Positions 1 through 54,480 of a DNA stretch of 54,480 bases are shown here, piece after piece. Positions within the stretch are counted from its first letter, which is position 1. Every line of letters starts with the position of its first letter. The stretch is from a phage. Both the position numbers and the translations under genes were made by a program. The notes under the pieces were generated by a model that was not told the origin of the DNA, did no database searches, and saw nothing but the letters and a program-made list of their open reading frames with translations. The stretch lies in assembly GCA_018865545.1 (NCBI GenBank), contig GCA_018865545.1_3633.2; one strand, 5' to 3'.

Positions 1-116
1 TTTTGAATGTGTACCGGAGCATGGCGCACAGGACTGGTTCATCTGTCTGTCTCAACTGGGGCGCGGCGGGTGTCAAGGTTTAGTTTTACGTTTGTTTGGG
101 TGTGGAGGAGAGTTTT

Positions 117-434
117 ATGGCCTACGATGAAAATTCTATCCGTGTGCTGTCACCTGAGGATATCAAACAACGATTTGACTGGGTACGCATCGGGGATTTG
201 GTTCACGAATATAACTTACCTGTGGATTGGGTCAGACGTGGTTTTGAAGCGTGCTGGAGGTTAGACATCGATCCTGATTATTTTATCAACAAGTACATCC
301 TCAAGCAGGATGTTGATCCTGTACCTGATTTTGAGGCTGTTTTTAAGGAGATTGTTATGGAGTCTCGATTCAAGGATCAGGTATGCACTCGGCAGTCTCA
401 AAAACGCACCTACGAATCAGATTTGCAAATGTAG
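117..434 (+). CDS. hypothetical early protein
   Basis: ORF track 96..434; start moved to ATG117 preceded by GGAGGAG RBS; no recognisable motif. Confidence 0.5.
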   Translation: MAYDENSIRVLSPEDIKQRFDWVRIGDLVHEYNLPVDWVRRGFEACWRLDIDPDYFINKYILKQDVDPVPDFEAVFKEIVMESRFKDQVCTRQSQKRTYESDLQM

Positions 435-513
435 CCTACGGATAGGTAAAAACATCAACGAAAATCGATTCTCCGCTGGATCTACAGAGTAAATTTTCAA
501 TTTTCGGAGAAAA

Positions 514-888
514 ATGATGAAACGTACTATGCCAGACAAAGAGCGCGAAATTGCCCTCCAGTTAGCAAGAGAAAAAAGAGAGCAACAAAAGCGAGAATGG
601 ACTGCGCTGGCAGAAGCGGGAAAAATACGCCAACATTTCGCTGACGCTAATCACTGGACAAGGCTTCGTAGCAAGTATAGGATTTCGTCTCCGTACAAAT
701 TAGCTCCCGCAGAAAGTGAGCATGGAATGAAAATTCTTAGACGAACGATCAGACTGACCGGAGGATTCGAGTGGTTCAATGAGTCTTTCGGTATGGACAT
801 CAAGCAGTTTGTCAGAATGAACCGTACGTGGCCTGCATACGCCATTCAGGGGATCATCCTTGAAGAGTGGGATGATTATCAGAATTGA
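514..888 (+). CDS. hypothetical early protein (basic N-terminus)
   Basis: ORF track; GGAGA RBS before ATG; no motif recognised. Confidence 0.55.
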   Translation: MMKRTMPDKEREIALQLAREKREQQKREWTALAEAGKIRQHFADANHWTRLRSKYRISSPYKLAPAESEHGMKILRRTIRLTGGFEWFNESFGMDIKQFVRMNRTWPAYAIQGIILEEWDDYQN

Positions 889-981
889 TTTTTGTTGTAT
901 TTCTGGTAGCCAACTGGTATGTTTATTACAGGGAGTGATAAACACCCCTGTGTTACTTGTTTTATACAGGAGAGTTGATAT

Positions 982-1605
982 ATGTCTTGGCCTTTTTTGA
1001 TTTATCTTATTGATGTTCTTAGTACGGATGGGAAGTATGATGGCTGGGGATTCTTGTTGTTTCTGTGTGTTATTGTATACATGCTGATGCGTCTTCTTCC
1101 AAAGATCCTCGAAGAACCTAAGCTGGATATCTATCCAGGACAAAATCTTGTTTTAGCACAAGATTGGTCACGATTTAAAGCCGGAGATGTTCTTGTTGTG
1201 AAGGATACTGCGGGTGGTGATGTTCTTCTTCGCCACGGGGAGGAATCCCTTGGTTCTTGGGTGAGCAAGAGCATTTTACGAAAAGTGTGCAAACTTGATG
1301 AAAAACAAGAATATATCCCACAGCAAGATGCGATGGAAACACCGCGAAAGTTAACTGTTATTGCTATGGTTGTCTGTGTAATAGGTATTCTATATGCCAA
1401 CTTCATGCCGCAGAAAGAGACTTCTTACAAGATGCTTGCTGCGTATGTAGGTCAAAACATTGTAGAATCTCCAAGGACTCAACAACTTGCAGACAGCACA
1501 ATCAAGTATCTTGATGCCCAAATCAAGAAGTACACTCAAGAATTGGGTGACTCCTCAGAAGTGGCGAGTAAGGAGTCTAAGCCTGGTGAGAAGGTGAAAG
1601 AGTGA
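982..1605 (+). CDS. hypothetical membrane protein
   Basis: ORF track; AGGAGAG RBS; two hydrophobic segments (LIYLIDVL..FLLFLCVIVYML and VIAMVVCVIGILYANF). Confidence 0.55.
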   Translation: MSWPFLIYLIDVLSTDGKYDGWGFLLFLCVIVYMLMRLLPKILEEPKLDIYPGQNLVLAQDWSRFKAGDVLVVKDTAGGDVLLRHGEESLGSWVSKSILRKVCKLDEKQEYIPQQDAMETPRKLTVIAMVVCVIGILYANFMPQKETSYKMLAAYVGQNIVESPRTQQLADSTIKYLDAQIKKYTQELGDSSEVASKESKPGEKVKE

Positions 1606-1967
1606 TGGGAAAGCCATTTGAAACAAAACGCATAGCGTTGGACTTTGATGATACTTTCACGCTAGAGCCTGAGAGATGGTCACAATTTGTTGCTCTATTT
1701 GCAGCAAAGGATTCAGGTTGGTGTGTTAAATTTGTTACTTATCGCTTCGATTCAGATGATAACTCTGATATCCAGTTTTGGGCTGAAAAACTAGGTATCG
1801 AAATAATTTATTGCAATGGTATCCAGAAAGCACAAGTTTGTGCAGAACTTGGTTGGATCCCAGATGTGTGGATAGACGATTTTCCTGTTCTCATTCCTGT
1901 GAAACAACAACTACAGGGTATGCTTTTAGGAATAGAAAATAACGAAGAAAAACATAATGCTAAGTAG
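1605..1967 (+). CDS. small HAD-like phosphatase (putative)
   Basis: ATG overlaps upstream stop (TGATG); motif IALDFDDTFT matches HAD motif I DxDxT; WIDDF resembles motif IV. Confidence 0.45.
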   Translation: MGKPFETKRIALDFDDTFTLEPERWSQFVALFAAKDSGWCVKFVTYRFDSDDNSDIQFWAEKLGIEIIYCNGIQKAQVCAELGWIPDVWIDDFPVLIPVKQQLQGMLLGIENNEEKHNAK

Positions 1968-2204
1968 TTTAAGGGGGAGTGTTGAGAAGCATTGCGTATT
2001 ACAAATTCAAATGTTGGGAGAAACTCTATGATTTGAGCTACCTTATTTTTGGGAATCTCCCTGTCACTGAAGACATTAAACACAAAATGTATCTTGCATA
2101 CATGAAATACCGTCTCCACGAAAGAAAGAGTGGTTGATGAGAATGTTATGATGCCCTGTAGATACTCTCTACAGGGCTTGAATGCTTAATCACAGGACTT
2201 ACCA

Positions 2205-3029
2205 ATGACAAGTATTTTACACACGACAGGTATTTTACCACACTATCAGAAGGACTATTCTTTCCCTGATTTATCTGGGGATATGTTGCAAATATACGAC
2301 AAAGTGCAAGGCGAAGTGTCGGAGCTACAGTTTAGTTCAGACCCTGATGATGAGCAAGAGTTTGATAAACAGATTTGTCGTGTAGAAAACGAGCTTATAG
2401 AGCTACAATCATTAGCCAAATCAACAGATATCGAAGACTTAAGGCGATACGTAGAGAATCTTGAAAACTTAGTGTTCGGGCTTTCGCAAGCTATTATAAA
2501 CATTGGCGAAATTGCTAAAGTTGCGTCTGACAAGTTGCCAGACAACACAGAAGATATTGAAGAAGCGTTGCAGAATATCTGCTATGAAGGAAGCTCTGCT
2601 CTCGGTTGTGAATGTAGCTTAGGCACTGCCCTCGAAGAACGTGGGTGGAGCCTAGCCCAAAAAACTTTTGTTTATCTTGTTATTGGTGGTGAGTTCCCAC
2701 GACTCTTACAACTTAATGCCCTTTTTGGAAACAGTCAGAGCGATAATATTGCATTAGGTATTGATGGTTGGTTCTGCTTAAGAGGTAAAGAATTAACATT
2801 TTGTCGTGGCGATGATGTGTTAATTCTCAATGCTTCTAAACCTGGTGTTGGAATAACAGTAAGACTTAATGGTAAGTCCACTAATTTCCACACCACAGAA
2901 TTGACAGATATTTTTATGGACATATTCGATCCTACAGAAGACGAAATTCTTATGTATGAAATGACCAGTGGAAAAAGGTATGATATTTTGTTGTGGAGAA
3001 ATATTTTCGGTAAGAAGAAAAGTTTATAG
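2205..3029 (+). CDS. hypothetical protein
   Basis: 274-aa ORF, weak RBS; no motif recognised. Confidence 0.45.
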   Translation: MTSILHTTGILPHYQKDYSFPDLSGDMLQIYDKVQGEVSELQFSSDPDDEQEFDKQICRVENELIELQSLAKSTDIEDLRRYVENLENLVFGLSQAIINIGEIAKVASDKLPDNTEDIEEALQNICYEGSSALGCECSLGTALEERGWSLAQKTFVYLVIGGEFPRLLQLNALFGNSQSDNIALGIDGWFCLRGKELTFCRGDDVLILNASKPGVGITVRLNGKSTNFHTTELTDIFMDIFDPTEDEILMYEMTSGKRYDILLWRNIFGKKKSL

Positions 3030-3285
3030 TATGATATTTTATCGCTGATATTTGTTTTCCCTGTGATATTTTTGTCACAGGGAAAGTTTCAACAACAGAT
3101 ATTTTCTTGATACTTTAAAACTCTACCAGAATTTAAAATTCTGTAAATTTAGAAAACTATTACTTATAAGCGTTTCGACACAATTTTGTTATGAAAGCCT
3201 TGTTTTTATATAAAAACCTGTTTTAGCATGAGTGGTAGGATCACACTCCATACTACCTTTATTCCTACAGATGAGCACCTCCATG

Positions 3286-3500
3286 TCCGAAAACTCGGTT
3301 CTCGATCGAAAATTCATTTTCCAGATCGTATTTGCTCCTTACGGAGAAAATTTTTTAGGGCTACAAATTTCAGTTCTCGATCAGTTTTTCGATTTCAAAA
3401 TCGTATTTGTTTTTTCTTGCGAAAAATTTCGCACGCTCAGTTCTCGATCGAGTTTTCAAAATCGAAATCGTATTTGCTCTATAGCGCGAAAAAATTTTTA
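3286..3500. repeat. three tandem ~68-bp direct repeats (iteron-like), core GTTCTCGATCG...AAATCGTATTTG
   Basis: Direct inspection: units starting near 3286, 3361 and 3428 share GTTCTCGATC(G/A), TTTTC, AAATCGTATTTG and GCGAAAAAATTT blocks. Confidence 0.6.
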
Positions 3501-3881
3501 TGGGTATCATAATTCTATCACACACTTAAACGCAAAGCAACATAAAAATTTTTGTTGAATGATAATCATTCTCATTTGCAGAATGACAGGTAGGATCGGT
3601 GTCTTATCCTCCCCCGTTGACCATCGTCGCCGTAGTTTGAAGTTTATAGCCGTTCTCGGCTTATCTCTTTGTTAGATATAGATTAACATAATTGATAAAG
3701 AAAGCAAGCGTTAATTGTAATCTTTACGTTTCTTTACAAATTTATTTTTGACGAGTTACCGGCGATCGACCTTCCAACCAGCGCCCTGGTATGTTAGCCC
3801 CGCCTTTACGCCGTGGGGATGGCGTTTCCTCTTCTGTATGTGAAACATTATAAGCCCGACCCCCGGGCTTGTCAAACATTT

Positions 3882-4148
3882 TTATTGTTTATTTTCTTGC
3901 CAGGTTAGGACACCTAGCCAGAAATGGCAATCACCTTTCGCCCATTGTGGTATATTGCTTTCTTTCCCACCTTCCCGCGCCCAGGAATAACCGCCCGTGT
4001 AACTTTGCAATTGATAACTATCCTCGACCTTATAATCTGACAGGCTGAGAACTGTTTCTACCTTTAAGCCCGTTGCGCTCGCTACCTGGTGGATAGTTCC
4101 CCCTTGCCAGCCTAACGCGTGCATAAGGTGCAATGTGGTCGTGGTCAT
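3882..4148 (-). CDS. hypothetical protein (isolated minus-strand gene)
   Basis: 88-aa ORF; AGGA RBS 9 nt upstream; possible divergent promoter TTGCCT-16-TATAGA; hairpin GCCCGGGGGTCGGGC downstream. Confidence 0.4.
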   Translation of the reverse strand: MTTTTLHLMHALGWQGGTIHQVASATGLKVETVLSLSDYKVEDSYQLQSYTGGYSWAREGGKESNIPQWAKGDCHFWLGVLTWQENKQ

Positions 4149-4224
4149 TTTTTCTATTCCTCTGTTAGTTGGCTAGTTGTTAAAATTATATCTATAACCA
4201 GCCAGGTTAGCAAGGCAAATAAAA

Positions 4225-4280
4225 GAGAAAAATTTTTTAAAAATAGTATTGACAGCTAGGTAGTATAGATCTACTATGTA
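4225..4280 (+). promoter_or_regulatory. sigma70-like promoter TTGACA-17-TACTAT with AT-rich upstream element (repeat copy 1)
   Basis: TTGACA at 4249-4254, TACTAT at 4272-4277; identical copy at 9289-9317. Confidence 0.55.
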
Positions 4281-4332
4281 CACATCAAGGCGATACACCG
4301 CCACCAACCAACCTAAAAAGGGGTGAATTAAT

Positions 4333-4956
4333 ATGAAAACCATCGTTAACGCTGAGAATGTATCTTTCGATAAGTTGAGCGACGCACAAAAAGAAAAAGC
4401 CATTGATCTTATTCGTGAGCGTGAAAGAGAAAGTAATAATGATTTCTTTGCTGATAGTGTCATTGAAGACTATAAGAATGACATTTTGCCAGAGTACGGG
4501 ATCGATGACGCGGTTATCTATTGGTCAGGATTCTGGTCGCAAGGCGACGGCGCATCAATCAGCACTGACCGCGTGGATATTGAAAAATTTTTAAGAAAAG
4601 TTAAATCTTTAACAAAATTCAGAGGGATCCGCAAACTATTTGATCTCGGTGAATATAGTCCGTTATATGCAAGCATTGAGCGGGATAATTACAGCCGCTA
4701 CCACCATGAAAATACTGTTTCCGGTTACGTTGACACTATGTATTGCGGCGATTTAACGGCAAAGCAGGAAGATTTGACCAATCAGCTTGAAAACTTGTTA
4801 ACTGAAACGATCCGCGATCTGTCTTGTAAACTTTACAGAGATTTAGAATCAGCCTACGATGACCAGTTTACAGATGAAGCCATCACAGAATCAATCGAAG
4901 CCAATGATTATCGTTTTGATATTGATGAAGATGGAAAAGTTTACGCTATCGCTTAA
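4333..4956 (+). CDS. hypothetical acidic early protein
   Basis: ORF track; AAAGGGG RBS; shares its first 8 codons (MKTIVNAE) with the gene at 9373. Confidence 0.6.
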   Translation: MKTIVNAENVSFDKLSDAQKEKAIDLIRERERESNNDFFADSVIEDYKNDILPEYGIDDAVIYWSGFWSQGDGASISTDRVDIEKFLRKVKSLTKFRGIRKLFDLGEYSPLYASIERDNYSRYHHENTVSGYVDTMYCGDLTAKQEDLTNQLENLLTETIRDLSCKLYRDLESAYDDQFTDEAITESIEANDYRFDIDEDGKVYAIA

Positions 4957-5046
4957 AAGTACTTGCATTCAGTTTTAAAATAGTACTATACTACTACAAC
5001 AACAGGACGGGGAACCGCTCCCCGTCACATTCAGGAGATCATCAAA

Positions 5047-5265
5047 ATGGCTAATATCCGCACATTGTTAAAAAATGCAAAGCAAGTTTTATTTTCTGAC
5101 GACGAATATTTTAATTGCAATATCAAAGGCGTTCGGAACATCGAGGATGTAAAGGATTTATTTGGAATAAAAGGTAATGTATATCGTAAAGGGTTACACG
5201 GCAATCATCTTGAATATAAGTTAGCTGATAGTGATTATAATTTTACTTTGACAATTATTTCATAA
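5047..5265 (+). CDS. hypothetical protein
   Basis: ORF track; AGGAGA RBS; preceded by GC hairpin 5006-5028. Confidence 0.5.
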   Translation: MANIRTLLKNAKQVLFSDDEYFNCNIKGVRNIEDVKDLFGIKGNVYRKGLHGNHLEYKLADSDYNFTLTIIS

Positions 5266-5330
5266 AACCACTTGCAAAGTTATATAGTCCTGTTATACTA
5301 CCAACATTGACAAACGAGAGGTAAATAAAA

Positions 5331-5687
5331 ATGGCAATCCAGGCAATCATGTTAGAACTTACAGACTTCCGTAATACTGTAAAAAATTTAACCAAAAAAC
5401 AGGTTGATAATATTATCAACGGATACCGTAGCAAGATTAAAGATCTTCCGCTTAAACGCGATCAACATGCGGCTAATATGATGCTTGACGCTATGATCAA
5501 AAAGATGATTCAGTGCGATCTTACTCTGGCTTATGAATACGCTGGCGATCTCTTTGTAACGTATAATAAGCCAGTGCCAGGCATGTGCACCACGGAAGAA
5601 TTGCACGCCCTGAATCTAAAACAAGATGCATGGGATAATATGCGCCGCGTTATGGTGTGGGCAGAAAGCGGTAAAATTTATCAATAA
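5331..5687 (+). CDS. hypothetical protein
   Basis: ORF track; GAGAGG RBS; upstream TTGCAA-16-TATACT promoter-like sequence. Confidence 0.55.
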   Translation: MAIQAIMLELTDFRNTVKNLTKKQVDNIINGYRSKIKDLPLKRDQHAANMMLDAMIKKMIQCDLTLAYEYAGDLFVTYNKPVPGMCTTEELHALNLKQDAWDNMRRVMVWAESGKIYQ

Positions 5688-5689
5688 AG

Positions 5690-5735
5690 ATAGTTGTCTT
5701 TTAGTTATGCCGTGGTAGAATACACGGCATAGATA
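5690..5735 (+). promoter_or_regulatory. promoter TTGTCT-16-TAGAAT with palindrome ATGCCGTG/CACGGCAT flanking the -10
   Basis: Direct inspection; near-identical element at 10280-10325. Confidence 0.45.
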
Positions 5736-5763
5736 AGAGAAACTACTTATCAGAGTTTAAAAG

Positions 5764-5982
5764 ATGAAAAATATTACGGGTAAAACCGAGCTATTAAAGG
5801 CGCTTTCTGTCGGTGAGTCAGCTTTATGGGTATGCGAAAAAGATCGCCTACCGTCGCGTGAGATGGCCTTGTTTAAGGCTTTATCTTTGAAGCTGAAAAT
5901 TAAATTATCCCAAAAATTAGCGGTTGTTGCCGCACCTGGGGAAACTGCTTTCAGTGTCGTAATGGTTAAAAGGTTGGAGTAG
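5764..5982 (+). CDS. hypothetical protein
   Basis: 72-aa ORF downstream of the palindromic promoter; weak RBS. Confidence 0.4.
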   Translation: MKNITGKTELLKALSVGESALWVCEKDRLPSREMALFKALSLKLKIKLSQKLAVVAAPGETAFSVVMVKRLE

Positions 5983-6067
5983 AAAAAATTAAAAATTATA
6001 TTGACAAGCAAAACAGCAAAAATTAAACTTACACACAGTTAAACAAACAATATTAACGAGGTAAATC

Positions 6068-6439
6068 ATGAAACAGTTAACCGCTTCCCAAAAAGCAATG
6101 ATCCGTGAGTATGTTTTAAACTCTCTTTCTTTCGATATTGAATCGGGTAGCGAGCAAGATCAGATCAAAGAATTAAAAAACCGATTTGAATCTGAATACT
6201 GGTACGATAGCAACAAGAAACGCTATCAAAATGATAAAGTACAAGGCCTCAAAAATTGGTTGCAAGGTTTGCCGAGTGGTGTTAATATCGATTTCACTTA
6301 TTACGATATTGAGCAACGCCTTAAAGATTTTGGGGTCATCACCGAGACGACCAGAGAAAACACTATTGAAAAATATATCTCTGAGTGGTGGGATCTGGTA
6401 GCGCCGTTTTATGCTGGGCTAATCGTCAACTTAAAATAA
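6068..6439 (+). CDS. hypothetical protein
   Basis: ORF track; GAGG RBS; upstream TTGACA-17-TAAACT. Confidence 0.55.
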   Translation: MKQLTASQKAMIREYVLNSLSFDIESGSEQDQIKELKNRFESEYWYDSNKKRYQNDKVQGLKNWLQGLPSGVNIDFTYYDIEQRLKDFGVITETTRENTIEKYISEWWDLVAPFYAGLIVNLK

Positions 6440-6516
6440 TTATTGCAAACTATCTAAAACTGGTTTAAATTAAAGGGAGTGAGTTTATCACTCCCAACAT
6501 GAAAGAGGTTAATCAA

Positions 6517-6828
6517 ATGAATAGTTATTTTGCTACTCGTTCACTTGCACGCATTGCAGCGAAAGAAACAGGCGGCAAAGTTTTAGATAATGGTAAAGAT
6601 GCGCCTATCGGTAAACGTTGGCAGGTTATCCCTGGCTATGTTGTTGAAGCCGTCCAGGATACAGCAAAACAACGCGCCGAGATGGAGAATAAACCAGTAG
6701 TTACCTTGTCCATTGCTAAGCGTAGCAATGTAGCGAATCAAGCCCGTAAGGCGCTTTATTACGCCATCAATTACGCAAAAAATAATAAAATTGTTCCAGT
6801 TTATCATAAGCGTTCATTTAAGAAATAA
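6517..6828 (+). CDS. hypothetical protein
   Basis: ORF track 6499..6828; start moved to ATG6517 behind AAGAGG RBS; hairpin 6473-6493 upstream. Confidence 0.5.
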   Translation: MNSYFATRSLARIAAKETGGKVLDNGKDAPIGKRWQVIPGYVVEAVQDTAKQRAEMENKPVVTLSIAKRSNVANQARKALYYAINYAKNNKIVPVYHKRSFKK

Positions 6829-6897
6829 TTTTTAATTAGATAAAAAGCGCCCTAAGAAATGGGCGCTAAACAAAAACACTTAAAGAGGTAAATTATT

Positions 6898-7248
6898 ATG
6901 GCCAGCATTGTAGAAGTTTTCAAAAAAGCCGTAGAAAATAAAAACGCTGAATTGTCTTTAGTATCTCTGGATTTTACTGATGCTTACGGTAACACTTATT
7001 TTGTTTACGAGCTTGCTTTTACTTGTCCTGAATTGAAAACATGGGAAACATTGCATAAATCTCGCGATCTGCAATATGGATATGGCGATCACGTTTTAAC
7101 TGTTGCAATGAAAGACCTTGCAATCATTACCGGGATGGGATCGGACGCTGTATATATTACCCGTTGGGCACACGATAACGATTTAAAAATCAGTGTCAAC
7201 AAGCGCACCAATTGCCGCAAAAAAGATCTAAAACAGTTCATCGCTTAA
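6898..7248 (+). CDS. hypothetical protein
   Basis: ORF track; AAGAGGT RBS; hairpin AGCGCCC..GGGCGCT upstream. Confidence 0.55.
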
Positions 7249-7264
7249 TCATCCTGGTAGCTGT

Positions 7265-7615
7265 ATGATTCAGTTTTATATAATCATCGCGGCGCTTGCA
7301 ATTTATTTAGGATTGCATAAAAAAATATTTAGATTGATTCTCTGGTTTTACTACGAATACAGGATCAGAATGGTTTATCACTATATCGAATACTCTTTTC
7401 ACGGTGAGAGATACCACACCAGAAGATCCGGCCCATTAAATGATCTTGAGGGCAACGGTTTAATCTGTGAGGTTAAAAAGCGTGGCGGTAAAATTCTTTA
7501 CCACAAAGAGGGTACTTTTGATTATATTGATGACGTGATTAATTTTAGGCAGCAAGCCGTTGCAGATCACGCCAGCAAAATAATCAACGGCAGCTATAAA
7601 CGCAAAGCGGGGTAA
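7265..7615 (+). CDS. hypothetical protein with N-terminal transmembrane segment
   Basis: ORF track; hydrophobic N-terminus IIIAALAIYLGL; weak RBS. Confidence 0.4.
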   Translation: MIQFYIIIAALAIYLGLHKKIFRLILWFYYEYRIRMVYHYIEYSFHGERYHTRRSGPLNDLEGNGLICEVKKRGGKILYHKEGTFDYIDDVINFRQQAVADHASKIINGSYKRKAG

Positions 7616-7616
7616 T

Positions 7617-7799
7617 ATGCGGAATTTTGAAAAAATTGTTAAGGCTAATCGTCTGGAATATGGGGAAACAGACGAAAAACGGGAACGGGTAGGCAAACGT
7701 CACAAACCTAAAAAGGTTCCGAAATTGTGGTGTCCTGATAAATACGATCACAAATTAAAACAGCGTATCGCTGAAAAACAGCGACTTAACGCAAGATAG
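7617..7799 (+). CDS. small basic protein
   Basis: ORF track; Lys/Arg-rich; followed by intrinsic terminator. Confidence 0.4.
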   Translation: MRNFEKIVKANRLEYGETDEKRERVGKRHKPKKVPKLWCPDKYDHKLKQRIAEKQRLNAR

Positions 7800-7804
7800 C
7801 AGAC

Positions 7805-7830
7805 AAGGCCGGATAGTTCCGGCCTTTTTA
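7805..7830 (+). terminator. rho-independent terminator
   Basis: Hairpin AAGGCCGGA-TAGT-TCCGGCCTT followed by TTTTT. Confidence 0.6.
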
Positions 7831-8016
7831 GTGCCTGGCAGCGCCTGTAACGATTAAAAAGGCCAACGGTGGCGTGATGCACCACAAAATAAAATAGCTC
7901 GCCAGAGAGCTTTTTAGAGGCCTTAAAATCGATCCGAAAAATATTGATAAAAAATGCTTGCAATGCTTTCCAGATACTGATAGTGTTACTTCAACAAACA
8001 AAACGAGGTAACGGCA

Positions 8017-8154
8017 ATGATCGAAGTTCTTAAAAATCCTATTTTGTGTGGTATGGTTGTTTCTGTACTACTCCCGATCTCGCTGTTAGTCGTTAGCGAA
8101 ATAGATGATTTTCTTTTCAATAAAAGACTTGCCAACAAGTCAAAAACAAATTAA
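8017..8154 (+). CDS. small hydrophobic peptide (45 aa)
   Basis: Not in ORF track (under 60 aa); ACGAGGT RBS 7 nt before ATG8017; hydrophobic core ILCGMVVSVLLPISLLVV. Confidence 0.3.
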   Translation: MIEVLKNPILCGMVVSVLLPISLLVVSEIDDFLFNKRLANKSKTN

Positions 8155-8191
8155 TATAGTATCAGCATACTAACTAGCGAGGTGATTTAAT

Positions 8192-8410
8192 ATGTTTGGT
8201 TTTATTGTTCTATCTTGTTCTCTTTCTGTCACTGCTGCAAAGGTAGAATGTAACTACACTGTAAAAGAGACTTTTAATGATGAAAAGTCTTGCAATGCAT
8301 ACGAAAATAATTATAAACTAGGAGACGGGGAGCAGTTCGGGATCTGTGATGAATTAAAAGACGGGATCAAGAAAGGTGATAAGCGCCCGATCCTAGTCCT
8401 GAAAAAATAA
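8192..8410 (+). CDS. small secreted protein (putative signal peptide)
   Basis: ORF track; GCGAGGTG RBS; N-terminus MFGFIVLSCSLSVTAA resembles a signal peptide. Confidence 0.5.
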   Translation: MFGFIVLSCSLSVTAAKVECNYTVKETFNDEKSCNAYENNYKLGDGEQFGICDELKDGIKKGDKRPILVLKK

Positions 8411-8450
8411 TTTTCTAATCATGTTGATCAATTTTTAAGAGGTGAATAAA

Positions 8451-8738
8451 ATGTTTGAAGTTTTCGCGGGTATGTGTTTTTATACAGCTTTGGCAGTTCG
8501 CCAGTGTGATGATTATATCGTTGAATCATACGACGATCAGTTAACTTGCGAAATAGTCGCTAATGACTACGGCAAAAAAGATCGCTGGGTTAATCCGGCT
8601 TGTATACCATCCCCAGAGGTAGAAGCCATGCCAGAAGGGGAAGAGGTGACGGATCCAGTTGTAGCGGTATCCTCCTTTTTCGTTGACAACCTGGACGCCC
8701 AAGAATTGATCAACATGTATGTAAAAAATCAAAAATAA
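8451..8738 (+). CDS. hypothetical protein
   Basis: ORF track 8442..8738; start moved to ATG8451 behind AAGAGGTG RBS. Confidence 0.5.
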   Translation: MFEVFAGMCFYTALAVRQCDDYIVESYDDQLTCEIVANDYGKKDRWVNPACIPSPEVEAMPEGEEVTDPVVAVSSFFVDNLDAQELINMYVKNQK

Positions 8739-8780
8739 CGCTTGACGTTGATTTGTGCCACCTTATAATAGGTGGCATAG
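8738..8780 (+). promoter_or_regulatory. promoter TTGACG-16-TATAAT with palindrome TGCCACC/GGTGGCA flanking the -10
   Basis: Direct inspection of 8742-8777. Confidence 0.45.
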
Positions 8781-8828
8781 GTAAGCGAAAGCGGATCTAA
8801 ATCTTAAACAAGTTAAGAGAGGTAAATC

Positions 8829-9149
8829 ATGGAACAAGCTAATAAATTTTTCTTCCTGGCTGGGATCGTGGATAATGTGAAATGTGATTTCAAGCGTGAA
8901 AATGATAAGACGTTACTCACTTTCTGCGATATGCTTGATCATGAGAATGCCGACACGTTACGAATTGAGATCCGCACGATAACCAATATCGACAACGCAA
9001 GCCGTTTAATTTATAAAACTCATTCTATAGCCTACAGCCTAGAAACATCGACAAGCTGCCTGCAACAAGGTGAGAGCTTGCCTATTCTAAATAGTGCCGA
9101 TGTATTTGGCGCGGTTGTTGCCATTGTGAACGATGTTTTTTCCCGCTGA
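8829..9149 (+). CDS. hypothetical protein
   Basis: ORF track; AGAGAGGT RBS. Confidence 0.5.
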   Translation: MEQANKFFFLAGIVDNVKCDFKRENDKTLLTFCDMLDHENADTLRIEIRTITNIDNASRLIYKTHSIAYSLETSTSCLQQGESLPILNSADVFGAVVAIVNDVFSR

Positions 9150-9264
9150 TTGGTGTTAATCTTATGTTAGAAAATATCGTTTTTTGGTGTGGTGTCGTTC
9201 TTGCTGTTATGGTTGGCCTTCTGGCGACGATGGAGAATATTGTGATCTCAAATAACCTGGCACG

Positions 9265-9320
9265 GTAAAAAATTTTTTAAAAATAGTATTGACAGCTAGG
9301 TAGTATAGATCTACTATGTA
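9265..9320 (+). promoter_or_regulatory. sigma70-like promoter TTGACA-17-TACTAT (repeat copy 2)
   Basis: Part of the 130-bp perfect direct repeat 9268-9397 = 4228-4357. Confidence 0.55.
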
Positions 9321-9372
9321 CACATCAAGGCGATACACCGCCACCAACCAACCTAAAAAGGGGTGAATTAAT

Positions 9373-9660
9373 ATGAAAACCATCGTTAACGCTGAGATAA
9401 AAGAGGGTAACAAAATAAATATTCTAACAGTTTATGGCGAGACTGTGGAGTCAGTATCGGAGGCTATTAATAAGATTACACAAAAAATTGCAATTGAAAT
9501 ATTAGCCAGTGATCCGGCTCGTTTGTTTAATGATGTGTACCATGATGACGTATCTTTGCCGTGCTTCACTTTCAAAACAGAAAGCACGTTTGACAAAGTA
9601 AAAAAGTGTATACCTGTTCACGTCTATCTGTGCCAGGAAGATCCAGAAGATTGGATCTAA
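9373..9660 (+). CDS. hypothetical protein
   Basis: ORF track; same RBS and first 8 codons as the gene at 4333, then diverges. Confidence 0.55.
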   Translation: MKTIVNAEIKEGNKINILTVYGETVESVSEAINKITQKIAIEILASDPARLFNDVYHDDVSLPCFTFKTESTFDKVKKCIPVHVYLCQEDPEDWI

Positions 9661-9695
9661 CGGTTGACAATACGCAATGATTGCTTATAATAACC
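9660..9695 (+). promoter_or_regulatory. promoter TTGACA-16-TATAAT
   Basis: Consensus hexamers at 9664-9669 and 9686-9691. Confidence 0.5.
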
Positions 9696-9738
9696 CGCAT
9701 CAGACGGTAAGTTTTCCGCACCTAACAAAAGGCTAATA

Positions 9739-10008
9739 ATGATGAACATCTCAAAAACTACTTTCAACTTCGCTAAAAAGCGTGGGATTGAGCTTGAGCT
9801 AATCGCAGCAGATGATCGCTTGGTCCTGGCTTTTTATGAAGCTAAAAACGAATGTGAGTGGATGTTCTCTTATAATGTTAACTATGATTGCCTAACATGG
9901 CGCGGCAATATCTATCTTCCAAACGAAGTAAAAGAGGAATTACCAGCCACGATCACGACTGAGAAAAAATTACGTGAAGTTATTGACTTCATCTCTAAAA
10001 GTATCTAA
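9739..10008 (+). CDS. hypothetical protein
   Basis: ORF track; AAAGG RBS; downstream of consensus promoter. Confidence 0.5.
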   Translation: MMNISKTTFNFAKKRGIELELIAADDRLVLAFYEAKNECEWMFSYNVNYDCLTWRGNIYLPNEVKEELPATITTEKKLREVIDFISKSI

Positions 10009-10054
10009 GATTACAGGGAAAGGGGCAAAAGCCCCCTACCGCAGAAGGTATAAA

Positions 10055-10279
10055 ATGGATAAATTAACAAAGATTGAACATGAAGTTATGGATCTTGCAA
10101 GGGCTAATAGGCCATTTGACAAGATTTTCTCTAAGGAGAATAAAGAGATCTTGAAAGGTCTAACGCAAGGTCAAAAAGACGGCTTGCGCCGCTTATATCG
10201 TGAGGCGTATGACTATTTTCGCTGGTGGGAAATAGAAGAGGCTAACGCGAAAATAGAAGGCCTAGAAAATTTAGTATAA
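10055..10279 (+). CDS. hypothetical protein
   Basis: ORF track 9974..10279; start moved to ATG10055 behind GAAGGT RBS; GC hairpin 10017-10040 upstream. Confidence 0.45.
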   Translation: MDKLTKIEHEVMDLARANRPFDKIFSKENKEILKGLTQGQKDGLRRLYREAYDYFRWWEIEEANAKIEGLENLV

Positions 10280-10325
10280 AAGTAGTTGACTTTTACTTAT
10301 GCCGTGATAGAATGCACGGCATAGA
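10280..10325 (+). promoter_or_regulatory. promoter TTGACT-16-TAGAAT with palindrome GCCGTG/CACGGC flanking the -10
   Basis: Near-identical to the element at 5690-5735. Confidence 0.45.
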
Positions 10326-10374
10326 TAAGAGAGACGGCACAAGCCATTGATTAAACTTAAAGAGGTAAATTATC

Positions 10375-10776
10375 ATGAATACTTACAAAACTGTTTTTAA
10401 TTTCGACAACTTCAAAGCTATCTGTGACGATCAGATCGGTAAGTGCCGTAAAGAAAAAGGATTCTATAAGTCTTATAAATTGATTGCGGTTGTTGATGAA
10501 GAGATCACCGAAGTGGCAACGCTCAACCTGTACCACACCAACGCTACTAATTACGCTTGCCTGTGGATGCACTGGACCAATATTAAAGGTTGGGATCATG
10601 GCTATGTTGGCGGGAAAGCAAGCGGATACGGTTACGACAGGGAGGAGGCCGCGATCCATGTCGCAGCTAATAAGCTCGGTATTACTGGCAACTGGTTTAA
10701 AGGTGAACAATTGCTAGATGCGATGGCACGTCATTTTGATATGAAAGGCGCGAAGGTTATCTGCTGCAACGCGTGA
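10375..10776 (+). CDS. hypothetical protein
   Basis: ORF track; AAAGAGGT RBS. Confidence 0.55.
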   Translation: MNTYKTVFNFDNFKAICDDQIGKCRKEKGFYKSYKLIAVVDEEITEVATLNLYHTNATNYACLWMHWTNIKGWDHGYVGGKASGYGYDREEAAIHVAANKLGITGNWFKGEQLLDAMARHFDMKGAKVICCNA

Positions 10777-10823
10777 TCACTCAATAGCGGGGAATATTCC
10801 CCGCTTATAGATAGGGCATAATC

Positions 10824-11282
10824 ATGATTTACGATCTTAAATATTACGACGAATTGAGCATTGCAGCACAATTAACCGCCCGTGTCAATATTATAGCAGA
10901 CCTGGAGAATCACCACAGAAAGCGCATAGTTCAGGCTGTCGCCAGTTTTAAAAATGATCCCCATAAAGTGATTAATGACACGGAGCACATTTCACGCCTC
11001 ATAAACGGCGCAAAGGCGCTTTATAGTGTACGTCATTACGGGGATGATTACCTTATAAAGTTTATTCGTGATAATCGTTTGATCTTTACCCCTGGAGGCA
11101 GCTATATAGCCTATAGCGACGGCTTTATGATGATTATTAAGGGTAAGGAATACATCCCCACGGCCTCACAACAAAAAGCATTGAGAGCGCTTTACATCGC
11201 CATTAATGAGCGTGGCCCGTCATATCATGATTGGCTATATAGAATGCACCACAAAATAAAATTTTTTATGATTCCCGCTTGA
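10824..11282 (+). CDS. hypothetical protein
   Basis: ORF track; preceded by hairpin GCGGGGAATATTCCCCGC. Confidence 0.5.
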   Translation: MIYDLKYYDELSIAAQLTARVNIIADLENHHRKRIVQAVASFKNDPHKVINDTEHISRLINGAKALYSVRHYGDDYLIKFIRDNRLIFTPGGSYIAYSDGFMMIIKGKEYIPTASQQKALRALYIAINERGPSYHDWLYRMHHKIKFFMIPA

Positions 11283-11360
11283 CACCCTCATAAAAACGCC
11301 TTATTATCTATCTCATAAGGCGGGGAGCGGTTCCCCGCCACACTTAAGAGGTAAATAATC

Positions 11361-11750
11361 ATGCGTAACCTGGTTCATGTTTCCAACGTTGAAAAATTCC
11401 AATCTTTACAGGCTATCGTAAACGATACAGCGCCTTTTATCGTTAAAGGCTTGATCGCAAGAATGCAACAGAAAAAACCTGAAATCTGGGCTAATTATTG
11501 CCTTGATAATGATGATCAGGCCGCCGCTTTCATGGTTAGCGAACTGCTGGGAAGTGTAGGGAACATGTTACCGGAAAACATCGCAGAAGAGATCACCTAT
11601 CGTTATAATATGGCGATAACTTATCAGGAGGTTGCGCAATTTAACCTGATGGATGACGACGAACAACAGGATCAGGAAATTTACTGGGAGTATGCCGACC
11701 GTCAGGCAGCTTTTGATGAACGGTTGGAGATGTACTATAACGAATGGTAA
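11361..11750 (+). CDS. hypothetical acidic protein
   Basis: ORF track; TAAGAGGT RBS; acidic C-terminus DDDEQQDQE. Confidence 0.55.
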   Translation: MRNLVHVSNVEKFQSLQAIVNDTAPFIVKGLIARMQQKKPEIWANYCLDNDDQAAAFMVSELLGSVGNMLPENIAEEITYRYNMAITYQEVAQFNLMDDDEQQDQEIYWEYADRQAAFDERLEMYYNEW

Positions 11751-11756
11751 TAAACA

Positions 11757-11787
11757 GGCCGCATATTAGCGGCCTTTAATTTTTTCT
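11757..11787 (+). terminator. rho-independent terminator
   Basis: Hairpin AGGCCGC-ATATTA-GCGGCCT followed by TTAATTTTTT. Confidence 0.6.
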
Positions 11788-11847
11788 ATTGACAATATTA
11801 CACTAACCTTTAAAATGTTCTCTATTAAGTATCTTTAAAGGTGTAAC

Positions 11848-12027
11848 ATGCTCCAATCAATCATTGATGTTCTATCAGTCGCTAACAACGTGATGAACGT
11901 AATTACAATGATTAAACTTGTTGCGTGGTTTGTTTCCGGGGATTATCGCTATATTAAATGGCGCAAGCCAACCATAAAAGACGTAGTGAAGATCTCATTT
12001 GAAGCAATGACAGAATATTATCTATAA
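11848..12027 (+). CDS. small hypothetical protein (59 aa)
   Basis: Not in ORF track; AAAGGTG RBS before ATG11848; upstream TTGACA promoter-like. Confidence 0.3.
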   Translation: MLQSIIDVLSVANNVMNVITMIKLVAWFVSGDYRYIKWRKPTIKDVVKISFEAMTEYYL

Positions 12028-12088
12028 CGATTATTTTTTGTTGACATCCAAAAGATTTTTCAATACCATTGATCACATAAGGGCGGCA

Positions 12089-12316
12089 ATGATGCTGCCC
12101 ACAACTGAAAGAGAAATCACCATGGCGCTTAAAAAACTAACAAGTAATACACGTTGGGATGAAATCGGCGGGGAAGTATACATTTTCGCCCGTAAACCAG
12201 GTGATCAAAAATGGTCAAAGGCTTTTACTTGCCACCCTGCAACCATAGACCTGATAAAAAGGGAAGGTTTACGCGAAGCAGTAGCAAGAAATTTGCTGAT
12301 TCCTTATAAAAAATAG
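12089..12316 (+). CDS. hypothetical protein
   Basis: ORF track 12038..12316; start moved to ATG12089 behind AAGGGCGG; upstream TTGACA-17-TACCAT. Confidence 0.45.
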   Translation: MMLPTTEREITMALKKLTSNTRWDEIGGEVYIFARKPGDQKWSKAFTCHPATIDLIKREGLREAVARNLLIPYKK

Positions 12317-12382
12317 TTTGAAATTAATTTCATTATTGATAAAATCTTATATAAAACTTTAACCTAAAAGGGGTAAATTAAT

Positions 12383-12583
12383 ATGAAACGTTTTACTTAT
12401 GGTGTGGTTGGCGGTTCTGTTTCAAACCGTTTTTACAATACCGAGCGTGGTGCTAAAAATGCAGCTACCCGTGAATATGGCAATAGTGCAAATTTACAAG
12501 TTGGCTACATTAGCAAAATTAGCGGTATGTTTATTCCGGTTGCTCAACGCGGCATGTATTGCATAAACTGGATGCCAATGTAA
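12383..12583 (+). CDS. hypothetical protein
   Basis: ORF track; AAAAGGGGT RBS. Confidence 0.5.
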   Translation: MKRFTYGVVGGSVSNRFYNTERGAKNAATREYGNSANLQVGYISKISGMFIPVAQRGMYCINWMPM

Positions 12584-12598
12584 AAAGGAGTAATAAAA

Positions 12599-12790
12599 AT
12601 GGATGTACCACAAGTTAGAAAGGTATTAGCAGCGTTACGCTATCACAATCATAGCAAGGTGAAGAATGATCCTGATTATGTTGATTCCAGCTTGGAGGAA
12701 GACACCTTGCAAGCTATAAGCCATATGCAGGAATTGCTTAAGCGTATGACAGAGAAGAACAGATCTGATTATATAGGTGAAGAGATTTAA
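12599..12790 (+). CDS. hypothetical protein
   Basis: ORF track; AAAGGAG RBS. Confidence 0.5.
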   Translation: MDVPQVRKVLAALRYHNHSKVKNDPDYVDSSLEEDTLQAISHMQELLKRMTEKNRSDYIGEEI

Positions 12791-12821
12791 TCTCTTACAA
12801 CCGCACAAAGTAAAATTGTAC

Positions 12822-12850
12822 AAGGGGCGCATTAAGCGCCCTTTATTTTT
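12822..12850 (+). terminator. rho-independent terminator ending the plus-strand cluster
   Basis: Hairpin GGGGCGC-ATTA-AGCGCCC followed by TTTATTTTTG. Confidence 0.6.
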
Positions 12851-13235
12851 GCCCTAACAAGTATGATAAGTTTTATCTATCAAAACACCACACAGAAAAA
12901 AGTGAATAAAACGCGGTATCGAGCTAAACGAGGGCAGACAATACAACGGCAAGGCTGAACATTTAAGGCCGTTATAACGCGATTCAGGCCGCTTAAAATC
13001 GATCCCCACCACGAACAACCCCCACAAAATGACTAAAACGACACAACATGACCTAAATGATAACCATTATCAATAACATAAGCATTTTTATGCGTTTTTA
13101 GTGAATATCTATTTAAATGATAATGACTCTCAACAACAAACTAACACGACCGAAGCGATTTAATCGCCTACCACAAAATTAATCATTTGTAAAGAACAAT
13201 TTAAAAGCTGCGTAAGTGGCGCGACCGTAGGGAGC

Positions 13236-13460
13236 GACACAATAACGCAGTAGTAACCCCTCCCCTCACTCCTTACAGTCGCCCGGTATCGGGCTAGCGT
13301 TATTATGTCGCTACGCGCCAACGCGTTAACAATTTTGCAAAGAAGCCTGCTTTGCAGGTTAAGCGCATTGCGCTTAATCGCGTAGCGACTATGTGAAATT
13401 ATAACAGTTAAATTATTAATAAAATCTTGCAAAATTGTTAACCTACTGCGTTATTGTGTC
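13236..13460. repeat. nested and interleaved inverted repeats
   Basis: 18-bp perfect IR GACACAATAACGCAGTAG (13236-13253) / CTACTGCGTTATTGTGTC (13443-13460); 16-bp IR 13325-13340 / 13427-13442; 11-bp IR GTCGCTACGCG / CGCGTAGCGAC; palindrome TTAAGCGCATTGCGCTTAA. Confidence 0.7.
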
Positions 13461-13849
13461 CGGTACGGATTAGTTACGTATGTAACTAACAACTAACGTT
13501 GCTAAATTGTGTCCTGTATATAATTCGTTAAATTAACCAAATTAATCCCCGATTATTACGCAGTAAATCACCTGCTTTTAACCCTGTTAATGTGCCACGT
13601 AGTGATCTGCTATCTTGCCCAGGGATAACCGCATGGCATGCGGTTAAATGCTGTTAAGTGCCTGAAATGCCAGATCAATTTAGTCACTGCGTGATTATGA
13701 TTGCGACAATAATTTGCTTATGATTTGTTATGCTTTGTTATAATTTGCTATTTATTTGTTAAACACTCTTTTATCTTTCCTCTTTCATTTTTGTTATATT
13801 TGATTTGTTATCGTTTTCTTCCGTTTCATTTCGTTATTGAAAACAAGAA

Positions 13850-15250
13850 TTATTATCATTCATGTGCCTTAACAGGCTGGCAGGTCTGTTAGTGGTCTGG
13901 TTCTCTGTGTGGTCATGTGATGGCTGGCTTAGTAGCTTGGTTTTATTGTCTGGCCTGTTATTGTTAGCTTGCTTGTTGTTGTGTGGTGTATGTATCAGTT
14001 AGCTAGTGTATGATCTGGTGCGCATAACGTGTATTATGTTAAATCACTAAGCCCACAAATAAGGTGGCTTGTCAATAACAATAAGTGCTGTGTGCGGTAG
14101 TCTGGCCCATCAGTGCGCCCCTTTGTTGTGTGGTGCTCTCAGTGTGTGACCTGTCTGCTGTGTGCGCTGCGCCAAATCTCGAGCGGTTCTCGATCACAAT
14201 AGCTGTAAGATATTTTGTAAAGATTCGTAGTTTTTCTTGACACCCACAATCGTCCGTCTAACCCTTCAGAGATTTATCTGTGATTTTTACCCTTCAGAGA
14301 TAAATACAAACTATGAGCTACATCTGCCACAAGCATACCTGCCATGTCACATCACTAATCTTGCAAGGATATTTCTGTAAGTGAACCTGCACACAATGCA
14401 GCACGCGTCTTGTTGTGTGGGGAGGGTGGGGTAACAATCAGGAAGTGGTGTGGCTGTGATAACGTATTGGATAAAAACTCTGGCTGGCTTGTCGATGATA
14501 TTTGTGTGGGGAAATGCTGATGGGTAAGATATAAGACACTTGTCTCCGGCAGGGGTGGGGTGTGGAAAAGAAATGGGCCTGTCCGACCCATTGTGATATA
14601 GAAATGAAATGGCCATCTCACCATTGACCAGGTAAGCCAATATCAAGGCCAAATTCGTGGCACTCATCCCAGTCAAGACTTTGATTCCAGTTTGTAACTG
14701 TCCTCTCTGTGTGGTGGGTGTATGATGCTCTCTGTGACTGCTTTGGCATCTTTTTTGTCTGAGATTTCCCGAAAAGAGGTGTGTTGTCATTGAGTCTTCC
14801 GGCAGCCTTTTCACCCTTTTTGACTTGTCTCCCACAGGCATTCCACTGCTCCAGTGTCCTGTAACACATAAAATCATTCTCCTGTAATATCTGGTGTGAG
14901 GATAATGACAGATTGTATCAGATGCGTCAAGTCTGTTGACCAGAGTGTGTGGGGAGTGGTGTCGTTATAAAAAAAAATTTTAGGGAGCTTTCCATGACTT
15001 ATTCTGTGGCTTCAGCAAGGCCATAAACCCAGATGTGGCGGGGCTTTCAGCTATGTTGTGTGTTGATCGCAAACAAGGATAAAATAATCAATATAAATGC
15101 AGATAAATGTTGTTTTATTGTGTTTGTGTAACTGGGGTGTCGTGTCTTGATAGGTTATGACCTGTACATATTTTGTACAATTGTGTGGTGTGCAGAGTTT
15201 GGGTGGCAATTCCCCAGACGGGGCAGGGTAGGTTATGGTGGAGAGCAGGG
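13850..15250. repeat. GT-skewed non-coding region with recurring TGTGTGG(G) motifs and G-tracts
   Basis: Direct inspection: TGTGTGG-like motifs near 13975, 14125, 14412, 14446, 14503, 14556, 14707, 14945, 15181; GGGGAGGGTGGGG at 14419-14431. Confidence 0.5.
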
Positions 15251-15270
15251 GCATGGTTAGCCCCATATGA

Positions 15271-15594
15271 TCAGGGTTGTGCGTCTGTTTGTTTGAACTG
15301 GTCTTTTGAACGTATTACATAACCACAACCATATTTTCTCAGCCAGACCAGTTCCCATGGACTATCACTCAGGTTTTTCCTGTTTATCTCTTTTAGCTGG
15401 GCAACCGCATCGTCCCATGATGTGACTTCGAGATAACCGATAAGACTGTCCTCTCCAAAATCTCCGTAATCAAATGTGCATCTGACCTTGGCGATAAACT
15501 CTGTCTGTGGATTTTCAGGTTTTACAAAAGCCCAGTGAAAGATTTGTTCTGTGCAATGCTCATTAACCCACCTGATTTGTGTGGTCATAATCAC
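15271..15594 (-). CDS. hypothetical protein
   Basis: ORF track; last gene of the leftward cluster. Confidence 0.5.
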   Translation of the reverse strand: MIMTTQIRWVNEHCTEQIFHWAFVKPENPQTEFIAKVRCTFDYGDFGEDSLIGYLEVTSWDDAVAQLKEINRKNLSDSPWELVWLRKYGCGYVIRSKDQFKQTDAQP

Positions 15595-15597
15595 CTC

Positions 15598-16221
15598 TTA
15601 TCGTATAATCTCGCCTCGGAAAACTGTCTCTTGCCCCTGAAGATGCCTTGTCATGTAGTCTTTGATCCGGTCATCAACCCATTTAATACGTTCTGGGTTG
15701 GTGTGACAATTAGCGTTGGTACTTTCCAGCCAGTAAGCCGCCTGGTCTGTGGTAAATGGAAAATTCAATGGGCGACCAGCAGCTACGAATTGTGCTTGCA
15801 TCTCCCGAAGTAAGTTATCCCTTTCTCGCCATGACCAGCGCCATTCTGCATAAGCCTTCAGATTGTTTTTCAGGCCTGTTTGTTTTGAAAACTTATACCC
15901 TAAATATTCGTCAGGGTCATTGAGCCATTTCCGGTAATCCCTGTAAAACTCATATAGTTTTTCACTTGAAATTTTTATCTTTGTTGTCTGCATTGGTGGC
16001 AGAGGCAGATATGCCCAGTGTGTTGGCTCACACACAATACGTGTATCATCGTGGTAAGCATACTGGAATACACCTTGCCCAATATGAGCACCAACAAACA
16101 TTTCTTTAGTGTCTGAACAAAACACCAACACATCTACAAAATCTGGTGGTAACTTATCTGAGCACATTACCCATGTATCTGTGTGATTGGTTTTTAATTC
16201 CGCAAAAAATTTATTGTTCAT
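15598..16221 (-). CDS. hypothetical protein
   Basis: ORF track 15598..16299; start moved to ATG16221 behind AAGGGTG RBS. Confidence 0.5.
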   Translation of the reverse strand: MNNKFFAELKTNHTDTWVMCSDKLPPDFVDVLVFCSDTKEMFVGAHIGQGVFQYAYHDDTRIVCEPTHWAYLPLPPMQTTKIKISSEKLYEFYRDYRKWLNDPDEYLGYKFSKQTGLKNNLKAYAEWRWSWRERDNLLREMQAQFVAAGRPLNFPFTTDQAAYWLESTNANCHTNPERIKWVDDRIKDYMTRHLQGQETVFRGEIIR

Positions 16222-16223
16222 AC

Positions 16224-16415
16224 TTACACCCTTAAAAATAAGGAAAACAGACAGGCGACCCCACCAAATACATTGACACAACTTAGAAGAATACTCCACA
16301 ATCTTTTCCAGCCTTTAACAGCAGCACTTTCCGAGAATCCGCAGAGTGCCAACATGAAATTGGAAATTCCAAGAAAGGCCAGTAGTAAATTTAATAGTAT
16401 ATCTATCATCGGCAT
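16224..16415 (-). CDS. small membrane protein
   Basis: ORF track 16224..16469; internal ATG overlapping the upstream stop chosen as start; hydrophobic throughout. Confidence 0.35.
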   Translation of the reverse strand: MPMIDILLNLLLAFLGISNFMLALCGFSESAAVKGWKRLWSILLSCVNVFGGVACLFSLFLRV

Positions 16416-16771
16416 CACCCAAACCACATTACTATCCCTAACACTACGAAAAGAAACCCAAGTAGGCAAAAGGAGGTTATTCTCTCTTTCTTTTTAAACT
16501 CTTTTGTTGGGTTGTAATTTTCCTGTTTTAATACAAGGTTCTCATCATACCAAGTAATCCGTTGCCCGTTCAGGTTATGATACCGCTTATGAAGCTGCAC
16601 AGCTTTTTTGGCAATATCTCCTGTTGGGTATGGGTTTGAGTACATGGCCTCGCCATCATCTGAAACTACTGTTTGGTTTATCGCATCACCATCGTAGTAC
16701 ACTTTCCAGCAGGATTTAGTTATAACCCCATCAACCATGTCTTCTATGTGATATATATTGTACTTGCTCAT
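16415..16771 (-). CDS. hypothetical protein with C-terminal hydrophobic segment
   Basis: ORF track. Confidence 0.5.
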   Translation of the reverse strand: MSKYNIYHIEDMVDGVITKSCWKVYYDGDAINQTVVSDDGEAMYSNPYPTGDIAKKAVQLHKRYHNLNGQRITWYDENLVLKQENYNPTKEFKKKERITSFCLLGFLFVVLGIVMWFG

Positions 16772-17139
16772 GCGTACTCTTTTATCTCCTGGATTGCATC
16801 TTTCGATAGCCAGCTATCAACAGGAATACTACTGAAATCTTTGTGCCACCGATGGGGCTTGTGCCCCTCCCTATGGTCAAGGGGGCATATATCCTCTGGC
16901 ACTTTAAAATGATTGCCTTCGATATCGTAATAGTTTCCGTCTATAAGGGTATAGACGTGTCCTTGTATCCTGCTATAGCATATCTGTGCTTGTGGGAAAA
17001 TGTGTTTAAGTACTAATGCCACTTGATAGCACTTCCCATTCTGACCAATCCACACACTATCCACTTGTGGTGGGAAAATATCCCTGATTTTTCCTATCAG
17101 GGATGTTATATGGTTTTCTACACAACCTGCCATACTCAT
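16768..17139 (-). CDS. hypothetical protein
   Basis: ORF track; 4-nt overlap with neighbour. Confidence 0.5.
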   Translation of the reverse strand: MSMAGCVENHITSLIGKIRDIFPPQVDSVWIGQNGKCYQVALVLKHIFPQAQICYSRIQGHVYTLIDGNYYDIEGNHFKVPEDICPLDHREGHKPHRWHKDFSSIPVDSWLSKDAIQEIKEYA

Positions 17140-17414
17140 CGCCTTGCTTTTAGTAGTGCCTTGAAAAATTTTCTCGCTGCTTTTTCTGCCTGCCCTTTAC
17201 GAGAAAACTCGTTCTCTCTGAATCTCCATTTTCCCGTATCTTCATCCTTCCAGACTTCTGCGTTAAGGAAATCAAGAATATTATCTGTAATCAATTCAAT
17301 ATCCTCATCTGTAAACCAATATTTTATGGCTCCGCTATAGACCTCTCGGAGGTACTCTCTACGGTCATCACCAGAAATCATATTTTTCCCTGATGGCTGC
17401 TCCCAACCCAACAC
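17136..17414 (-). CDS. hypothetical protein
   Basis: ORF track. Confidence 0.5.
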   Translation of the reverse strand: MLGWEQPSGKNMISGDDRREYLREVYSGAIKYWFTDEDIELITDNILDFLNAEVWKDEDTGKWRFRENEFSRKGQAEKAARKFFKALLKARR

Positions 17415-17553
17415 CTATAACTAGTAGTACTGCCACGAATACCAACCAAAAGAGATAAGCATTGCCAAAAATGGTTGTTGGAAACACAACAATAAACAAA
17501 ACAATCAGTACGACAGGAACCCCGATACACAAATTCTTCAGCACTTCCTTCAT
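17368..17553 (-). CDS. small membrane protein
   Basis: ORF track; two hydrophobic stretches. Confidence 0.35.
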   Translation of the reverse strand: MKEVLKNLCIGVPVVLIVLFIVVFPTTIFGNAYLFWLVFVAVLLVIGVGLGAAIREKYDFW

Positions 17554-17555
17554 AA

Positions 17556-17876
17556 TTACAAACTAACCTCTTTCTTCGGCAATGGCTGAAAACATGGTGG
17601 TAATTCACCACCTAACGACCAACGTAGAAGATTATTATATCCTGGGAGTCTCTTGATACCACCTTCTCCTTTATACACCCACGGAACAAGCGTAGATTCA
17701 AATTTTCTCTCACCTGTCTTTGACTCGTACAATAGCCACATACCTTGGGTATTGGTTCCTGTATCCGTCCAGTTTATCTGCCAATCTGATGTTCCCACTA
17801 ATTCGAAATTGTCTGTTTCTTTCTTTTTCTTAAACCATCCAAACATTACTCTATCCTCACTGATACGTAGCGCCAT
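17556..17876 (-). CDS. hypothetical protein
   Basis: ORF track; true start may be the internal Met (MFGWFKKKKE). Confidence 0.45.
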   Translation of the reverse strand: MALRISEDRVMFGWFKKKKETDNFELVGTSDWQINWTDTGTNTQGMWLLYESKTGERKFESTLVPWVYKGEGGIKRLPGYNNLLRWSLGGELPPCFQPLPKKEVSL

Positions 17877-18003
17877 GTTCTTTTGTAATATTCCACAGTT
17901 TCCTCCAGTTTGTCAAGAGGAACTCTAGTTTTCAATACCCACCAGTTCCCTAGATATTCGGCAGAACATGCACTCATCCTGCCACATATGGTATACGTTG
18001 CCA

Positions 18004-18204
18004 CTACATCCTCCACGTTAGTTTCTGAGCGATCTCCAACAAGGCATCTATCTTATGCATATACTCTTTCCTTTTCTCACTGCCAGGAGGGAATTGGTCT
18101 CTCGTTTGCATCAAGGTTTTTATCTCTTCAGACAGATGATTAAGGATTTCAACGCGCTCACGTTTTCGACCTAGTTGCTCAATTTCTTTATCACGACAAT
18201 TCAT
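18004..18204 (-). CDS. hypothetical protein
   Basis: ORF track. Confidence 0.4.
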   Translation of the reverse strand: MNCRDKEIEQLGRKRERVEILNHLSEEIKTLMQTRDQFPPGSEKRKEYMHKIDALLEIAQKLTWRM

Positions 18205-18214
18205 AATACACCCT

Positions 18215-18252
18215 ACAGTGTTGTCAAACTATGAGAGTATGATAATATATGG
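18215..18252 (+). promoter_or_regulatory. promoter TTGTCA-16-TAATAT for the isolated plus-strand gene
   Basis: Hexamers at 18221-18226 and 18243-18248. Confidence 0.45.
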
Positions 18253-18283
18253 TGCAACAACTTACAATAGCAGGAGACGATTT

Positions 18284-18565
18284 ATGACTGTGAAAATACC
18301 TAAAGGCGGCAGATCAGATAGAAATGCATGTGACATGCGTGTAAGGGTAGGGAGAATGTGTCTAATTTATGGAATAACTTATCCACCAATGGTGCGACTT
18401 AATGGTAAAATATGTAAGGTCATCGACATACCAAAAGATAACACAACACGCTTCTTGTGCAAGGTCAAAGATGAAGAGAAGGTTTTTAACATCCCACACA
18501 AAAACCTAACAGTTTTGGATCTTAATGACAACATTGTTATCTCCAAATACCGTTGCATAAACTAA
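18284..18565 (+). CDS. hypothetical protein (plus-strand gene embedded in the minus-strand cluster)
   Basis: ORF track 18218..18565; start moved to ATG18284 behind AGGAGA RBS; own promoter and terminator. Confidence 0.45.
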   Translation: MTVKIPKGGRSDRNACDMRVRVGRMCLIYGITYPPMVRLNGKICKVIDIPKDNTTRFLCKVKDEEKVFNIPHKNLTVLDLNDNIVISKYRCIN

Positions 18566-18598
18566 AATAAAAGCCCCATGCGGGGCTTTTATGTTTAT
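18565..18598. terminator. bidirectional rho-independent terminator
   Basis: AAAATAAAAGCCCCATGCGGGGCTTTTATGTTT: 7-bp GC stem flanked by A-tract and T-tract, between convergent genes. Confidence 0.65.
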
Positions 18599-19335
18599 TC
18601 AAAATCATCAACACCGCTATCGGTAAGGTTTTCTCTGCTCGAAGGTTTTGTCGAAAGAACTTGCTCAAGCAGAGAGGAAAATTTCTGCAAATTACTTATA
18701 GAGGAAGTCTCTGTTGCCATGGCAAGCATATCCACTTCTTTTTCGGTAGGTTGCGTCCAGTCTAGAAACATCTCTTTCATGTACAACGTTGATGTCCCTA
18801 TTGGTGTGGCGAGGTCAACCCTATCAGCATAGACCCAGAAAAGAACTTCTTTCTCTATACATACACACAAAGCAGCACCCAACGAGTATCCTGTAACGAG
18901 GGATGGATATCTTGCAACGAGGATCTCGACATTCAGGTCATCCCAGTGAAATACAACACCCAAACACTTCATATCCACAATGTCTTCCACTGCGGGTTTT
19001 AGCTCCTCATGGGAAGAAAGGGAGTCATAGTTAATATTCTTTATGAATTTAAGAACGTCTTGGCGGTTGTAGGCACAATCGTTATCACCTTGCTTCCAGT
19101 AACCCCAAAATGAAGTCGATAAATTCAACCAAAAACTTGCAGTTGTCCCTAATGTCTCAGCCAGTTTTTCAGCCACATCTTCTGATACTTCTTCCATGTT
19201 ATATAGGATAGTTCTTAACTTATTTACAGGTATACCAGATCTGTCGGCAAGATCATCCACACACCAACCTAATGGATCCAGATATTCGTGGATAATAACC
19301 TCCCCTGGTGACACTGGTGCTCTTTCTTTCTGCAT
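18595..19335 (-). CDS. HigA-like HTH (antitoxin family) protein fused to a C-terminal domain of unknown function
   Basis: Start at ATG19335 behind AAGGAGAG RBS; N-terminus PVSPGEVIIHEYLDPLGWCVDDLADRSGIPVNKLRTIL..AEKLAETLGTTASFWLNL matches the HigA/VapI HTH pattern; about 150 aa follow with no recognised motif. Confidence 0.55.
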   Translation of the reverse strand: MQKERAPVSPGEVIIHEYLDPLGWCVDDLADRSGIPVNKLRTILYNMEEVSEDVAEKLAETLGTTASFWLNLSTSFWGYWKQGDNDCAYNRQDVLKFIKNINYDSLSSHEELKPAVEDIVDMKCLGVVFHWDDLNVEILVARYPSLVTGYSLGAALCVCIEKEVLFWVYADRVDLATPIGTSTLYMKEMFLDWTQPTEKEVDMLAMATETSSISNLQKFSSLLEQVLSTKPSSRENLTDSGVDDFE

Positions 19336-19388
19336 TCTCTCTCCTTTCTCTCTACCAGAAAACCCTGCAAAGCAGGGTTTTGTTACTA

Positions 19389-19592
19389 TCAGCATTTAGG
19401 CGAGCATTTATCGCACGGGCATGAAATTCCGTGGAAACACAAACCTGTTCCGTCTTTCTTGACCCCTGTTCCACCACATTGGGGACAACTATCGTGTAAG
19501 CATTTTGTTTTTGTTGTCTCCTCTTTATCTTTATTAAAGAAGTTTTTCATAATCATTTTCTGTTGTTCAATCGTAAACATTTGCGTCCCCAA
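19389..19592 (-). CDS. small Cys-rich zinc-finger protein (CxxCxGxG type)
   Basis: ORF track; CLHDSCPQCGGTGVKKDGTGLCFHGISCPCDKCSPKC. Confidence 0.45.
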   Translation of the reverse strand: MGTQMFTIEQQKMIMKNFFNKDKEETTKTKCLHDSCPQCGGTGVKKDGTGLCFHGISCPCDKCSPKC

Positions 19593-19873
19593 AATCTTTC
19601 AAGTGCTTCTACCTCTTCCATGTTTGGGAAGATACCATAGAAACAGAACTTACCTTTAGAGAAGTACGGAATAAATACCCGTGCATCAGATGTTTGAAAC
19701 ATCTTGTCAAAATTTGGTAGCTTCAGGTGGGATTTTATAGCCTCTTTAATACTTTTATCCCATTGATGCTGCCATTTGCAGGCTTTTAGGTACTCACTAA
19801 TATTATAAGAACCTACTCTCCCCAAGATACTGGTGAGAAACTTTTTGTTTTTACGAATAATCTTCTTTTTCAC
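19553..19873 (-). CDS. hypothetical protein (paralog of upstream gene)
   Basis: ORF track; N-terminus MKKKIIRKNKKFL resembles MKKKLVRRNKLFL of 19851..20156. Confidence 0.4.
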   Translation of the reverse strand: MKKKIIRKNKKFLTSILGRVGSYNISEYLKACKWQHQWDKSIKEAIKSHLKLPNFDKMFQTSDARVFIPYFSKGKFCFYGIFPNMEEVEALERFWGRKCLRLNNRK

Positions 19874-20156
19874 TCAAAAACCTCGTTTCTTCAAACTGCT
19901 CTGGTGTCAATAAACTTGTTCCTACACGACTGCCATTGCCACACATAATGGGCACGGCAATCATGTGACTATCCTTTTCTGCATTACCTAAATCAAGGTA
20001 CTGCCCATAACGTTTGATAAGTCGAAGGCTCATTTTTGAATTAGCTAAAGCCCTTGTATTATAGAGATAATCCTCAAGGTACAAATGTAGAGCGTTTGCC
20101 ACCTTTAGAGATTTTGATAAGAATAATTTATTACGCCGGACCAGTTTTTTCTTCAT
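19851..20156 (-). CDS. hypothetical protein (paralog)
   Basis: ORF track. Confidence 0.4.
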   Translation of the reverse strand: MKKKLVRRNKLFLSKSLKVANALHLYLEDYLYNTRALANSKMSLRLIKRYGQYLDLGNAEKDSHMIAVPIMCGNGSRVGTSLLTPEQFEETRFLSEKEDYS

Positions 20157-20349
20157 GCAACCCTCGCTTGTGCCTGTACATTGCTAAAGGCCATACAGAA
20201 CTCACTATAAAGCATTTCCATGCCCAACCCCATGGAGTCTTTGGTGCATAAGCTCGTTCAAGCCATTTACTCTTTTCCATCTCTGCCGTATGTACAAACC
20301 ATACGGCAATATACAGTGCAACTATAATGTAGATAAAGCCATTAATCAT
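20131..20349 (-). CDS. small membrane protein
   Basis: ORF track; hydrophobic N-terminus. Confidence 0.35.
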   Translation of the reverse strand: MINGFIYIIVALYIAVWFVHTAEMEKSKWLERAYAPKTPWGWAWKCFIVSSVWPLAMYRHKRGLHEEKTGPA

Positions 20350-21403
20350 TCATCTTATCCCAACACATTTGTTGTGCTGTCATCAAAACATCGGCAGCAA
20401 AGTTAAGATCTGTTGTCTTCGGTAAATGCGTGTTCTTGTACAGAGTGTTACGAATATAGTCATCCTTCTCTTCTGCCCAAGCCAAGAGCTTCTCCAAAGA
20501 CCATGCACCATTCCTGATTGCAAGAAGCTCCTGAGCATCAGGTCTTTTTACTAAGACTTTACCTTCTGCTAGGATCTCCTCAGCCATACGCATCAATCTT
20601 ACCAAATGGATGGCATGTTTGCAATCGTACCCGTACTTTTCTTCTAAGTCATGCCGGACCGGATTTCTGTTTTCAACCCATGTCCAGTAGTTCTTATGCT
20701 TTTCCTTTGCTTGTTTATGGTCATCTGCTAGATACTTAACGATTAAAATTGGTTTACGTTTCTTATCCTCGCCAGAGAACTGTTCGTATGGGACTTTACG
20801 AATAGAGCCGTCAGAGTTAAACAAGCCAGCATTGTCGTGTGTTCCGATCACGCCATAGATATTATCACCCATTGGTAAAAAGACACACAACTTGTTAAGG
20901 TCATCCAGCATTTTCTGGAAGTCTTTGTGTTTTGTAAGATTATCATCCATCCACGAGTGTGTCAAGCGCATGAACTCTTTTTGTGTTGGTTGCTCTTTAG
21001 GCTGCGGGTTATTAATCCATTTATTATGGCCTTTGATACGCTTCAGTTGCGCCATCGCGTACCCAGAAAAAGTAAAAGCAACTTTGCTGGATAGGAGTTT
21101 TGGCGCTTGCTCGCGTAGGTACTCGTAAACATCTGAAGTTTGCAGAATGTCACCTCTATCAACAAACATAAGCTCGATGATGTTTGGGTTCATATCAACG
21201 AACAACTTCATGTAGTTTGTTAGCTCATACAGTTTACCATCCTCTTCATCAATAAGAGTCATTTCTCTGTCAACGAAAAACGGGGTAAGAATGCTTTTAG
21301 GCTCTGCACAATAAATTCCGCGAATATCCACATCAGATGTTGGTAAGTTAGTTCCATAGGCAATACTACCACTGTAGCAGCGCATTAGTTCTAGTTTCTT
21401 CAT
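20342..21403 (-). CDS. Pol-beta superfamily nucleotidyltransferase, function unknown
   Basis: N-terminal motif GSIAYGTNLPTSDVDIRGIY fits the G[SG]..D.D NTase signature. Confidence 0.55.
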   Translation of the reverse strand: MKKLELMRCYSGSIAYGTNLPTSDVDIRGIYCAEPKSILTPFFVDREMTLIDEEDGKLYELTNYMKLFVDMNPNIIELMFVDRGDILQTSDVYEYLREQAPKLLSSKVAFTFSGYAMAQLKRIKGHNKWINNPQPKEQPTQKEFMRLTHSWMDDNLTKHKDFQKMLDDLNKLCVFLPMGDNIYGVIGTHDNAGLFNSDGSIRKVPYEQFSGEDKKRKPILIVKYLADDHKQAKEKHKNYWTWVENRNPVRHDLEEKYGYDCKHAIHLVRLMRMAEEILAEGKVLVKRPDAQELLAIRNGAWSLEKLLAWAEEKDDYIRNTLYKNTHLPKTTDLNFAADVLMTAQQMCWDKMND

Positions 21404-21780
21404 TGTTGTACCTTTTTGTCTTTTCTTGCATTATCCCAAAAATTAAGGATATTTTGGTATCGGATCTTGTCTTCCATATATTCGGCCTCATCACGAAGAT
21501 CGCGCACATGGTCTATTAAGGCACACACTTCATCATGGTATGTTGTATCACTAGTGATGTGCTTAATCATACAAGATCCTGCTTTCCACTTTGAAAGTGA
21601 GTATCTCAGATTATCATCTTTCTCTGTGGGGAACGCGTCAACTAATATTTTTGCCTTATTACCTTTTATCTTTTGTACCACCCCTCTGCGCAATTCATTA
21701 TTACCCCAATAGATAAACACAGTATCACCAACAAATAACCTGGTTCCACTTGCGTCTCTCATTTTATGCCTCCAACACAA
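21400..21780 (-). CDS. hypothetical protein
   Basis: ORF track. Confidence 0.5.
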   Translation of the reverse strand: MCWRHKMRDASGTRLFVGDTVFIYWGNNELRRGVVQKIKGNKAKILVDAFPTEKDDNLRYSLSKWKAGSCMIKHITSDTTYHDEVCALIDHVRDLRDEAEYMEDKIRYQNILNFWDNARKDKKVQQ

Positions 21781-22126
21781 AGAAATAATAAATTGTTACC
21801 GCTGTAAAGTAAAGTGTTTTGGAAATCAGCCGTAACCAACAATCCCTGTTTGTATACACTTTTCCTGCCAAGATATTACTACCTGTTACGATATGCCCCC
21901 ACACCCACACACCAAACAAGAATCCTCCTAGCAAACCCCCTGTTGGTGGTGTTAATGTGGTAATCATCGCAATACCTTCGAGGATGGTGAATATGAAGAA
22001 ATATGAGAATGCCTCTCTTACACATTTTATTCCTCTGCCAGTAACGCAGGTATTAACTAAACCTATAAGACAAAAGATCGTCCAAAGCACATACAATGTA
22101 TAAACCATAACCCACCTAACCTCCAA
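21764..22126 (-). CDS. membrane protein
   Basis: ORF track; multiple hydrophobic segments. Confidence 0.45.
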   Translation of the reverse strand: MEVRWVMVYTLYVLWTIFCLIGLVNTCVTGRGIKCVREAFSYFFIFTILEGIAMITTLTPPTGGLLGGFLFGVWVWGHIVTGSNILAGKVYTNRDCWLRLISKTLYFTAVTIYYFFVLEA

Positions 22127-22173
22127 AATGTTAACCTCTCCAACCCTATCAGAGAGGTTTCAGAAATGATCTG

Positions 22174-22671
22174 TTACTCACCTTTCAGCTTAAAACTTTT
22201 CAATGTTTTGATAAAGTTTTTCTCTGCTGGTGAGTAAGTGTGAACGAAACCTGTTTCTTCACAGGTGTAGGTATCATTAATCTCCATCGCATGTTGAGGC
22301 ATAAATGCACCTTCAGGAACAGGTTTATATTCTGGGTTGTAGATATATTCCGGTAACACAACAGCTACAGCAGTCAGTGCTCCATTCAGGGCTTCCCATT
22401 CTTCACGGAAAGCACCAACAGGGAGGTTTCCCACAGATTTAACCTGCGTAAGAAAATCTTGCAGGACGGATTGATAACCACCATTTAAAACAATAATGGT
22501 CTTATCTTTTTCTCTCCAGCATTTCAGCAAATAGTGCGCATCGAACTCTTCCGGTGTGTTTGCTGGGCGGTTATATGCCTCCATAAGTTCCACAATGGCA
22601 TGCGCTGATTGGATACCTGCATGGATACCGGAGATATATTGATTAACAATACAATACATTCTTGTTTTCAT
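22174..22671 (-). CDS. PTH2-like (peptidyl-tRNA hydrolase-like) protein, tentative
   Basis: GIQSAHA resembles the Q-x-S/A-H-A motif of PTH2 enzymes; weak. Confidence 0.35.
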   Translation of the reverse strand: MKTRMYCIVNQYISGIHAGIQSAHAIVELMEAYNRPANTPEEFDAHYLLKCWREKDKTIIVLNGGYQSVLQDFLTQVKSVGNLPVGAFREEWEALNGALTAVAVVLPEYIYNPEYKPVPEGAFMPQHAMEINDTYTCEETGFVHTYSPAEKNFIKTLKSFKLKGE

Positions 22672-22886
22672 TTTTGTTTTTTCCTCAGAATTATTCTATC
22701 TTCACTAAAAATTTCCTGTAACCCAGCAGCTATCAGTGCAAATATTGCTACCCACCATACAACTAACAGGAGTACCCCAACAAGCAAATCTCTACCTGTG
22801 ATCTGTTGCTCAATCCTGTAGGTAAAAATAAAGAAAGCTACGGATACTAAAGCACCAACAAAGAAGTAGATAAACACTTCAGTCAT
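22668..22886 (-). CDS. small membrane protein
   Basis: ORF track; two hydrophobic helices. Confidence 0.4.
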   Translation of the reverse strand: MTEVFIYFFVGALVSVAFFIFTYRIEQQITGRDLLVGVLLLVVWWVAIFALIAAGLQEIFSEDRIILRKKQK

Positions 22887-23214
22887 TATCTCTTTTCTCC
22901 AAATCCCGTTTCTCCAAGTATCCTTTTACCATAAGTGCTACAGCGTAAATTCCCACAAGACAAATACAAAATGTGAAAATAATAGGTAAAGTCATGACCG
23001 CAAACATCATAAACAGTGGTCCTACAACAGTAATGAATGCTGTTCCAAGCAACAACAAAAATACTACATATTTATCTGCCGTCTCATCCACCTTCTTAAG
23101 ATACACACCTAAACACACAGAAGACAACAGGAATGACAGAATGGACAGCAATAGATACCAATTATCAATAAAGATGATAATTGGACCAGCAACATTTTCT
23201 AGCCACCACATCAT
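22879..23214 (-). CDS. membrane protein
   Basis: ORF track; three hydrophobic segments. Confidence 0.45.
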   Translation of the reverse strand: MMWWLENVAGPIIIFIDNWYLLLSILSFLLSSVCLGVYLKKVDETADKYVVFLLLLGTAFITVVGPLFMMFAVMTLPIIFTFCICLVGIYAVALMVKGYLEKRDLEKRDND

Positions 23215-23228
23215 ATATACTTACCTCT

Positions 23229-24485
23229 TTAGAATAACATATCTCTGCTGATTGCTTTACGAATAGCATCAATACGGGCTACTCGCACAGCTTCACCAAT
23301 CTCTTTACCCTTCTTACCTTTTTCCAGAAGGGGTTTTGTTATAGCTTTAGAATCAACTTTTGTCATAGCATCGTAGGCTTCCAACAAAATATGACCCTGA
23401 GGATAAGGTTTATGTCTAAAATCACCACCTCTTCCTTTAGCATCACAATAACACGCATCTGCAAGTGTGTAAACCTTTATTTTCTGATCAGCTTGTCCAG
23501 CAGCTTCAAATATTTTCATGATGCTTTTTGGTTTCAAACCGTTGTTACCATCTCTGGGGGAGATGGCGTGCACTTTTGTGTGATTTTCCGCAACATATTT
23601 TGCCGTGTCACGATAGATATTATAAATCTTCAACCTTTCACACAAGGATTGGATAACATCTACACCAGCTTTCTCATGACCATGAAGATTACCATTGTCC
23701 TTGTAAGTTATAGCTTTGCCAAAATCATGGCACAGCACAGCAAACTTGGTCAGTGGATCAGCCCCTAATTCATCAGCAACCCGTAACGCTAGAATTGTAT
23801 GGGTGTAAGCATCCCCTTCTGGGTGATGTTCTTTAGGTTGTTGCACACGACGTAGGGCTTCCAGTTCAGGAAGTTCGCCAATACGTCCCATATTGACAGC
23901 AAAAGATCTGAAATAACCACTCTTTAAGGCTTTCAACATTTCCTTCCATTTACGCTCGGCGCTTATTTCTGCCAAAGAGTGTCGGTTGTCATAAGCCAGT
24001 TTAAAAGTTTCTGGATGGATATGCCACTCTTCCCCAAGCTGGGCTTTAAATCTAAACAGGCGTAGAATACGTAATGGATCTTCAATAAATGCCTGCGATG
24101 TATGACGTAATGTTTTAAGTCCTAAATCAACTTGACCACCAAAAGGATCAATAATCTCACCACTGTCAACATCCATCGCCATGGAGTTGATGGTTAGATC
24201 TCTACGTGCCAAATCCTCTTCCAGTGTTACATCTGGACTAAAGCATACCTCAAATCCTTTATGGCCTTCGCCTGTTTTTCTTTCTGTGCGTGCAAGAGCG
24301 TACTCTTCTCTTGTTTCTGGGTGAAGATAAACTGGAAAAGATGCGCCAACTTGTGTGAACCCTCTTTTCAACATCTCTTCATGCGTAGCGCCAACAACAA
24401 CATAATCACGGTCTGATAATTCACGACCCAGCAATTTATCTCTTACTGCACCGCCTACTAAGTATACCTTCATTTCTTCGCCCAC
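23229..24485 (-). CDS. cca: tRNA nucleotidyltransferase (CCA-adding enzyme) with HD domain
   Basis: N-terminus MKVYLVGGAVRDKLLGRELSDRDYVVVGAT..YALARTERK closely resembles bacterial Cca; HD-like region ALLHDIGK-type (LCHDFGK). Confidence 0.85.
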   Translation of the reverse strand: MGEEMKVYLVGGAVRDKLLGRELSDRDYVVVGATHEEMLKRGFTQVGASFPVYLHPETREEYALARTERKTGEGHKGFEVCFSPDVTLEEDLARRDLTINSMAMDVDSGEIIDPFGGQVDLGLKTLRHTSQAFIEDPLRILRLFRFKAQLGEEWHIHPETFKLAYDNRHSLAEISAERKWKEMLKALKSGYFRSFAVNMGRIGELPELEALRRVQQPKEHHPEGDAYTHTILALRVADELGADPLTKFAVLCHDFGKAITYKDNGNLHGHEKAGVDVIQSLCERLKIYNIYRDTAKYVAENHTKVHAISPRDGNNGLKPKSIMKIFEAAGQADQKIKVYTLADACYCDAKGRGGDFRHKPYPQGHILLEAYDAMTKVDSKAITKPLLEKGKKGKEIGEAVRVARIDAIRKAISRDMLF

Positions 24486-24796
24486 GTATTCATATAATTA
24501 ACAATATCTTTTACGGTTCTCTTTCCGTCCAGTGGATAAACCATGTCATCGCTCATCCCACCGTGTTTTAGCATTGCTACCAGTCTAGTATATACCTCTT
24601 TTGGTCTTTTGCAAGTTCTTTTCTTCCATTTATGACCGTCTGGGGAGTACTCCTTATCTTCAAGAGAGATATGAAGGATGTCCCCTATAAACTCTTTAGC
24701 CTGTGTGCTGTAAAGTGGACGGTGGAATATGTAGAATTTCATTGCTTGCTCCTTTGTTGTAATAACAATATCAGTGCAAGCCACCTGTGTCAACAC
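24470..24796 (-). CDS. hypothetical protein
   Basis: ORF track. Confidence 0.45.
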   Translation of the reverse strand: MLTQVACTDIVITTKEQAMKFYIFHRPLYSTQAKEFIGDILHISLEDKEYSPDGHKWKKRTCKRPKEVYTRLVAMLKHGGMSDDMVYPLDGKRTVKDIVNYMNTWAKK

Positions 24797-24831
24797 ATAA
24801 AGAAAAACCCGCTAAAAAGCGGGTTAATCTC

Positions 24832-25113
24832 TTACCATGTTACAAATATGTTTATAGATGTGCCTTGTTTTGTTGGTTGATAGCTAATAATATCTACCGT
24901 GAAGCCACCACCACGAAGATCGCCAACAATATGAGGCAGGTAATCACCCATTTCCTCCGGGAACTGTAGTGACATACCCATTCCAAATAGACCTTTCTTT
25001 GCACATTGGCTGATCCCGTTTACTATCTGATCGTATAGTTCCACCAGAGATTTTGGGGTGTCCTTTTTCGACTTGTTCGCTATCTCTCTCATTTTGCTGG
25101 CGACATTTGCCAT
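24832..25113 (-). CDS. hypothetical protein
   Basis: ORF track; strong TAAGAGGTAAAG RBS before ATG25113; overlaps the 3' tail of the methyltransferase ORF by 170 nt in another frame. Confidence 0.45.
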   Translation of the reverse strand: MANVASKMREIANKSKKDTPKSLVELYDQIVNGISQCAKKGLFGMGMSLQFPEEMGDYLPHIVGDLRGGGFTVDIISYQPTKQGTSINIFVTW

Positions 25114-25624
25114 CTTTACCTCTTAAAAAATAGAAAGGCTTCAAATTAAGGGTGTTCTTTTTGTCCCACACATACCATGCATACCCGCTTCCATCTGTCT
25201 TACCATCCTCTGTAAAAGATGGTCTTTGAGAAAGTACAAGCAGAGATGTTGGGGGATTATCTTGCCACCACTCCCACCTTTTCATACTTTCAAGAAAACC
25301 AAGACGTAGAAGCATGATAACGACATCAGCGTCACGTAGAGCTTTCTCAACAAATTCTTGAGCCAGTGAGTATGGAGGGTTAGAGATTATGATATCTGTG
25401 TGATTATACTCTGTTGCCAGATAATCAACACCTTGGCGTATTTCTCCCCAAGCACTTCCGATTGGTAGAAAATTATAAATCCTACCGGAAGCTCTGCACG
25501 GCTCCATATATTTCTTTTTCATATCTATGGGGATGACTTCCAACAGGGCTTCAACAGCCCATACTGGGGTTTCATACGTGTCGTATTCTCTCCGATCACC
25601 CTTCCTTTTCAGGGGTGCTACCAT
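24944..25624 (-). CDS. DNA methyltransferase-like protein (NPPY motif)
   Basis: DIIISNPPYS motif IV of amino-methyltransferases; C-terminal 60 aa low-complexity and overlapped by the next gene. Confidence 0.45.
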   Translation of the reverse strand: MVAPLKRKGDRREYDTYETPVWAVEALLEVIPIDMKKKYMEPCRASGRIYNFLPIGSAWGEIRQGVDYLATEYNHTDIIISNPPYSLAQEFVEKALRDADVVIMLLRLGFLESMKRWEWWQDNPPTSLLVLSQRPSFTEDGKTDGSGYAWYVWDKKNTLNLKPFYFLRGKDGKCRQQNERDSEQVEKGHPKISGGTIRSDSKRDQPMCKERSIWNGYVTTVPGGNG

Positions 25625-26571
25625 CAGTTACCAACCTTTTCGCTAGTTTCTTTCAGAATATCTTCGGAAACACTAAGAATTTGATTCAGTAGAATGTCTC
25701 TTTTGTGTGGTATTACTCTGGCTTCATTCTCACCATATTGCAGGTTGTTTAATTGTACAAGAATTTCTTTTAACTCGTCAACATTAAAACCATCAAAATC
25801 ACGTTCGTTCAAAGTTGACATATTGAAACTAAAATTCTCGCCACCAACCGCAATGTTCATAAACATTTCTTGTACCTCACCTTTAGGAACAGCATCTATG
25901 TTTTGGGGTGTGACATTCTTAACCACTGTTGTTTTTGTGGTTTTTGAGCCTGTTACATACTTCAGCCCTTGTTGCTCTCTTCGGATATTCTCTTTATCCA
26001 GTAAAGCGGCTTCTGTGCGTGCCAAAATATCTTCTTCTGTCAACCAAACTTCCCCACCACCTTTAATGGTTTCCATTTCTTCAGGTGTTAGCACATCTTT
26101 ATAGAAATAATCGAAGACACGATCAAAGTAGTCTTTTTGGAACACAGCTTGGCGGTAAATGTTGGATCCGTCTCCACCTATCCAACCCTGATAGTTATGG
26201 AACATAAAAATTGTCAATGGTGAAACAGTTCTACGCTCACATGCCAACCATAATACTGTTCCTGCTGAACACACTTGGCCTTCTGCATGAACAATAACCA
26301 TGGCCTGACTTTCTCGGATGGCGCTAACGTATGCCATAGCAATAGCAACATCTCCACCCAATGTATTTATAATAATGCGTACCGTATCCTCTGGATTGGC
26401 TGCACGAATTGTTTGTAACCGCTCTTGGTGATCTTCCAACCAATGCATCTCATTAACGTAAATGACATGATTATTAGCATGAGCACGATATGTAAAAACA
26501 TTAGCAGTCTCTACACGGTTAACGTTAAAATCATTACTCAGTTTTTGCATTACAACCTTCTCCGTTTTCAA
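25624..26571 (-). CDS. ClpP-like serine protease
   Basis: VIVHAEGQVCSAGTVLW (Ser in GxSxG-like context) and FMFHNYQGWIGG (His) resemble the ClpP catalytic motifs. Confidence 0.55.
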   Translation of the reverse strand: MKTEKVVMQKLSNDFNVNRVETANVFTYRAHANNHVIYVNEMHWLEDHQERLQTIRAANPEDTVRIIINTLGGDVAIAMAYVSAIRESQAMVIVHAEGQVCSAGTVLWLACERRTVSPLTIFMFHNYQGWIGGDGSNIYRQAVFQKDYFDRVFDYFYKDVLTPEEMETIKGGGEVWLTEEDILARTEAALLDKENIRREQQGLKYVTGSKTTKTTVVKNVTPQNIDAVPKGEVQEMFMNIAVGGENFSFNMSTLNERDFDGFNVDELKEILVQLNNLQYGENEARVIPHKRDILLNQILSVSEDILKETSEKVGN

Positions 26572-27031
26572 TGAGGATACCCATCAAAATATGGCTATTA
26601 CTCAAAAGCCAATCTATGTTTATGCCGCACTCCTCATCAACAATAACTTTGTCGCTATATCTGGAGCACCGGATAACTCTACGAGCATATTCAGCCGCTA
26701 TAGCTGCTTGGTGTATAATTGTAAACCTATCAAGTTCATCTTTAGTAAGATGAATGAACTTAGATTTACCATTCATACAGATGAGATGCTCCAGCAACTC
26801 AATTCTGTTAGAGAACATCAATTCGGCATCCTTCTTAGCAGCACTTTCAGAATAAAACATACTAGCTAAGAGGCTTTTATTAACAATTCTTAAAGAATTA
26901 GCCACCGTGGTCATATATCTGTTATAAAGCTCAGTAGCCATCTCTTCAAACACGTCAGGCTCTACAACACCACAATTCTGTAACTTTACCAAGGTATCGT
27001 TTGTTAAGACACTACAGACAGTATTTTTCAT
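26534..27031 (-). CDS. hypothetical protein
   Basis: ORF track. Confidence 0.45.
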   Translation of the reverse strand: MKNTVCSVLTNDTLVKLQNCGVVEPDVFEEMATELYNRYMTTVANSLRIVNKSLLASMFYSESAAKKDAELMFSNRIELLEHLICMNGKSKFIHLTKDELDRFTIIHQAAIAAEYARRVIRCSRYSDKVIVDEECGINIDWLLSNSHILMGILIENGEGCNAKTE

Positions 27032-27037
27032 TGTCCC

Positions 27038-27346
27038 CTACCTAGCAATTAGATATTGTATCTTTCCGTCATCTTCCTGATACCCAACATCTACAACATA
27101 GTATTCTCCAACATCAGGAATCAACAACTTATCCCCAACCTCGTACTCTTTTGGGGTATGGTATACCATTGATTCTGTAAAATATTTGTACTTATCCGTA
27201 TCGTTAATGTTGCATGAAATTTCCATTTCTCCGTTGTTGTTGGGTATGAGAATATCCTCACCATTCTTTTTCCCAACCACATAACCACCTACCAATGTTT
27301 TAACTAAGCACAGTGTTTTATTGAGTTTGTCTTGGAACTTTGGCAA
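27038..27346 (-). CDS. hypothetical protein
   Basis: ORF track. Confidence 0.45.
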   Translation of the reverse strand: MPKFQDKLNKTLCLVKTLVGGYVVGKKNGEDILIPNNNGEMEISCNINDTDKYKYFTESMVYHTPKEYEVGDKLLIPDVGEYYVVDVGYQEDDGKIQYLIAR

Positions 27347-27962
27347 AAGAATCCTCCATTTTGTCCAGGAATGTTTCCAGGATTTTTATTCTTTCTGGTG
27401 TGTTAAGATTAAGTGTTTTAATCCCTTTCATCTTAGCAAGATTGACAGCAGTAGCCGTGCCGCCTCTTGGATTACCATTCTTATCTTCTTTTGCGAAGTA
27501 GAGCACAAAGGAAGATGGCTTTGGGTTGTTAATATTCACTCCCAACACTTGATGCACATTCCTAGAATGTAACGCAAATGCTGCTCTGTTTCTCAACAAT
27601 GCTTGTGGGTTTGGATGCACCTTTTGCACCAACTCATCTCGGTATTCTATTTGATCGATATATAGATGGTTAATATATTGTAAGCCATAATCCCAGTTAT
27701 CGTACAAATCCACTTCTTTATCGCCAAAACCTTTCCATGGTATGTAAATTTCTGCGAGTCTGTTACCATACAATATTTTGGTTTTATCGTCAAGGCTATC
27801 GAAATATCGCTGCATCCCTCTCTGGAACGCCGCATCAGCCCCTTCTGCCTTACCGCTCCGCAATGTAAACCCTAACCCAGCCAGTCTAAAAGCAGCGTCT
27901 TCCATGACGCTGATAACTTCTGGGGGTGTTTCACGAGAACCTACCCCAGTATAATAACGCAT
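27318..27962 (-). CDS. DprA/Smf-like Rossmann-fold (SLOG) protein
   Basis: YTGVGSRETP...LRSGKAEGADAAFQRG resembles the DprA GSR...SG.A.G.D core. Confidence 0.45.
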   Translation of the reverse strand: MRYYTGVGSRETPPEVISVMEDAAFRLAGLGFTLRSGKAEGADAAFQRGMQRYFDSLDDKTKILYGNRLAEIYIPWKGFGDKEVDLYDNWDYGLQYINHLYIDQIEYRDELVQKVHPNPQALLRNRAAFALHSRNVHQVLGVNINNPKPSSFVLYFAKEDKNGNPRGGTATAVNLAKMKGIKTLNLNTPERIKILETFLDKMEDSFAKVPRQTQ

Positions 27963-27970
27963 AAACCCCC

Positions 27971-28759
27971 TTATGATGCCATTGGTGTGTAAATACCTTT
28001 ATCTCTGTCTTTCAACAATCCCTTGGCGATTTCCTTGACAACACCACCACGGACTACATCCTGTAGTTGATTAAATTGAACAATACCCACACCAGAAATA
28101 TTATGTCTGTGGAGAAAATCTTCAACCCATTCCAAACCAGAGACACCACGTATATCTTTTTGACTTTCATCCCCCATGATGACAAGAGTGCAATTATCTG
28201 AAATACGAGTTACAATACTCAGCATTTCTTCTGGAGTGCTTTGTTGTGCCTCGTCAATCAGTAGAAAGCTGTTTTCATCAAACGATCTTCCTCTAATACT
28301 CTCCAACTCTTGCACCTCGATACGTCCATGCAGTCCATCTTTCAATGAATTATAATACGCCCCATCACCCATTCTTTTACGAATTGTATCGAGCATATTC
28401 CTTACGTAAGGATATAGTTTCTCCAGAGTAGAACCAGGTTTGAATCCAGAGGTCTTTCCCGTTTGCACATATGGCCTTGCCACAATGATTTTATCTATCT
28501 CGTTTTTCCTGAGAAGATCTGCTGCATATGCAGAGGCGAGATATGTTTTTCCTGTTCCAAAAATCCCTTTGGCTATAATGATGTTACATGTCTTAAGTTT
28601 TTGGAGATAATCTTGTTGTTTTTTATTCATAGCAACAAGTGCTGGGGCGCTGTTTCTATCTTCCTCAAACTTAGGGTTGTATTTCATCTTTCTTTCAGCA
28701 CGTTCTTTCTTCCTTGCTGCAAGTTTTAAAGCACGCGTCTCTTTACTTCTTCCCATCAA
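27971..28759 (-). CDS. phoH: PhoH-like ATPase
   Basis: Walker A GIFGTGKTYLA, LLIDEAQQ and IMGDESQKD motifs typical of PhoH. Confidence 0.8.
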   Translation of the reverse strand: MMGRSKETRALKLAARKKERAERKMKYNPKFEEDRNSAPALVAMNKKQQDYLQKLKTCNIIIAKGIFGTGKTYLASAYAADLLRKNEIDKIIVARPYVQTGKTSGFKPGSTLEKLYPYVRNMLDTIRKRMGDGAYYNSLKDGLHGRIEVQELESIRGRSFDENSFLLIDEAQQSTPEEMLSIVTRISDNCTLVIMGDESQKDIRGVSGLEWVEDFLHRHNISGVGIVQFNQLQDVVRGGVVKEIAKGLLKDRDKGIYTPMAS

Positions 28760-28768
28760 AGGATCTCC

Positions 28769-29473
28769 TTAAGAGTTCAGAACAGATTTAGCTTTATTAT
28801 AGTATGCAGTTCTTTCAGACAGATGATTTGTCCCACCATTCACAAGTTTTGTTATTTTTACAATATCGTCAGCATCGCAGGCTGCATTAATATTCCGAGA
28901 TTGCCAGTACCAACCAGCACTTAATACAGCATATTCCGGCTGCTCAAGAAGCTCTGGGTGATTAATCAAATCTATACCTAGAGCTTTGCCACAATCTCTA
29001 TAATTGGCATAACCTGTAATCTGGATAAGGCCCCTTCCTTTATACTTTGCCCCATCGCCATCTTTTTCCGGTGTATTGCCAAGTTTTTTTGCCAAATTGC
29101 CTGTGTCATACTTATCAAAGTATGCATCATTACCAAGCTCTCTGACATATTTAAACTCAGCAGACTCAACACCTATCTGGGATAGAAAACCAGCTATCCT
29201 GTTTGTGGTGTTAATATCTGTTTTCAAGAAAAGATTGTTTAGAGGTTCAAGAAATTTAGAATTTCTGTTTGCTTTTGCTCCGATAGGAAATATCTTGTCC
29301 AATTGCGCTTGTGTAAGTAGTGTATTCCCCCCGTTTGTCGAGTTAGCTTTTTGTATGCATTTTTCCAATGCGGATTTAGTGGCGGGGCCATAGATACCAT
29401 CAGCCCCAGATTTTCCTACACTAAAACCACCATTTATCAGCATACGTTGAATTTCGGCTATCGCAGAGTTCAT
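28769..29473 (-). CDS. endolysin (GH19 lysozyme/chitinase-like with N-terminal peptidoglycan-binding domain)
   Basis: YKGRGLIQITGYANY signature of family 19; N-terminal IYGPATKSALEKCIQ PG-binding-like repeat. Confidence 0.7.
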   Translation of the reverse strand: MNSAIAEIQRMLINGGFSVGKSGADGIYGPATKSALEKCIQKANSTNGGNTLLTQAQLDKIFPIGAKANRNSKFLEPLNNLFLKTDINTTNRIAGFLSQIGVESAEFKYVRELGNDAYFDKYDTGNLAKKLGNTPEKDGDGAKYKGRGLIQITGYANYRDCGKALGIDLINHPELLEQPEYAVLSAGWYWQSRNINAACDADDIVKITKLVNGGTNHLSERTAYYNKAKSVLNS

Positions 29474-29488
29474 TTTCCCTCTTCTGTG

Positions 29489-29914
29489 TTAGCCCTCTCC
29501 AATTGCCTCACTAAAAGCTGTTTGAAAACTGGAAGCAACTCCAGCAAGTTTAATCGTAATTCTTTCTTGATAAATTGCATACGCTAGCTCATCTGGTGAA
29601 AGAGCTTCTTTCAGATGACCAGCCATTACACCCATTACTTTCTCAAGTGTATCTTCAGATAACATCTTCTTGAGCCGTTTCTGGGCTGTGTTTAACTCTT
29701 TCTCAAGGGTTGGGTTAGAGTCTTTCTTGGCTTGCGCTTTCATCCTCTTCATGGAATCAATCATTAACTGAGTGTCCTCAGTTACCTGATTAATCAACCT
29801 TGGGAAGATCAATTCTGCAAAGATATAGGCCAACTCTTCATGAGTTTTAAGAAGTAAGCTATCAATCGTTAATTTTGGTGCGTACAAGTTTTCTTCATTA
29901 ATGATATCTGCCAT
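29489..29914 (-). CDS. hypothetical protein
   Basis: ORF track 29489..29947; start moved to ATG29914 behind AGAGGA RBS. Confidence 0.45.
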   Translation of the reverse strand: MADIINEENLYAPKLTIDSLLLKTHEELAYIFAELIFPRLINQVTEDTQLMIDSMKRMKAQAKKDSNPTLEKELNTAQKRLKKMLSEDTLEKVMGVMAGHLKEALSPDELAYAIYQERITIKLAGVASSFQTAFSEAIGEG

Positions 29915-29918
29915 GATA

Positions 29919-30065
29919 TTATCCTCTACGGGTTGCTCGTGCCGCATTATCTGCCATTACCTGAAACAATTCCTCTTCGGTAATCTTTCTTTTCTTGCGT
30001 TTTCCACTACGCAGCGCCAGCGCAAGCTCTTTTTCATATGCCTTTCGTAGAGTTTTCTTACTCAT
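29919..30065 (-). CDS. small basic protein (48 aa)
   Basis: Not in ORF track; ATG directly after the nrdG stop (TAAATG) with AGGAGA RBS inside the nrdG 3' end. Confidence 0.35.
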   Translation of the reverse strand: MSKKTLRKAYEKELALALRSGKRKKRKITEEELFQVMADNAARATRRG

Positions 30066-30539
30066 TTAAATCTCCTCTTTCCACAAACCATCTTTTTTAA
30101 CCCACATTCTTTGGTTATCAGAACCCCTGAACCTTTTGGTTGTGGGCTTAGACATATCATACTTACCATCTATAACAATGTCAACAAGATTCTTAATTCT
30201 TTCAGGTATTTCTTCAAATAAATACCCTGTCCACAGCCAAATGTTTTTATCATCTCCGTAAACTGACCGTACCTTTAAAATAATCTTTATAACACCATCA
30301 ATATTTTGCGGATCAAGTGGTTCCCCACCTAAAATTGAGAGTCCTTTTATTTGCTTACGTGCCAAATCCTTTATAATTCTATCTAAGTGCTCATCTGTAA
30401 ACACTTCGCCATAGCTGTATGACCAGGCTCTTTGGTTAAAGCAGCCGCGACAACCATGACCACAACCGCTAACCCAGAGGGAGCATCGCACTCCCTCCCC
30501 GTTGATCATATCTGTTGGTTCATAACCGCAGAAATTCAT
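30066..30539 (-). CDS. nrdG: anaerobic ribonucleotide reductase activating protein
   Basis: Radical-SAM cluster motif CGHGCRGCFN; adjacent to nrdD exons. Confidence 0.8.
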   Translation of the reverse strand: MNFCGYEPTDMINGEGVRCSLWVSGCGHGCRGCFNQRAWSYSYGEVFTDEHLDRIIKDLARKQIKGLSILGGEPLDPQNIDGVIKIILKVRSVYGDDKNIWLWTGYLFEEIPERIKNLVDIVIDGKYDMSKPTTKRFRGSDNQRMWVKKDGLWKEEI

Positions 30540-30940
30540 GTATGTTTCACTCTCTCCACAACTTCTTGCATCTTACCCTTGTTATAAGGACGGCTGTTTG
30601 GAGCAGACAAATATCCAGACACACGTCTAATCACACTTATTGTTTCTTCATCATGATTGCCACAAGAAGGACACTCGAACCCCTTAGCTGTGGCCTTAAA
30701 TTCACCAGAGAAACCACACTCGTGACACCTATCTACAGGTTGATTTATACCAAAATAAGGGATGTATTCATATCCATAATCCACTAAGGCTTCCAATGCT
30801 TGCATGTTGTTTTTTAGATTAGGAACTTCCACATAACCTATGTTGCCACCATTACTTATCTCAGCAAACCCACATTCATAATCCCATTTGAAGAATGGAT
30901 CAGACGTTTTCCACACTGGTTGATGGAACGAGTTTGTCAA
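30536..30940 (-). CDS. nrdD: anaerobic ribonucleoside-triphosphate reductase, exon 3 (glycyl-radical C-terminus)
   Basis: Zn-ribbon CHECGFSGEF..CPSCGN and glycyl radical motif RRVSGYL; 5' boundary approximate (frame open upstream to about 30955). Confidence 0.75.
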   Translation of the reverse strand: MTNSFHQPVWKTSDPFFKWDYECGFAEISNGGNIGYVEVPNLKNNMQALEALVDYGYEYIPYFGINQPVDRCHECGFSGEFKATAKGFECPSCGNHDEETISVIRRVSGYLSAPNSRPYNKGKMQEVVERVKHT

Positions 30941-31300
30941 ATAATCTCTTTCAATTAACCCAGGATATGCTTCTTTAAGTTTTGTGGCAAATTTATAACA
31001 CAGAGATTCTGCCGATGTACCGCTGCTTTCGCAGTATTTTTACGGACTAGACTATATCACGATCTTGTGACCACTCACAAGACCCTCCACATTTCGCCAT
31101 TCAAGGCTACTCTACTCGCTTCTTCACATCAGGTGAGGCTGATGCTATGCTTTCGATAGTCGTTAGAGACAATTTCTTGCCTACGGGGTTAGCTCTGCCC
31201 CAACAGGGTTTAGCCTTTCTTAACAGCTTATTGTTTATTCAGCTATGCCCGTTTAGTGGAGTTATTCGACAACCATCACTGGTTGAAGGCCCAATTGTGT
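30941..31300 (-). ncRNA. group I intron (ORF-less) in nrdD, boundaries approximate
   Basis: Separates exon 2 from exon 3; on the coding strand contains AACGACTATCGAAAG (P7 5'-like) and AAGATCGTGATATAGTCTAGTCC (P7 3'/P9.0-like). Confidence 0.55.
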
Positions 31301-32391
31301 CTAGGCGTGCCATATAAGCTAAATGCTAAACCACTTCGCTCTTTAAAATCAGCACAAATATCCTTCATGTATTTCAAGATATTCATTGCCATCTCTTTAC
31401 GAACTGGTTCGCCATACAAAATTTCAACTGCTTCATAAAGACCCACATAGCCAATACTGATTGATGCGTAGCCATTAAAGAAGAGTTTACTAATCTTTTC
31501 ATCAGGTCCAAGTCGTGCAATAGCCCCTTCCATAAACATTGTAGGGTTCTGGGAGGCTTTTACATCCATCAATCTACCGACTCTAACCATATGCGCTTTA
31601 TATGCCATTTCCATGTGCTTTTCAAGCAATTCGGTAAACAGAGTTTTCTTAGATTTTGCTTCTGCTGCAATCATAGGCAAGTTTAGAGAGACAACACCAA
31701 GATTGAATCTACCGTCATATTTCTCACCATGTTCTGTTGCATAATAAGATAAGAAACTTCTACAGCCCATGCTTGTAACACGCCCGTCTGAAGAACCTGT
31801 TACCTTTTTATTCAACGGGACAGATATGAAATCTGGATAAATCCTTTCAACACAACACTCCATAGCTAATTGCTTTAAGTCGTAGTTTGGATCGCCAGGC
31901 TTCATGTTTACCCCATCTTCCAAGAAGAAGATAACTTTTGGAAAAACAGGTGTGACTTTATCTTTGCCAAGTCCGTTCTTGTGAACAAGAAGATAATTCT
32001 TTGTAATCATTCTCCCAAAATAGGAAGTATCAAGCCCAAGGCTCAAGGTAATAAATGGGCATTGACCGTTAGCACTCATCAAGGTATTTACCTGATAAAG
32101 CAATGTCTGCATAGCATCGTAAACATCTTTTTCCGTCATCTGCATAGCTACACCTTCTGGGTCTGGCAGCCATTGCTCCTGACAAAATTTTAGATTTTTA
32201 TCGTAACTTGCCTTGGCATATTGTTTTAATCCTTCGTCAATATGAGTGTATGACTGACCACCATACTGTGCCGAAGAAACTGCTTGGGATATCTGGCTAA
32301 GAATCGTACAGGCGACACCTATTGATTTTGGTTTTTCTATTTTTGCGTTGCCAATTTTAAAACCGTTCTCCAACATACCCCTGTAATCCAC
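31276..32391 (-). CDS. nrdD: anaerobic ribonucleoside-triphosphate reductase, exon 2
   Basis: Central NrdD-like body ending near FSLYGTP; the last 8 codons and stop (RHNWAFNQ*) are probably intron read-through. Confidence 0.8.
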   Translation of the reverse strand: MDYRGMLENGFKIGNAKIEKPKSIGVACTILSQISQAVSSAQYGGQSYTHIDEGLKQYAKASYDKNLKFCQEQWLPDPEGVAMQMTEKDVYDAMQTLLYQVNTLMSANGQCPFITLSLGLDTSYFGRMITKNYLLVHKNGLGKDKVTPVFPKVIFFLEDGVNMKPGDPNYDLKQLAMECCVERIYPDFISVPLNKKVTGSSDGRVTSMGCRSFLSYYATEHGEKYDGRFNLGVVSLNLPMIAAEAKSKKTLFTELLEKHMEMAYKAHMVRVGRLMDVKASQNPTMFMEGAIARLGPDEKISKLFFNGYASISIGYVGLYEAVEILYGEPVRKEMAMNILKYMKDICADFKERSGLAFSLYGTPRHNWAFNQ

Positions 32392-32757
32392 AAGACTACA
32401 GTTGAAGAGCGGACTTATTAGGTAATCTAAATCCTTGATTTTCCTACATTTTTGCAGGCAATGACTATATCATAATCTCGAAAGAGATTCTCTGCTTTTC
32501 AACTGGTAGCGTCTCCAGCTTACTCCCGAAGGATAGTCGATACACATAACGAAGTCTCACTCAGAATTATTATCTTCACGGAATGATACTTCGTCTTAGC
32601 ACGGTATTACCTTGCCCCTTAGCCGAAGGGTTTAGGCTCCCTTACTCATAATGCAGTCACCTGCTTCTGAACCGTTAGCACAGTTTTTACTGCACACCGC
32701 TTTGCAATCAGCGTTAACAGAGTTATTCAATACTGATCACTCAGTAAGGCCACGATG
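32392..32757 (-). ncRNA. group I intron (ORF-less) in nrdD, boundaries approximate
   Basis: Separates ATP-cone exon from exon 2; coding strand contains GTATCGACTATCC and GATTATGATATAGTC, the same GATATAGTC block as the second intron. Confidence 0.55.
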
Positions 32758-33261
32758 TTATTCATGGATATGACCATACCCATTTGTATGCCATTCAGCT
32801 AATTCTTTTGGTAGAATTTGAGTTAGTGAAACGTGCTTGCTAAGGATACCAGCGAGAAGATCACGATGGCTACTAACCACCCCACTTGGTTTATTAGCGT
32901 TTTCTTTAGTAAATTCATCGGCAGTTTGTTCTAAGAATCCCGTAATATCTGCAAACAGCTTCCCTTTACATTCCCTAACGTTATCACGCGTTTTACGATA
33001 TTCAATATAAACCCGTGCTGCATTTTTGAGGTCAAGATCCATTAGTGAATCTTCCACAATGCGGTGAATATCACAAACAGCCACTTTCTCTTGTGGTGGT
33101 TCTGATTTTTCCAGAGTTCCCCAGACTTGCTCGCCAACTGCACATGCCAGAGGATATGATTTCTCACCATAACCAGCAGCAATCAGAGCAGCTTCTGCCG
33201 CTCTAATAACTTTCACACCATCATAATCTTCTTCACGCCCATCACGTTTAACAACTTTCAT
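32758..33261 (-). CDS. nrdD: anaerobic ribonucleoside-triphosphate reductase, exon 1 (ATP-cone)
   Basis: MKVVKRDGREEDYDGVKVIRA ATP-cone start; ends GYGHIHE just before the intron. Confidence 0.75.
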   Translation of the reverse strand: MKVVKRDGREEDYDGVKVIRAAEAALIAAGYGEKSYPLACAVGEQVWGTLEKSEPPQEKVAVCDIHRIVEDSLMDLDLKNAARVYIEYRKTRDNVRECKGKLFADITGFLEQTADEFTKENANKPSGVVSSHRDLLAGILSKHVSLTQILPKELAEWHTNGYGHIHE

Positions 33262-33264
33262 TGT

Positions 33265-33567
33265 TTATTCCCCCAGTTCAGTATTAATAAACGCAATAAA
33301 TTCATCTGCCGTACCAACATACACAGTATCGACACCGCACTCATAGAAAATCCGTGGGACTGTTTTTGGGATAACAGGGGAACATTTTAAGACCAATTCC
33401 TCTTTGGTGAAGTCTTCTCCTAATTTCTTATAGATAAAGTTAAGTCCTTTTTGTTTTGCAAACTCTTTTGCTCTTACACAATGAGGGCAATTATCTTTTC
33501 CATAAATTAAAAACGTGCATTCTTTAAAGTTCATCTTAAAAATCCCAGATTTCTTCTTCTGCATCAT
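33265..33567 (-). CDS. glutaredoxin/thioredoxin-like protein (CPHC)
   Basis: YGKDNCPHCVRAKEF active-site motif; located between nrdB and nrdD. Confidence 0.7.
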   Translation of the reverse strand: MMQKKKSGIFKMNFKECTFLIYGKDNCPHCVRAKEFAKQKGLNFIYKKLGEDFTKEELVLKCSPVIPKTVPRIFYECGVDTVYVGTADEFIAFINTELGE

Positions 33568-34624
33568 TCACTGTGGTGTTAACACGATAATCTGTGTTAG
33601 ACATTTCTTGGTTAGCCGTCTGCTGTAGCGCAGGATTCATCCATACTTGCATAAACGGTAAAGGGTCTTTGGAAGGAGGGTTGAAGTCCCTATCAAATCC
33701 AAAGTGGTCATAAATAGGAGCACAATTATAATCAACCCACTCTTTCAGCAATGGTTCGTTAAGGCCAATGATTGCTCTACCATCACTGAAAATATAGTGA
33801 CTCCAACTATACTCTTTTAATCTAACTTCGTCAAGAATTTCTTTCAATTCATGTTTGATGGCATTAAAGCTGTTCAACCATACAGGGTCTTCTAACAGAA
33901 TTTCAATAATTGCCAAGTCGTTCTTTGTGTGGAGAATCTCATCAAGCATTATTTTTTGCACAAGTTGTGCCACTTGAACAAAGATCCCTTGTTCAGCCAA
34001 GGCAAATGTGCACGCAAAACTGGATATGAACTCTATAGCTTCTAGGCCAAGCAGGGCAAACATAGCTCTCAGAATGCCTCTACGGGCCTCTTCTTTATCT
34101 ATAGAAGCAGGATCCAGTCTGTATTTAGCACCAAGAACTTCCAGTTCGCGCATATATTTGACAATGACACCAGATCTGTTTAAAACTTCTTGGTTGTTTT
34201 GTACTTCCTCAATAATTTCTCGTGCATTTGGCAAACACTGTCTGACAATTTCTGAGTATGTCAAAGCATGAAGCACTTCGATTTCTGCCTGTTTCATCAT
34301 CAAAGCGTATAATTCACTGTTTGTGATGAATGGGGCAAATAAACAGATAATTGATTGCGCTGCAACACTATCAGCTTCCCATTGCCACATCAAAGTTTGC
34401 ACCATAACATCATAGGTTGATTTACTGCATGTGGCAAAATCTGAAATTGATTGTACTAAATCAACTTCGTCTTCTGACCAGTCTTGCTCTTTTTGTTTTT
34501 TATATAAATCGAAAAGTTTTGGGTATTTTTTATTAATGGAGTCATACATCCCCATCTGCTGACCAAGAAACAGAGGGTAATCCCCAGTTTTATGTGCTGT
34601 GTTTTCTGTATTGAATAATGCCAT
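33536..34624 (-). CDS. nrdB: ribonucleotide reductase class Ia beta subunit
   Basis: 362 aa; ferritin-like region with conserved E/H pairs (EIVRQCLPNA, EFISSFACTFALAEQG); adjacent to nrdA. Confidence 0.85.
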   Translation of the reverse strand: MALFNTENTAHKTGDYPLFLGQQMGMYDSINKKYPKLFDLYKKQKEQDWSEDEVDLVQSISDFATCSKSTYDVMVQTLMWQWEADSVAAQSIICLFAPFITNSELYALMMKQAEIEVLHALTYSEIVRQCLPNAREIIEEVQNNQEVLNRSGVIVKYMRELEVLGAKYRLDPASIDKEEARRGILRAMFALLGLEAIEFISSFACTFALAEQGIFVQVAQLVQKIMLDEILHTKNDLAIIEILLEDPVWLNSFNAIKHELKEILDEVRLKEYSWSHYIFSDGRAIIGLNEPLLKEWVDYNCAPIYDHFGFDRDFNPPSKDPLPFMQVWMNPALQQTANQEMSNTDYRVNTTVNDAEEEIWDF

Positions 34625-34664
34625 TTAGACCTCGATGAAAAAGGGGCTTTCGCCCCTTAATAAA

Positions 34665-36980
34665 TTACAATGCACAACTCTCGCAGTACGGATCTTCAAC
34701 TGAACTGTCTGCAATCAAAGGATAGTTCTTTTTAGTTTCTTCCTCAGCTTGTTTCTTCGCGTGAAGTTCCGCTGTCAAAGAATCACCAGCACCAACCTTA
34801 GAGTTTAGATAGTACCATGTTTTCATACCCACTTTTGTTGCCTTGATAAGATATCCTAGCTGTTCTTTCATAGAAATCTTACCATCTTTGTGTTTGGTGT
34901 AATCAAGATAGAGATCTGCACTGATCGCCTGTCCAGTAAATTTCTGGAACAGGGCATAAATATCTATCAGATCATTTGTTGGTGTATCCCAAGCAGATGT
35001 GTAGTAATCTTTTAATTTTTCATAATCAGGAACGATAAAAAGAACCTGACCTTGAGGTGATTTTTTAAAGATCACATGATCACGAACAGGGTATATACCA
35101 TTTGTGGTGTTTGTTGCCAAAGACGAACTCTCGTTCGGCATGTAGGCTTCCAGAACACTGTTCCTGATCCCACCAAAATCAACAATCTCCTTGCGTAAGG
35201 ACTCCCAATCCTGTTTGAGTGTAGGATCCTTCACCACACTATCAATCGTTTTGTTGTAAGTATCAATCGGTAGCCAACCAGATGGGTATTTTGTTTTACC
35301 AATCCACTCACAAACACCACGTTCTTTAGCTAACCGCAGACTTGCCTTATGAAGGCTGTAGCTGTGCAATTCAGCTAAATCATGTACCAACTGTTTGCTC
35401 TCAGGAGAACCATAAGGAACTCTATGTGTCGCAATATAATGTGCCACGTTTGTGATGCCAACACCAATAGACCTACGTTTTTTAACTGTGCTCTCCATAT
35501 TTTCATACGGATAGGTCATGATATCCATCACGTTGTCAATCATGAGTACGGTATAGTATGCCACATCTTCATACTCTTCTTGTTTAACTCTGCCAGCAAC
35601 CAACGATGCTAGGAAGCATAAAGCAACCTCACCATCTTCAGCATCATACTCGAAGAGGTTACGCATATCTGAATAACCTTTTGTTGGTAGTGATATCTCA
35701 CAACACAAATTGCTTGAATAAATAATTTCCTTAAATGGGGTGTGTCTATTCATCTCGTCAGTCCAGTAAACATAAAGTCTACCAGTTTCTGTACGCTGAG
35801 TAATTATCTCTATTGCCAAATCTCTCGCTTTAATCCAAGTTTTTGGAATAGAAGCATCCTTGGCAATTTTATCAACTTCAGAGTCAAACTCCTCCATTGT
35901 CATAGTGAACATCCCATCATGGAGTTGTGGGGCATCTTTATAAGATACCAGCATCCAATCCAGGTTTTTCGCAACACGATTGACAAAAGATTTGTTAATA
36001 CCAACGGAATAATCCATTGTGTTAATCCGCTTAGATGTCACAGTCATAGGGTTACGTAAGCGAATTAATTCATCAATTTGTGGATCAAGAGCTAAGAAAG
36101 AAATTGTTGCTGAACCACCTCTGGACTGTTGCCTATTTTCTTTTACCCCAGCATCAATACCACGATAATAAGGTAGTTTACCCATATGCTTGATTGTGTT
36201 TCCTCTAACACCATCACCAATAGAGCGAGATGCTAGATAATAACCGATACCAGCTTGATTAACAGTCATCGTATATGCAACTTCTCGTGCAACACCGATA
36301 GATTTAGCTGTATCGTCTGCCTTAATTACACAACACGAAGCATATCCTGTTTTTCCGGTACGAAGCCCGTTAAGGTATGGTGTCGGGGCGTTGATTTTAA
36401 GATCAGACAAATATGTGTACAATTTTGTCACATCTTTAATACGACGATCCTTAGGCATATTCTTCATAACTGCCATCGCCATCCCCATAAACATCATCTG
36501 TGGGGATTCAAAAAGGATGTCATTAACAGCGTCCTTAATACCGTACTTATCACGGAACTGTTTCAATACAGCATACCCATAAGACAGATCTTTACTATGG
36601 TCGATGACAGCTTCTAATGCTGTTAACTCCAAGCCTGTGTATTTCATATCTTCCCAATAGCCTGAATCAACCATACGGTGATAGAAATTTGGCAAACTTG
36701 GGATTTTTGTGAACCCACCAAAGGCTTCTTTATAAATCTGCCCGACTAAAACTCTACCAGCCATCCGTGCATGTGCTTCATCTTTACGGCTAATACATGC
36801 ATCTATAATAGCTTGGTTCACTTCTTTGGTTGTGCAACCATCATATAGTCTTTTATATGCGTCAAGAGCAATGTGTGACCAGTTGCCGTTGCCATCATCA
36901 CCAAAAATGGCAGCTTTGTTAAGGCGTTCAGGGTCGAATACTACCTCTGACCCATCGCTTTTAATAACTTTAGTAATCAA
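34665..36980 (-). CDS. nrdA: ribonucleotide reductase class Ia alpha subunit
   Basis: 771 aa; N-terminal ATP-cone; active-site SNLCCEISLPT; C-terminal CESCAL tail. Confidence 0.9.
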   Translation of the reverse strand: MITKVIKSDGSEVVFDPERLNKAAIFGDDGNGNWSHIALDAYKRLYDGCTTKEVNQAIIDACISRKDEAHARMAGRVLVGQIYKEAFGGFTKIPSLPNFYHRMVDSGYWEDMKYTGLELTALEAVIDHSKDLSYGYAVLKQFRDKYGIKDAVNDILFESPQMMFMGMAMAVMKNMPKDRRIKDVTKLYTYLSDLKINAPTPYLNGLRTGKTGYASCCVIKADDTAKSIGVAREVAYTMTVNQAGIGYYLASRSIGDGVRGNTIKHMGKLPYYRGIDAGVKENRQQSRGGSATISFLALDPQIDELIRLRNPMTVTSKRINTMDYSVGINKSFVNRVAKNLDWMLVSYKDAPQLHDGMFTMTMEEFDSEVDKIAKDASIPKTWIKARDLAIEIITQRTETGRLYVYWTDEMNRHTPFKEIIYSSNLCCEISLPTKGYSDMRNLFEYDAEDGEVALCFLASLVAGRVKQEEYEDVAYYTVLMIDNVMDIMTYPYENMESTVKKRRSIGVGITNVAHYIATHRVPYGSPESKQLVHDLAELHSYSLHKASLRLAKERGVCEWIGKTKYPSGWLPIDTYNKTIDSVVKDPTLKQDWESLRKEIVDFGGIRNSVLEAYMPNESSSLATNTTNGIYPVRDHVIFKKSPQGQVLFIVPDYEKLKDYYTSAWDTPTNDLIDIYALFQKFTGQAISADLYLDYTKHKDGKISMKEQLGYLIKATKVGMKTWYYLNSKVGAGDSLTAELHAKKQAEEETKKNYPLIADSSVEDPYCESCAL

Positions 36981-37255
36981 ACATTCTCCTTCTCTTCTAC
37001 ATCATATTTAGCCAAAAATAAAGCAGCTTCATCATTAAGATCCTCTTTTAAAGAGTCTCTATCATCTGCAAGGATATTAATTACTTTTCCTGTGTATGCG
37101 TCATAATAAACATCATCATACATCTTGCTATCATCTGTAAGATCATTAAAATATAACCACCCAGCATAATGATATTTATCATCAAAACCGCGATCTTTCC
37201 ATTTGGTCTTTTCTCGCGCCATTATGCCCCCAGACCAAACATATCGCCAAGCCAT
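36977..37255 (-). CDS. hypothetical protein
   Basis: ORF track. Confidence 0.45.
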   Translation of the reverse strand: MAWRYVWSGGIMAREKTKWKDRGFDDKYHYAGWLYFNDLTDDSKMYDDVYYDAYTGKVINILADDRDSLKEDLNDEAALFLAKYDVEEKENV

Positions 37256-37698
37256 GATTCATCTTTAGAATCAAAGTTAATATCTAAACTTTGCTTTCTT
37301 TCTCCACGCTTTGTGTATTTTCTGACATTGACTTTTTCTGCCACAGGAAGATCGTATGGAAGATCAATAACAAATTCCATATCCTTTTCTGAATACATTT
37401 CTACATCAAGAATATCTATACCATTATAAATTCCTGCGTATGGATAATCGTTCCGCATATCACCTACAAAAATTGTTGTTTTTCTATAGGTTGATGGGAA
37501 ATTGGCACAACGAACATTCTTGTTGTGTAGCATTGTAATATGTTTAGGAAGTCCATCAGCATCACTGACTTGGAATCCAATAGCATACAACGCAGCACGA
37601 AGTTGATTTTCTTCTTTAATATTAAAACCGGGGATTGTGCGAAGAAAGTCCAGCGTCACAGAAATATGCTGTGTAGGTTTACGTTTTGTTTTTTTCAT
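37222..37698 (-). CDS. hypothetical protein
   Basis: ORF track. Confidence 0.5.
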   Translation of the reverse strand: MKKTKRKPTQHISVTLDFLRTIPGFNIKEENQLRAALYAIGFQVSDADGLPKHITMLHNKNVRCANFPSTYRKTTIFVGDMRNDYPYAGIYNGIDILDVEMYSEKDMEFVIDLPYDLPVAEKVNVRKYTKRGERKQSLDINFDSKDESWLGDMFGLGA

Positions 37699-37782
37699 AT
37701 ATTCTCCACCACATTTGCAAACTAGGGGACAAATAGCCCCCTATACATCATGCAAACATAATATGTATTTTTATTAAATTTG

Positions 37783-39669
37783 TCAACCTGCCACAACATT
37801 GTTGGGAACTAGTTGGCGGTATTGTACCCACCCACGTAGATTTCCTGACCACATATTTCCTTTTCTATCCATATGTGTCACGCCGTCACTTGCCTGTCCA
37901 TCCCACCACAATGAAGCCTCATTCTCCAACATAGGTGTTGCAACATGCTCAAAAGGAGATGCGTGTACCTTATCACCACTTGTTAGCTTTTTATAGATAT
38001 CAAGGGCTTTATCCTTAGTGTTGTTAAGCACGCGATACGAGACTTGTGCACAACAAGACACAGAAATAGCAATTGCCTCATCAACACGTAGCATCACAGG
38101 CTCGTTGTTCTCATCTAAAACACAATACCCATGAAATTCTCCAACATCCTCACCAACCTCAACTGTGTAGAGGTGCTCTACATATGGGGTGTGCCACTGA
38201 CCAGGTTCTAATAGCTCAGGTACAGACTCATCCACAGCTTGTTTCATGAGAGATGCTAGTTTATGGATCGTCGGGTCTGCATCTCCATCTGCACGAAGAT
38301 GGAAAAAATTATTCCAATCCGTAGCAGTAACAACAGTTTTCATCCTCTGGAACGGTTCCAGTAAGCGATTTGCCACCTGCTTGTGGTATCCCGCTTGTGA
38401 GTATGCTTCGGCAAAACGTGATGCACTTAAAGCCGCCAATTTCCACCAATCCTCTGGGGAATATCCAGCATCTATTTCAGCATTGTGATTACCATCATCT
38501 TGCATACCAGGTTTATTCTTACCAAATTGAACAGGCATGGCAGGATTTTTTCGTACTTGCTCAATCATCTTAGAGATTGGAATTGCTCTGCTGCTCATAG
38601 CATTCCTGCTAAACAGTCTATGCGTCATAAGTTCACAGTTCCCACTGATAAATACGACACCTTCCCTTCGAACAACCACGTAGGAGGTGTCTACACTTAC
38701 ACAATACACCTTCCCTACATAGTCCTCATACTCGAAGATATCTTTATCCTGCCTTAGACTAATGTAGTTCGTAACTTTAAATGAGCATTTATACAGAGAG
38801 CCATACTTACGAATATTCACAGAGTCACCATTCAGGTGAGCTAACACCTGAATTTGGTTAATCAGTGTTTTGGATGTGGTGTTATACTCCATGTTGTCAA
38901 TATTGCCGTCTGAGAGTAGCAATGCTCTCTTAAATAAGCGGTACTGCTCCTTATTTAACCCTCTGATATATTTTGGTAATTTTTTCTCCCCTTCTCCAGT
39001 GTAACATGCTTCTGTTAATGGGTTTTTATTAAAACTGATAACTATATCGTCCCCATATATAGAGGTGCTATATTCGTATCCACACTCTTCAAGGATACGT
39101 GTAACTTCCTGTACCTTCCGAGACTTTTTAAAATGGAAGTTTGCCTTATTCCCCTTTTCTGGGGTATGTCCATCAGCAGCAAACCAAACACAAAATTCAA
39201 TCTCCGCATCAGAAAGGTCACACTTTGCATTCATTACCCCAGACTGCTCGATACGTAATGTTCCATAGTCTCCTACAAGTTCCTCAGCAAGAATCGTCTT
39301 ACTTACAAATTTACCCCCAGTAGTCCTTTTTTTCGTAAGGACTCGATGCTTGTCTGTAACAAGCATGGGGAACTTCTTCTTGTTCAGAGATACCATCCGA
39401 TGACGACCTTCGTTCTCTATGTGTGCGGATGGGGTTACAAAGCTAATAGCTCCTGTTGTATCATCATACTGTGCTACCTTAGCATTGAGTGCAAATACTT
39501 CCCTGAAAGATCTGAACTCTGGCAATTCCGAGTTAATCTGACTGAGTATTTCTGTCTTCTCGTCAAAGCAGTGAATAATGCGGGGGTATTCCAACTCAAA
39601 AGTGGTAATTCTGATACCTTGTGGGGAAATACTGTCAGCTACGATATGTACAGAGATCTGATTATTCAT
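37783..39669 (-). CDS. thyX: ThyX-like flavin-dependent thymidylate synthase interrupted by a LAGLIDADG intein
   Basis: ThyX signature HRLFSRNAMS (RHR-x7-S with T for the first R), NFFHLRADGDAD and HASPFEH; insertion CFDEKTEIL...VVFISGN with LAGLIDADG-like CVWFAADGHT and LLLSDGNI. Confidence 0.55.
   Translation of the reverse strand: MNNQISVHIVADSISPQGIRITTFELEYPRIIHCFDEKTEILSQINSELPEFRSFREVFALNAKVAQYDDTTGAISFVTPSAHIENEGRHRMVSLNKKKFPMLVTDKHRVLTKKRTTGGKFVSKTILAEELVGDYGTLRIEQSGVMNAKCDLSDAEIEFCVWFAADGHTPEKGNKANFHFKKSRKVQEVTRILEECGYEYSTSIYGDDIVISFNKNPLTEACYTGEGEKKLPKYIRGLNKEQYRLFKRALLLSDGNIDNMEYNTTSKTLINQIQVLAHLNGDSVNIRKYGSLYKCSFKVTNYISLRQDKDIFEYEDYVGKVYCVSVDTSYVVVRREGVVFISGNCELMTHRLFSRNAMSSRAIPISKMIEQVRKNPAMPVQFGKNKPGMQDDGNHNAEIDAGYSPEDWWKLAALSASRFAEAYSQAGYHKQVANRLLEPFQRMKTVVTATDWNNFFHLRADGDADPTIHKLASLMKQAVDESVPELLEPGQWHTPYVEHLYTVEVGEDVGEFHGYCVLDENNEPVMLRVDEAIAISVSCCAQVSYRVLNNTKDKALDIYKKLTSGDKVHASPFEHVATPMLENEASLWWDGQASDGVTHMDRKGNMWSGNLRGWVQYRQLVPNNVVAG
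38638..39570 (-). mobile_element. intein with LAGLIDADG homing-endonuclease domain (about 311 aa, boundaries approximate)
   Basis: Starts with Cys in block-A-like CFDEKTEIL, ends ...SGN immediately before Cys; inserted 5 residues before the ThyX catalytic motif. Confidence 0.5.
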
Positions 39670-39989
39670 TATAAAGCCCCTTCCAGTTTCTTTAGAAAGT
39701 CATCTTTAAAACTATCTACCAGTTTCATATATTCTTCTGCAATCATATCCTCAATAATCCCACGGCGTTCAGAATATTTTTTATCGAAGGAGATCATTTC
39801 TTCGATTTCTTCTGCGGTGAAGATTTTTAAGTGCATATCGTTAATAATTTTAGTAACAAATTCCTCTGTGATACCCAGATCTTCAATTGTGATCCCTGTT
39901 CCTTCAAGGCCAAGGATAGGGATGATTTTCCCTGCACGAGCAATCATTTCATTCTTAAGGTATTCAAAAGATTCTTTTTTCAACATCAT
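39669..39989 (-). CDS. hypothetical protein
   Basis: ORF track. Confidence 0.45.
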   Translation of the reverse strand: MMLKKESFEYLKNEMIARAGKIIPILGLEGTGITIEDLGITEEFVTKIINDMHLKIFTAEEIEEMISFDKKYSERRGIIEDMIAEEYMKLVDSFKDDFLKKLEGAL

Positions 39990-40183
39990 CTTCCTCTCTT
40001 TTTTATCTTAAACTTTGTTTGCGGATCCATACCCGCTTTAAAAACAAGATATCTTGTAAGAATATCATTACACATATCACTGGTAGCTTTAAAAGAGATT
40101 AAGAAGTCCTCATCCTCTGTGAAAACTTCCACCCAATCTCCATATTTTACTACAAAATCACCTTTTGTGCATCGTCTAATCAT
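39986..40183 (-). CDS. hypothetical protein
   Basis: ORF track. Confidence 0.4.
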   Translation of the reverse strand: MIRRCTKGDFVVKYGDWVEVFTEDEDFLISFKATSDMCNDILTRYLVFKAGMDPQTKFKIKKRGR

Positions 40184-40785
40184 GCTATGTCTAAAACAAA
40201 ATCACGTATTGTATACCAATCATCTGTTTCAAGGTCTAGGGATGTTTTTAATTCTTCAGACTGATCATAAGGTGTTTTAAATTTAATTTTAATAACCTCT
40301 GGACCAAACTGATTAAGGAACTCATTCCTATCATCAATAATAACATCAACATCTACCCCAGCTTTATGCTTTGTTGCATAGAAAGCATGACCGGAACCAG
40401 GCTCTAAGCTGAAAAACTCTTCTGTTTCTCTTTTTAGAAAGCGCACTTTAGATGAAAAATGACCTTTCATACAATAAGAAACAAAATGATTAAAATGACC
40501 AGCTTTAGCCCATGCAGCTACTGCTTCCACTGCACCGGGGAGAGGCTTCAACTTATCGTAAAGATAAGGATCCTCCCAAAACTCATAAGGACTAAGCTGA
40601 TGCACCTTCGCAGGTGGGAAATACTTAGAAACATTGTAATACAGCATACCTTGTGGATTTGGTGGTGGTAATGATAAATCCATTTTAACACCATAAACCT
40701 TTTCCAACCACTCAATCCAAGGTGTCCCAGAATCAACAAATGTCAAATCTACATCAATTCCGATCTTAAGCGTATTCACCTTCAA
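40180..40785 (-). CDS. HAD-like hydrolase (putative 5'-deoxyribonucleotidase)
   Basis: IGIDVDLTFVD fits HAD motif I (DxDxT); C-terminal DVDVIIDDR resembles motif IV. Confidence 0.4.
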   Translation of the reverse strand: MKVNTLKIGIDVDLTFVDSGTPWIEWLEKVYGVKMDLSLPPPNPQGMLYYNVSKYFPPAKVHQLSPYEFWEDPYLYDKLKPLPGAVEAVAAWAKAGHFNHFVSYCMKGHFSSKVRFLKRETEEFFSLEPGSGHAFYATKHKAGVDVDVIIDDRNEFLNQFGPEVIKIKFKTPYDQSEELKTSLDLETDDWYTIRDFVLDIA

Positions 40786-41392
40786 AGACTCCCCCTGTTG
40801 CCAAAACGTTTTTTAAGAAATCCAATTTTTCAACAGCATTGTCATAAACCTTCCTATTGTAATACTTATTTGTTGGACGGTAATTATTAAGTTTCCGCTC
40901 ACATTCAGAAATTATGTAACGTAACCATGCATGATGGGCTTCTAGTTCAGAATCGAAAGTCCCTATATGGATAAAGCTAGGAAAATTACGACAATGTACT
41001 GCTTTCCATCTTTCTCTATTTTTAATTTTACATGTCCCAAGAAGACCACCAGATTTCGTTACCGTTTTCTCTGGGAATGGAAAACAATAGAGGATATCCT
41101 TTGGTGTGAATATGCATGTTTCTGGACTGTACAGTTGACTTTTCCTAATTAAGTAGATATCTAAGCTGTGATCTGGTTTTTTATTCTTCAGATACCATTC
41201 TTTGTAATTACTAAACACCAACCACTCATCACATACATTAAAATCGGTGTCGCCCGTCATATAGCAAAACAGAATCATTGATCGCCACGTTTTATGAGCC
41301 ATTTTAACTTTCCATACCGTTTCGCCAGGGTCATGATTATCTGTGGCGACACCACAAAACAAACCATCAACCTCAAAAGAAAAATTTTTCAT
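40766..41392 (-). CDS. AP2-domain homing endonuclease-like protein
   Basis: WKAVHCRNFPSFIHIGTFDSELEAHHAWLRYI resembles the AP2 DNA-binding domain of phage HNH/AP2 endonucleases. Confidence 0.4.
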   Translation of the reverse strand: MKNFSFEVDGLFCGVATDNHDPGETVWKVKMAHKTWRSMILFCYMTGDTDFNVCDEWLVFSNYKEWYLKNKKPDHSLDIYLIRKSQLYSPETCIFTPKDILYCFPFPEKTVTKSGGLLGTCKIKNRERWKAVHCRNFPSFIHIGTFDSELEAHHAWLRYIISECERKLNNYRPTNKYYNRKVYDNAVEKLDFLKNVLATGGVFEGEYA

Positions 41393-41991
41393 TATTCAAC
41401 CCCAGCAGCAGTAAAGACGAACCACTTATGGATTGACTTGGCACAGTCTTCCATTTTACCATCAATATTCTCGAAATCTCTTTCGTACCCTCGGATCCCG
41501 TCTAAATAGAGCCAATTACGACTATCATTGCCCCAGTCACAACCTTCTCTGTGAATACGTGCCAAGAAGAATTTACCACCAGTTTCATAAGCATAGTTGG
41601 AAAGCTCAAGGATCTCTTCCTTAAAACCACCATCTGAAAAAACAACCAACCATGCCTCTTGATGGTTTTTCTTTAAATTCTCTACAGCAGCTTTGCCAAA
41701 AGCATTCTGTCCGAAAATTGGTTTAATCACATTCTCTGAACAATGGATCATCCATTCTCGTGGGGAGACATGTTCTCCATCAATTTGCAGGTAAGGACAA
41801 GGTTTTTCTTTGTATCTACGGTCATAAAGACTGTTCCACAAATCTTTTGAGACTCCAGCAGATCTGATAGCAACTTCAAAAAGTAGTTTCTTCACTTCTT
41901 CATGAAACACACCAGAGATGTTCTCACTCAAATAAGAACAAATAGCGTCTTTTCCAGCACCTGGTGGTGCATTTAAAACAAGAATATGCAT
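41392..41991 (-). CDS. deoxynucleoside monophosphate kinase (P-loop)
   Basis: MHILVLNAPPGAGKDAICSYL P-loop resembling phage dNMP kinases. Confidence 0.55.
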   Translation of the reverse strand: MHILVLNAPPGAGKDAICSYLSENISGVFHEEVKKLLFEVAIRSAGVSKDLWNSLYDRRYKEKPCPYLQIDGEHVSPREWMIHCSENVIKPIFGQNAFGKAAVENLKKNHQEAWLVVFSDGGFKEEILELSNYAYETGGKFFLARIHREGCDWGNDSRNWLYLDGIRGYERDFENIDGKMEDCAKSIHKWFVFTAAGVE

Positions 41992-42005
41992 TCAATCTCC
42001 CACAA

Positions 42006-42980
42006 TCAGATGATATTAACAAGGGTATTAGCCATCTCTTCTTTGGTGCGGATATTACGTCTGTCACGCATAACAGATCCACAACATTCGCAACGGTAAG
42101 CCTGAAATTTTGATAGATATGTTGTTCCTACCTTACCATCCATAACTGACAAATTATCAGAATTGCATCTTACGCAACGAAGTTCAACATTATCATCCGG
42201 CTCATTAAAAAGTGTAACGTTAGGATGTTTTTTCATAAAAGGCCTTACTTTAAGGTAAATACCTTCCAGTGTTGGAATATCACCAATGTTATAATATTCC
42301 ATTTCCTCAAATGCCTTAACATCTCCGTGGCAGCATCGTTTCCACAAAGAGATTCCTTCGTGGTGTCTTTTACGAGCCTCTAGTTGAAAGTAGTTACACG
42401 CAGCCTCTAAAGAGTTAGAAGGTAACGAAAAAGCATTCTTTAACTCTGCAAGAGTATCAATAACAATATATGGCGAGGGGGGGTTCATACCATGAAAAGC
42501 AAATCTTTGGTTTGCCCATCCTTTATCAAATTTAGCATTGTGTGCAATGAAAATATCACACTCATCCAAAATGTGCCACAAATCTTCCACAAGCTCTCTG
42601 TCATCATGGATATCTGTTTTAAATGTTTCGTAGTCAGGTAATTTACGACTTAATATTGCTGGATTGTCTAACCACTTCCCTGCCCATGTCAACATATATG
42701 GCTCGCTCTCTACGTGAGACGGAGAGATGTTTTCTTTAATTCTTCTAAATACCCAAGCCAACGTTGGTGCTACTTCCACATCACCCAGAAAAATTTTTGC
42801 CCCCGGCTTTTTAGTGAGGGTCTCCACAATCTGTTTTGATGCCTCTGTATTCTGAGCGTGAGCTTTAAGAACTAACCTGATATGTGACTCTTTACTTTCT
42901 TTTCCCAGATACCGACGAGCTATTTCTCTGTTGCTCAAACCTTTAGACTTTAACTCTAGAATTTCTTCTGCACTAAGCAT
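42006..42980 (-). CDS. DnaQ-like 3'-5' exonuclease with N-terminal HTH and C-terminal zinc ribbon
   Basis: FLGDVEV (Exo I-like), FIAHNAKFD (Exo II), CVRCNS..CECCGS zinc ribbon; N-terminal LSNREIARRY HTH-like. Confidence 0.45.
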   Translation of the reverse strand: MLSAEEILELKSKGLSNREIARRYLGKESKESHIRLVLKAHAQNTEASKQIVETLTKKPGAKIFLGDVEVAPTLAWVFRRIKENISPSHVESEPYMLTWAGKWLDNPAILSRKLPDYETFKTDIHDDRELVEDLWHILDECDIFIAHNAKFDKGWANQRFAFHGMNPPSPYIVIDTLAELKNAFSLPSNSLEAACNYFQLEARKRHHEGISLWKRCCHGDVKAFEEMEYYNIGDIPTLEGIYLKVRPFMKKHPNVTLFNEPDDNVELRCVRCNSDNLSVMDGKVGTTYLSKFQAYRCECCGSVMRDRRNIRTKEEMANTLVNII

Positions 42981-43192
42981 TACACCTCTCTAACAAACTC
43001 GATGATATCGTTAACAGCAAAATCACGGACATCACCCTTGTCGATATCGTATGCCCTCATTAGCCATTGAGGTTTTTTGTGATAAGGGGTCGTTCCAAAC
43101 CACAATTTTGGGTCTAAAACATTTCTGTAGCCACACTTACCTTTCCAGTTTTTATAATAAAAACGTAGAGGGTTATTCAAATCTCCAGCCAA
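42980..43192 (-). CDS. hypothetical protein
   Basis: ORF track. Confidence 0.4.
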   Translation of the reverse strand: MAGDLNNPLRFYYKNWKGKCGYRNVLDPKLWFGTTPYHKKPQWLMRAYDIDKGDVRDFAVNDIIEFVREV

Positions 43193-43472
43193 AATTCTCC
43201 TCCGTCTGCCTCACAAATTCCTTCAAATACAAGATAATACTATCCTGTTTCTTAGTTGTTGAAGGAATGTCTAATCCAAGGTCTTGTTTTGCTCTTTCGA
43301 TGATCTTTTCATTAGAGCATCTTCTTAAGAACTTTAGCATGTCATCCTTATATGAGGGATGTAAGGGGTAACTGCTAAAATCCCTCTCAAGATAATCTGC
43401 AAGGTTTCTTAATGCTGTGGACAAAGATGTTTCTGTGTGAAGTGACACATACTTCATCCAAGCCTTCAACAC
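43173..43472 (-). CDS. hypothetical protein; frame is open a further 276 nt upstream with an HNH-like motif but no canonical start
   Basis: ORF track start is GTG43472; upstream in-frame translation reads ...NPCLDHDHFEGKCRGVLSQCVNTFEGY with no ATG/GTG/TTG until the stop at 43749-43751. Confidence 0.35.
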   Translation of the reverse strand: MLKAWMKYVSLHTETSLSTALRNLADYLERDFSSYPLHPSYKDDMLKFLRRCSNEKIIERAKQDLGLDIPSTTKKQDSIILYLKEFVRQTEENFGWRFE

Positions 43473-43696
43473 GTACCCTTCGAAAGTGTTAACACACTGA
43501 CTAAGGACTCCACGGCATTTCCCTTCAAAATGGTCATGATCAAGACAAGGGTTGCGAAGTGGCTCACCTAAAACAGGATCAAGACCATTCTGGTCTAAGA
43601 TTAGATATTCTCTAAACTCAGCTATTTGCTTAGGATTTTTTAACCAGAGACTATTGTTGAGAGGGACGCTTACTGCTTTCTTCCTTGGTTTACGTT

Positions 43697-44326
43697 TTAC
43701 TTTCTGTTGTTTTTGTCTCTTTCTTGGGATAATTCCTCCAAGAATTTTTTACCTATTAAGTAAGCATCAGCATAATCTGATTTACCAGCAGCCAATGTAA
43801 TACCATCTAACCAACCAGGACAAACACAATCAACAGCCCGTATCATGTGTGATTTTTCCATCTTTACTTTACGAGATGAGTATACCTTTTTCCCAGTCTT
43901 TTTGTCAAGTCTTTCTTTAACTATTTCTCTATCTTTTTCTGGGAGTAAGTTTCTGGCAAAAGACTTTAGAGAAGTTGGTGGTATTTTATGTATATTATCA
44001 AGCCACTCAGGTGATTTATCACATAAGGCATAGACAATGCAATGGAACAAACCTGCCAAATCACGCGTCGCATTCCCTACAGATCCGAAACTCAAATCCT
44101 CCATCACATACTTATCTATCTTGTACTTATCAACTAATTCCAAGATCTTTTGAACTATGTGTCTGATTTGTTCGTAGACTGTATCGTAATAAACGACATC
44201 TTTATTTTTCTTAGACCTGCTGGAGTTAGATCCTGTTCTAATCATCTCTCTATATATGGGAACACCATGCTCCCATATAACAACAGCGCAGTGGGAGATT
44301 GACTGGTCAACCGACATCAGTCGCAT
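43697..44326 (-). CDS. RuvC-like Holliday junction resolvase (tentative)
   Basis: N-terminus MRLMSVDQSISHCAVVIWE resembles the RuvC/YqgF first strand with catalytic Asp. Confidence 0.35.
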   Translation of the reverse strand: MRLMSVDQSISHCAVVIWEHGVPIYREMIRTGSNSSRSKKNKDVVYYDTVYEQIRHIVQKILELVDKYKIDKYVMEDLSFGSVGNATRDLAGLFHCIVYALCDKSPEWLDNIHKIPPTSLKSFARNLLPEKDREIVKERLDKKTGKKVYSSRKVKMEKSHMIRAVDCVCPGWLDGITLAAGKSDYADAYLIGKKFLEELSQERDKNNRK

Positions 44327-44636
44327 CTAAACCCCCGCCAAAATCTTCAACAGCCTGATCTTTAAATAAAACTAAACCACATTCTAAATCACCATGCAAC
44401 ACACTTGTCAGAAGAACTAGTCTTTCTCCTTCTACCAACTCACAATCTTCTAAAATCTGTGCAGCAAATATTTTATCCTTGTTTATAAAATCATCCTTAA
44501 AAAGGATATGATCACCATTCTCATCTTCTACTAATTTCCACTGCCCTGTACCAACCAAGAACTTCGGTTTCAAAGACGATACAGAAAGTGCTTGGGAGTC
44601 CCTCATCACAGCTTCTATAATCATCACATCTATCAT
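44307..44636 (-). CDS. hypothetical protein
   Basis: ORF track. Confidence 0.4.
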   Translation of the reverse strand: MIDVMIIEAVMRDSQALSVSSLKPKFLVGTGQWKLVEDENGDHILFKDDFINKDKIFAAQILEDCELVEGERLVLLTSVLHGDLECGLVLFKDQAVEDFGGGLDATDVG

Positions 44637-45766
44637 AGTACCCCTACCCTTTTCAATTCTGTTGCTAGTGTTGTTTTATCATTGGGGTGTCTTTTCATGT
44701 AAACCATCTGGAAAATTACAGATGCCCATTGACCAGCACTCATCTTTTTAAGGCTTCCATCCCAAGATGTAAATTCAACCCCGTTTGGAAACCATGCCTT
44801 ATACTGGTCAACAATTGCTTCCCACATCTCTTTTTCTGTTCCAAGATGCCCGATCAAATTGAAAGCCGCAGTATCCCCAAATCTTCCGTTTATATCAAAG
44901 CACTGGTATGGTTTAATATTGTCAGAAATATCACCACAAAGCATCTGATAACCGAAGAACTTTTTGCCCCAGCCTTTAACCTTATTACCTTCCATCCATA
45001 TTTCACCCATTGAGTCATCAATCAGCATTGGGGTTGGATGTTTCCACTGCTTCTCTCCGTTATCGCGCATCGTATCAAATAGCAGACCTGGTGTTCCTTT
45101 CTGATCCTTATCGAAGGATGCTATCAGGAAATTAAACTTACCTGTCTTCTTATAATTTTCCCACCCTGTGTACATTAGTACGGATAAGTAATCATCTGCT
45201 TCAACACCATTGATGACTTTTGCATTGTACTTCTTCTTAACGTAATCTCGCGTTTCCTGTAAAAGCAACGGCCTGAGTAGATCTTCCCTATTACCTTTAT
45301 ATCTCTCTGGGGCAGGAAGCATAAGACGGAAATTATTCTCGCCACCAAGAACACCAACACCTTGCTTGCTACTAATTTCAAGATGATCAAAAATAGCATT
45401 GATCTTCATTTTGAGAAGATGAAGGCAATTCTCAACAGGCTCCGGTGTTTGGATATCCTCAACAAGGAAGTCTTCCCTCGTCCAAGGTGTAAATGATTTT
45501 CCTGCGGCCTTTGCTTTCATTTCCATATTGGCATTTTGGTCTTTTAGCCAACCGCCTACAACTTTTTTGGTTGATCCCCAAAACTCTGTGCGATTACGAA
45601 ACTCTTTAGATTTCCCAGATTTAATATGCGTCGCTCGGATGGTTCTTTTTTCAGAACCAGCAGCCGATACGTAACATGTTTGATCTAAATCTAAGACAAT
45701 TACACAATCATTTGTGATTTTATCTTTCCAGTTTTTATCGTATGGATACCCCACAACACCTCTCAA
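44633..45766 (-). CDS. 5'-3' exonuclease / flap endonuclease (FEN family)
   Basis: VINGVEADDYLSVL (GxEADD motif) and LCGDISDNIKPY (H3TH GDxSDNI motif). Confidence 0.6.
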   Translation of the reverse strand: MRGVVGYPYDKNWKDKITNDCVIVLDLDQTCYVSAAGSEKRTIRATHIKSGKSKEFRNRTEFWGSTKKVVGGWLKDQNANMEMKAKAAGKSFTPWTREDFLVEDIQTPEPVENCLHLLKMKINAIFDHLEISSKQGVGVLGGENNFRLMLPAPERYKGNREDLLRPLLLQETRDYVKKKYNAKVINGVEADDYLSVLMYTGWENYKKTGKFNFLIASFDKDQKGTPGLLFDTMRDNGEKQWKHPTPMLIDDSMGEIWMEGNKVKGWGKKFFGYQMLCGDISDNIKPYQCFDINGRFGDTAAFNLIGHLGTEKEMWEAIVDQYKAWFPNGVEFTSWDGSLKKMSAGQWASVIFQMVYMKRHPNDKTTLATELKRVGVL

Positions 45767-46200
45767 GTATTACCTAAATAATCTTTCAAATAGCTAACGT
45801 CAAGTTCCCATTCCTGACGCTTACTTCTCTCACGATACAGAGCAAACGCCTCTTCAACATATTTTTCGGCTACATGTTGAGGGATGTTGTTAACTTTCAT
45901 GAAATGCCTCAAAGCTATATGCCCTCTACCTCGTAAACTAGCCAAACCAATATGTTTAACTTCGTGACACGATGGGCATAGTGCAATAAGACCTTTCAGG
46001 GTGATCTTACCATCTTCAAAATCCCATACCTCGTGGCATTCAACAGGGTGTTTATGTCCTTTGCCACCGCAGATTTCACATTTATAACCTGCTTCTGCAT
46101 AACATTTCTTTCTTACCTTGTCCCATTCTGATTTTGATAAGTAAGAACGTAAATTGTTGAACCATGCCGTTTTAGGTACTAGTTCAATAGTTAATCTCAT
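45763..46200 (-). CDS. HNH endonuclease
   Basis: CEICGGKGHKHPVECHEVWDFEDGKITLKGLIALCPSCHEVKH HNH zinc-finger motif. Confidence 0.7.
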   Translation of the reverse strand: MRLTIELVPKTAWFNNLRSYLSKSEWDKVRKKCYAEAGYKCEICGGKGHKHPVECHEVWDFEDGKITLKGLIALCPSCHEVKHIGLASLRGRGHIALRHFMKVNNIPQHVAEKYVEEAFALYRERSKRQEWELDVSYLKDYLGNT

Positions 46201-46378
46201 TCCGATTTCTCCCGAAGTACATATGCAAAATTCTCATCCAACTGGGCATTGGTAAAAGAGCCAGCAGAGAACATATCATTAGTGCCTTCAAATCATAATC
46301 TTGACAAACAAGCCATCCAATGCTTACCAAACATAAAGACAGGATAAAACTTAACAACACTATTAACATATTTTTCAT
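46184..46378 (-). CDS. small membrane protein
   Basis: ORF track; hydrophobic. Confidence 0.35.
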   Translation of the reverse strand: MKNMLIVLLSFILSLCLVSIGWLVCQDYDLKALMICSLLALLPMPSWMRILHMYFGRNRNEINY

Positions 46379-46398
46379 AACAATCTATGTTCTATGTT

Positions 46399-46596
46399 TT
46401 AATGAAATATTCTTTTTGATGGGCAGCTTCCAGCACCTTCTTTAACCACTGTTTCTGTACTATGCCCATCGCTATAAATACAGACTTTGGAATCACCATC
46501 ACGATATTCTGCCTCAAGGCTCAAGGTGTTTGTGGTAGAAATTGCTAGAGGACTAAACAGAAGTGAGGACAGGAGGATAATGTTTTTAAATTTCAT
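46399..46596 (-). CDS. small secreted protein (signal peptide)
   Basis: ORF track 46399..46632; start moved to ATG46596 behind AGGTGG RBS; MKFKNIILLSSLLFSPLAIS signal-like. Confidence 0.4.
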   Translation of the reverse strand: MKFKNIILLSSLLFSPLAISTTNTLSLEAEYRDGDSKVCIYSDGHSTETVVKEGAGSCPSKRIFH

Positions 46597-46605
46597 TTTT
46601 ACCAC

Positions 46606-46637
46606 CTTTGAAAAAGCCCGATGAAAGCTCATCGGGC
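46606..46637 (-). terminator. rho-independent terminator
   Basis: On the minus strand, hairpin GCCCGATGAGCTTTCATCGGGC followed by TTTTT. Confidence 0.55.
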
Positions 46638-46647
46638 ATACGGTATA

Positions 46648-47538
46648 TTATTTACCTGTAGGTAATGTTACAAACGGGGCTTGTGCTCCACTAGTCATAT
46701 ACACAGGTGTTACACCATTCCATTTATTAATTGCTTCAAGCTGCATAATCTCTGGATTTTTACGCAGAGCAGCACCACGTAGTTCAATAGATTCTGCATC
46801 ACCTTTGGCAATCAAGATTTTAGCATCTGCTTCGCCTTGTGCTTGGAGTCGTTTAGACTCAGCCTCGCCACGAGCCGCCTCAATACGTTTCTGGGCTTCA
46901 GCTTTCACTTGCTGAATTTCGTTTTCACGAAGCAGTGCTTTTTGTGTCGCTTCGATTTTATCATTAATGGAAGCAGTCACCTTTGGCGGATACACAAGAT
47001 CGTCAGTATAAGAAAGTTTCACAAGCACAATACCAACAGGATCAAGTTTTTGTTTCAGATGCTTGGTTACGCTCTCAAGCAGTTGTGTTTTTCCATCACC
47101 AGTCAGTGTACCGATATCCATTGAACCAGCTTCTTTGATCAAAGCATCAGAGATATTCTGGCGAATGTTTACCTCTGTAATTTCTTGTACACCTTTACGG
47201 TACGTCTGGAAAATAGTCGTTACTTTAGAACGATCAACATAATATTCAACACCAATTTTCGCAGAAACTGTCATAGAGTCTTTTGTCTGGAAATTGAATG
47301 GTTGGTCATAGTTATGCAACTGGTTAAAAGTCGGGAACTGATAAATCTCTTCGTTCCAAGTCAGCCAGTACTTACCTACCCCAACCTCTTGTTGCTGGAC
47401 ACCTTTTTCATCACCGTACAGATCAACTTTAACGCCAACGTAACCTGCTGGAACGGTTGCACGCTCACAACCTGTGAGACCAATTGCAGAGACTGCAAGA
47501 ATACCTGCAAAAATAACTCGTTTAATAGATTTAAACAT
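46648..47538 (-). CDS. SPFH/band-7 (prohibitin-like) lipoprotein
   Basis: Lipobox-like LTGC near the N-terminus; C-terminal coiled coil EIQQVKAEAQKRIEAARGEAESKRLQAQGEADAKILIAKGDAES typical of band-7 proteins. Confidence 0.7.
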   Translation of the reverse strand: MFKSIKRVIFAGILAVSAIGLTGCERATVPAGYVGVKVDLYGDEKGVQQQEVGVGKYWLTWNEEIYQFPTFNQLHNYDQPFNFQTKDSMTVSAKIGVEYYVDRSKVTTIFQTYRKGVQEITEVNIRQNISDALIKEAGSMDIGTLTGDGKTQLLESVTKHLKQKLDPVGIVLVKLSYTDDLVYPPKVTASINDKIEATQKALLRENEIQQVKAEAQKRIEAARGEAESKRLQAQGEADAKILIAKGDAESIELRGAALRKNPEIMQLEAINKWNGVTPVYMTSGAQAPFVTLPTGK

Positions 47539-47551
47539 TAAACCAATCTCC

Positions 47552-47764
47552 TTACTTTTTACGTTTTCCAGTTTTCTTCTTAGAAGACTTGCCTAAGAAG
47601 ACCTTACGCCCCCAGACAAAAACAATCATCGGAGACACAAACAACATTGCAAAACCACACATTACCATCAGTGTGTCTTTTGCAGACAGCATTGTTGGTA
47701 CTACAAATCCAATGATGACACAGATAAAAACAAGAATACCAACGCAATTTAAATACGTCTTCAC
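47552..47764 (-). CDS. small membrane protein (possible NfeD-like partner of the SPFH protein)
   Basis: ORF track; two hydrophobic helices and a Lys-rich tail; immediately upstream of the SPFH gene. Confidence 0.4.
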   Translation of the reverse strand: MKTYLNCVGILVFICVIIGFVVPTMLSAKDTLMVMCGFAMLFVSPMIVFVWGRKVFLGKSSKKKTGKRKK

Positions 47765-47766
47765 AA

Positions 47767-48084
47767 TTATCCCTCACGACCAAACAGAATATCCACCTCA
47801 GCCATTTGCTCAACCTTTTCCTCAAGGTCTTTTCGCTTCTTACCCGCTTGGTATTGTCGGTCAAATTCTGCATTTATCATTGCATTGATAAATTTAGGGT
47901 CGTATCCGTGGCTTTCTTTTTCTACGGATACGATATCTTTAAGCATGTCACTTGCGTCTTTTTTCATGATGCGAGCTTCAACACCTTCCAAGATGACTTT
48001 TTTCAGTCGATCGCGCTCAACAGGATCAGAAGGTAAAGTATTTTTCAGTTCAATTTTTGTTTTAGGCATACGTGGCATTTTCAT
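47767..48084 (-). CDS. hypothetical protein
   Basis: ORF track. Confidence 0.45.
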   Translation of the reverse strand: MKMPRMPKTKIELKNTLPSDPVERDRLKKVILEGVEARIMKKDASDMLKDIVSVEKESHGYDPKFINAMINAEFDRQYQAGKKRKDLEEKVEQMAEVDILFGREG

Positions 48085-48142
48085 CTCCTCTGTCTACGTA
48101 TAAATTTAATTATAAAAATTTTATATGGTTTGTCAAGGGGTA

Positions 48143-48349
48143 TTAAATAAAATCTACACCAATTAAATCACCATCACAACGAGCAATATTATCTGCCACA
48201 CTGCTAAGTTCATAGACATAGCAAGTATGAGCATATTTCTTAGCGCCACCCCAACGGCGCTTTACAACAAAGCGTACAACACACTTCTGAAACAGTGTTT
48301 CTGTACCACCGCGTTGTTCGATCTTCTTGATAAGGTCTTCGATATTCAC
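48143..48349 (-). CDS. hypothetical protein
   Basis: ORF track. Confidence 0.4.
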   Translation of the reverse strand: MNIEDLIKKIEQRGGTETLFQKCVVRFVVKRRWGGAKKYAHTCYVYELSSVADNIARCDGDLIGVDFI

Positions 48350-48361
48350 TTTTTACCACAC

Positions 48362-48389
48362 TTCCAAAACAAGCCCCTTATAAGGGGCT
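48362..48389 (-). terminator. rho-independent terminator
   Basis: On the minus strand, hairpin AGCCCCTTA/TAAGGGGCT followed by TTGTTTT. Confidence 0.5.
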
Positions 48390-48404
48390 ATTGTTATATA
48401 TTGA

Positions 48405-49094
48405 TTACACTTTAATAATCGGTTCAACAAAGGTAATTGGTTTCATAATTTTACCATTACCATCCATAAAGGCAACACGTTCACCGACCTGAACATGGAT
48501 TACAGAATTATAGCGTCCTTTTGAACGGCGTTCAATCTCTTTGCATTCAAACTCCAACATCTCCAGTTCTTTATCCTTGTAGTCAGGATATTTAACAAGT
48601 AGTTGTGTGATTGTTGGGAACTTAGAGTCGTTAGAATTAAGAACCTCTTCCATATTATACCCAAGATTGATATCCAATTTATAGCATAAAGCCACAACTT
48701 GTTTCAAAATCTCAGCATAATCAGAGATTTTCAACTTATCTTTATGTACCAAGTCAAGCAAACTACCGATTTGCAACTCAACCGTGTCTGAGGGAACCAT
48801 GCATGACTCCCATTTTTCAGTGTCCCACTGCACCAAACGCAAAGCGTAAGAGCTTACGACAAAAAGATCACAGGCTGCATCAATAACCGCTGCCTTGTCG
48901 GATGATGATAAGGCTTCAATAAGCTCAGAAAGCTCCTCTTTAATAAGATTTGTTTGTAGTTTAATATCTGTTGACATTCCTCCACGACCAATCCTTGCTA
49001 CCTCATTCCATTTGGCAACACGATGACCATATGCAATCATGTTATCAGGCTTGCTCATGGTTTCAAGTGTGGAATACATATTTTTTAAATTCAT
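48405..49094 (-). CDS. MazG-like nucleotide pyrophosphohydrolase (tentative)
   Basis: IKEELSELIEAL...DAACDL resembles the MazG EExxE...ExxD motif. Confidence 0.4.
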   Translation of the reverse strand: MNLKNMYSTLETMSKPDNMIAYGHRVAKWNEVARIGRGGMSTDIKLQTNLIKEELSELIEALSSSDKAAVIDAACDLFVVSSYALRLVQWDTEKWESCMVPSDTVELQIGSLLDLVHKDKLKISDYAEILKQVVALCYKLDINLGYNMEEVLNSNDSKFPTITQLLVKYPDYKDKELEMLEFECKEIERRSKGRYNSVIHVQVGERVAFMDGNGKIMKPITFVEPIIKV

Positions 49095-49103
49095 CTCTTC
49101 TCC

Positions 49104-49475
49104 TTAATTTACTGCATCTGGTATATGATCACCATCTGGTTGATCACGAATTATTCTTAGAGGTAACAAAGCACCATTTTTTCCTGTGAACAGACATTTA
49201 TCTGCATAGCTACCATTCTTGTACCAAGAGTATGATGTATTAACTTTATAAGTCATACCATCAAACTGGCAAGCAACAGTGTTAATTATTGGCCTAATAA
49301 GACAAAATGTAAGGATACCAATAACAACAAACCATGCGATAATAATCTTGCGAATATTTGGTTTTACCCAATCAATAAAATCATCTAATTTATCCCGTCT
49401 GAACCTATATGCCAGATACACACATACAGAGAACAGTATAGTAGTCAGTAGAACGAACACCCAATACCAAATCAT
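49104..49475 (-). CDS. membrane protein
   Basis: ORF track; N-terminal and internal hydrophobic helices. Confidence 0.45.
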   Translation of the reverse strand: MIWYWVFVLLTTILFSVCVYLAYRFRRDKLDDFIDWVKPNIRKIIIAWFVVIGILTFCLIRPIINTVACQFDGMTYKVNTSYSWYKNGSYADKCLFTGKNGALLPLRIIRDQPDGDHIPDAVN

Positions 49476-49487
49476 AATTATTAACCT

Positions 49488-50777
49488 TTAATATATAGGA
49501 TCCCACGTCAAAGAATCTACCTCACGAACACATTTGCCAACAGGAAATTGCGGAACACCGTCATCGGTCCTTGCTTGGTATGTAAAAGTTATATACTTGC
49601 CGATAAGTTTTTTCATATTCTCTTGTGAGCGTTCTTCGTGTGTGCCTCTCATCTTACAGTTAAATTGTGTACCATCCTTCTCAGCACACAACAGGACACC
49701 TTCTCCATTCTTATCCTCAAAGGAATCAAGAACTCTGGCCTCACCATCCTGAAACAATTTCCACTTTTGAAGATCAGACGATCTTTGTCCAAACTCATAC
49801 TTTCCGTGAAAGTTCCTTATTACAACACCCTCATAACCTGCTTCCATAAACTCCTTGATGAGCATTTTAACACGATCCTCACCAGACACTATTGCTCCGT
49901 GCACCACTTTAATCAGGTTATAAGGCCATGTATATTCAGAGACTTTCTGTAAATTATTAAACCTACACTTGTTTGTGTCAGAAGACATCCATGGTGTGTC
50001 ATCTTCCGAAGGGATATCGAAAATATGATATTCTAAGTCTAAACTTGAATAACCACAATACTTATTAATATTTTTCTCTGGTTTCTTTGTGATAGGATGT
50101 TCTAACCCTTCGGAGTCTTTCCAAAATTCATCACCATTGTTAATTGCTTTTTCAAATCGCTTTATGTCTGATTGATAGTCTTTTTCTATCTCACACTCTA
50201 TCTCTTCTGGTGTTCTCCATTTCTTAGCCAAAGAGACTATTTTCTGGAGACTTAACCCATGAATATACAACTCACCATCAAACATTTTCAACCCTGTCTT
50301 TTTGGCTAGCTTAGACATCTGATCAAGCAATTGGCCTTGTACAGGATATGTTTTATTGCCACGACTATTAAACACAGGTACACCATCATCACCAACAAGA
50401 ACAAGTGCTCTGACACCATCGAGTTTTGGTTGAACATGCACAGGGTACACTAAAGAGCTTTTCCTTTTAATAGCATCATGTGCAAGCATTGGTGAGAAAT
50501 CTTGTGTTTTTGTAAGATCATCCTTTGATACACGATACCCAAGGCGTACTTGTTTTTCCCACTTAGATTTTGCCTCCAAAACAGCTTGTTCTGTATCAGT
50601 TGTCTCATTTTTCTTACCGATGTTTTTGGCAAAGCATTTTGTGCGTTTATACTGCATTTTACCGTTTTCTTTACCAAACTCAACAACAGTTTCTGATCCA
50701 TCTACCCACACATTCCACACTTGATATGTACCATCCCTGTTTATGGCGTACAGTGTTGGGAGGTTATTTTCAAGCAT
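49488..50777 (-). CDS. ATP-dependent DNA ligase
   Basis: Motif I KLDGVR, motif III FDGELYIHG, motif IV EGVVIRN, motif V DLQKWKLF; start set to ATG50777 behind GCGAGGT RBS. Confidence 0.7.
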   Translation of the reverse strand: MLENNLPTLYAINRDGTYQVWNVWVDGSETVVEFGKENGKMQYKRTKCFAKNIGKKNETTDTEQAVLEAKSKWEKQVRLGYRVSKDDLTKTQDFSPMLAHDAIKRKSSLVYPVHVQPKLDGVRALVLVGDDGVPVFNSRGNKTYPVQGQLLDQMSKLAKKTGLKMFDGELYIHGLSLQKIVSLAKKWRTPEEIECEIEKDYQSDIKRFEKAINNGDEFWKDSEGLEHPITKKPEKNINKYCGYSSLDLEYHIFDIPSEDDTPWMSSDTNKCRFNNLQKVSEYTWPYNLIKVVHGAIVSGEDRVKMLIKEFMEAGYEGVVIRNFHGKYEFGQRSSDLQKWKLFQDGEARVLDSFEDKNGEGVLLCAEKDGTQFNCKMRGTHEERSQENMKKLIGKYITFTYQARTDDGVPQFPVGKCVREVDSLTWDPIY

Positions 50778-51555
50778 TAAATACCTCGCTTGTGACAACA
50801 GATTTTCCTTCAAGGTGATTCTCTACCAACTCGATAAGTTTTTGGTTGCTGAATGCTTCAACTGCTCCACAGCGCATTTGGTACACACCATATTTATCAT
50901 ACTGCTCTTGTTCAAAGTAATTAATCGCTGGGTTTATTACAACGAGTTTAATACCTCGTTTTGCGATTGCATGTAGCAATTCCCAGTTAAAGTCGATAAC
51001 TTGGTTAGAGCAGCCAACCAGAAGTACAAGGTCTTGAGTATTCAAGTCATCAAGCATGGTAAACATGTCCTGATAAAGTGGTGCATTCTCACCGAAAAAT
51101 ACCACATTTGGCTTGCACCACCAGTAATCATCAGGATCAACAGCCGTATACCCAACATCAATCACACGCTTAGGAAACTCTTCACCATTCTGTACAACAA
51201 GCTCTTTTAGAAAACCATGCACATGGAGAATATCTTTCTTTTCAATGCCAGCGCGTTCAAGCAGATCGTCAACATTTGTTGTAAGATTACGTACTTGACC
51301 AGGATAACGCTTATACCATTCTGCAACACGCAGATGTGCCATGTTGGGATGGACAGTCTTCAATTCCTCACGACGTTTGTTATAAAATTCGTGTGTTTTG
51401 TGATAGAAATTGCCACGAAATGCATGAATATTACATACTTCTTCAAGATCATATTCGTCCCAGAGGGCTTTACCTGAAGAAGTATCTGTACGGAATGTAC
51501 GAATACCGCTTTCTGTTGACATACCTGCACCACTAATCACAAGTAATCGACGCAT
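50770..51555 (-). CDS. Sir2-family NAD-dependent deacetylase / ADP-ribosyltransferase
   Basis: LVISGAGMSTESGIRTFR matches the Sir2 GAGxSxxSGIPxFR motif. Confidence 0.75.
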   Translation of the reverse strand: MRRLLVISGAGMSTESGIRTFRTDTSSGKALWDEYDLEEVCNIHAFRGNFYHKTHEFYNKRREELKTVHPNMAHLRVAEWYKRYPGQVRNLTTNVDDLLERAGIEKKDILHVHGFLKELVVQNGEEFPKRVIDVGYTAVDPDDYWWCKPNVVFFGENAPLYQDMFTMLDDLNTQDLVLLVGCSNQVIDFNWELLHAIAKRGIKLVVINPAINYFEQEQYDKYGVYQMRCGAVEAFSNQKLIELVENHLEGKSVVTSEVFNA

Positions 51556-51563
51556 ATAACCAC

Positions 51564-51971
51564 CTATTGTAATTTTAAAGAGTTACGTAAACGTGCTTCT
51601 TGACGATCACGAATAAACTGCGGGACATCATGAATGCTTTCGTTACCATGATAATTTTCCACAACTACAGATGTTACATCATAGCAGTAGTTTTCTGCTA
51701 AGTCAAGATAAGGTTTCAACTCTTTCGCAGAAGTTGTTGTGTTTGAAACAATAATCTTTTCAACTTCATTCTGCATGTGGAGTTCTACTTTGTCACGACA
51801 CCATTGATGAGCTTTGTGGACATTTTCTTCTTTCCACTCATACACACCGTCTTCGGTGTAATGAAATTGGTCAGCTTCACACACAGGCCAACGACCATCA
51901 TCAGACAACTCTTTAGCAAGAGTTGATTTTCCTGACCCAGAGACACCACGTAAAATAAATAACTTTTTCAT
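51564..51971 (-). CDS. P-loop polynucleotide 5'-kinase-like protein
   Basis: MKKLFILRGVSGSGKSTLAKEL resembles the N-terminus of the T4 Pnk kinase domain. Confidence 0.55.
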   Translation of the reverse strand: MKKLFILRGVSGSGKSTLAKELSDDGRWPVCEADQFHYTEDGVYEWKEENVHKAHQWCRDKVELHMQNEVEKIIVSNTTTSAKELKPYLDLAENYCYDVTSVVVENYHGNESIHDVPQFIRDRQEARLRNSLKLQ

Positions 51972-51981
51972 CAGTTTTCCT

Positions 51982-52314
51982 TTAGTATTGGTGGCGGTAT
52001 AATTTTATACCAAGAATATTTTCAAAATATTCTTTCGCCAACATGAATTTGTTCACAGCAGATGGGTTAGAGCTATGTACGTGAATTTCTTTAAGATTCA
52101 TAAACTTACCATCATGAAGCTCACGTTCAACATAGAGGAAAGCATCGTAACCTTCCTCATCAGAACCCAAATCATTATCAAAATGAATTGAATCAATGTC
52201 ACTATCACTCATAAATTTTAGTAATGAGTAAAAGCTAGAGAGATTCTTACACCATAAAGCATTAGGGTAGCCATAATCTACTGGATTTCGTAGATCATCC
52301 AACCATAGTTTCAA
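51982..52314 (-). CDS. hypothetical protein
   Basis: ORF track; between the kinase and RNA ligase genes. Confidence 0.45.
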   Translation of the reverse strand: MKLWLDDLRNPVDYGYPNALWCKNLSSFYSLLKFMSDSDIDSIHFDNDLGSDEEGYDAFLYVERELHDGKFMNLKEIHVHSSNPSAVNKFMLAKEYFENILGIKLYRHQY

Positions 52315-53243
52315 ATTGTGCCTCCGAAAAAATCCTCGATGATTTCACGACGGAATTGTTCATGCAAACATTCCCAATGTTCTTTAGAATAGTTATCACG
52401 CAAGTAGTTTAAAAGGTTATAATACTCTTCGTCAACTTTCTTCTTAGCTTCTTCTGGGTTTCCCCAAATCATATCCCACTTGTTCTTACCGCCACGCATC
52501 AAAAATTTCTTCGCCAAATAGTGTGGTGATTTTATCTTCAAGAGAAGATCTTGCTGTCCTGTAGCATCACGTACAACAAACCCTTCATGTTTGCATTCTT
52601 TAGACATTTTCAGGATGTCTGAAAAGTGCATATTTATGTAAATCTCTGGTCGTTTAAAACCGAACTCTTTTGCGATAAGATCCAGAGCTTTTTCACTAAG
52701 CATAGAAGTTAATTTGTTTTTATGAAATCGGACACCAATCAAATACACACCTGCCTTTTCTGGTACAATGTGTGGGTCTGAAGGAGCGCAAATCTCAAAG
52801 ATAAATGTTGTCTTTGGTTCTTCCACACATGATAACAACATTGGCAAATTAGTACATTCTTCCATGATCATACCTTTTGCAAGTTTTGCAAAATCGGAAT
52901 CTAAAGTTCCTGTTGTTGAAACAATTAGCTCACCATTGTATGAGCTTACTGCTGCCATGAAGCCATTAACTTTACGTGCTGCATTCACAACCATATCTTT
53001 TGGAAGATCAGTACCGTTCTCTAAATGATTGAAAATCTTTGTAAAAGGCCAAACAATAATGTTGTCATCACTGTCCACAACCATACCACGGCAATCAAGT
53101 AAGCGACTGTCTTGATCCCACAAGTTTTCCCAGAAAACTTTGTTACTGTATTTCAAAACAGACAAACCTTTAAACTCACCACTGGTATAAGTCTTCTTTT
53201 TGACAAGGCCTTTTGCTACTAAATCTTCAACATTAAATTTCAT
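52311..53243 (-). CDS. RNA ligase (covalent nucleotidyltransferase, KxNG type)
   Basis: Motif I KVNGF, motif III IFEIC, motif IV EGFVVRD, motif V LLLKIKSPHY; KxNG rather than KxDG favours an RNA ligase. Confidence 0.55.
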   Translation of the reverse strand: MKFNVEDLVAKGLVKKKTYTSGEFKGLSVLKYSNKVFWENLWDQDSRLLDCRGMVVDSDDNIIVWPFTKIFNHLENGTDLPKDMVVNAARKVNGFMAAVSSYNGELIVSTTGTLDSDFAKLAKGMIMEECTNLPMLLSCVEEPKTTFIFEICAPSDPHIVPEKAGVYLIGVRFHKNKLTSMLSEKALDLIAKEFGFKRPEIYINMHFSDILKMSKECKHEGFVVRDATGQQDLLLKIKSPHYLAKKFLMRGGKNKWDMIWGNPEEAKKKVDEEYYNLLNYLRDNYSKEHWECLHEQFRREIIEDFFGGTI

Positions 53244-53440
53244 TTGTCTTCACCGTCACTATTGTATGATTGTTTATTAAATGACTCAATTATACATGTT
53301 GATCGTCTTGCGTCAACAGATTGGCTTGTTAAATCTTTAGCAACAACCAGCTTTTCCACATCATCTTTTTTGATGGATCCGTAAGCACCAGAATCCATCA
53401 TGAAGAATATTTTATCTTCTGTTATCTTGTGTATTTTCAT
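53240..53440 (-). CDS. hypothetical protein
   Basis: ORF track. Confidence 0.35.
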   Translation of the reverse strand: MKIHKITEDKIFFMMDSGAYGSIKKDDVEKLVVAKDLTSQSVDARRSTCIIESFNKQSYNSDGEDK

Positions 53441-53461
53441 TCATAAAATCTCAATGATTAT

Positions 53462-54040
53462 TCAATGCCCATCAGCAGTGAAAACGTCTTTTTCCATACA
53501 CATTTGGTATGCTTCTGGCAAACCCAAAATTCTCCCATGTACATCCCAACCAACATCAAGAATCCGTCCTTTCGCACTGTAAGATCCGTGGCAATGACCA
53601 TGCAAGAACACAGACCCATAGTGAGATTTATTCCACGCTGCAAACGGGTAATGGCTCATACAAATTTTTTGTTCATAATCGTTAAATTCGTAATAATCGC
53701 ACACATCATGACCACGTTTTTTGAATGTTTTAATCGCATCAAAATTGTCATGATTACCTTTGACAAGGACGATATGCCCAACAAGCTCATCAAGAATTTC
53801 TTCAAGTCTTTTAATAACTTGCTTGCCATGACCGAAACAGAAATCACCAAGCACAAAAGTCACAGTATCGGCATCTGCGCCGTGGTTAAATTTCACTGTG
53901 AGGTCTTGGTTCATTTGTTCAACGGTTTTGTACAAATCACCACGAAAACGTTTTGAACTCTCAAAGTTAAGGATGTTTTTATGCCAGTAATGTAAATCAG
54001 ATGTTACACGGTATTTGGTTCCCATTTCTCTCTCCCACAC
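53462..54040 (-). CDS. calcineurin-like metallophosphoesterase (Ser/Thr phosphatase family)
   Basis: Motifs SDLHY (DxH), LGDFCFGHG (GD), VKGNHD (GNHD), LHGHCH. Confidence 0.75.
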   Translation of the reverse strand: MWEREMGTKYRVTSDLHYWHKNILNFESSKRFRGDLYKTVEQMNQDLTVKFNHGADADTVTFVLGDFCFGHGKQVIKRLEEILDELVGHIVLVKGNHDNFDAIKTFKKRGHDVCDYYEFNDYEQKICMSHYPFAAWNKSHYGSVFLHGHCHGSYSAKGRILDVGWDVHGRILGLPEAYQMCMEKDVFTADGH

Positions 54041-54050
54041 ACAACAAAAA

Positions 54051-54446
54051 TCACTGTCGCTCTAACAAATCTTCTGCTGGATAAGCATACAGCATGTATT
54101 CCCAACCACGATGATAGTGTCTGTGCTGCCAGTTGATTAATTTTAGGCACACAATGTTCACCACGTTCCTGTCCCCATGGATAAAAACACAAGTCTCAAG
54201 GATTGACTTTCCAAACTCAACATGACTGTCAAGATACAGTTTTGTGTTGTATCTTTTTTCAGCATCTAGCATGATCTGTTTCAGAGCCAGAAATGCCTCA
54301 CGACACACAGATTTTTCATCAGAAATCATTTTGATATTCAAGCATTTCCCCCACACAGGCAACCACGTAAATCGTGTCTGATCACCACAACACAATCGGT
54401 TTGAAACAAACCTGTTTGACACACAACTGAATCGTCGTAGTGTCAT
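54051..54446 (-). CDS. hypothetical protein
   Basis: ORF track. Confidence 0.45.
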   Translation of the reverse strand: MTLRRFSCVSNRFVSNRLCCGDQTRFTWLPVWGKCLNIKMISDEKSVCREAFLALKQIMLDAEKRYNTKLYLDSHVEFGKSILETCVFIHGDRNVVNIVCLKLINWQHRHYHRGWEYMLYAYPAEDLLERQ

Positions 54447-54480
54447 GCCAAAACACAGACAGACATGATACGACGAAGAT

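Follow-up and report, generated by a model that had tools for sequence, protein, structure and literature searches.

Promoter-early stem-loops (PeSLs) were described in the T4-like phages RB49/phi1, PST, and nt-1 (Arbiol et al. 2010, PMC2839356; Comeau et al. 2014, PMC4122927). Their stem-loops lie most often between −35 and −10 or overlap the −10 box, and one of them showed terminator activity when assayed with lacZ (PMC2839356; PMC4122927). We analyzed a 54,480-nt stretch of DNA of an rV5-like coliphage (contig GCA_018865545.1_3633.2; here called the window), whose closest relative is the Avunavirus Av-05 (Vequintavirinae, 92% identity), and examined three sites in it that resemble PeSLs. 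In both cases, a stem-loop is joined to a σ70-like early promoter that has an AT-rich flank upstream, with a Shine-Dalgarno sequence downstream. PeSL stem-loops often sit between −35 and −10 or over −10, as here, where the −10 hexamer is itself the loop of a stable stem-loop. Both kinds of element are intergenic, lie in a variable early region before small genes of unknown function, and are repeated within the genome; in the window, small plus-strand ORFs with a Shine-Dalgarno sequence and a start codon follow the sites. The two differ in number (three elements per genome here, about 50 for PeSLs) and in build: PeSLs have a short G-run/C-run stem, whereas about 21 pairs, with internal loops and G·U pairs, here enclose the promoter from −35 to +17. 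Furthermore, terminator and promoter activities were measured for PeSLs, while the cassette described here is predicted from sequence. The present elements belong to the Vequintavirinae and their relatives rather than to T4-like myoviruses and have no sequence relation to PeSLs, a difference of taxonomic range and not of function.

Between the early genes of T7 lie RNase III processing hairpins roughly two helical turns long, which have internal loops and lack a U-tract. Host RNA polymerase makes the polycistronic early transcript that carries them, and the upstream message is protected at its 3′ end by the hairpin that it retains. The intercistronic place, internal loops, and missing U-tract are as in our elements; however, the T7 sites do not overlap promoters, no sequence match was found, and cleavage here is purely something that we infer. 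The promoter hairpins of the N4 virion RNA polymerase consist of a 5- to 7-bp stem with a 3-nt loop, and it is a phage polymerase that reads them; Horwitz and Loeb are said to have described, in 1988, a synthetic Escherichia coli promoter repressed by cruciform extrusion. Like the sites analyzed here, both are promoter inverted repeats whose extrusion could change promoter use.

Predicted promoters and palindromes in the window

The features of the three sites were as follows.

Site 1, 5694..5721, plus strand: promoter; −35 TTGTCT (5694-5699), 16-nt spacer, TG (5713-5714), −10 TAGAAT (5716-5721)
Site 1, C5728/A5729, plus strand: predicted start, placed from the conserved CATAG motif and the customary spacing of 7 nt
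Site 1, 5706..5731, plus strand: core palindrome; arms TATGCCGTG (5706-5714) and CACGGCATA (5723-5731), 8-nt loop gTAGAATa
Site 1, 5687..5748, plus strand: full hairpin-forming element with the promoter inside; about 25 pairs as RNA
Site 2, 10286..10313, plus strand: promoter; −35 TTGACT (10286-10291), 16-nt spacer with TG, −10 TAGAAT (10308-10313)
Site 2, C10320/A10321, plus strand: predicted start
Site 2, 10298..10323, plus strand: core palindrome; arms TATGCCGTG (10298-10306) and CACGGCATA (10315-10323)
Site 2, 10282..10338, plus strand: full hairpin-forming element
Site 3, 8742..8769, plus strand: promoter; −35 TTGACG (8742-8747), 16-nt spacer, −10 TATAAT (8764-8769)
Site 3, C8776/A8777, plus strand: predicted start
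Site 3, 8756..8777, plus strand: core palindrome; arms TGCCACCT (8756-8763) and AGGTGGCA (8770-8777), directly flanking TATAAT
Site 3, 8739..8793, plus strand: full hairpin-forming element, with 5-, 4-, and 13-pair stems

Perfect inverted repeats of 8 to 9 bp flank the −10 hexamer at all three σ70-type promoters. The initial annotation had placed palindromes at these same positions, with arms one base shorter than we found. The promoters match the consensus at 9 to 11 of 12 positions with a 16-nt spacer each, and have AT-rich upstream flanks; an extended −10 TG is present at sites 1 and 2. These two sites form direct repeats at a distance of 4.6 kb (79% identity over 81 nt), and all three window sites share TGCC-N14-GGCATAGrTAAG.

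The −35 hexamers start 4 to 7 nt past the stop codon of an upstream plus-strand ORF, and the next start codon lies 42 to 61 nt downstream of each site; the cassettes lie in intergenic gaps of 76 to 95 nt. The genes that follow are these.

5764..5982, plus strand: gene downstream of site 1; 72 aa, phrog_5988, function unknown
8829..9149, plus strand: gene downstream of site 3; 106 aa, phrog_7366, function unknown
10375..10776, plus strand: gene downstream of site 2; 133 aa, phrog_7028

The three sites had been called early promoters, and the prediction that they are host σ70 early promoters fits everything that sequence can show: near-consensus hexamers, the 16-nt spacer, the AT-rich flank, an intergenic position before small ORFs, and conservation. 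It is from these traits that we infer activity. In addition, the homologue in Klebsiella phage FBKp34 carries a promoter annotation; a literature search on promoter hairpins of rV5, Certrevirus, and Vequintavirinae yielded only plain σ70-like promoter descriptions.

We then compared the sites with chance expectation. The pattern of sites 1 and 2 (≤3 mismatches) matched twice in the window versus 0 times in 100 shuffles, and that of site 3 matched once versus 0 times in shuffled sequence. Among 172 promoter-like sites in the window, only these three had perfect arms of 8 to 9 bp, the runner-up having six AT-rich pairs. A whole-genome palindrome scan, proposed at the outset, likewise returned three such sites alone, both in the window and in the entire 121-kb Av-05 genome; the genomes scanned held only three −10-in-loop sites each.

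The −10 hexamer as a predicted apical loop

The palindromes are the tips of imperfect hairpins of 55 to 62 nt that enclose the whole promoter. The 5′ arm contains the −35 hexamer, the −10 hexamer makes up the apical loop, and the 3′ arm runs from the start site to about +17. As RNA, the plus strand folds 6.7 to 11.1 kcal/mol better than the minus strand at the three window sites (site 1, −27.7 kcal/mol, z = −7.8, versus −21.0; site 2, −23.7 kcal/mol, z = −6.5, versus −15.9; site 3, −31.0 kcal/mol, z = −6.6, versus −19.9), and it folds better in 12 of 15 elements. Across the aligned elements, G·U occupied 61 cells versus 16 for A·C, an excess that comes partly from one invariant T·G pair. Both the G·U pairs and the RNA folding energies favor the sense strand. 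When all strong promoters were tested generally, excess structure was found in Certrevirus only and a general strand asymmetry was absent, so the sense-strand argument concerns the −10-in-loop class specifically.

Like our elements, intrinsic terminators have a GC-rich hairpin right after a stop codon, but they also have a U-tract. Here the hairpin is present, yet no T run follows the core or the full stem at any of the three sites (tails AGAUAAGAGA or AGGUAAGCGA), and a terminator-like scan of the window did not list them, which makes classical intrinsic termination unlikely. RNase III substrates are expected to offer a largely unbroken RNA duplex of about 20 bp or longer, often with internal loops; our elements have 21 conserved pairs and internal loops of 1 to 2 nt. 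A search of Rfam (E up to 1) gave no match at the sites.

Elements in related phages

Homologues of the phrog_7028 gene, present in 149 phage records, served as a means to fetch related loci. The palindromes recur in related phages, as the first reading of the sites had presupposed. In the orthologous sites of Av-05 and TH18, the palindrome is kept, and two double changes are compensatory: G:C to A:T at site 2 and A:T to G:C at site 3. Distant relatives also place the −10 hexamer in a palindrome, with other stems: TCTT/AAGA in FBKp34, GGGT/ACCC and GTC/GAC in CR3, and, preceding the gene that site 2 also precedes, GTCCCGCT/AGCGGGAC in CR3/phiTE. The element L132:7390 has TAGG/CCTA in place of TGCC/GGCA, and the inner stem is different in every family member.

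In a plain MAFFT alignment of 17 elements, 87.4% of the cells of a 21-pair structure were paired, versus 36 to 44% when the structure was slid, and RNAalifold independently predicted the same long hairpin. We built a covariance model spanning 66 positions, which found 26 members in 606 kb, belonging to Avunavirus, Certrevirus-like phages, and FBKp34. Its matches in the window were as follows.

5685-5750, plus strand: site 1, 75.7 bits
10277-10342, plus strand: site 2, 76 bits
8733-8798, plus strand: site 3, 79.4 bits

Across 23 covariance-model members, 90.2% of cells were paired versus 37 to 43% when slid. In the covariation tests, whose sequences are related, double changes were seen at ten pairs in the 17-element alignment (score, 0.337 versus ≤0.08) and at 14 of 21 pairs in the 23 members (score, 0.426 versus ≤0.08, reached by 0 of 500 shuffles); two of the alignments, A3 and A4, had been fitted to the model. 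Covariation reaches even the −35 hexamer, whose last base (G or T) changes together with its partner (C or A). These comparisons show base pairing, and not the sequence of the arms, as the probable object of selection. The orthologous promoter of rV5-like phages is without the hairpin, which indicates that the hairpin is dispensable for the expression of that gene.

As a query for related loci, a single downstream protein retrieved only Av-05, and a six-sequence protein profile reached further. Scanning IMG/VR with TANAATNNNNGGYATAGRTAAG gave 62 loci whose sole true relative was Av-05 itself, the others being chance matches. The flank-anchored pattern CGCTTGACGT-N30-42-ARCGAAAG recovered three more Certrevirus-like contigs from IMG/VR; in metagenomes, the matches listed for it were only chance matches.

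A proposed cassette of promoter and stem-loop

Non-homologous genes follow the same cassette family in the window, CR3, and FBKp34. The reading that we hold, at somewhat better than even confidence, is that each element is a composite cassette of promoter and RNA hairpin, PeSL-like, that insulates neighboring early cistrons. It draws on the observed hairpin potential, covariation-based conservation, sense-strand bias, and association with unrelated genes, and it supposes promoter activity, read-through RNA, and an effect at the RNA level. As duplex DNA, each element would be a host σ70 early promoter. In read-through transcripts from the upstream same-strand gene, 55 to 62 bases would fold into the long imperfect hairpin, the −35 region pairing with +8 to +17 and the spacer with the discriminator and start site, leaving the AT-rich −10 hexamer to form the apical loop. 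This hairpin would most likely insulate the neighboring early cistrons: it may attenuate or end read-through, offer a cutting site to an endonuclease such as RNase III, or protect the 3′ end of the upstream message, while the promoter would restart transcription for the next gene. Having the −10 hexamer in the loop would let a stable stem and a promoter fit one intergenic gap, and the cassettes could be portable regulatory modules before unrelated small genes, a role also described for PeSLs.

PeSLs lie at recombination joints. In the window, a 130-nt promoter module at 9268-9397 is a copy of 4228-4357 (100% identity), and the single indel seen relative to Av-05 joins at this module, not at a −10-in-loop element. 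An ORF-poor repeat region at about 3100-3850 was suspected to be syntenic with the phiTE pseudo-ToxI locus; comparison showed that it is not.

We weighed the cassette reading against a structure acting in the DNA, in which the negatively supercoiled inverted repeat extrudes a cruciform centered on the AT-rich −10 hexamer and serves as a topological promoter switch or as a hotspot for recombination or structure-specific nucleases. We regard this as possible but unlikely. GC-rich arms do surround an AT-rich center, and with DNA energy parameters both strands fold about equally (−11.8 to −14.4 kcal/mol, z = −4 to −7). A DNA hairpin would predict compensatory changes equally well; moreover, other promoters of the related phages carry perfect GC-rich spacer palindromes without strand bias, and promoter cassettes are found at recombination joints. 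However, the perfect arms are only 8 to 9 bp with a 6- to 8-nt spacer, and extending them needs T·G pairs, which are A·C mismatches on the other strand; G·U cells outnumber A·C cells.

The initial annotation had proposed an operator: a dimeric phage or host repressor bound at the palindrome would occlude the −10 hexamer and shut off the three early genes. The dyad centered on −10, the TGCC-N14-GGCA shared by the three window sites and most relatives, the near identity of sites 1 and 2, and the count of only three such sites per genome all agree with it. LexA boxes and lambdoid repressor sites are operators that overlap −10 and, as here, have a dyad centered on or beside it. Such operators keep the sequence of their half-sites, whereas here the sequence drifts and complementarity stays: in orthologous and paralogous copies, a change in one arm is matched by a change in the other at 14 of 21 positions, which is not what a dimeric protein reading a fixed half-site selects. 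Half-sites are not conserved among the sites and related phages: L132:7390 and CR3/phiTE have other sequences even at the outer TGCC/GGCA. The promoters of these phages share a CATAG start motif that overlaps GGCA, so GGCA could be conserved without any protein. TGCC and GGCA lie 18 bp apart, center to center, which by our reckoning is not same-face spacing, and pairing, with G·U pairs, runs past the palindrome into −35 and to +17. Pfam found a DNA-binding domain in 0 of 20 nearby early ORFs, which is weak evidence since such a search often overlooks small phage repressors and the gene could be elsewhere. We thus disfavor this proposal and think it improbable; because the palindromes are present in related phages, a protein reading their shape or structure is possible. 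Among known sites, a CRP-like GTG-N8-CAC core fitted sites 1 and 2 only, a σ54-like TGGCA had its spacing to GC off by one and no GC at sites 1 and 2, and there was no match to a LexA box.

It is similarly doubtful that the hairpin is without a function and that the inverted repeats are by-products of cassette origin or spread (for example, by template switching or recombination between promoter modules) that persist by descent. Cassettes mobile between unrelated genes, the duplicated promoter module, and the hairpin-free rV5-like orthologous promoters would suit this account. Yet descent alone gives neither the 14 of 21 compensatory pairs nor 90% pairing over four phage groups with different stems, and quasi-palindrome correction could restore pairing but not explain the constant place of independent stems relative to the promoter. 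Quite remote is the idea that supercoil-driven extrusion displays the non-template −10 as a single-stranded loop, making a pre-melted σ70 promoter or a topological off-switch; if true, it would bring N4-style hairpin-promoter logic to the host enzyme, with the topology of the incoming genome timing three early genes.

Significance

Taken with their likeness to PeSLs, the sequence features of the cassettes point to elements of that type rather than to a repressor binding site. Promoter and stem-loop cassettes, so far described only in T4-like phages, would thus extend to rV5-related phages (Avunavirus, Certrevirus, and a Klebsiella phage). An operator is not the only thing that a dyad over the −10 hexamer can mean, and a natural misreading is hereby corrected. 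The 66-position model can be used to find further cassettes, and the three named promoters suit the study of what the hairpin does, be it insulation, processing, or topology sensing. For annotation and phage engineering, such cassettes may be compact, portable units in which an end signal is combined with a start signal.

Predicted promoter elements in the early region

Between positions 5000 and 11000, the window is 92 to 93% identical to Escherichia phage Av-05 (Avunavirus, Vequintavirinae; 120,938 bp), to TH18, and to three partial records. Small plus-strand ORFs follow one another from 4333 to 12583, each with a short intergenic gap and a promoter-like site. A known function was found for 0 of the 20 ORFs examined with Pfam and PHROGs: these early ORFs fall in PHROGs families of unknown function, and Pfam gave a domain match in a single ORF (7617-7799, 60 aa), to the gene 1.1 family of bacteriophage T7 (PF08200; E value = 3e-6, exceeding the curated cut-off).

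Among the 172 promoter-like sites in the window, only three have the design listed here, and in each the -35 hexamer begins 4 to 7 nt past the stop codon that ends the preceding ORF.

Promoters with the -10 hexamer inside a palindrome, as read from the sequence
Site 1, plus strand: -35 TTGTCT at 5694; 16-nt spacer; -10 TAGAAT at 5716-5721; arms TATGCCGTG (5706-5714) and CACGGCATA (5723-5731) on either side of TAGAAT
Site 2, plus strand: -35 TTGACT at 10286; -10 TAGAAT at 10308-10313; otherwise as site 1
Site 3, plus strand: -35 TTGACG at 8742; 16-nt spacer; -10 TATAAT at 8764-8769; arms TGCCACCT and AGGTGGCA

The placement of these -10 hexamers in palindromes, described in the initial annotation, is real and nonrandom, with zero matches in shuffled sequence. 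TGCC-N14-GGCATAGrTAAG is common to all three sites, and in the inner stem the differences on the two arms complement each other (GTG/CAC at sites 1 and 2, ACC/GGT at site 3).

A 12/12 consensus promoter on the minus strand (~48100-48136) also carries TATAAT between 6-bp AT-only inverted repeats (AAATTT-t-TATAAT-t-AAATTT). These repeats probably reflect AT-richness rather than the same element, and the covariance model described below had zero match there.

A longer predicted hairpin around each palindrome

Folding of the intergenic regions showed that pairing extends outward from the palindrome. Spacer bases are matched to the discriminator and start site, and the -35 region, GTTGAC(T/G), pairs with positions +8 to +17, AAGAGA(A/G)AC or AAGCGAAAGC, which puts the entire promoter into the 5' arm and the loop of a hairpin 55 to 62 nt long. 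The predicted hairpins span 5687-5748 (site 1), 8739-8793 (site 3), and 10282-10338 (site 2), with transcription predicted to start at about A5729, A8777, and A10321, respectively. In alignment A2, produced by plain MAFFT from 17 elements, the 21-pair structure was 87.4% paired, versus 36 to 44% when partners were slid by 1 to 3 columns, with both-sided changes at ten pairs and a covariation score of 0.337 versus at most 0.08. RNAalifold recovered the same structure independently.

A covariance model derived from A2 was searched against 606 kb of related DNA and found 26 true members, with zero in the loci of rV5-like phages (Vequintavirus); in the window, as in the whole genome of Av-05, it found the three known sites only. 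The 23 best matches, whose alignment, unlike A2, was fitted to the model, were 90.2% paired (37 to 43% when slid), with double changes at 14 of 21 pairs and a score of 0.426 versus at most 0.08. These values were reached by 0 of 500 shuffles. Covariation also links the final -35 base to the base it pairs with (G-C, 15; U-A, 8).

Pairing is kept while the sequence changes

All three sites were found at orthologous positions in Av-05 and TH18, and two compensatory double changes have occurred among these genomes despite a divergence of only ~8%. At site 2 of Av-05 a G:C pair became A:T (TATACCGTG/CTCGGTATA, plus one T.T mismatch), and at site 3 of Av-05 and TH18 an A:T pair became G:C (TGCCGCTT/AGGCGGCA, plus a T.G wobble). 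Homologues of the gene 3' of site 2 occur in 149 phage records, and the loci around them again place the -10 in a palindrome, with different stems: ATGCCTCTT-TATAAT-AAGAGGCAT in Klebsiella phage FBKp34, and TGCCGGGT-c-CATAAT-ACCCGGCA and ATGCCGTC-gccTACAAT-GACGGCAT in the Certrevirus-like phage CR3, the latter with a G.T variant in phiTE. Upstream of the homologue itself, CR3 and phiTE carry a wholly different stem, GTCCCGCT-ggCATAAT-AGCGGGAC. The rV5-like phages have plain promoters at the corresponding place.

Possible readings of the hairpin

G.U cells within the structure outnumbered A.C cells (61 versus 16 in 26 rows; 43 versus 15 in A2), although one T.G pair is invariant and the sequences are related. 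With RNA parameters, sites 1, 3, and 2 folded at -27.7, -31.0, and -23.7 kcal/mol on the plus strand versus -21.0, -19.9, and -15.9 kcal/mol on the minus strand, and the plus strand folded better in 12 of 15 elements. The G.U excess and the better plus-strand folds moderately favor a structure formed in the sense RNA, tempered by nearly equal energies of the two strands under DNA parameters and by the lack of strand asymmetry in promoter regions at large. Since each promoter's own transcript begins inside the 3' arm, the sense hairpin would be made only by read-through from upstream. A DNA cruciform is an unlikely alternative.

The initial annotation read the palindromes as operators of a dimeric repressor. 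The dyad on which that reading was built stands, but what is conserved is complementarity and not sequence, which makes an operator improbable. In one related locus (L132, position 7390), TAGG...CCTA replaces the TGCC...GGCA of other members while the flanks are unchanged. GGCA overlaps a CATAG start motif also present in hairpin-free promoters of these phages, so its conservation needs no protein. That the hairpin is a by-product without function seems just as improbable.

The best-supported reading, and one we consider somewhat probable, is a composite of promoter and hairpin acting on read-through RNA, similar to the promoter-early stem-loops (PeSLs) of T4-like phages. Leaving the AT-rich -10 as the loop would be the simplest arrangement by which a gap of 76 to 95 nt could hold both a promoter and a stable stem. 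Classical intrinsic termination is unlikely on sequence grounds, because a T run was absent after both the core and the full stem at sites 1 to 3, and these sites were not among the terminator scan results. In the T7 early region, RNase III sites are intercistronic processing or 3'-protection hairpins. The predicted hairpins resemble them in having about two helical turns and small internal loops, and by analogy may serve in processing or 3' protection. Products annotated in Av-05 include an RNA endonuclease described as site-specific, whose name suggests a RegB-like protein, as well as an anti-sigma factor (L257, 10042-10500; L256/L257, Av-05 record 99601-100398); both could bear on early mRNA fate and promoter use in this phage group.

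Other repeats, hairpins, and promoters nearby

A 130-nt direct repeat (4228-4357 and 9268-9397; 100% identity) comprises an AT-rich flank, a promoter (TTGACA-17-TACTAT), a 5' UTR, and the initial 25 nt of a CDS. At 9268-9397 the repeat stands at the start of an inserted ORF (9373-9660, 95 aa) that is missing from Av-05 and had zero PHROG match; the arrangement suggests that a cassette was inserted recently, with its joint at a promoter.

On the minus strand, a consensus promoter (3847-3875; TTGACA-17-TATAAT) with a spacer hairpin (AGCCCG-ggggt-CGGGCT) is directed into an ORF-poor stretch (~3100-3850). This stretch contains three degenerate 63-nt repeats (3294-3498; 67 to 75% identity), not called by TRF; it was rejected as a counterpart of the phiTE pseudo-ToxI locus, synteny being absent. 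Two long palindromes, GCCCTGTAG/CTACAGGGC (2153-2177) and TTTCCCTGTGA/TCACAGGGAAA (3056-3085), have CCCTGT...ACAGGG in common, are kept in Av-05 and TH18, and are followed by no T run. The similar GC-rich hairpins GACGGGGAACCGCTCCCCGTC (5006-5026) and GGCGGGGAGCGGTTCCCCGCC (11319-11339) lie directly 3' of promoter-like sites, and hence in 5' UTRs, a further arrangement of stem-loop and promoter.

In the early regions of Cronobacter phage CR3 (L068/L072) and of phiTE (L069/L080), most strong promoters have a GC-rich hairpin in the spacer (e.g., TTGACGCCGGGAcggtTCCCGGCtTATAAT), and many have the CATAG start motif. These promoter regions folded better than random windows (P value ~ 0.001).

Comparison with PeSLs

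PeSLs combine a strong sigma70-like early promoter with a fused stem-loop, sit 5' of ORFans within hyperplastic regions, and have been reported both to work as terminators or attenuators and to provide sites at which recombination shuffles modules (PMC2839356; PMC4122927). They are the closest described kind, and the present elements agree with them in features that can be read from sequence. Other features of the region fit as well. One cassette family lies 5' of nonhomologous genes in the window, CR3, and FBKp34; the second PeSL layout, a GC-rich hairpin within the spacer, is abundant in relatives (13 of 25 strong CR3 promoters) and occurs once in the window (minus strand, 3875); and the copied 130-nt module, whose promoter is not of the -10-in-loop type, suggests promoter-mediated shuffling. 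The present elements differ in belonging to another phage lineage, in a long two-part stem that extends to the -35 and lacks a G-run/C-run, in numbering only three copies per genome, and in being predicted from sequence. The rV5 and Certrevirus papers describe promoters solely as sigma70-like, and no earlier description of these hairpins was found in the literature searched on these promoters. The kind of element is already known; what is new is a PeSL-like element in a phage group where it was previously unnoted.

Follow-up and report, generated by a model that had tools for sequence, protein, structure and literature searches.

What does a phage gain, if anything, from 2.4 kb of largely gene-free DNA at the point where two transcription units converge? 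We analyzed a stretch of phage DNA of 54,480 nucleotides (the window) in which a first-pass annotation had described such a gap between a plus-strand and a minus-strand gene cluster. The convergent gap itself is real. The plus-strand cluster ends near 12850, as had been described, with a last ORF at 12599..12790 followed by a strong intrinsic terminator that is kept in Av-05, 18-1-2, and the phi92-like phages. The last sizeable ORF of the minus-strand cluster is 15271..15594, which again agrees with the earlier description. The window is part of an Avunavirus genome (Vequintavirinae, rV5-like) and not a complete 54-kb phage, the closest records being Avunavirus genomes of 121-134 kb. The earlier argument that a gap of this size is unusual in a compact genome therefore fails: the phage genome measures about 130 kb and comes from a group in which such a gap is normal. 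Similar gaps at the same position are the rule, including a convergent gap of 2.46 kb in Gotham with its ends joined and one of 1.8 kb in KPP-1. The whole region is thus an ordinary feature, with the normal layout for the rV5-like phage group. Relatives in IMG/VR were limited to Av-05, and a metagenome scan yielded three loci. The features described below are collected in the table.

Table. Features within and beside the gap, in window coordinates
Feature	Position	Strand	Remarks
Intrinsic terminator, end of plus-strand cluster	12822..12844	+	AAGGGGCGC-attaa-GCGCCCCTT, then T run
Conserved 133-bp non-coding block	12863..12995		Core GTGAATAnAnCGCGGTATCGAGCTAA; one CACCACACA motif
TAAATGATAAyCATT-type motif, two copies 60 bp apart	13054-13078, 13114-13138		Fur-box-like
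Terminus-proximal branched palindrome	13212..13460		Outer 18-bp and inner 16-bp perfect arms
86-bp spacer between inner arms	13341..13426		Flipped compared with Av-05 and every other relative
Variable zone, palindrome to DTR	13453..13761		Repeat units, arm motifs, palindrome, TTGYTA array
Predicted direct terminal repeat (DTR), 497 bp (+/-2 nt)	13762..14258		Both boundaries align with determined DTR boundaries
TGTGTGGKG, seven copies (range 13980..15190)	13980, 14127, 14414, 14503, 14708, 14946, 15182	+	
Conserved 29-nt core inside DTR	14016..14044		AACGTGTATTATGTTAAATCACTAAGCCC
Direct repeats ACCCTTCAGAGAT, directly outside DTR	14261..14301		2 copies in window
Terminator-like hairpin, directly downstream of 83-aa gene	14572..14592	-	Kept in relatives
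83-aa gene, phrog_25175	14618..14869	-	RBS AGGAGA at 14880-14885
Conserved 0.4-kb spacer	14870..15270		Promoter-like sites and palindrome

The gap is not devoid of genes. Whereas the first-pass annotation held that nothing in it has RBS-supported coding potential, we identified an 83-aa ORF on the minus strand, in another frame than the one that had been considered, with AGGAGA 8 nt upstream of its ATG. The product matches phrog_25175, a phage protein family, with E = 2e-37, and the ORF is an annotated CDS in both Av-05 and 18-1-2. A full-length translated match with 60% identity occurs in Erwinia phage pEa_SNUABM_55, and residues 1-39 find a translated match of about 72% in Mydovirus phages. 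The frame is kept in relatives, and the codon changes relative to Av-05 comprise 10 synonymous and 6 non-synonymous ones. The ORF is also the sole gene called in the gap of an independent Logan contig, and an identical gene is present in the assembly of run SRR14792941. With an RBS, a conserved frame, homologues, and a synonymous bias, this ORF is a real protein-coding gene. The protein has a weak ArdC-N-like motif, and a PDB sequence search returned no match. Promoter-like sites for the gene lie upstream of the ORF on the minus strand (14939-14902), and the same spacer contains a TTGTACA..TGTACAA palindrome near 15166-15186.

Because this gene is real, the non-coding DNA of the gap is limited to 12851-14617 (1.77 kb) and 14870-15270 (0.4 kb). 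A gene spanning the region had been named beforehand as the finding that would contradict a non-coding gap; there is one conserved small gene, of 252 bp, and no gene across the whole region. The low-complexity ORF 14347..14877 (176 aa) had correctly been discounted as a gene: relatives show frame-breaking gaps and in-frame stops, and it has no Pfam match. By a crude test of the 13 gap ORFs of 30-176 aa other than the 83-aa gene, indels or stops disrupt the frame of most of them in Av-05, in 18-1-2, or in both, and a Pfam search with six of these ORFs gave nothing significant. No tRNA or tmRNA was detected in the gap.

We then compared the gap with genome ends that have been determined in related phages, using the DTR of KPP-1 from its paper (PMC9862379) and those of Gotham and phi92 from record annotation. 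The left boundaries of all three DTRs share a single alignment column, at window 13761|13762, and on the right side KPP-1 and Gotham agree on 14258|14259, with phi92 1 nt off. The predicted boundaries in the window read ..TTTGTTA|AACAC.. on the left and ..CGTCCGTC|TAACC.. on the right. The enclosed 497 bp, the first 100 bp of which have 76% A+T, lie within the family range of 343-514 bp; the DTRs of EdH4 and HdK5, for instance, are 458 bp (PMC6563267). The 29-nt core has 93% identity to a sequence inside the Gotham DTR and 90% identity to one inside the KPP-1 DTR, at a matching offset, and is found in Seunavirus phages too. Directly outside the right boundary, the ACCCTTCAGAGAT repeats number three in Av-05 and 18-1-2 compared with the two in the window. 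Since the gap is syntenic with the determined DTR stretches of Gotham, KPP-1, and phi92 and both boundaries fall at the same window positions, homology lends support to the earlier guess of a packaging site, which had been put forward along with a replication origin and a DNA-injection pause site. We estimate a probability of about 80% that the gap represents the end region of a Vequintavirinae genome bearing short direct terminal repeats. The placement of this phage's own DTR, which follows synteny and the homology of boundaries and core to determined DTRs, is most likely correct.

The three reference phages resemble the window to different degrees. Gotham (Escherichia phage vB_EcoM_Gotham, Vequintavirus, MT682716) belongs to the same subfamily and has an annotated 459-bp repeat that is identical at both ends of its linear record; its terminal repeats have been described (PMC7471380). 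As in the window, where the gap measures 2.4 kb, the Gotham genes are directed toward the ends, and the repeat is flanked on either side by about 1 kb of DNA without genes. The two phages have the 29-nt DTR core in common, both boundary motifs align, and Gotham contains a perfect 18-bp inverted repeat 200 bp outside its DTR. Unlike the window, Gotham has other repeat motifs and no 133-bp block, and almost no other nucleotide similarity exists between the two. Its ends were determined from reads, whereas those of the window are predicted.

KPP-1 (Klebsiella phage, Mydovirus, MT438396) has a 514-bp DTR at 116316-116829, established from doubled coverage and PhageTerm, and its packaging was classed as T7-type by its authors (PMC9862379). 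This DTR lies inside a convergent gap (115982-117756), just as the predicted DTR does in the window. Four colinear conserved islands are common to both, the KPP-1 boundary motifs (..GCTA|AACAC and ..GTCCGTC|TAGC) correspond to those in the window, and the closing stem of the KPP-1 palindrome is 21 bp. A homologue of the 83-aa gene occurs in the same cluster, but seven more genes separate it from the gap. The KPP-1 DTR is 17 bp longer, and the KPP-1 region has no TGTGTGGKG repeats.

The third reference, phi92 (Justusliebigvirus), comes from a different subfamily, Stephanstirmvirinae. In phi92, as in the window, the terminator of the last gene is followed by a copy of the 133-bp block, and the annotated 343-bp DTR comes about 920 bp downstream of that copy. 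The order of elements is likewise the same: terminator, 133-bp block, AATGATAAT-type motifs, branched palindrome (with a AATAACGCA arm), TATTTGTT repeats, and then the DTR boundary TTTGTTG|A. In contrast to the window, phi92 has a shorter DTR and no 83-aa gene.

Several observations run counter to a DTR. Av-05 was deposited as circular. The boundary motifs are short, similarity to the references is low beyond a few islands, and the single significant match to Gotham is 29 nt long. The phi92 genes past the DTR run away from that end, so that there is no convergence and the gene layout is not identical in the two subfamilies. The type phage of the subfamily, rV5, was first described as circularly permuted. 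Its genome map shows a "non-coding" box for which the legend gives no position, and the gene-free box was left unexplained (PMC3606486). By synteny with Gotham, this box probably lies at the convergent 163/164 junction.

One element outside the predicted DTR is a branched palindrome with perfect outer arms of 18 bp (13236-13253 and 13443-13460) and perfect inner arms of 16 bp (13325-13340 and 13427-13442). Its left arm and upstream flank (13212-13257) are kept across Vequintavirinae genera. Equivalent closing stems of 15-21 bp, situated 200-300 bp outside the DTR, are paired in six genera; the whole stem is perfect in KE22, KPP-1, and Gotham, and a core of 15 bp is perfect in phi92 and Schickermooser. 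The stems of the different phages show compensatory differences. The start of the Salmonella phage SEW_6S record, which falls within the palindrome, was rejected as a mapped terminus, as the two ends of that record share a 91-bp assembly overlap only. Between the inner arms, the 86-bp spacer is flipped at 98% identity in the window compared to Av-05. It contains a 52-nt two-hairpin module and an extended -10 element, TGTTATAAT (minus strand 13406-13398), a putative promoter judging from the sequence and a promoter scan, which would start transcription near 13391 on the minus strand. In the variable zone that follows there are units of about 53 nt, which begin with ATTGTGTC and whose hairpins vary in sequence. 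The zone also has the arm motif AATAACGCAGTA again at 13554 and 13685, a palindrome at 13626-13646, and a TTGYTA repeat array that reaches the DTR boundary. The copy number of these units and repeats varies among Av-05, 18-1-2, and the window.

Other elements lie outside the palindrome. Over 100 records of Stephanstirmvirinae and Avunavirus phages contain the 133-bp block with about 74-85% identity, mostly without annotation, and in many records that are opened at physical termini it lies about 1-1.5 kb from an end. A 31-aa peptide ORF that overlaps the block was discarded: it has no RBS, is broken in relatives, and conservation runs past its stop. The motif TGTGTGGKG occurs nine times in the window compared with 0.86 expected. 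In 13762-15270 there are seven copies versus 0.18 expected from local dinucleotide shuffles, a number reached in 0 of 2000 shuffles, and an eighth copy lies in the opposite orientation at 12886-12894. Most of these positions are common to the window and Av-05 or 18-1-2. A role as a Chi-like protection signal was rejected on reasoning, because the left-end copies are on the wrong strand for entering RecBCD and the sequence is not Chi.

These elements allow other readings of the gap. The GCGACACAATAACGCAGTAG arm motifs and truncated ATTGTGTC copies, spaced at about 53 bp, could be iterons bound by an initiator, with the adjacent T-rich stretch of 76% A+T as an unwinding element; a replication origin of this kind would be compatible with an additional terminus function. 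Four AATAACGCAGTA-like copies in alternating orientation between 13241 and 13696, three occurrences of ATTGTGTC in 13236-13513, an A+T-rich tract at 13651-13850, and the conservation of the palindrome in six genera are all consistent with it. We nevertheless regard an origin as unlikely. A bacterial-type origin would have a cluster of DnaA boxes or iterons next to an A+T-rich unwinding element; the gap has no DnaA-box cluster and contains just two one-mismatch sites, no more than other parts of the window. The counts of short motifs across the window are not above chance, no initiator gene adjoins the gap, and the skew changes of rV5 reported by its authors coincide solely with changes in transcription direction (PMC3606486). 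The inverted spacer raises the different possibility of a switch, in which the 86-bp segment between the 16-bp inverted repeats flips a promoter toward or away from the DTR. The 98% identity of the inverted copies points in this direction, as do TGTTATAAT within the segment and a similar TGTTATCAT that faces the DTR in KPP-1. However, the flipped state is found in one of six Avunavirus lineages, the other five sharing one orientation, and no inversion of the palindrome loop was seen among 56 phi92-like records. Recurrent flipping is therefore not supported, the data are explained just as well by one recombination between the repeats or by an artefact of assembly, and we consider such a switch highly improbable.

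That the 133-bp block, the palindrome, or the 52-nt module is transcribed into functional small RNAs likewise appears highly improbable. The block is conserved in two subfamilies whatever its neighboring genes, and two hairpins plus a weak terminator-like site (z = -2.0) come after the extended -10 in the palindrome loop. In opposition to this, the 52-nt module is missing from three of the six Avunavirus lineages, and neither a promoter nor a terminator can be convincingly assigned to the 133-bp block itself. As a structured RNA, the block was rejected: on either strand its consensus folds at about -4 kcal/mol without covariation, and the folding energy of the block itself matches that of shuffles (z-scores of -0.15 and -0.47). 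A search of the gap against Rfam 15 gave no family at gathering thresholds or even at E = 5, and no conserved RNA fold was found in the gap. The gap DNA might instead serve mainly to keep the two converging transcription units apart: inward-moving RNA polymerase would always be faced by the strand that is rich in C and poor in G (CMCCACACA motifs), which would load Rho and so stop read-through and head-on collisions. All 8 of 8 TGTGTGGKG copies are oriented with the C-rich complement in the transcript that enters the gap, the inward-transcribed strand has more C than G (about 1.1-2-fold in 12851-13150 and about 1.3-2.8-fold in 14851-15250), and intrinsic terminators stand at both sides. Such a buffer, though, leaves unexplained why boundary motifs, DTR core, and palindrome are common to phages with mapped termini; moreover, phi92 has the same elements between co-oriented genes, and two TGTGTGGKG copies lie inside the DTR, behind a terminator. 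We judge a buffer as the main function very unlikely.

Under the preferred reading, a genome terminus, the virion DNA would be linear, with its start at about 13762 and its end, after one full genome length, at about 14258; both virion ends would then contain the intervening 497 bp. The genes flanking both sides would be transcribed outward to the virion ends, and a circularised or collapsed assembly would for this reason give the look of two converging transcription units. Taking T7-type packaging as an analogy, we would expect the gene-free DNA on either side to contain cis signals for cutting the head-to-tail concatemer at both DTR boundaries, and these signals would also serve the regeneration of the second DTR copy. 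Such signals could reside in the boundary motifs, in the DTR core, in the palindrome located 300 bp beyond the DTR, in the repeat arrays, or in the 133-bp block, each with a proposed role that draws on the same analogy. Transcription would be barred from the DTR by the terminators on either side, and the separate 83-aa gene would lie 360 bp inside one end.

At the concatemer junction of T7 itself, short-repeat arrays flank the terminal repeat, and a palindrome reportedly folds into a hairpin in the course of processing. A study of this junction by Chung, Nardone and Hinkle (1990, J Mol Biol 216:939) is cited in PMC4925675. The window resembles T7 in its predicted short DTR, the adjoining short-repeat arrays, and an inverted repeat just outside. 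This inverted repeat is conserved in six genera; in a T7-like scheme it would form hairpin ends on concatemers. Unlike T7, the window phage uses host RNA polymerase, and the two have no sequence or gene homology. The likeness would be one of mechanism and not of membership, with a putative role for the palindrome here. A PhageMaP study was considered as a further comparison and found not to be relevant, because its second phage is a Felixounavirus.

A more specific version of the terminus reading, which we put forward tentatively and rate as quite unlikely, is that the palindrome 200-300 bp outside the DTR acts as an active processing element in rV5-like and phi92-like phages, with the 133-bp block as a terminase recognition site. 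The palindrome may serve as a hairpin primer for regenerating the second copy of the repeat, a mechanism proposed for T7; alternatively, a promoter borne on its loop may drive transcription into the repeat and so trigger cutting. If this were true, the flipped 86-bp loop and the wandering 52-nt hairpin module would be footprints of hairpin chemistry.

Current Avunavirus records, that of Av-05 as well as the 54-kb scaffolds, are without terminal repeats, and their gap has been left blank or populated with small ORFs of doubtful status. With the DTR at 13762-14258, these genomes would gain a natural start point and lose false ORFs. Boundary motifs, DTR core, palindrome, and 133-bp block are cis elements retained next to the genome ends in two large subfamilies of coliphages that are candidates for therapy. 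In the literature searched, we found no study of their packaging roles, and they are obvious targets for deletion analysis and for the design of packageable vectors.

Gotham, KPP-1, and phi92 all have motifs in their terminal regions that resemble the TAAATGATAAyCATT-type motifs located between the 133-bp block and the palindrome. Read as Fur boxes, the AATGATAAT motifs give a best match within the window of 15/19 to the consensus. Fur-box-like sites are also present at 3558-5242, and the half-site spacing differs among relatives.

From sequence comparison, we conclude that the gap at 12851-15270 is most likely the terminal-repeat region of a Vequintavirinae genome, together with one small gene. 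The first-pass annotation had called this gap unusual; it is a real feature, yet an ordinary one in this phage group. What is new here is the terminal-repeat annotation, which is missing from Avunavirus records, and the wider interest is confined to the conserved cis elements adjoining the ends.

Over 89% of its length, the 2.4-kb query is 87-90% identical to six phage records, namely Av-05 (its record in two copies), 18-1-2, 19-1-2, 24-2-1, and TH18. The two that we inspected, Av-05 and 18-1-2, belong to Avunavirus, a genus of rV5-like myoviruses in the subfamily Vequintavirinae. Complete genomes in this group measure 121-134 kb, and the 54-kb window is therefore a piece of a large genome rather than the compact one assumed before. 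The borders stand as originally drawn: the plus-strand cluster ends near 12850, with a final ORF (12599..12790) followed by a strong intrinsic terminator (12822-12844), and the minus-strand cluster ends at 15271, its last larger ORF being 15271..15594. An additional 447-nt CDS of 18-1-2 (peg.141; L001, the 18-1-2 locus, 5517-5963 = record 12848-13294) follows the last shared gene and precedes the terminator; the window and Av-05 do not have it.

Comparison of the gap with related phages, as had been proposed, revealed, in a sensitive DNA search, conserved islands of two kinds. The first, a 133-bp block, shows ~75% identity to mostly unannotated DNA in >100 phi92-like and phAPEC8-like records. 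In phi92, where gp248 is the last gene, its terminator is followed by this block, ~920 bp of gene-free DNA, and the annotated 343-bp right terminal repeat; in many other records opened at physical ends, the block lies 1-1.5 kb from a record end. The second kind (13212-13257 and 14007-14273) matches Mydovirus and Seunavirus phages. For the Mydovirus KPP-1, a 514-bp direct terminal repeat (DTR) was determined at 116316-116829 by doubled coverage and PhageTerm (PMC9862379), and this interval falls within the convergent gene-free gap of KPP-1 at 115982-117756. In the linear record of the Vequintavirus Gotham (PMC7471380), the two ends carry annotated 459-bp repeats of identical sequence, each flanked by ~1 kb of gene-free DNA with genes running toward the ends; joining the ends gives a 2.46-kb convergent gap. 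Repeats of 458 bp are reported in EdH4 and HdK5 (PMC6563267), and the rV5 genome map has a box labelled 'non-coding', that genome being held to be circularly permuted (PMC3606486).

Once the KPP-1 gap is reverse-complemented, its conserved islands run colinear with those of the window. When left DTR boundaries were aligned (A1), the first DTR base of KPP-1, Gotham, and phi92 fell in one column; in the alignment of right boundaries (A2), the DTRs of KPP-1 and Gotham ended in one column, with that of phi92 one base further. A 29-nt core (14016-14044) has 93% identity within the Gotham repeat and 90% within the KPP-1 repeat, at matching offsets. From the boundary alignments and the core match, we therefore infer a predicted repeat at 13762-14258, whose 497 bp are inside the family length range.

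KPP-1 packaging was classed as T7-type by its authors (PMC9862379). By analogy, replication would yield head-to-tail concatemers in which each junction carries a single copy of the repeat. Terminase, guided by recognition sites in the gene-free flanks, would cleave at both conserved boundaries, and the missing repeat copy would be made anew by resynthesis. For T7, Chung et al. (1990, as cited in PMC4925675) reportedly proposed a hairpin at an inverted repeat beside the junction as an intermediate. Purely by this analogy, the conserved palindrome of the left flank is a candidate for a similar role.

Features of the gap and its flanks (window coordinates unless a locus is named; a slash marks the repeat boundary, predicted in the case of the window)
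Feature	Position	Strand	Details
Left flank 1: 133-bp block	12863-12995
Left flank 2: AAATGATAA-type motifs, two	13054-13078, 13114-13138		60 bp apart
AATGATAATCATT-type motifs, all sites in window	13054-13078, 13114-13138, 13848-13860; 3558-3570, 4903-4915, 5230-5242
Left flank 3: branched palindrome	13212-13460		perfect outer arms 18 bp, inner arms 16 bp
52-nt two-hairpin module AGTCGCTACGCGATTAAGCGCGATGCGCTTAACCTGCAAAGCAGGCTTCT	13341-13392; Av-05 locus (L002) 4523-4574; 18-1-2 locus (L001) 6798-6849
Left flank 4: ~53-nt units starting with ATTGTGTC			sequence-variable hairpins; number varies among lineages
Left flank 5: TTGYTA repeat array			reaches predicted cut site; expanded in 18-1-2
Left boundary (A1)	13761/13762		window TTTGTTA/AACAC; KPP-1 TTGCTA/AACAC; Gotham ATGTCA/GACAA; phi92 TTTGTTG/AGCC
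Right boundary (A2)	14258/14259		window CGTCCGTC/TAACC; KPP-1 TGTCCGTC/TAGCA; Gotham CGTCCGCC/TGGCA
Right flank 1: ACCCTTCAGAGAT			two or three copies
Right flank 2 and 3: 83-aa gene, then conserved 0.4-kb spacer	14618..14869 (gene)	-	AGGAGA 8 nt upstream of ATG
Terminator-like hairpin after 83-aa gene	14592-14572
Promoter-like sites of 83-aa gene	14939-14902
TGTGTGGKG	12886-12894, 54349	-
TGTGTGGKG	13980, 14127, 14414, 14503, 14708, 14946, 15182	+

With much lower probability, the gap may be a replication origin, one of the functions first guessed for it; however, a DnaA-box cluster was not found, and short arm motifs are no commoner than chance window-wide. A non-coding RNA locus is unlikely, as searches between the two clusters returned no tRNA, tmRNA, or Rfam family, even at E = 5, and the 133-bp block has no conserved RNA fold on either strand (consensus ~-4 kcal/mol, nil covariation), with a folding energy equal to that of shuffles. 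This block is conserved as sequence blocks, which a protein-binding DNA site would fit better than an RNA. The rival reading of a pure transcription buffer between converging clusters leaves unexplained the elements held in common with phi92, whose flanking genes are co-oriented. Within the block, one metagenomic Avunavirus-like contig (L019, 3516-3600) has a mosaic junction, its first half being of the phAPEC8-like (Phapecoctavirus) type and its second half of the Avunavirus type.

Closing stems equivalent to that of the branched palindrome occur in five more genera, on the same side and 200-300 bp outside the repeat (perfect over 21 bp in KE22 and KPP-1 and 18 bp in Gotham, with a perfect core of ~15 bp in phi92 and Schickermooser), and the arms stay complementary among genera through paired differences. 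Across the palindrome region, four 146-kb 'Campylobacter phage' records (MG065639, MG065645, MG065656, MG065689) share ~96% identity with phi92 and thus probably represent coliphages, either mislabelled or present as contaminants. Salmonella phage SEW_6S (PQ002171) is filed under Demerecviridae, yet has a Seunavirus-like terminus region; its record ends have a 91-bp assembly overlap in common. The AATGATAATCATT-type motifs, also held by the terminal regions of phi92, KPP-1, KE22, and Gotham, resemble the E. coli Fur box (<=15/19 matches in the window, 17/19 in phi92). Because their half-site spacing varies, a phage protein would be as likely a binder as Fur.

Inside the palindrome, the 86-bp segment 13341-13426, bounded by inverted repeats at 13325-13340 and 13427-13442, is inverted relative to Av-05, with 98% identity. 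In 18-1-2 and the metagenome loci L019, L020, and L021, the spacer is 33-34 nt; all four lineages have the Av-05 orientation, so the flip is confined to the window. Among 56 phi92-like records, none showed an inversion. The simplest explanation is that the repeats recombined once or that the assembly is in error. The spacer holds an extended -10 sequence, TGTTATAAT, which in our reading would be directed at the repeat in relatives and away from it in the window. The extra length of the window spacer is a 52-nt module of two hairpins (z = -2.0), which in both the window and Av-05 is located within the palindrome loop and in 18-1-2 lies 270 bp further right (downstream). The 18-1-2 and Av-05 copies are 100% identical within surrounding DNA of ~79-87% identity. 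The module, found in Avunavirus only and absent at that place from L019-L021, may be a tiny mobile module.

TGTGTGGKG occurs nine times in the window against 0.86 expected, with 8/9 copies in the gap. Seven lie in 13762-15270, where local dinucleotide shuffles predict 0.18; a count of seven was reached in 0/2000 shuffles. The motif is strand-polar and has a longer form, TTGTTGTGTGGKG; one copy is within the 83-aa coding sequence. Its C-rich complement is always on the strand transcribed toward the repeat; one guess is that the motif helps to load Rho.

The gap had been said to contain no RBS-supported coding potential, which is wrong: an 83-aa ORF with its own AGGAGA lies in a different frame from the 176-aa ORF cited earlier. 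It matches phrog_25175 (E = 2e-37), carries a CDS annotation in Av-05 and 18-1-2, and is the sole gene called in the gap of an independent Logan contig. Frame and length are kept in three lineages, with 10 synonymous and 6 non-synonymous codon changes relative to Av-05. Translated searches in other genera gave a full-length match in an Erwinia phage (60% identity) and ~72% identity over residues 1-39 in Mydovirus phages. By these sequence criteria, we regard it as a real gene. In a crude test, indels or stop codons disrupt the frame of most other gap ORFs of 30-176 aa in one relative or more; the non-coding DNA is thus 12851-14617 and 14870-15270. A PDB sequence search with the 83-aa protein returned no match. 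Its first 40 residues (TLEQWNACGRQVKKGEKAAG) give sub-threshold Pfam matches, the stronger to Rad4 BHD_2 (E = 1e-4) and the other to the ArdC N-terminal domain (E = 0.004). For a gene that lies near an end and has promoter-like sites of its own, the ArdC match would point to an early part in anti-restriction or in DNA binding. Just past the stop codon that ends ORF 15271..15594, a conserved palindrome, TTGTACATATTTTGTACAA (15147-15200), overlaps promoter-like sites on both strands and may be an operator.

Follow-up and report, generated by a model that had tools for sequence, protein, structure and literature searches.

Nested inverted repeats in the gene-free hub of an Avunavirus fragment as the putative core of an interrupted hairpin-forming module kept in rV5-like and phi92-like Escherichia coli phages

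What purpose do nested and interleaved perfect inverted repeats serve in a stretch of phage DNA that carries no genes? The window, which refers here to the whole 54,480-bp stretch that was analysed, is a fragment of an Avunavirus (Vequintavirinae), and its repeats are located in a gene-free hub of approximately 1.5 kb with convergent gene arrays on either side. All four repeat features pointed out by an earlier, sequence-only reading of this DNA are present exactly as it described them. These include an 18-bp pair (13236-13253 / 13443-13460) and a 16-bp pair (13325-13340 / 13427-13442), both with 100 % complementarity and with 189 and 86 nt, respectively, between the arms, an 11-bp pair (13307-13317 / 13379-13389) and a 19-bp palindrome (TTAAGCGCATTGCGCTTAA; 13359-13377). 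The order of the inner arms in the window (11-mer, 16-mer, 11-mer', 16-mer'; B, C, B', C') had likewise been read correctly. The 18-bp and 16-bp pairs are the longest two perfect inverted repeats in the window (gap 3-300), with two pairs of at least 16 bp observed as opposed to a mean of 0.01 in 100 dinucleotide-preserving shuffles, where the longest arm across all 100 was 16 bp. Taken alone, the 11-bp pair falls within chance (11 pairs of at least 11 bp observed vs 5.2 expected) and is explained as a duplicated GTCGCTACGCG word riding on an inverted segment. A further pair, absent from the earlier reading, joins 13233-13248 and 13297-13312 (16 nt; 94 %), and the left arm thus has an alternative partner. 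Folding predictions, which the same reading had named as a check, identify 13200-13500 as strongly fold-prone with non-random repeats, with z-scores of -7.5 (plus strand) and -6.8 (minus strand) for RNA and -8.7 for DNA.

Together, the 18-bp and 16-bp pairs form one 34-bp interrupted palindrome. This runs from stem I (18 bp) through a 71-nt insert on one side only to stem II (16 bp) and an AT-rich apical loop, the size of which ranges from 33 to 86 nt. A third arm copy lies within the insert, together with a C-rich tract and a small hairpin. The following parts could be distinguished:

13208-13230, plus strand: candidate counterpart of the upstream hairpin P0 (CTGCG ... CGTAG, one G-T pair), directly 5' of the left arm
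13236-13253, no strand assigned: left arm of stem I, GACACAATAACGCAGTAG, with 18/18 columns invariant in five genomes
13254-13296, plus strand: one-sided insert with the C-rich tract TAACCCCTCCCCTCACTCC and the small hairpin GCCCGGTATCGGGC (13281-13294), as read from the sequence
13297-13312, plus strand: third copy of the arm motif, GCGTTATTATGTCGCT, pairing at 15/16 positions with 13233-13248
13307-13317, no strand assigned: first GTCGCTACGCG 11-mer, a direct repeat of the second copy in phage Av-05
13325-13340, no strand assigned: left arm of stem II, GTTAACAATTTTGCAA, invariant in five genomes
13341-13426, no strand assigned: 86-bp apical segment, inverted in the window phage relative to Av-05
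13341-13392, minus strand: 52-nt hairpin cassette, with the 19-bp palindrome, a terminator-like hairpin (13346-13358) and the second 11-mer (13379-13389)
13396-13426, minus strand: AT-rich core of the apical loop, 28/31 bases A or T
13412-13441, minus strand: promoter-like site TTAACA-18-AATAAT, 10/12 consensus matches
13427-13460, no strand assigned: contiguous right arm, the 16-mer TTGCAAAATTGTTAAC followed by the 18-mer CTACTGCGTTATTGTGTC, with 34/34 columns invariant in five genomes
13461-13645, plus strand: hypervariable array of units, with 25 % invariant columns and whole units gained or lost between genomes

The conservation values derive from a comparison of five Avunavirus-type sequences (the window, Av-05, 18-1-2, L062 and L064). 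All 68 arm columns are invariant among the five, vs 57 % of columns hub-wide. As the arms never vary within Avunavirus, covariation is not demonstrable in the window's own clade. The upstream hairpin at 13208-13230 is invariant at all but one position and matches by position, weakly and by eye, the CTAyGCCGGACACrTAG hairpin preceding the left arm in the Stephanstirmvirinae, while 64 % of the columns of the insert at 13254-13296 are invariant. Both partners of the left 18-mer (13443-13460 and 13297-13312) are kept in 5/5 sequences. The 13233/13297 pairing is perfect (16/16) in Av-05 and 18-1-2, and its single mismatch in the window, L062 and L064 is C-A on the plus strand, which corresponds to G-U on the minus strand. 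The left 18-mer has a genuine choice of pairing, with 13443-13460 or with 13297-13312. The AT-rich core, which carries AATAAT and TGTTATAAT (13398-13406) on the minus strand, represents the minimal loop of 33-34 nt found in 5/5 genomes. In each unit of the adjacent array, an arm-like motif (e.g. 13499-13514; TTGCTAAATTGTGTCC) is combined with a mini-hairpin, seen at 13460-13468 (CCGGTACGG), and with a palindrome of 17-21 bp, seen at 13470-13489 (TTAGTTACGTATGTAACTAA). The arms belong to the motif family GCnWWATTRTKWMC, with six hub copies in both orientations, all within 13235-13514 (280 bp). The four exact matches to this motif in the window are all among these six copies.

The interleaved order B, C, B', C' had been taken to imply alternative cruciforms or a pseudoknotted RNA. 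Relative to Av-05, the 86-bp segment shows 84/86 identity as its reverse complement and no similarity in the forward direction (global alignment scores of 82 and -12, respectively), and the inversion breakpoints fall exactly at the 16-bp arms. Because the segment lies in the opposite orientation in Av-05, its two 11-mers are direct repeats there, while 18-1-2, L062 and L064 have neither the second 11-mer nor the 19-bp palindrome at the corresponding site. The 52-nt cassette is identical in Av-05 and 18-1-2 (52/52), yet it occupies two different hub sites; it occurs as a single copy per genome and is absent from L062 and L064. With one inversion and a movable 52-nt cassette, the interleaved order is thus a by-product and not a conserved structure, and it is specific to the window lineage. 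No conserved pseudoknot was found among the five Avunavirus-type sequences, as the interleaved helices are not kept, so that what remains of the pseudoknot and alternative-cruciform proposal is the alternative pairing of the left 18-mer, with the interleaving lost as its basis. Conservation of the repeats in related phages holds for the arms of the 18-bp and 16-bp pairs but not for the second 11-mer and the 19-bp palindrome. Template switching or recombination between oppositely oriented motif copies may have flipped the 86-bp tip, and short-homology recombination may shift the hairpin cassette about the hub; together, these events would give the interleaved look.

An exact inversion between repeats could also be the mark of a programmed invertible switch (inverton), reversing a promoter-terminator unit between the 16-bp arms. 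Each arm would give an identical -35 element (TTAACA) and the segment the -10 element, with transcription directed to the right into the hairpin array or to the left into the C-rich half. The breakpoints at the arms, and the perfect and invariant 16-bp inverted repeats which directly bound the segment, agree with such a switch. A promoter-like site (10/12) is rebuilt either way, on the plus strand in Av-05 and L062 and on the minus strand in the window, and the terminator-like hairpin flips together with the segment (minus strand in the window, plus strand in Av-05). However, the two orientations differ between lineages (window vs Av-05), with the flipped state occurring in 1/5 and the other four sharing one state, for which a single historical event suffices, and the sister-sample assemblies L062 and L063 have the same orientation. 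A scan of the ten largest proteins encoded in the window, itself part of a genome of approximately 120-135 kb, revealed no recombinase domain. A length of 86 bp is short for known invertase synapses, which counts against an inverton. Furthermore, the homologous palindrome of the Stephanstirmvirinae has a 3-nt loop only and thus nothing to invert, and the 18-bp and 15-bp arms show no orientation polymorphism in 24 genomes. Promoter-like sites are not enriched vs shuffles, and that at 13412-13441, with its -35 within the 16-bp arm and its -10 within the invertible segment, is a consensus match only. A programmed switch is therefore considered very improbable. The same small chance is given to a functional switch of this kind in a strictly lytic phage, in which the flip would send a small transcript to one or the other side of a conserved folded module, the latter being in that case a novel structured RNA or single-stranded-DNA element that two phage subfamilies share.

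Blast matches were obtained for the rV5-type module in 120 records and for the alia-type module in 133 (about 250 records in two subfamilies), 24 of which were examined in detail. The module is about 150-230 bp in size, lies at the hub centre and occurs as a single copy at one locus in every genome examined. Vequintavirus (rV5-like) modules have 18-bp arms and the same arm-TAACC-C-rich order, the stem I left arm of the window being homologous to the rV5 arm GACATAATATAAAAGCAG with TAACC and the C-rich tract next in both. The modules of the Stephanstirmvirinae (phi92- and phAPEC8-like) have 15-16-bp arms, and the order of arm, C-rich tract and small hairpin is found in both rV5-like and phi92-like modules. 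The stem II left arm holds TTGCAA, a word of the Stephanstirmvirinae palindrome CTTGCAA-N3-TTGCAAG, in which the half-sites are invariant and the spacer is free. Each internal hairpin is a perfect palindrome whose loop measures 3 nt, and the four arm variants of the Stephanstirmvirinae (AACGCA, AAGCCA, AACACA and ACCGCA) are each perfectly complementary. Across ten sequences, 98.7 % of cells pair and 13 pairs have changed on both sides, giving a covariation score of 0.252, vs 0.082 in shuffles (0/500 reach 0.252) and at most 0.044 with the partners slid. These compensatory changes are spread over four helices of a multi-helix junction. Because complementarity is preserved in this way, selection acts on a folded form, be it a single strand or a cruciform. 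With the Stephanstirmvirinae alone as its basis, a covariance model detects the Vequintavirus modules at 32-38 bits (E of about 1e-6 to 1e-7), and places its closing stem on the Avunavirus 16-bp pair with weak scores (16-23 bits). The 18-bp pair was nevertheless preferred as the closing stem, because in every clade it is this arm that has the TAACC/C-rich tract and the small hairpin after it; the assignment was made by eye and not by score. On these comparisons, the nested repeats form the core of a long, interrupted module able to fold into a hairpin, which rV5-like and phi92-like phages of E. coli have retained.

The orientation of the module is opposite in Vequintavirus, the C-rich strand being co-oriented with the left genes in Avunavirus and the Stephanstirmvirinae, and with the right genes in Vequintavirus; in the Stephanstirmvirinae the module lies between co-directional genes. 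In 24 genomes, the module as a whole always had the same orientation with respect to the hairpin upstream of it. An exact-word scan of IMG/VR returned only Av-05 itself, two rV5-like and two phi92-like contigs, that of GTDB genomes one chance match only and that of metagenomes three useful contigs and one chance match (L065), while no Blast match to the module was obtained in E. coli genomes or plasmids.

The best guess as to function, with a probability of roughly one in three, is that the feature is the Avunavirus version of a module central to the non-coding hub of the Vequintavirinae and Stephanstirmvirinae, and that this module is a DNA hairpin or cruciform element tied to a replication origin. 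It would work at the DNA level as part of the phage origin region. An initiator or negative supercoiling would melt the AT-rich tip, whereupon the arms, being perfectly complementary, could form hairpins or a cruciform on both strands, and the exposed single strands and repeated arm motifs would offer a loading place for the phage primase-helicase. The lack of one-sided pair changes, the scarcity of G-U on either strand (2 U-G and 6 A-C among 470 cells) and the perfect palindromic hairpins are features pointing to the DNA level. As in iteron-type origins, an AT-rich candidate unwinding element is present (13396-13426; 28/31 A+T), with a GC content of 0.30-0.33 across 13400-13900. Iteron-like direct repeats adjoin the module (10-bp unit x4.8 at 13712-13761), and the rV5 hub has 15-16-bp periodic repeat arrays. 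The 10-bp array and the cluster of six motif copies in the window are candidate iterons of low conservation, with 15-25 % of columns invariant between genomes. The hub is flanked on both sides by an intrinsic terminator and C-rich, G-poor incoming strands. In phage alia, where the hub lies between co-directional genes, the GC skew rises from 0.069 to 0.180 (p = 2e-5) and the AT skew falls from 0.130 to 0.040 (p = 3e-4) across the hub. These changes run in the direction expected at an origin but could instead reflect differing gene classes, and the skew test in the window is confounded by its convergent genes. No transposon insertions are reported to occur in an approximately 2-kb convergent intergenic region of Bas54 (Vequintavirinae; preprint 10.1101/2025.11.20.689424), which, given its synteny with Bas55 and Bas58, is probably the same hub. 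The promoter-like and terminator-like sites within and beside the module count against an origin. DnaA boxes (TTWTNCACA) are lacking from 12845-14346, the nearest being at 14561 and the window total below chance, and neither an initiator gene nor a binding protein could be identified. Since phage FV3 is without the module, the latter cannot be the sole essential origin. Furthermore, the module is oriented according to the upstream gene array closest to it, for which a transcribed element is a better explanation than an origin with symmetry.

The main rival, with a slightly lower probability than the origin, is that the module may be transcribed and work as RNA, either as a structured non-coding RNA or as a 3'-end element of the upstream gene array. 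As a 3'-end element, the long hairpin would be a terminator, stabiliser or RNase III site, the hairpin array behind it would shield against exonucleases, and the strict Watson-Crick stems would reflect a need to fold in transcripts from both directions. In favour of RNA, the structure is a multi-helix junction, four helices of which show compensatory changes, and in three clades the module is oriented after the closest gene array upstream of it. The last hairpin of rV5-like modules has CUGCUUUUAUAUU behind it and was annotated as a terminator by the depositors of phage Murica. In the window, a pair of hairpins and a T-run lie about 50 nt beyond the promoter-like site and TGTTATAAT, a layout that small RNAs typically have. 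Mismatches lean to G-U on the G-rich strand (four independent A-C events vs one U-G, on the C-rich strand), including that of the 13233/13297 helix, and the viability of FV3 in its module-free form fits an accessory RNA. However, Rfam gave no match even at E up to 5, with no family at the gathering threshold for the whole window and only chance-level miRNA matches (E of at least 1.4) for 12800-14400. The near-absence of G-U pairs on both strands, combined with the lack of one-sided changes, is unusual for RNA helices, and perfect palindromes with 3-nt loops also speak for DNA. The promoter position is not conserved across clades and its sites are consensus matches only, and the orientation suggests the C-rich strand as the transcript whereas the wobble pairs suggest the opposite, G-rich strand. 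A selfish or neutral repeat with no function of its own, be it MITE-like with 18-bp terminal inverted repeats or a set of recombination scars in a hyperplastic region likened to the PeSL cassettes of T4-like phages, would explain the perfect terminal repeats, the small size, the opposite orientation in Vequintavirus, the movement of the 52-nt cassette between two hub sites and the gain and loss of units in the adjacent array. It would also account for FV3, which has one copy of a flanking 20-bp direct repeat and an empty site, for the 20-bp direct repeats flanking the rV5 module, and for Vequintavirus modules that are near-identical (93-99 %) beside an adjoining flank of only 41-83 % identity, as after horizontal spread. 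The rV5 repeats are nonetheless non-adjacent to the arms (76 and 13 bp away) and are therefore not target-site duplications, and no direct repeats abut the arms in the window. Dispersed multiple copies were not found, each genome examined having one locus, nor were there copies in E. coli genomes or plasmids. The same hub kept across two subfamilies with compensatory substitutions argues for selection on pairing and not for recent copying, which makes a functionless repeat improbable. Slightly less credit still is due to a pac site, or a late cis-acting double-stranded DNA site, of which the module would be a part, with its inverted motifs binding a dimeric protein. Vequintaviruses package by the headful and have permuted ends (PMC8407724, PMC13211470), and a pac site must therefore exist somewhere. 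Six copies of one motif in both orientations in 280 bp, the invariant half-sites and free spacer of CTTGCAA-N3-TTGCAAG, and the many database records that begin within about 1 kb of the module would suit such a site. These start points are, however, conventions and not mapped ends, no published terminus mapping places pac at the hub, and FV3 is without the module. Hairpin P2, unlike a sequence-specific site, varies freely in sequence among close relatives and stays a hairpin.

Several other candidates at the locus were discarded. No tRNA or tmRNA was found using ARAGORN, and no Fur box occurs within three mismatches, a Fur-like box seen by eye having four. A small hydrophobic ORF at 13862-14002 seemed to be shared by the window and Av-05, yet in 18-1-2, L062 and L064 it proved to be out of frame or truncated, and a 90-aa ORF across the repeats (13160-13432, minus strand) is broken in relatives by the inversion and non-triplet indels. 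No description of the module was found in the literature searched on Vequintavirinae, Phapecoctavirus and phage origins. The rV5-like and phi92-like myoviruses are often isolated and have therapeutic and biocontrol use, and their gene-free hub of 1.5-2.6 kb is here narrowed to a discrete central module. A folded structure has strong statistical support and its helices have been delimited, which makes the module a concrete experimental target. The locus also shows how, in a regulatory region of a phage, short motif copies of opposite orientation drive inversions on a small scale and the movement of cassettes.

Elements of several known systems can be recognised in the hub. The PeSL cassettes of T4-like phages are short composite units of an early-promoter-like element and a stem-loop, which recur in a myovirus genome and mark hyperplastic regions where recombination adds, removes and exchanges segments (PMC2839356, PMC4122927). 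As with these, motif and hairpin units of the hub come and go, with the 52-nt cassette moved and the 86-bp segment flipped. PeSLs flank variable ORFs and are dispersed over several regions, whereas there are no ORFs between the hub units, all copies lie in one 300-bp cluster, the core palindrome is conserved across subfamilies with covariation, and the promoter is at consensus level only. Invertible promoter switches include fimS of E. coli, the Bacteroides invertons and the Gin/Cin/Hin segments. As in these switches, a short segment is enclosed by perfect inverted repeats and occurs in either orientation among related genomes, and a promoter-like element changes direction with it; in contrast to the classical switches, the segment is smaller (86 bp), the -35 would lie inside the repeat and the two states are seen between lineages. 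The REP/BIME elements of enterobacteria are extragenic clusters of palindromic units in alternating orientation. The hub likewise has imperfectly related palindromes of alternating orientation, extragenic and at the 3' ends of convergent genes, but the module has no similarity to E. coli genomes and is confined to a single locus, and these phages are not known to have a RAYT-type transposase. A terminator was expected between genes 163 and 164 of rV5 but was not found (PMC3606486). An intrinsic or bidirectional terminator would be expected at such a convergent junction, and the module resembles one in its small hairpin with a T-run (13346-13358) and in arms whose 5' end is rich in A and whose 3' end is rich in U, whichever strand is read. 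It differs in that the 18-bp and 16-bp stems are split by 86-189 nt with no T-run after them, a GC-rich hairpin with a U-run being found only at 13346-13358 on the minus strand. Among replication origins, lambda ori combines iterons, an AT-rich stretch and a palindrome, while oriF and oriG of T4 combine a promoter and an unwinding element. The module is unlike phage and plasmid origins in having no DnaA boxes, in being missing from the viable FV3 and in hairpins that covary like a folded single strand. It resembles them in forming a gene-free site with an AT-rich core flanked by perfect inverted repeats, with short direct repeats adjoining, insulation from incoming transcription and a skew step in one relative.

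The repeats are located in a stretch of ~1.5 kb without genes, here termed the hub, of an Avunavirus-type genome fragment (Vequintavirinae, rV5-like myoviruses) whose nearest records are Av-05 (92 %) and 18-1-2 with its near-identical records (90 %). The left-hand + strand genes stop near 12790, ahead of a strong intrinsic terminator (12822-12844), and the right-hand - strand genes stop at 14347 or beyond. All four features noticed in the sequence-only reading are present in the sequence exactly:

13236-13253 / 13443-13460, 18-bp perfect inverted repeat (stem I)
13325-13340 / 13427-13442, 16-bp perfect inverted repeat (stem II)
13307-13317 / 13379-13389, 11-bp inverted pair
13359-13377, 19-bp palindrome

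A whole-window scan identified the 18- and 16-bp pairs as the two longest perfect inverted repeats of the window, with 0.01 inverted pairs of at least 16 bp expected per dinucleotide-preserving shuffle, and the 11-bp pair by itself falls within chance. A further pair, overlooked in that reading (13233-13248 with 13297-13312, 15/16 complementary), gives the left 18-bp arm two candidate partners. In the right arm the 16-mer runs directly into the 18-mer (TTGCAAAATTGTTAAC, then CTACTGCGTTATTGTGTC; 13427-13460), and the left arm is the reverse complement of these 34 bases, interrupted by a 71-nt insert. Being contiguous on the right and split on the left, the 34 bases thus form one interrupted palindrome, the module, comprising in order stem I (18 bp), the one-sided insert with a C-rich tract, a small hairpin (GCCCGGTATCGGGC) and a third arm copy, stem II (16 bp) and the apical loop. 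Six copies of the arm motif family (GCnWWATTRTKWMC), including 4/4 exact matches of the window, occur in 13235-13514, split 2:4 between the two orientations.

Five independent Avunavirus-type sequences were compared (the window, Av-05, 18-1-2 and the metagenome contigs L062 and L064; contig L063 is identical to L062 over the shared region), using an alignment made with the window's tip turned back for the column counts. Invariant columns make up 68/68 of the arms, 57 % of the hub overall, 28 % of the apical segment and 25 % of the unit array to the right of the module (13461-13645), in which each unit consists of an arm-like motif, a mini-hairpin and a 17-21-bp palindrome. This array is hypervariable, with entire units differing among genomes, and its mini-hairpin shows a compensatory change (CCGGTACGG versus CACGTAGTG). 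A tandem array at 13712-13761, with ~4.8 copies of the 10-bp unit ATTTGTTATG (one copy per helical turn), is likewise variable in length and sequence across the five genomes compared, with 15 % of columns invariant.

Relative to Av-05, the window has the 86-bp segment enclosed by the 16-bp arms exactly inverted (84/86 as reverse complement; no forward similarity). In its minimal form (18-1-2, L062 and L064) the apical loop is an AT-rich stretch of 33-34 nt, and the loops of the window and Av-05 carry 52 extra nt, a cassette containing the 19-bp palindrome, a terminator-like hairpin and the second 11-mer. This cassette, single-copy per genome and not found in L062 or L064, is 52/52 identical between Av-05 and 18-1-2, in the latter of which it lies ~270 bp further right. 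No target duplication was found at its sites:

Window 13341-13392, 52-nt cassette
Av-05 (L002) 4576-4627, 52-nt cassette
18-1-2 (L001) about 4848-4899, 52-nt cassette

In behaviour it resembles a small movable unit. The tip inversion, the short minimal loop with its 52-nt addition and the differing cassette site explain the interleaved order of the inner pairs (11-mer, 16-mer, 11-mer', 16-mer'), which had been read as implying alternative cruciforms or a pseudoknotted RNA and proves a lineage-specific accident rather than a conserved pseudoknot, the two 11-mers being direct repeats in Av-05. A promoter-like site (TTAACA-18-AATAAT, 10/12 matches) has its -35 in the 16-bp arm and its -10 in the segment and is therefore rebuilt in either orientation, being directed to the right in Av-05 and L062 but to the left in the window, with the terminator-like hairpin flipping along. 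Although this follows the logic of an invertible promoter, a programmed switch is the least probable of the readings considered, as promoter-like matches are not enriched over shuffles, the flipped state occurs in one lineage only, and no recombinase is found among the window's ten largest proteins. The inversion is explained more simply by one template-switch or short-homology recombination event between the arms.

From either side, the strand running into the hub is rich in C and poor in G, with the composition switching at the repeat cluster, and the rV5 hub has the same mirror-image composition. The stretches concerned are 12900-13200 and 13800-14100 in the window, where GC skew reaches -0.41 and +0.33, and 2000-2300 and 3700-3900 in rV5 (L066). 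Such incoming strands resemble Rho-utilisation tracts or, alternatively, origin-type skew. The rV5 genome paper draws the hub as a "non-coding" box and did not find the expected bidirectional terminator (PMC3606486). In Bas54 (Vequintavirinae), a ~2-kb convergent intergenic region is reported to have received zero transposon insertions (2025 preprint, 10.1101/2025.11.20.689424), and this region is probably the same hub, since the syntenic Bas55 and Bas58 both carry the module there. Directly after the left array's terminator, window 12826-12996 shows ~75 % identity to the hub region of >100 Stephanstirmvirinae genomes and is therefore non-coding sequence conserved across subfamilies; it includes GTATCGAGCTAA, similar to the AV126 sequence directly before the left arm. 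Fur-box-like palindromes (AAATGATAAYCATT(ATC)) occur at window 13053-13071 and 13113-13127 (15/19 to the E. coli Fur box by eye) and four times in the hub of phage alia (L072; 1368, 1426, 2283 and 2477), and the 19-bp E. coli consensus has no match in the window at up to three mismatches. A highly hydrophobic 46-aa ORF (13862-14002, + strand) keeps its frame in Av-05, where 15 codons are deleted, but in 18-1-2, L062 and L064 it is either truncated or no longer in frame, and it is thus probably not a gene. Alia (L088, NC_052655) has a second gene-poor stretch of ~1.5 kb (26768-28298), 11 kb upstream of its hub, with two annotated repeat_regions (record coordinates 76984-77109 and 77211-77251).

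Twenty-four genomes were studied in detail. In the rV5 hub (2.6 kb), the arms of a perfect 18-bp pair (GACATAATATAAAAGCAG / CTGCTTTTATATTATGTC) lie 116-149 nt apart and enclose further nested stems; as in the window, TAACC and a C-rich tract come after the arm. Relative to L070 and other Vequintavirus, rV5 has a 33-nt insertion (L066 3299-3331) in the apical loop of the long hairpin, stem tips being where insertions are tolerated, as in Avunavirus. The region 3' of the module is the most variable in Vequintavirus (41-83 % identity versus 93-99 % within the module). A unit of ~294 bp between two copies of the 20-bp direct repeat GCCATGaCATTCGTTTGCAT (rV5 3144-3457) is entirely missing in FV3 (L071, NC_019517; about 1780-1830), which has one repeat copy and no module. 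FV3 is viable and represents a naturally occurring deletion of the module. The phi92- and phAPEC8-like hubs (Stephanstirmvirinae; 1.6-1.8 kb) contain a 15-16-bp pair (GCTAATAATAAnnCA) whose arm variants (AACGCA, AAGCCA, AACACA and ACCGCA) are each perfectly complemented by the other arm. A Stephanstirmvirinae-only covariance model finds Vequintavirus modules at full length (32-38 bits), on the opposite strand relative to the flanking genes, and the Avunavirus element weakly (16-23 bits), laying its closing stem on the 16-bp pair. The shared order of arm, TAACC, C-rich tract and hairpin suggests, however, that the 18-bp pair corresponds to this closing stem. By Blast, the rV5-type module has matches in 120 phage records and the alia-type module in 133. 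The module matches nothing in Rfam or in E. coli genomes and plasmids, and the literature searched contains no description of it. The Vequintavirus or Justusliebigvirus hubs of approximately 20 MG0656xx records ('Campylobacter phage', host C. jejuni) share 80-99 % identity with E. coli phage hubs, and the names or hosts of these records look doubtful.

Six helices were defined on ten sequences, namely an upstream hairpin, the closing stem, a 5-bp stem, a 9-bp hairpin, a CTTGCAA-N3-TTGCAAG palindrome and a 4-bp stem. Standard pairs occupy 98.7 % of the 470 cells, and 13/47 pairs changed on both sides. Covariation scores 0.252, compared with 0.082 in shuffles (0/500 reach 0.252) and at most 0.044 with partners slid. 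The element is real, well supported by covariation and directly testable. As the hairpin varies freely among close relatives yet changes compensatorily, the comparison argues for selection on pairing in a folded strand, and against a sequence-specific double-stranded binding site. No pairs vary on one side only, G-U is nearly absent on both strands (U-G 2/470 and A-C 6/470 cells), and the internal hairpins are perfect palindromes with 3-nt loops. The first two properties are unusual for RNA, and all three fit a structure obliged to pair on both strands, be it as a cruciform, as hairpins in each of the single strands or in transcripts running in both directions.

Ranked first, with a rough probability of 0.35, is a DNA-level, origin-associated hairpin or cruciform element. 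In its favour are the AT-rich tip (28/31), the short tandem or phased direct repeats adjoining the module in the window and rV5, the insulation of the module from transcription and the insertion-free Bas54 hub (10.1101/2025.11.20.689424). In alia, where the genes flanking the hub are co-directional, GC and AT skew furthermore take a significant step across it, in the sense expected of an origin. The viability of FV3, the lack of DnaA boxes and the lack of a known initiator protein count against an origin. A transcribed structured RNA or RNA 3'-end element ranks a close second: the module is oriented with the nearest upstream gene array in 3/3 clades, a U-run follows the last hairpin in rV5-like phages (annotated as a terminator in Murica) and the few mismatches tend to be G-U when read on the G-rich strand, but the scarcity of G-U on both strands and the lack of one-sided changes speak against it. 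The DNA-level and transcription signals conflict. A neutral or selfish repeat is improbable, and a pac or other protein-binding site slightly more so, the hairpin sequence changing freely while pairing is kept. Together with the programmed switch, these readings do not take up the whole probability.

Among the nearest known systems are palindrome- and repeat-rich origin regions, from which the window element differs in lacking DnaA boxes, and the PeSL promoter/stem-loop cassettes that mediate shuffling in T4-like phages (PMC2839356, PMC4122927), from which it differs in having no ORFs between units. Invertible promoter switches, REP/BIME clusters and bidirectional terminators are also close, although the long stems here have no U-run after them; the element has no target-site duplications and no dispersed copies. 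While missing at least one defining feature of each of these systems, it shows part of those of each, and is a conserved hairpin-forming non-coding element of the phage hub.

Follow-up and report, generated by a model that had tools for sequence, protein, structure and literature searches.

A TGTGTGG word repeated on one strand in and beside the predicted terminal repeat of an rV5-like phage

Positions 13850-15250 of a 54,480-nt phage contig (GCA_018865545.1_3633.2, hereafter the window, meaning the whole stretch analysed) carry a plus strand rich in G and T in which the word TGTGTGG recurs. This raises the questions of what the locus is within the phage chromosome and whether the word is more than a product of base composition. 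By sequence similarity, the window is that of a Vequintavirinae (rV5-like) phage with Av-05 as its nearest relative; identity over the GT-rich region is ~90% with Escherichia phage Av-05 (genus Avunavirus) and ~87% with TH18. Within 13850-15250, G and T made up 58.4% of the letters. Among all 1401-bp spans of the window, the one starting at 13894 had the highest G+T content, as had the one starting at 13769 (70%) among 250-bp spans. The skew proposed in the initial annotation to be unlike the rest of the window was borne out, the stretch being the most G+T-rich at every scale tried. The G-runs described there are present as well, with GGGGAGGGTGGGG at 14419-14431.

Exact TGTGTGG occurred eight times on the plus strand and not once on the minus strand within these 1.4 kb, which upholds the reported strand specificity; the other 53 kb of the window contained six plus-strand and 12 minus-strand copies. 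All seven plus-strand copies of the extended form TGTGTGG[GT]G in the window fell inside 13850-15250. Three of the eight copies lie inside the direct terminal repeat (DTR) predicted below and five to its right, successive copies being 74, 147, 287, 89, 205, 238 and 236 bp apart. The copies, together with the lone exact match in the left arm, are as follows.

13906-13912, plus strand: TGTGTGG copy 1, inside the predicted DTR; present in TH18, lost by a 45-bp deletion in Av-05
13980-13986, plus strand: copy 2, inside the predicted DTR; kept in Av-05 and TH18
14127-14133, plus strand: copy 3, inside the predicted DTR; TGTGTGA in Av-05, kept in TH18
14414-14431, plus strand: copy 4, running into the G-tract GGGGAGGGTGGGG; present in Av-05, diverged in TH18
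14497-14511, plus strand: third copy of the word GATATTT fused to TGTGTGG copy 5 (which starts at 14503), together GATATTTGTGTGGGG; conserved in all three close relatives
14708-14714, plus strand: copy 6, an exact match inside an 83-aa gene that is encoded on the opposite strand
14946-14952, plus strand: copy 7, just upstream (in minus-strand sense) of promoter-like sites; kept in Av-05, deleted in TH18
15182-15188, plus strand: copy 8, conserved in all three relatives; TH18 has a second, overlapping copy
12888-12894, minus strand: lone exact opposite-strand TGTGTGG in the C+A-rich left arm, with a weaker copy at 13022-13028

Dinucleotide-preserving shuffles of the region (n=2000) contained on average 0.96 and at most 5 copies of TGTGTGG, compared to the 8 observed. 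Because the stretch is patchy, with many runs consisting of G and T only, we also shuffled inside blocks of 10-50 nt, which keeps the local composition; 0.32-0.56 copies were then expected and none of 3000 shuffles reached 8. Since block shuffling still predicts only 0.3-0.6 copies, the order of letters in the word is non-random and is not accounted for by composition alone. Counted on both strands against shuffled backgrounds, the motif therefore did not drop to chance level (8 seen, 0.3-1.0 expected). Moreover, TGTGTGG was the top over-represented strand-specific 7-mer in 13762-15270 when the expectation was derived from the window's own k-mer background (8 versus 0.24 expected, p = 2e-10). 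Scoring with a weight matrix derived from these eight copies (consensus yTkTGTGTGGkG) gave 12 matches on the plus strand of 13762-15270 and none on the minus strand, in keeping with the earlier count of at least nine TGTGTGG-like motifs.

The region is flanked by convergent gene blocks, as the plus-strand block stops at 12790 and the minus-strand genes end at 15271. The 2.4 kb between the blocks are non-coding apart from one small minus-strand gene, which has its own promoter-like sites (14939-14902, minus-strand sense) and its own terminator-like hairpin. The last two TGTGTGG copies (7 and 8) sit in the 400-bp spacer that precedes the next gene.

12822-12844, plus strand: predicted intrinsic-terminator-like hairpin closing the plus-strand gene block
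14572-14592, minus strand: predicted intrinsic-terminator-like hairpin and T-run closing the small minus-strand unit
14618-14869, minus strand: ORF of the 83-aa gene, annotated in Av-05 and TH18 and with homologues in 50 phage records; its product gave only sub-threshold matches against Pfam

Short terminal repeats are already known in Vequintavirinae, where they have been reported in three genera. Erwinia phage Hena1 has an annotated direct terminal repeat of 519 bp, phage Gotham has terminal repeats of 459 bp, and the 514-bp repeat of Klebsiella phage KPP-1 was mapped by twofold read coverage and PhageTerm, which assigned T7-type packaging to this phage (MT438396, 116316-116829). We checked the KPP-1 coordinates on the MT438396 sequence and found that they run exactly from ta/AACAC to GTCCGTC/TA, the slash marking the boundary. 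The same left and right boundaries are common to Hena1, KPP-1 and the window, and identical boundary offsets yield the published 519 bp in Hena1 and 514 bp in KPP-1, and 497 bp in the window. Because both boundary sequences are present, we predict the DTR of the window phage as follows.

13762-14258, no strand assigned: predicted DTR, 497 bp, starting with AACACTCTTTTATC, ending with TCGTCCGTC and followed by TAAC; based on homology to the Hena1 and KPP-1 boundaries

The likeness to the short DTRs of Hena1, KPP-1 and Gotham thus covers both boundaries, an internal 29-mer, the length class and the location where convergent gene blocks leave a long non-coding gap; the presence of the repeat at both ends of virion DNA was measured in those three phages and is predicted by homology in the window phage. 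Self-BLAST found no second copy of the region elsewhere in the window. A match of the region at two places most likely represents an inverted 86-bp segment. We consider it very probable that 13850-15250 is the end region of a Vequintavirinae chromosome, comprising the right three-quarters of the 497-bp DTR and ~1 kb of flank; with the same high probability, this flank is the first unique DNA on the left side of the packaged genome and includes the one small minus-strand gene. The published accounts consulted on these repeats make no mention of TGTGTGG or GATATTT arrays, mirrored skew or shared boundary sequences, and no description of such an array was found in the literature on rV5-like terminal repeats, the Vequintavirus transcriptome or the TGTGTGG word.

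In and beside the predicted DTR, several further elements were found, among them the 29-mer and two more copies of GATATTT.

13724-13762, plus strand: four TTTG[CT]TA[TA] words, 10-11 bp apart, ending at the left DTR boundary; the array is longer in TH18
14017-14045, plus strand: 29-mer GGTGCGCATAACGTGTATTATGTTAAATC, nearly invariant and central in the DTR, corresponding to position 288-316 of the Hena1 DTR
14186-14195, plus strand: GTTCTCGATC, with only three other exact copies in the window, at 3298, 3373 and 3440
14209-14215, plus strand: GATATTT copy 1 (GATATTTTGTAAAGAT), ~45 bp inside the right DTR boundary
14262-14301, plus strand: two CCCTTCAGAGAT repeats directly right of the DTR end; three in Av-05 and TH18
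14368-14374, plus strand: GATATTT copy 2
14544-14565, plus strand: CTCCGGCAGGGGTGGGGTGTGG, G4Hunter 1.76, read from the sequences

The first half of the DTR is T-rich and holds TGTGTGG copies 1 and 2. A search that included the 29-mer matched 216 phage records, 164 of the matches being 90-95% identical and typically covering just these 29 bases. Its 5' end reads GTGGTGCG in the window and GTGTGGTGCG in Av-05, TH18 and the Seunavirus phage KE22, and resembles the TGTGTGG word. The block 14171-14273, which holds GTTCTCGATC, can be aligned with Seunavirus phages as well. Beyond the right DTR boundary, the order of elements is two CCCTTCAGAGAT, GATATTT, TGTGTGGGGAGGGTGGGG, GATATTTGTGTGGGG, CTCCGGCAGGGGTGGGGTGTGG, the minus-strand terminator and the 83-aa gene. 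The position of the CCCTTCAGAGAT repeats is occupied by CTCTTCAG-type repeats in other genera, and an element CTCCGG..GGGGNGGGG was found at the position of 14544-14565 in all genera examined. Both GATATTT and GTTCTCGATC recur in a second non-coding zone of the window at 2900-3500, where the iteron-like 10-mer GTTCTCGATC is part of three 63-nt direct repeats (3294-3498).

Comparison with the equivalent region of related phages, which the initial annotation had called for, revealed that the oriented TGTGTGG word recurs in genera whose flanks cannot be aligned. Right of the DTR, Vequintavirus has 5-6 copies, Henunavirus 3, and Certrevirus and Seunavirus 2 each. Over the DTR and the 1.2 kb to its right, the observed numbers exceeded those expected (in brackets) in Bas56 with 5 (0.29), Hena1 with 3 (0.22), CR3 with 2 (0.15) and PVP-SE1 with 2 (0.18), nearly all of these copies being on the same strand. 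Concentration at this locus was also evident across the whole Bas56 genome (135 kb), in which the DTR locus forms the densest plus-strand TGTGTGG cluster, with 6 copies in 2 kb versus 27 in total. A single copy each was found in KE22 (Seunavirus) and in Mydovirus, and no array was found in distant contigs having only the 29-mer core. This near absence in Mydovirus and absence in distant contigs implies that the array is not essential to the common mechanism.

When six genera were pooled over the 1.5 kb right of the 29-mer, GATATTT (19 copies versus 1 reverse complement) and TGTGTGG (17 versus 1) were the top strand-biased 7-mers found in all six. GATATTT occurs in three or four plus-strand copies in each genus at conserved offsets from the 29-mer (~+133 to +179, +237 to +338 and +322 to +466, the last in 5 of the 6 genera), and these copies straddle the right DTR boundary. 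In Vequintavirus, six TGTGTGG copies are spaced by 431, 403, 402, 414 and 341 bp, a regularity with P ~1e-4 under random placement, calculated post hoc; the ~400-bp intervals, checked as cryptic tandem repeats, shared nothing beyond the word. The copies are mostly kept among 11 Vequintavirus genomes, FV3 being without three of them, and in the Av-05 clade they are lost and gained among close relatives while the total stays at 8-11. Within the 11 genomes, 6 of 42 motif columns vary compared to 11.5 expected (p = 0.15), and the test on total differences gave p = 0.06. A 2025 transposon screen reported that insertions are not tolerated in a ~2-kb intergenic region of phage Bas54, to which it assigned no role. 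The Bas54-type intergenic region of Bas49, 51, 53 and 56 contains the 29-mer and, judged by gene numbering and architecture, the insertion-free region of Bas54 probably is the equivalent locus.

Repeated protein-binding sites, as suggested in the initial annotation, are the best reading of the TGTGTGG words and a partly supported one: the non-random letter order, the confinement to one strand and the recurrence across genera speak for it, while the conservation tests were only suggestive (p = 0.06-0.15). Rfam produced no match at gathering scores for the window as a whole and none in 12700-15400 with E up to 1, and ARAGORN predicted no tRNA in the window. Sigma-70-like sites were not in excess (16 versus 12.6 in shuffles) and none lay in the DTR, and no consistent -35/-10 arrangement was seen by eye around the TGTGTGG copies or the 29-mer. 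No Fur box was present within 3 mismatches, despite AT-rich palindromes of similar appearance, and by eye there was no fit to sigma-54, CRP or IHF patterns. Hidden small genes were discarded as an explanation of the copies, since the minus strand downstream of each of them lacks a Shine-Dalgarno sequence with an ORF, the frame at 13906 having 15 codons and no ribosome-binding site. The product of naswa_156, an 87-aa protein annotated as 'DNA translocase FtsK' and encoded beside the locus, was considered as a reader of the G-rich words and rejected, as by eye it is unlike the FtsK gamma domain.

Several other explanations start from composition rather than from the word. GC skew is mirrored about the repeat and flips across it in all lineages: the first 400 nt after the last plus-strand gene are C+A-rich, with a skew of -0.22 in the window and of -0.05 to -0.26 across seven lineages, and the G-rich right arm has +0.09 to +0.22 across the same lineages. 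In the window, the skew reaches +0.44 to +0.46 at 14400-14599 and 15100-15299, equivalent to C-rich minus-strand RNA, and -0.41 at 13000-13199, equivalent to C-rich plus-strand RNA. RNA read toward the repeat from either side would consequently be C-rich and G-poor just past the gene ends. The skew could thus mark Rho-loading (rut-like) zones in the untranslated RNA past convergent units, where Rho would stop transcription before it enters the repeat, and CCACACA in this RNA would be a by-product of a composition of C and A only; we regard this as a less likely alternative. It is favoured by C-rich tracts that begin just past a gene end or terminator, namely at 12850-13200 (plus-strand block), 15270-14880 (minus-strand operon) and 14570-14260 (83-aa gene), and that provide at least 80 nt of untranslated RNA with C well above G, and by the constancy of the sign pattern in all seven lineages, the coding mRNA of the window being G-rich instead. 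Yet letter order matters, as the shuffles that keep local composition show; one TGTGTGG copy is located within a gene that is translated, and three others are in the DTR, well beyond the terminator. In addition, CCACACA contains only one YC dinucleotide, the unit bound by the Rho primary site. Rho-like composition may therefore explain part of the skew but not the word itself, and part of the excess of G over C may be a second layer that reflects C-rich, G-poor RNA past gene ends. The mirrored skew also fits a zone that is or includes a start of replication or recombination, with forks or invading strands moving away from the repeat on each side. The strand that runs 5' to 3' in the direction of movement would then be G+T-rich, as at bacterial origins, and the words would favour recombinase pairing or priming. 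RecA reportedly prefers GT-rich single strands, a preference that Tracy and Kowalczykowski are said to have described in 1996. Iteron-type origins have repeated initiator sites, an AT-rich unwinding element and often DnaA boxes; in the zone, phased, AT-rich TTTGYTAT words abut the repeat, the 10-mer GTTCTCGATC is shared with the 3294-3498 repeats, the four strongest G-tract sites are mirrored, and the Bas54 locus, free of transposon insertions, is essential. Nevertheless, such a start is unlikely, given that DnaA boxes do not cluster (2 of the 30 one-mismatch matches of the window lie in the zone), that the left arm has few TGTGTGG copies in mirror image (two, weak or exact, in this clade; in the window, one of each), their orientation being mixed in Vequintavirus, and that no plus-strand promoter was predicted that could prime an R-loop. 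Genes moreover converge on the locus, an arrangement that most phages have at a terminus and not at an origin.

G-quadruplexes formed by the G-tracts and regulating the locus are a very improbable explanation. All four sites with G4Hunter >= 1.5 in the 54 kb lie in the terminal zone and are mirrored (minus strand, 12999-13029 and 13252-13281; plus strand, 14406-14444 and 14547-14577); the two plus-strand sites, scoring 1.76 each, are inside the GT-rich region, and the GGGGNGGGG element (14548-14565) has counterparts in every genus examined. However, no motif of four G3+ tracts with loops of 1-7 nt was found on either strand of the window, which leaves two-tetrad candidates only, GGGGAGGG is not kept in TH18, and most TGTGTGG copies have just GG. 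The quadruplex-prone character raised in the initial annotation is weakly supported. It is also rather improbable that the words have no function and are a neutral product of strand-biased mutation and slippage in non-coding DNA. Copy turnover among close relatives, the non-significant conservation test and the missing array in some genera would be expected in this case, but genera whose flanks cannot be aligned share the word, its strand and its location, TGTGTGG is commoner in the six pooled genera than TGTGTGT, the product of slippage (17 versus 8 copies), spacing in Vequintavirus is regular, and the Bas54 locus is without insertions. Altogether, Rho loading, origin-like skew and G-quadruplexes appear to be weaker rivals than sites for end processing or packaging.

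Among known systems, the closest precedent for oriented sites at a genome end is the CCTAAAG array of T7, which occupies its terminal repeat and the 180 bp that follow. The T7 terminal repeat is reportedly 160 bp long, and Dunn and Studier are said to have named its CCTAAAG array the 'SRL' series in 1983. In the first 340 bp of T7 we counted 11 copies of CCTAAAG on the plus strand and none on the minus strand, 3 of the 11 starting within the first 160 bp. Both phages thus have a 7-bp word on one strand that begins inside a short terminal repeat and continues into the adjoining unique DNA. The arrays differ in the word itself and in density, T7 copies being ~13 bp apart over 170 bp compared to 74-396 bp over 1.3 kb here (74-287 bp between exact copies) and ~400 bp over 2 kb in Vequintavirus. 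Unlike in T7, copies here extend into a gene, and across the repeat the skew is on the opposite strand. The R sites of lambda cosB and the hexamers of P1 pac are likewise several short repeated words beside a cut site; these regions span ~100-200 bp and have sites in both orientations or methylation-dependent sites, whereas the array described here is ten times longer and strictly single-stranded in orientation. Chi (GCTGGTGG) and KOPS (GGGNAGGG) resemble it as G+T-rich or G-rich oriented words whose direction changes at a reference point. The zone has three KOPS-like octamers in a mirrored arrangement (13265 on the minus strand, 14419 and 15221 on the plus strand), too few to test. Identity with Chi was rejected: the window has one Chi, at 10221, and the zone none, TGTGTGG shares only GTGG with it, and its strand would be the wrong one for RecBCD entering at the nearby genome end, as Chi is met from the 3' side.

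Returning to the preferred reading of recognition sites, we propose tentatively that the TGTGTGG(G/T)G words could form a one-orientation array of candidate recognition sites for a phage-encoded factor. This factor would act on the concatemer junction, candidates being the terminase or an accessory end-processing or end-replication protein. The words would work together with the 29-mer, the three GATATTT copies, the CTTCAG repeats and the G-tracts, as many weak and individually dispensable sites that mark which side of the repeat is which and may help to assemble a complex that cuts at both repeat boundaries and duplicates the repeat. We infer this role in packaging or end processing, and the reading of the words by a protein, from their orientation, their recurrence across genera, their resemblance to the start of the 29-mer and the example of T7. 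Against it count the lack of the array in some genera and the annotations of the relatives, which list no terminase small subunit. Known terminase sites span ~200 bp and do not extend into coding sequence, compared to 1.5-2 kb for the array, and the presence of GATATTT and GTTCTCGATC also at 2900-3500 would be more in keeping with a regulator or replication initiator than with a terminase. As an overall explanation, the genome-end identity combined with this mechanism is the best that we can offer, with a confidence somewhat short of even.

Vequintavirinae have a broad host range and serve in therapy and biocontrol, yet little work has been done on their replication and packaging. If these assignments are right, the Bas54-type insertion-free locus gains an identity, that of a direct terminal repeat with its two flanks. 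The analysis supplies a list of parts for this locus that can be mutated separately, consisting of the boundaries, the 29-mer, three GATATTT copies, the CTTCAG repeats, the G-tracts and the oriented TGTGTGG array. The boundary sequences permit prediction of the true ends in many records of the subfamily that were deposited as circular or arbitrarily opened genomes. An unlikely extension is that TGTGTGG is a polar cis-acting signal of rV5-like phages with a logic like that of Chi, KOPS and lambda cosQ, its strand being read by a moving machine such as the terminase motor, the replicative helicase-primase or a recombination nuclease. In that case, the strand of the word would let the machine distinguish the two sides of the terminal repeat, which would account for the insertion intolerance of the whole ~2-kb locus and not of the repeat alone, and the ~400-bp phasing in Vequintavirus would point to a higher-order nucleoprotein structure at the concatemer junction.

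The terminal repeat of the phage was associated with a second oriented word besides TGTGTGG, the 7-mer GATATTT, which occurred in three to four copies, exclusively on the + strand, at distances from the near-invariant 29-mer that were conserved across six genera. In these genera the GATATTT array extended over both sides of the repeat's right-hand boundary, and it was better conserved than the TGTGTGG array. The features considered here are listed below.

Repeats and oriented words in the window
14209, 14368 and 14497, + strand: GATATTT, with matching offsets in L008 (phage Bas56, a Vequintavirus) and in L003, L006, L010 and L017 (loci of other genera)
2907-3098, + strand: six copies of GATATTT in a second non-coding zone
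3294-3498: three 63-nt direct repeats, spaced by 75 and 67 bp, each containing GTTCTCGATC
13341-13426 (13325-13442 with the repeats included): 86-bp segment flanked by inverted repeats

In Bas56, six + strand copies of TGTGTGG were located at L008 2847-4838, and the corresponding sites were present in ten other Vequintavirus loci. The Bas56 copies were spaced by 431, 403, 402, 414 and 341 bp (coefficient of variation 0.076), and comparison of the intervals between them revealed no further similarity among these intervals. The same phage (L014-L016) carries a second TGTGTGG cluster at 129156-131497, comprising six copies within 2.3 kb on the - strand, at the point where the genes for RNA ligase and polynucleotide kinase diverge onto opposite strands.

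The second non-coding zone of the window, at 2900-3560, has words in common with the terminal repeat. It contains the additional GATATTT copies and the three direct repeats, and the only further exact copy of the 10-mer GTTCTCGATC in the window lies at 14186, inside the terminal repeat. An AT-rich palindrome near 3560 resembles that at 13845-13861. These similarities suggest that a DNA-binding factor is common to zone 2900-3560 and the terminal repeat.

The non-coding stretch at 3680-3900 recurs with approximately 85% identity in numerous phage records, some of them from genera outside the clade, such as tuntematon and PHB05. At its end lies a terminator-like hairpin, AAGCCCGacccCGGGCTT, with a T-run after it, and its folding gave z = -2.0. 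A search of the whole window against Rfam at gathering scores returned no match. We regard it as a candidate conserved small RNA.

The 86-bp segment lies approximately 340-420 bp to the left of the predicted terminal repeat and is bounded by two perfect inverted repeats of 16 nt each. It includes two small hairpins, and one of its ends is AT-rich and adjoins a TTGCAA hexamer. In the closest relative, Av-05, this segment has the opposite orientation: 84 of the 86 bases are identical after reverse complementing, versus 45 of 86 when the same strands are compared. In TH18 just 33 bp of it remain, oriented as in Av-05. The segment could be an invertible switch or could reflect simple recombination between its inverted repeats.

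The N-terminal TLEQWNACGRQVKKGEKA stretch of the 83-aa protein encoded at 14618-14869 (- strand) produced sub-threshold Pfam matches to ArdcN and Rad4 BHD_2, and the N-terminal half of this protein is present in 50 phage records from several genera. In phage naswa, the gene adjoining the locus (L032 465-728) is annotated as 'DNA translocase FtsK'; its 87-aa product, judged by eye, bears no likeness to the FtsK domain, and this annotation is probably wrong.

Six IMG/VR contigs (L019, L020, L023, L025, L027 and L028), one of them 262 kb in size, also contained 14-25 nt from the core of the 29-mer (GCGYATAAYGKGTATTATGTTAAAT), with the part GTATTATGTTAAAT common to all six. Wherever the flank was long enough for checking, these contigs lacked the repeat boundaries and the GATATTT offsets. 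As its sequence occurs without either, the 29-mer core seems to be a self-contained element in use beyond the Vequintavirinae.
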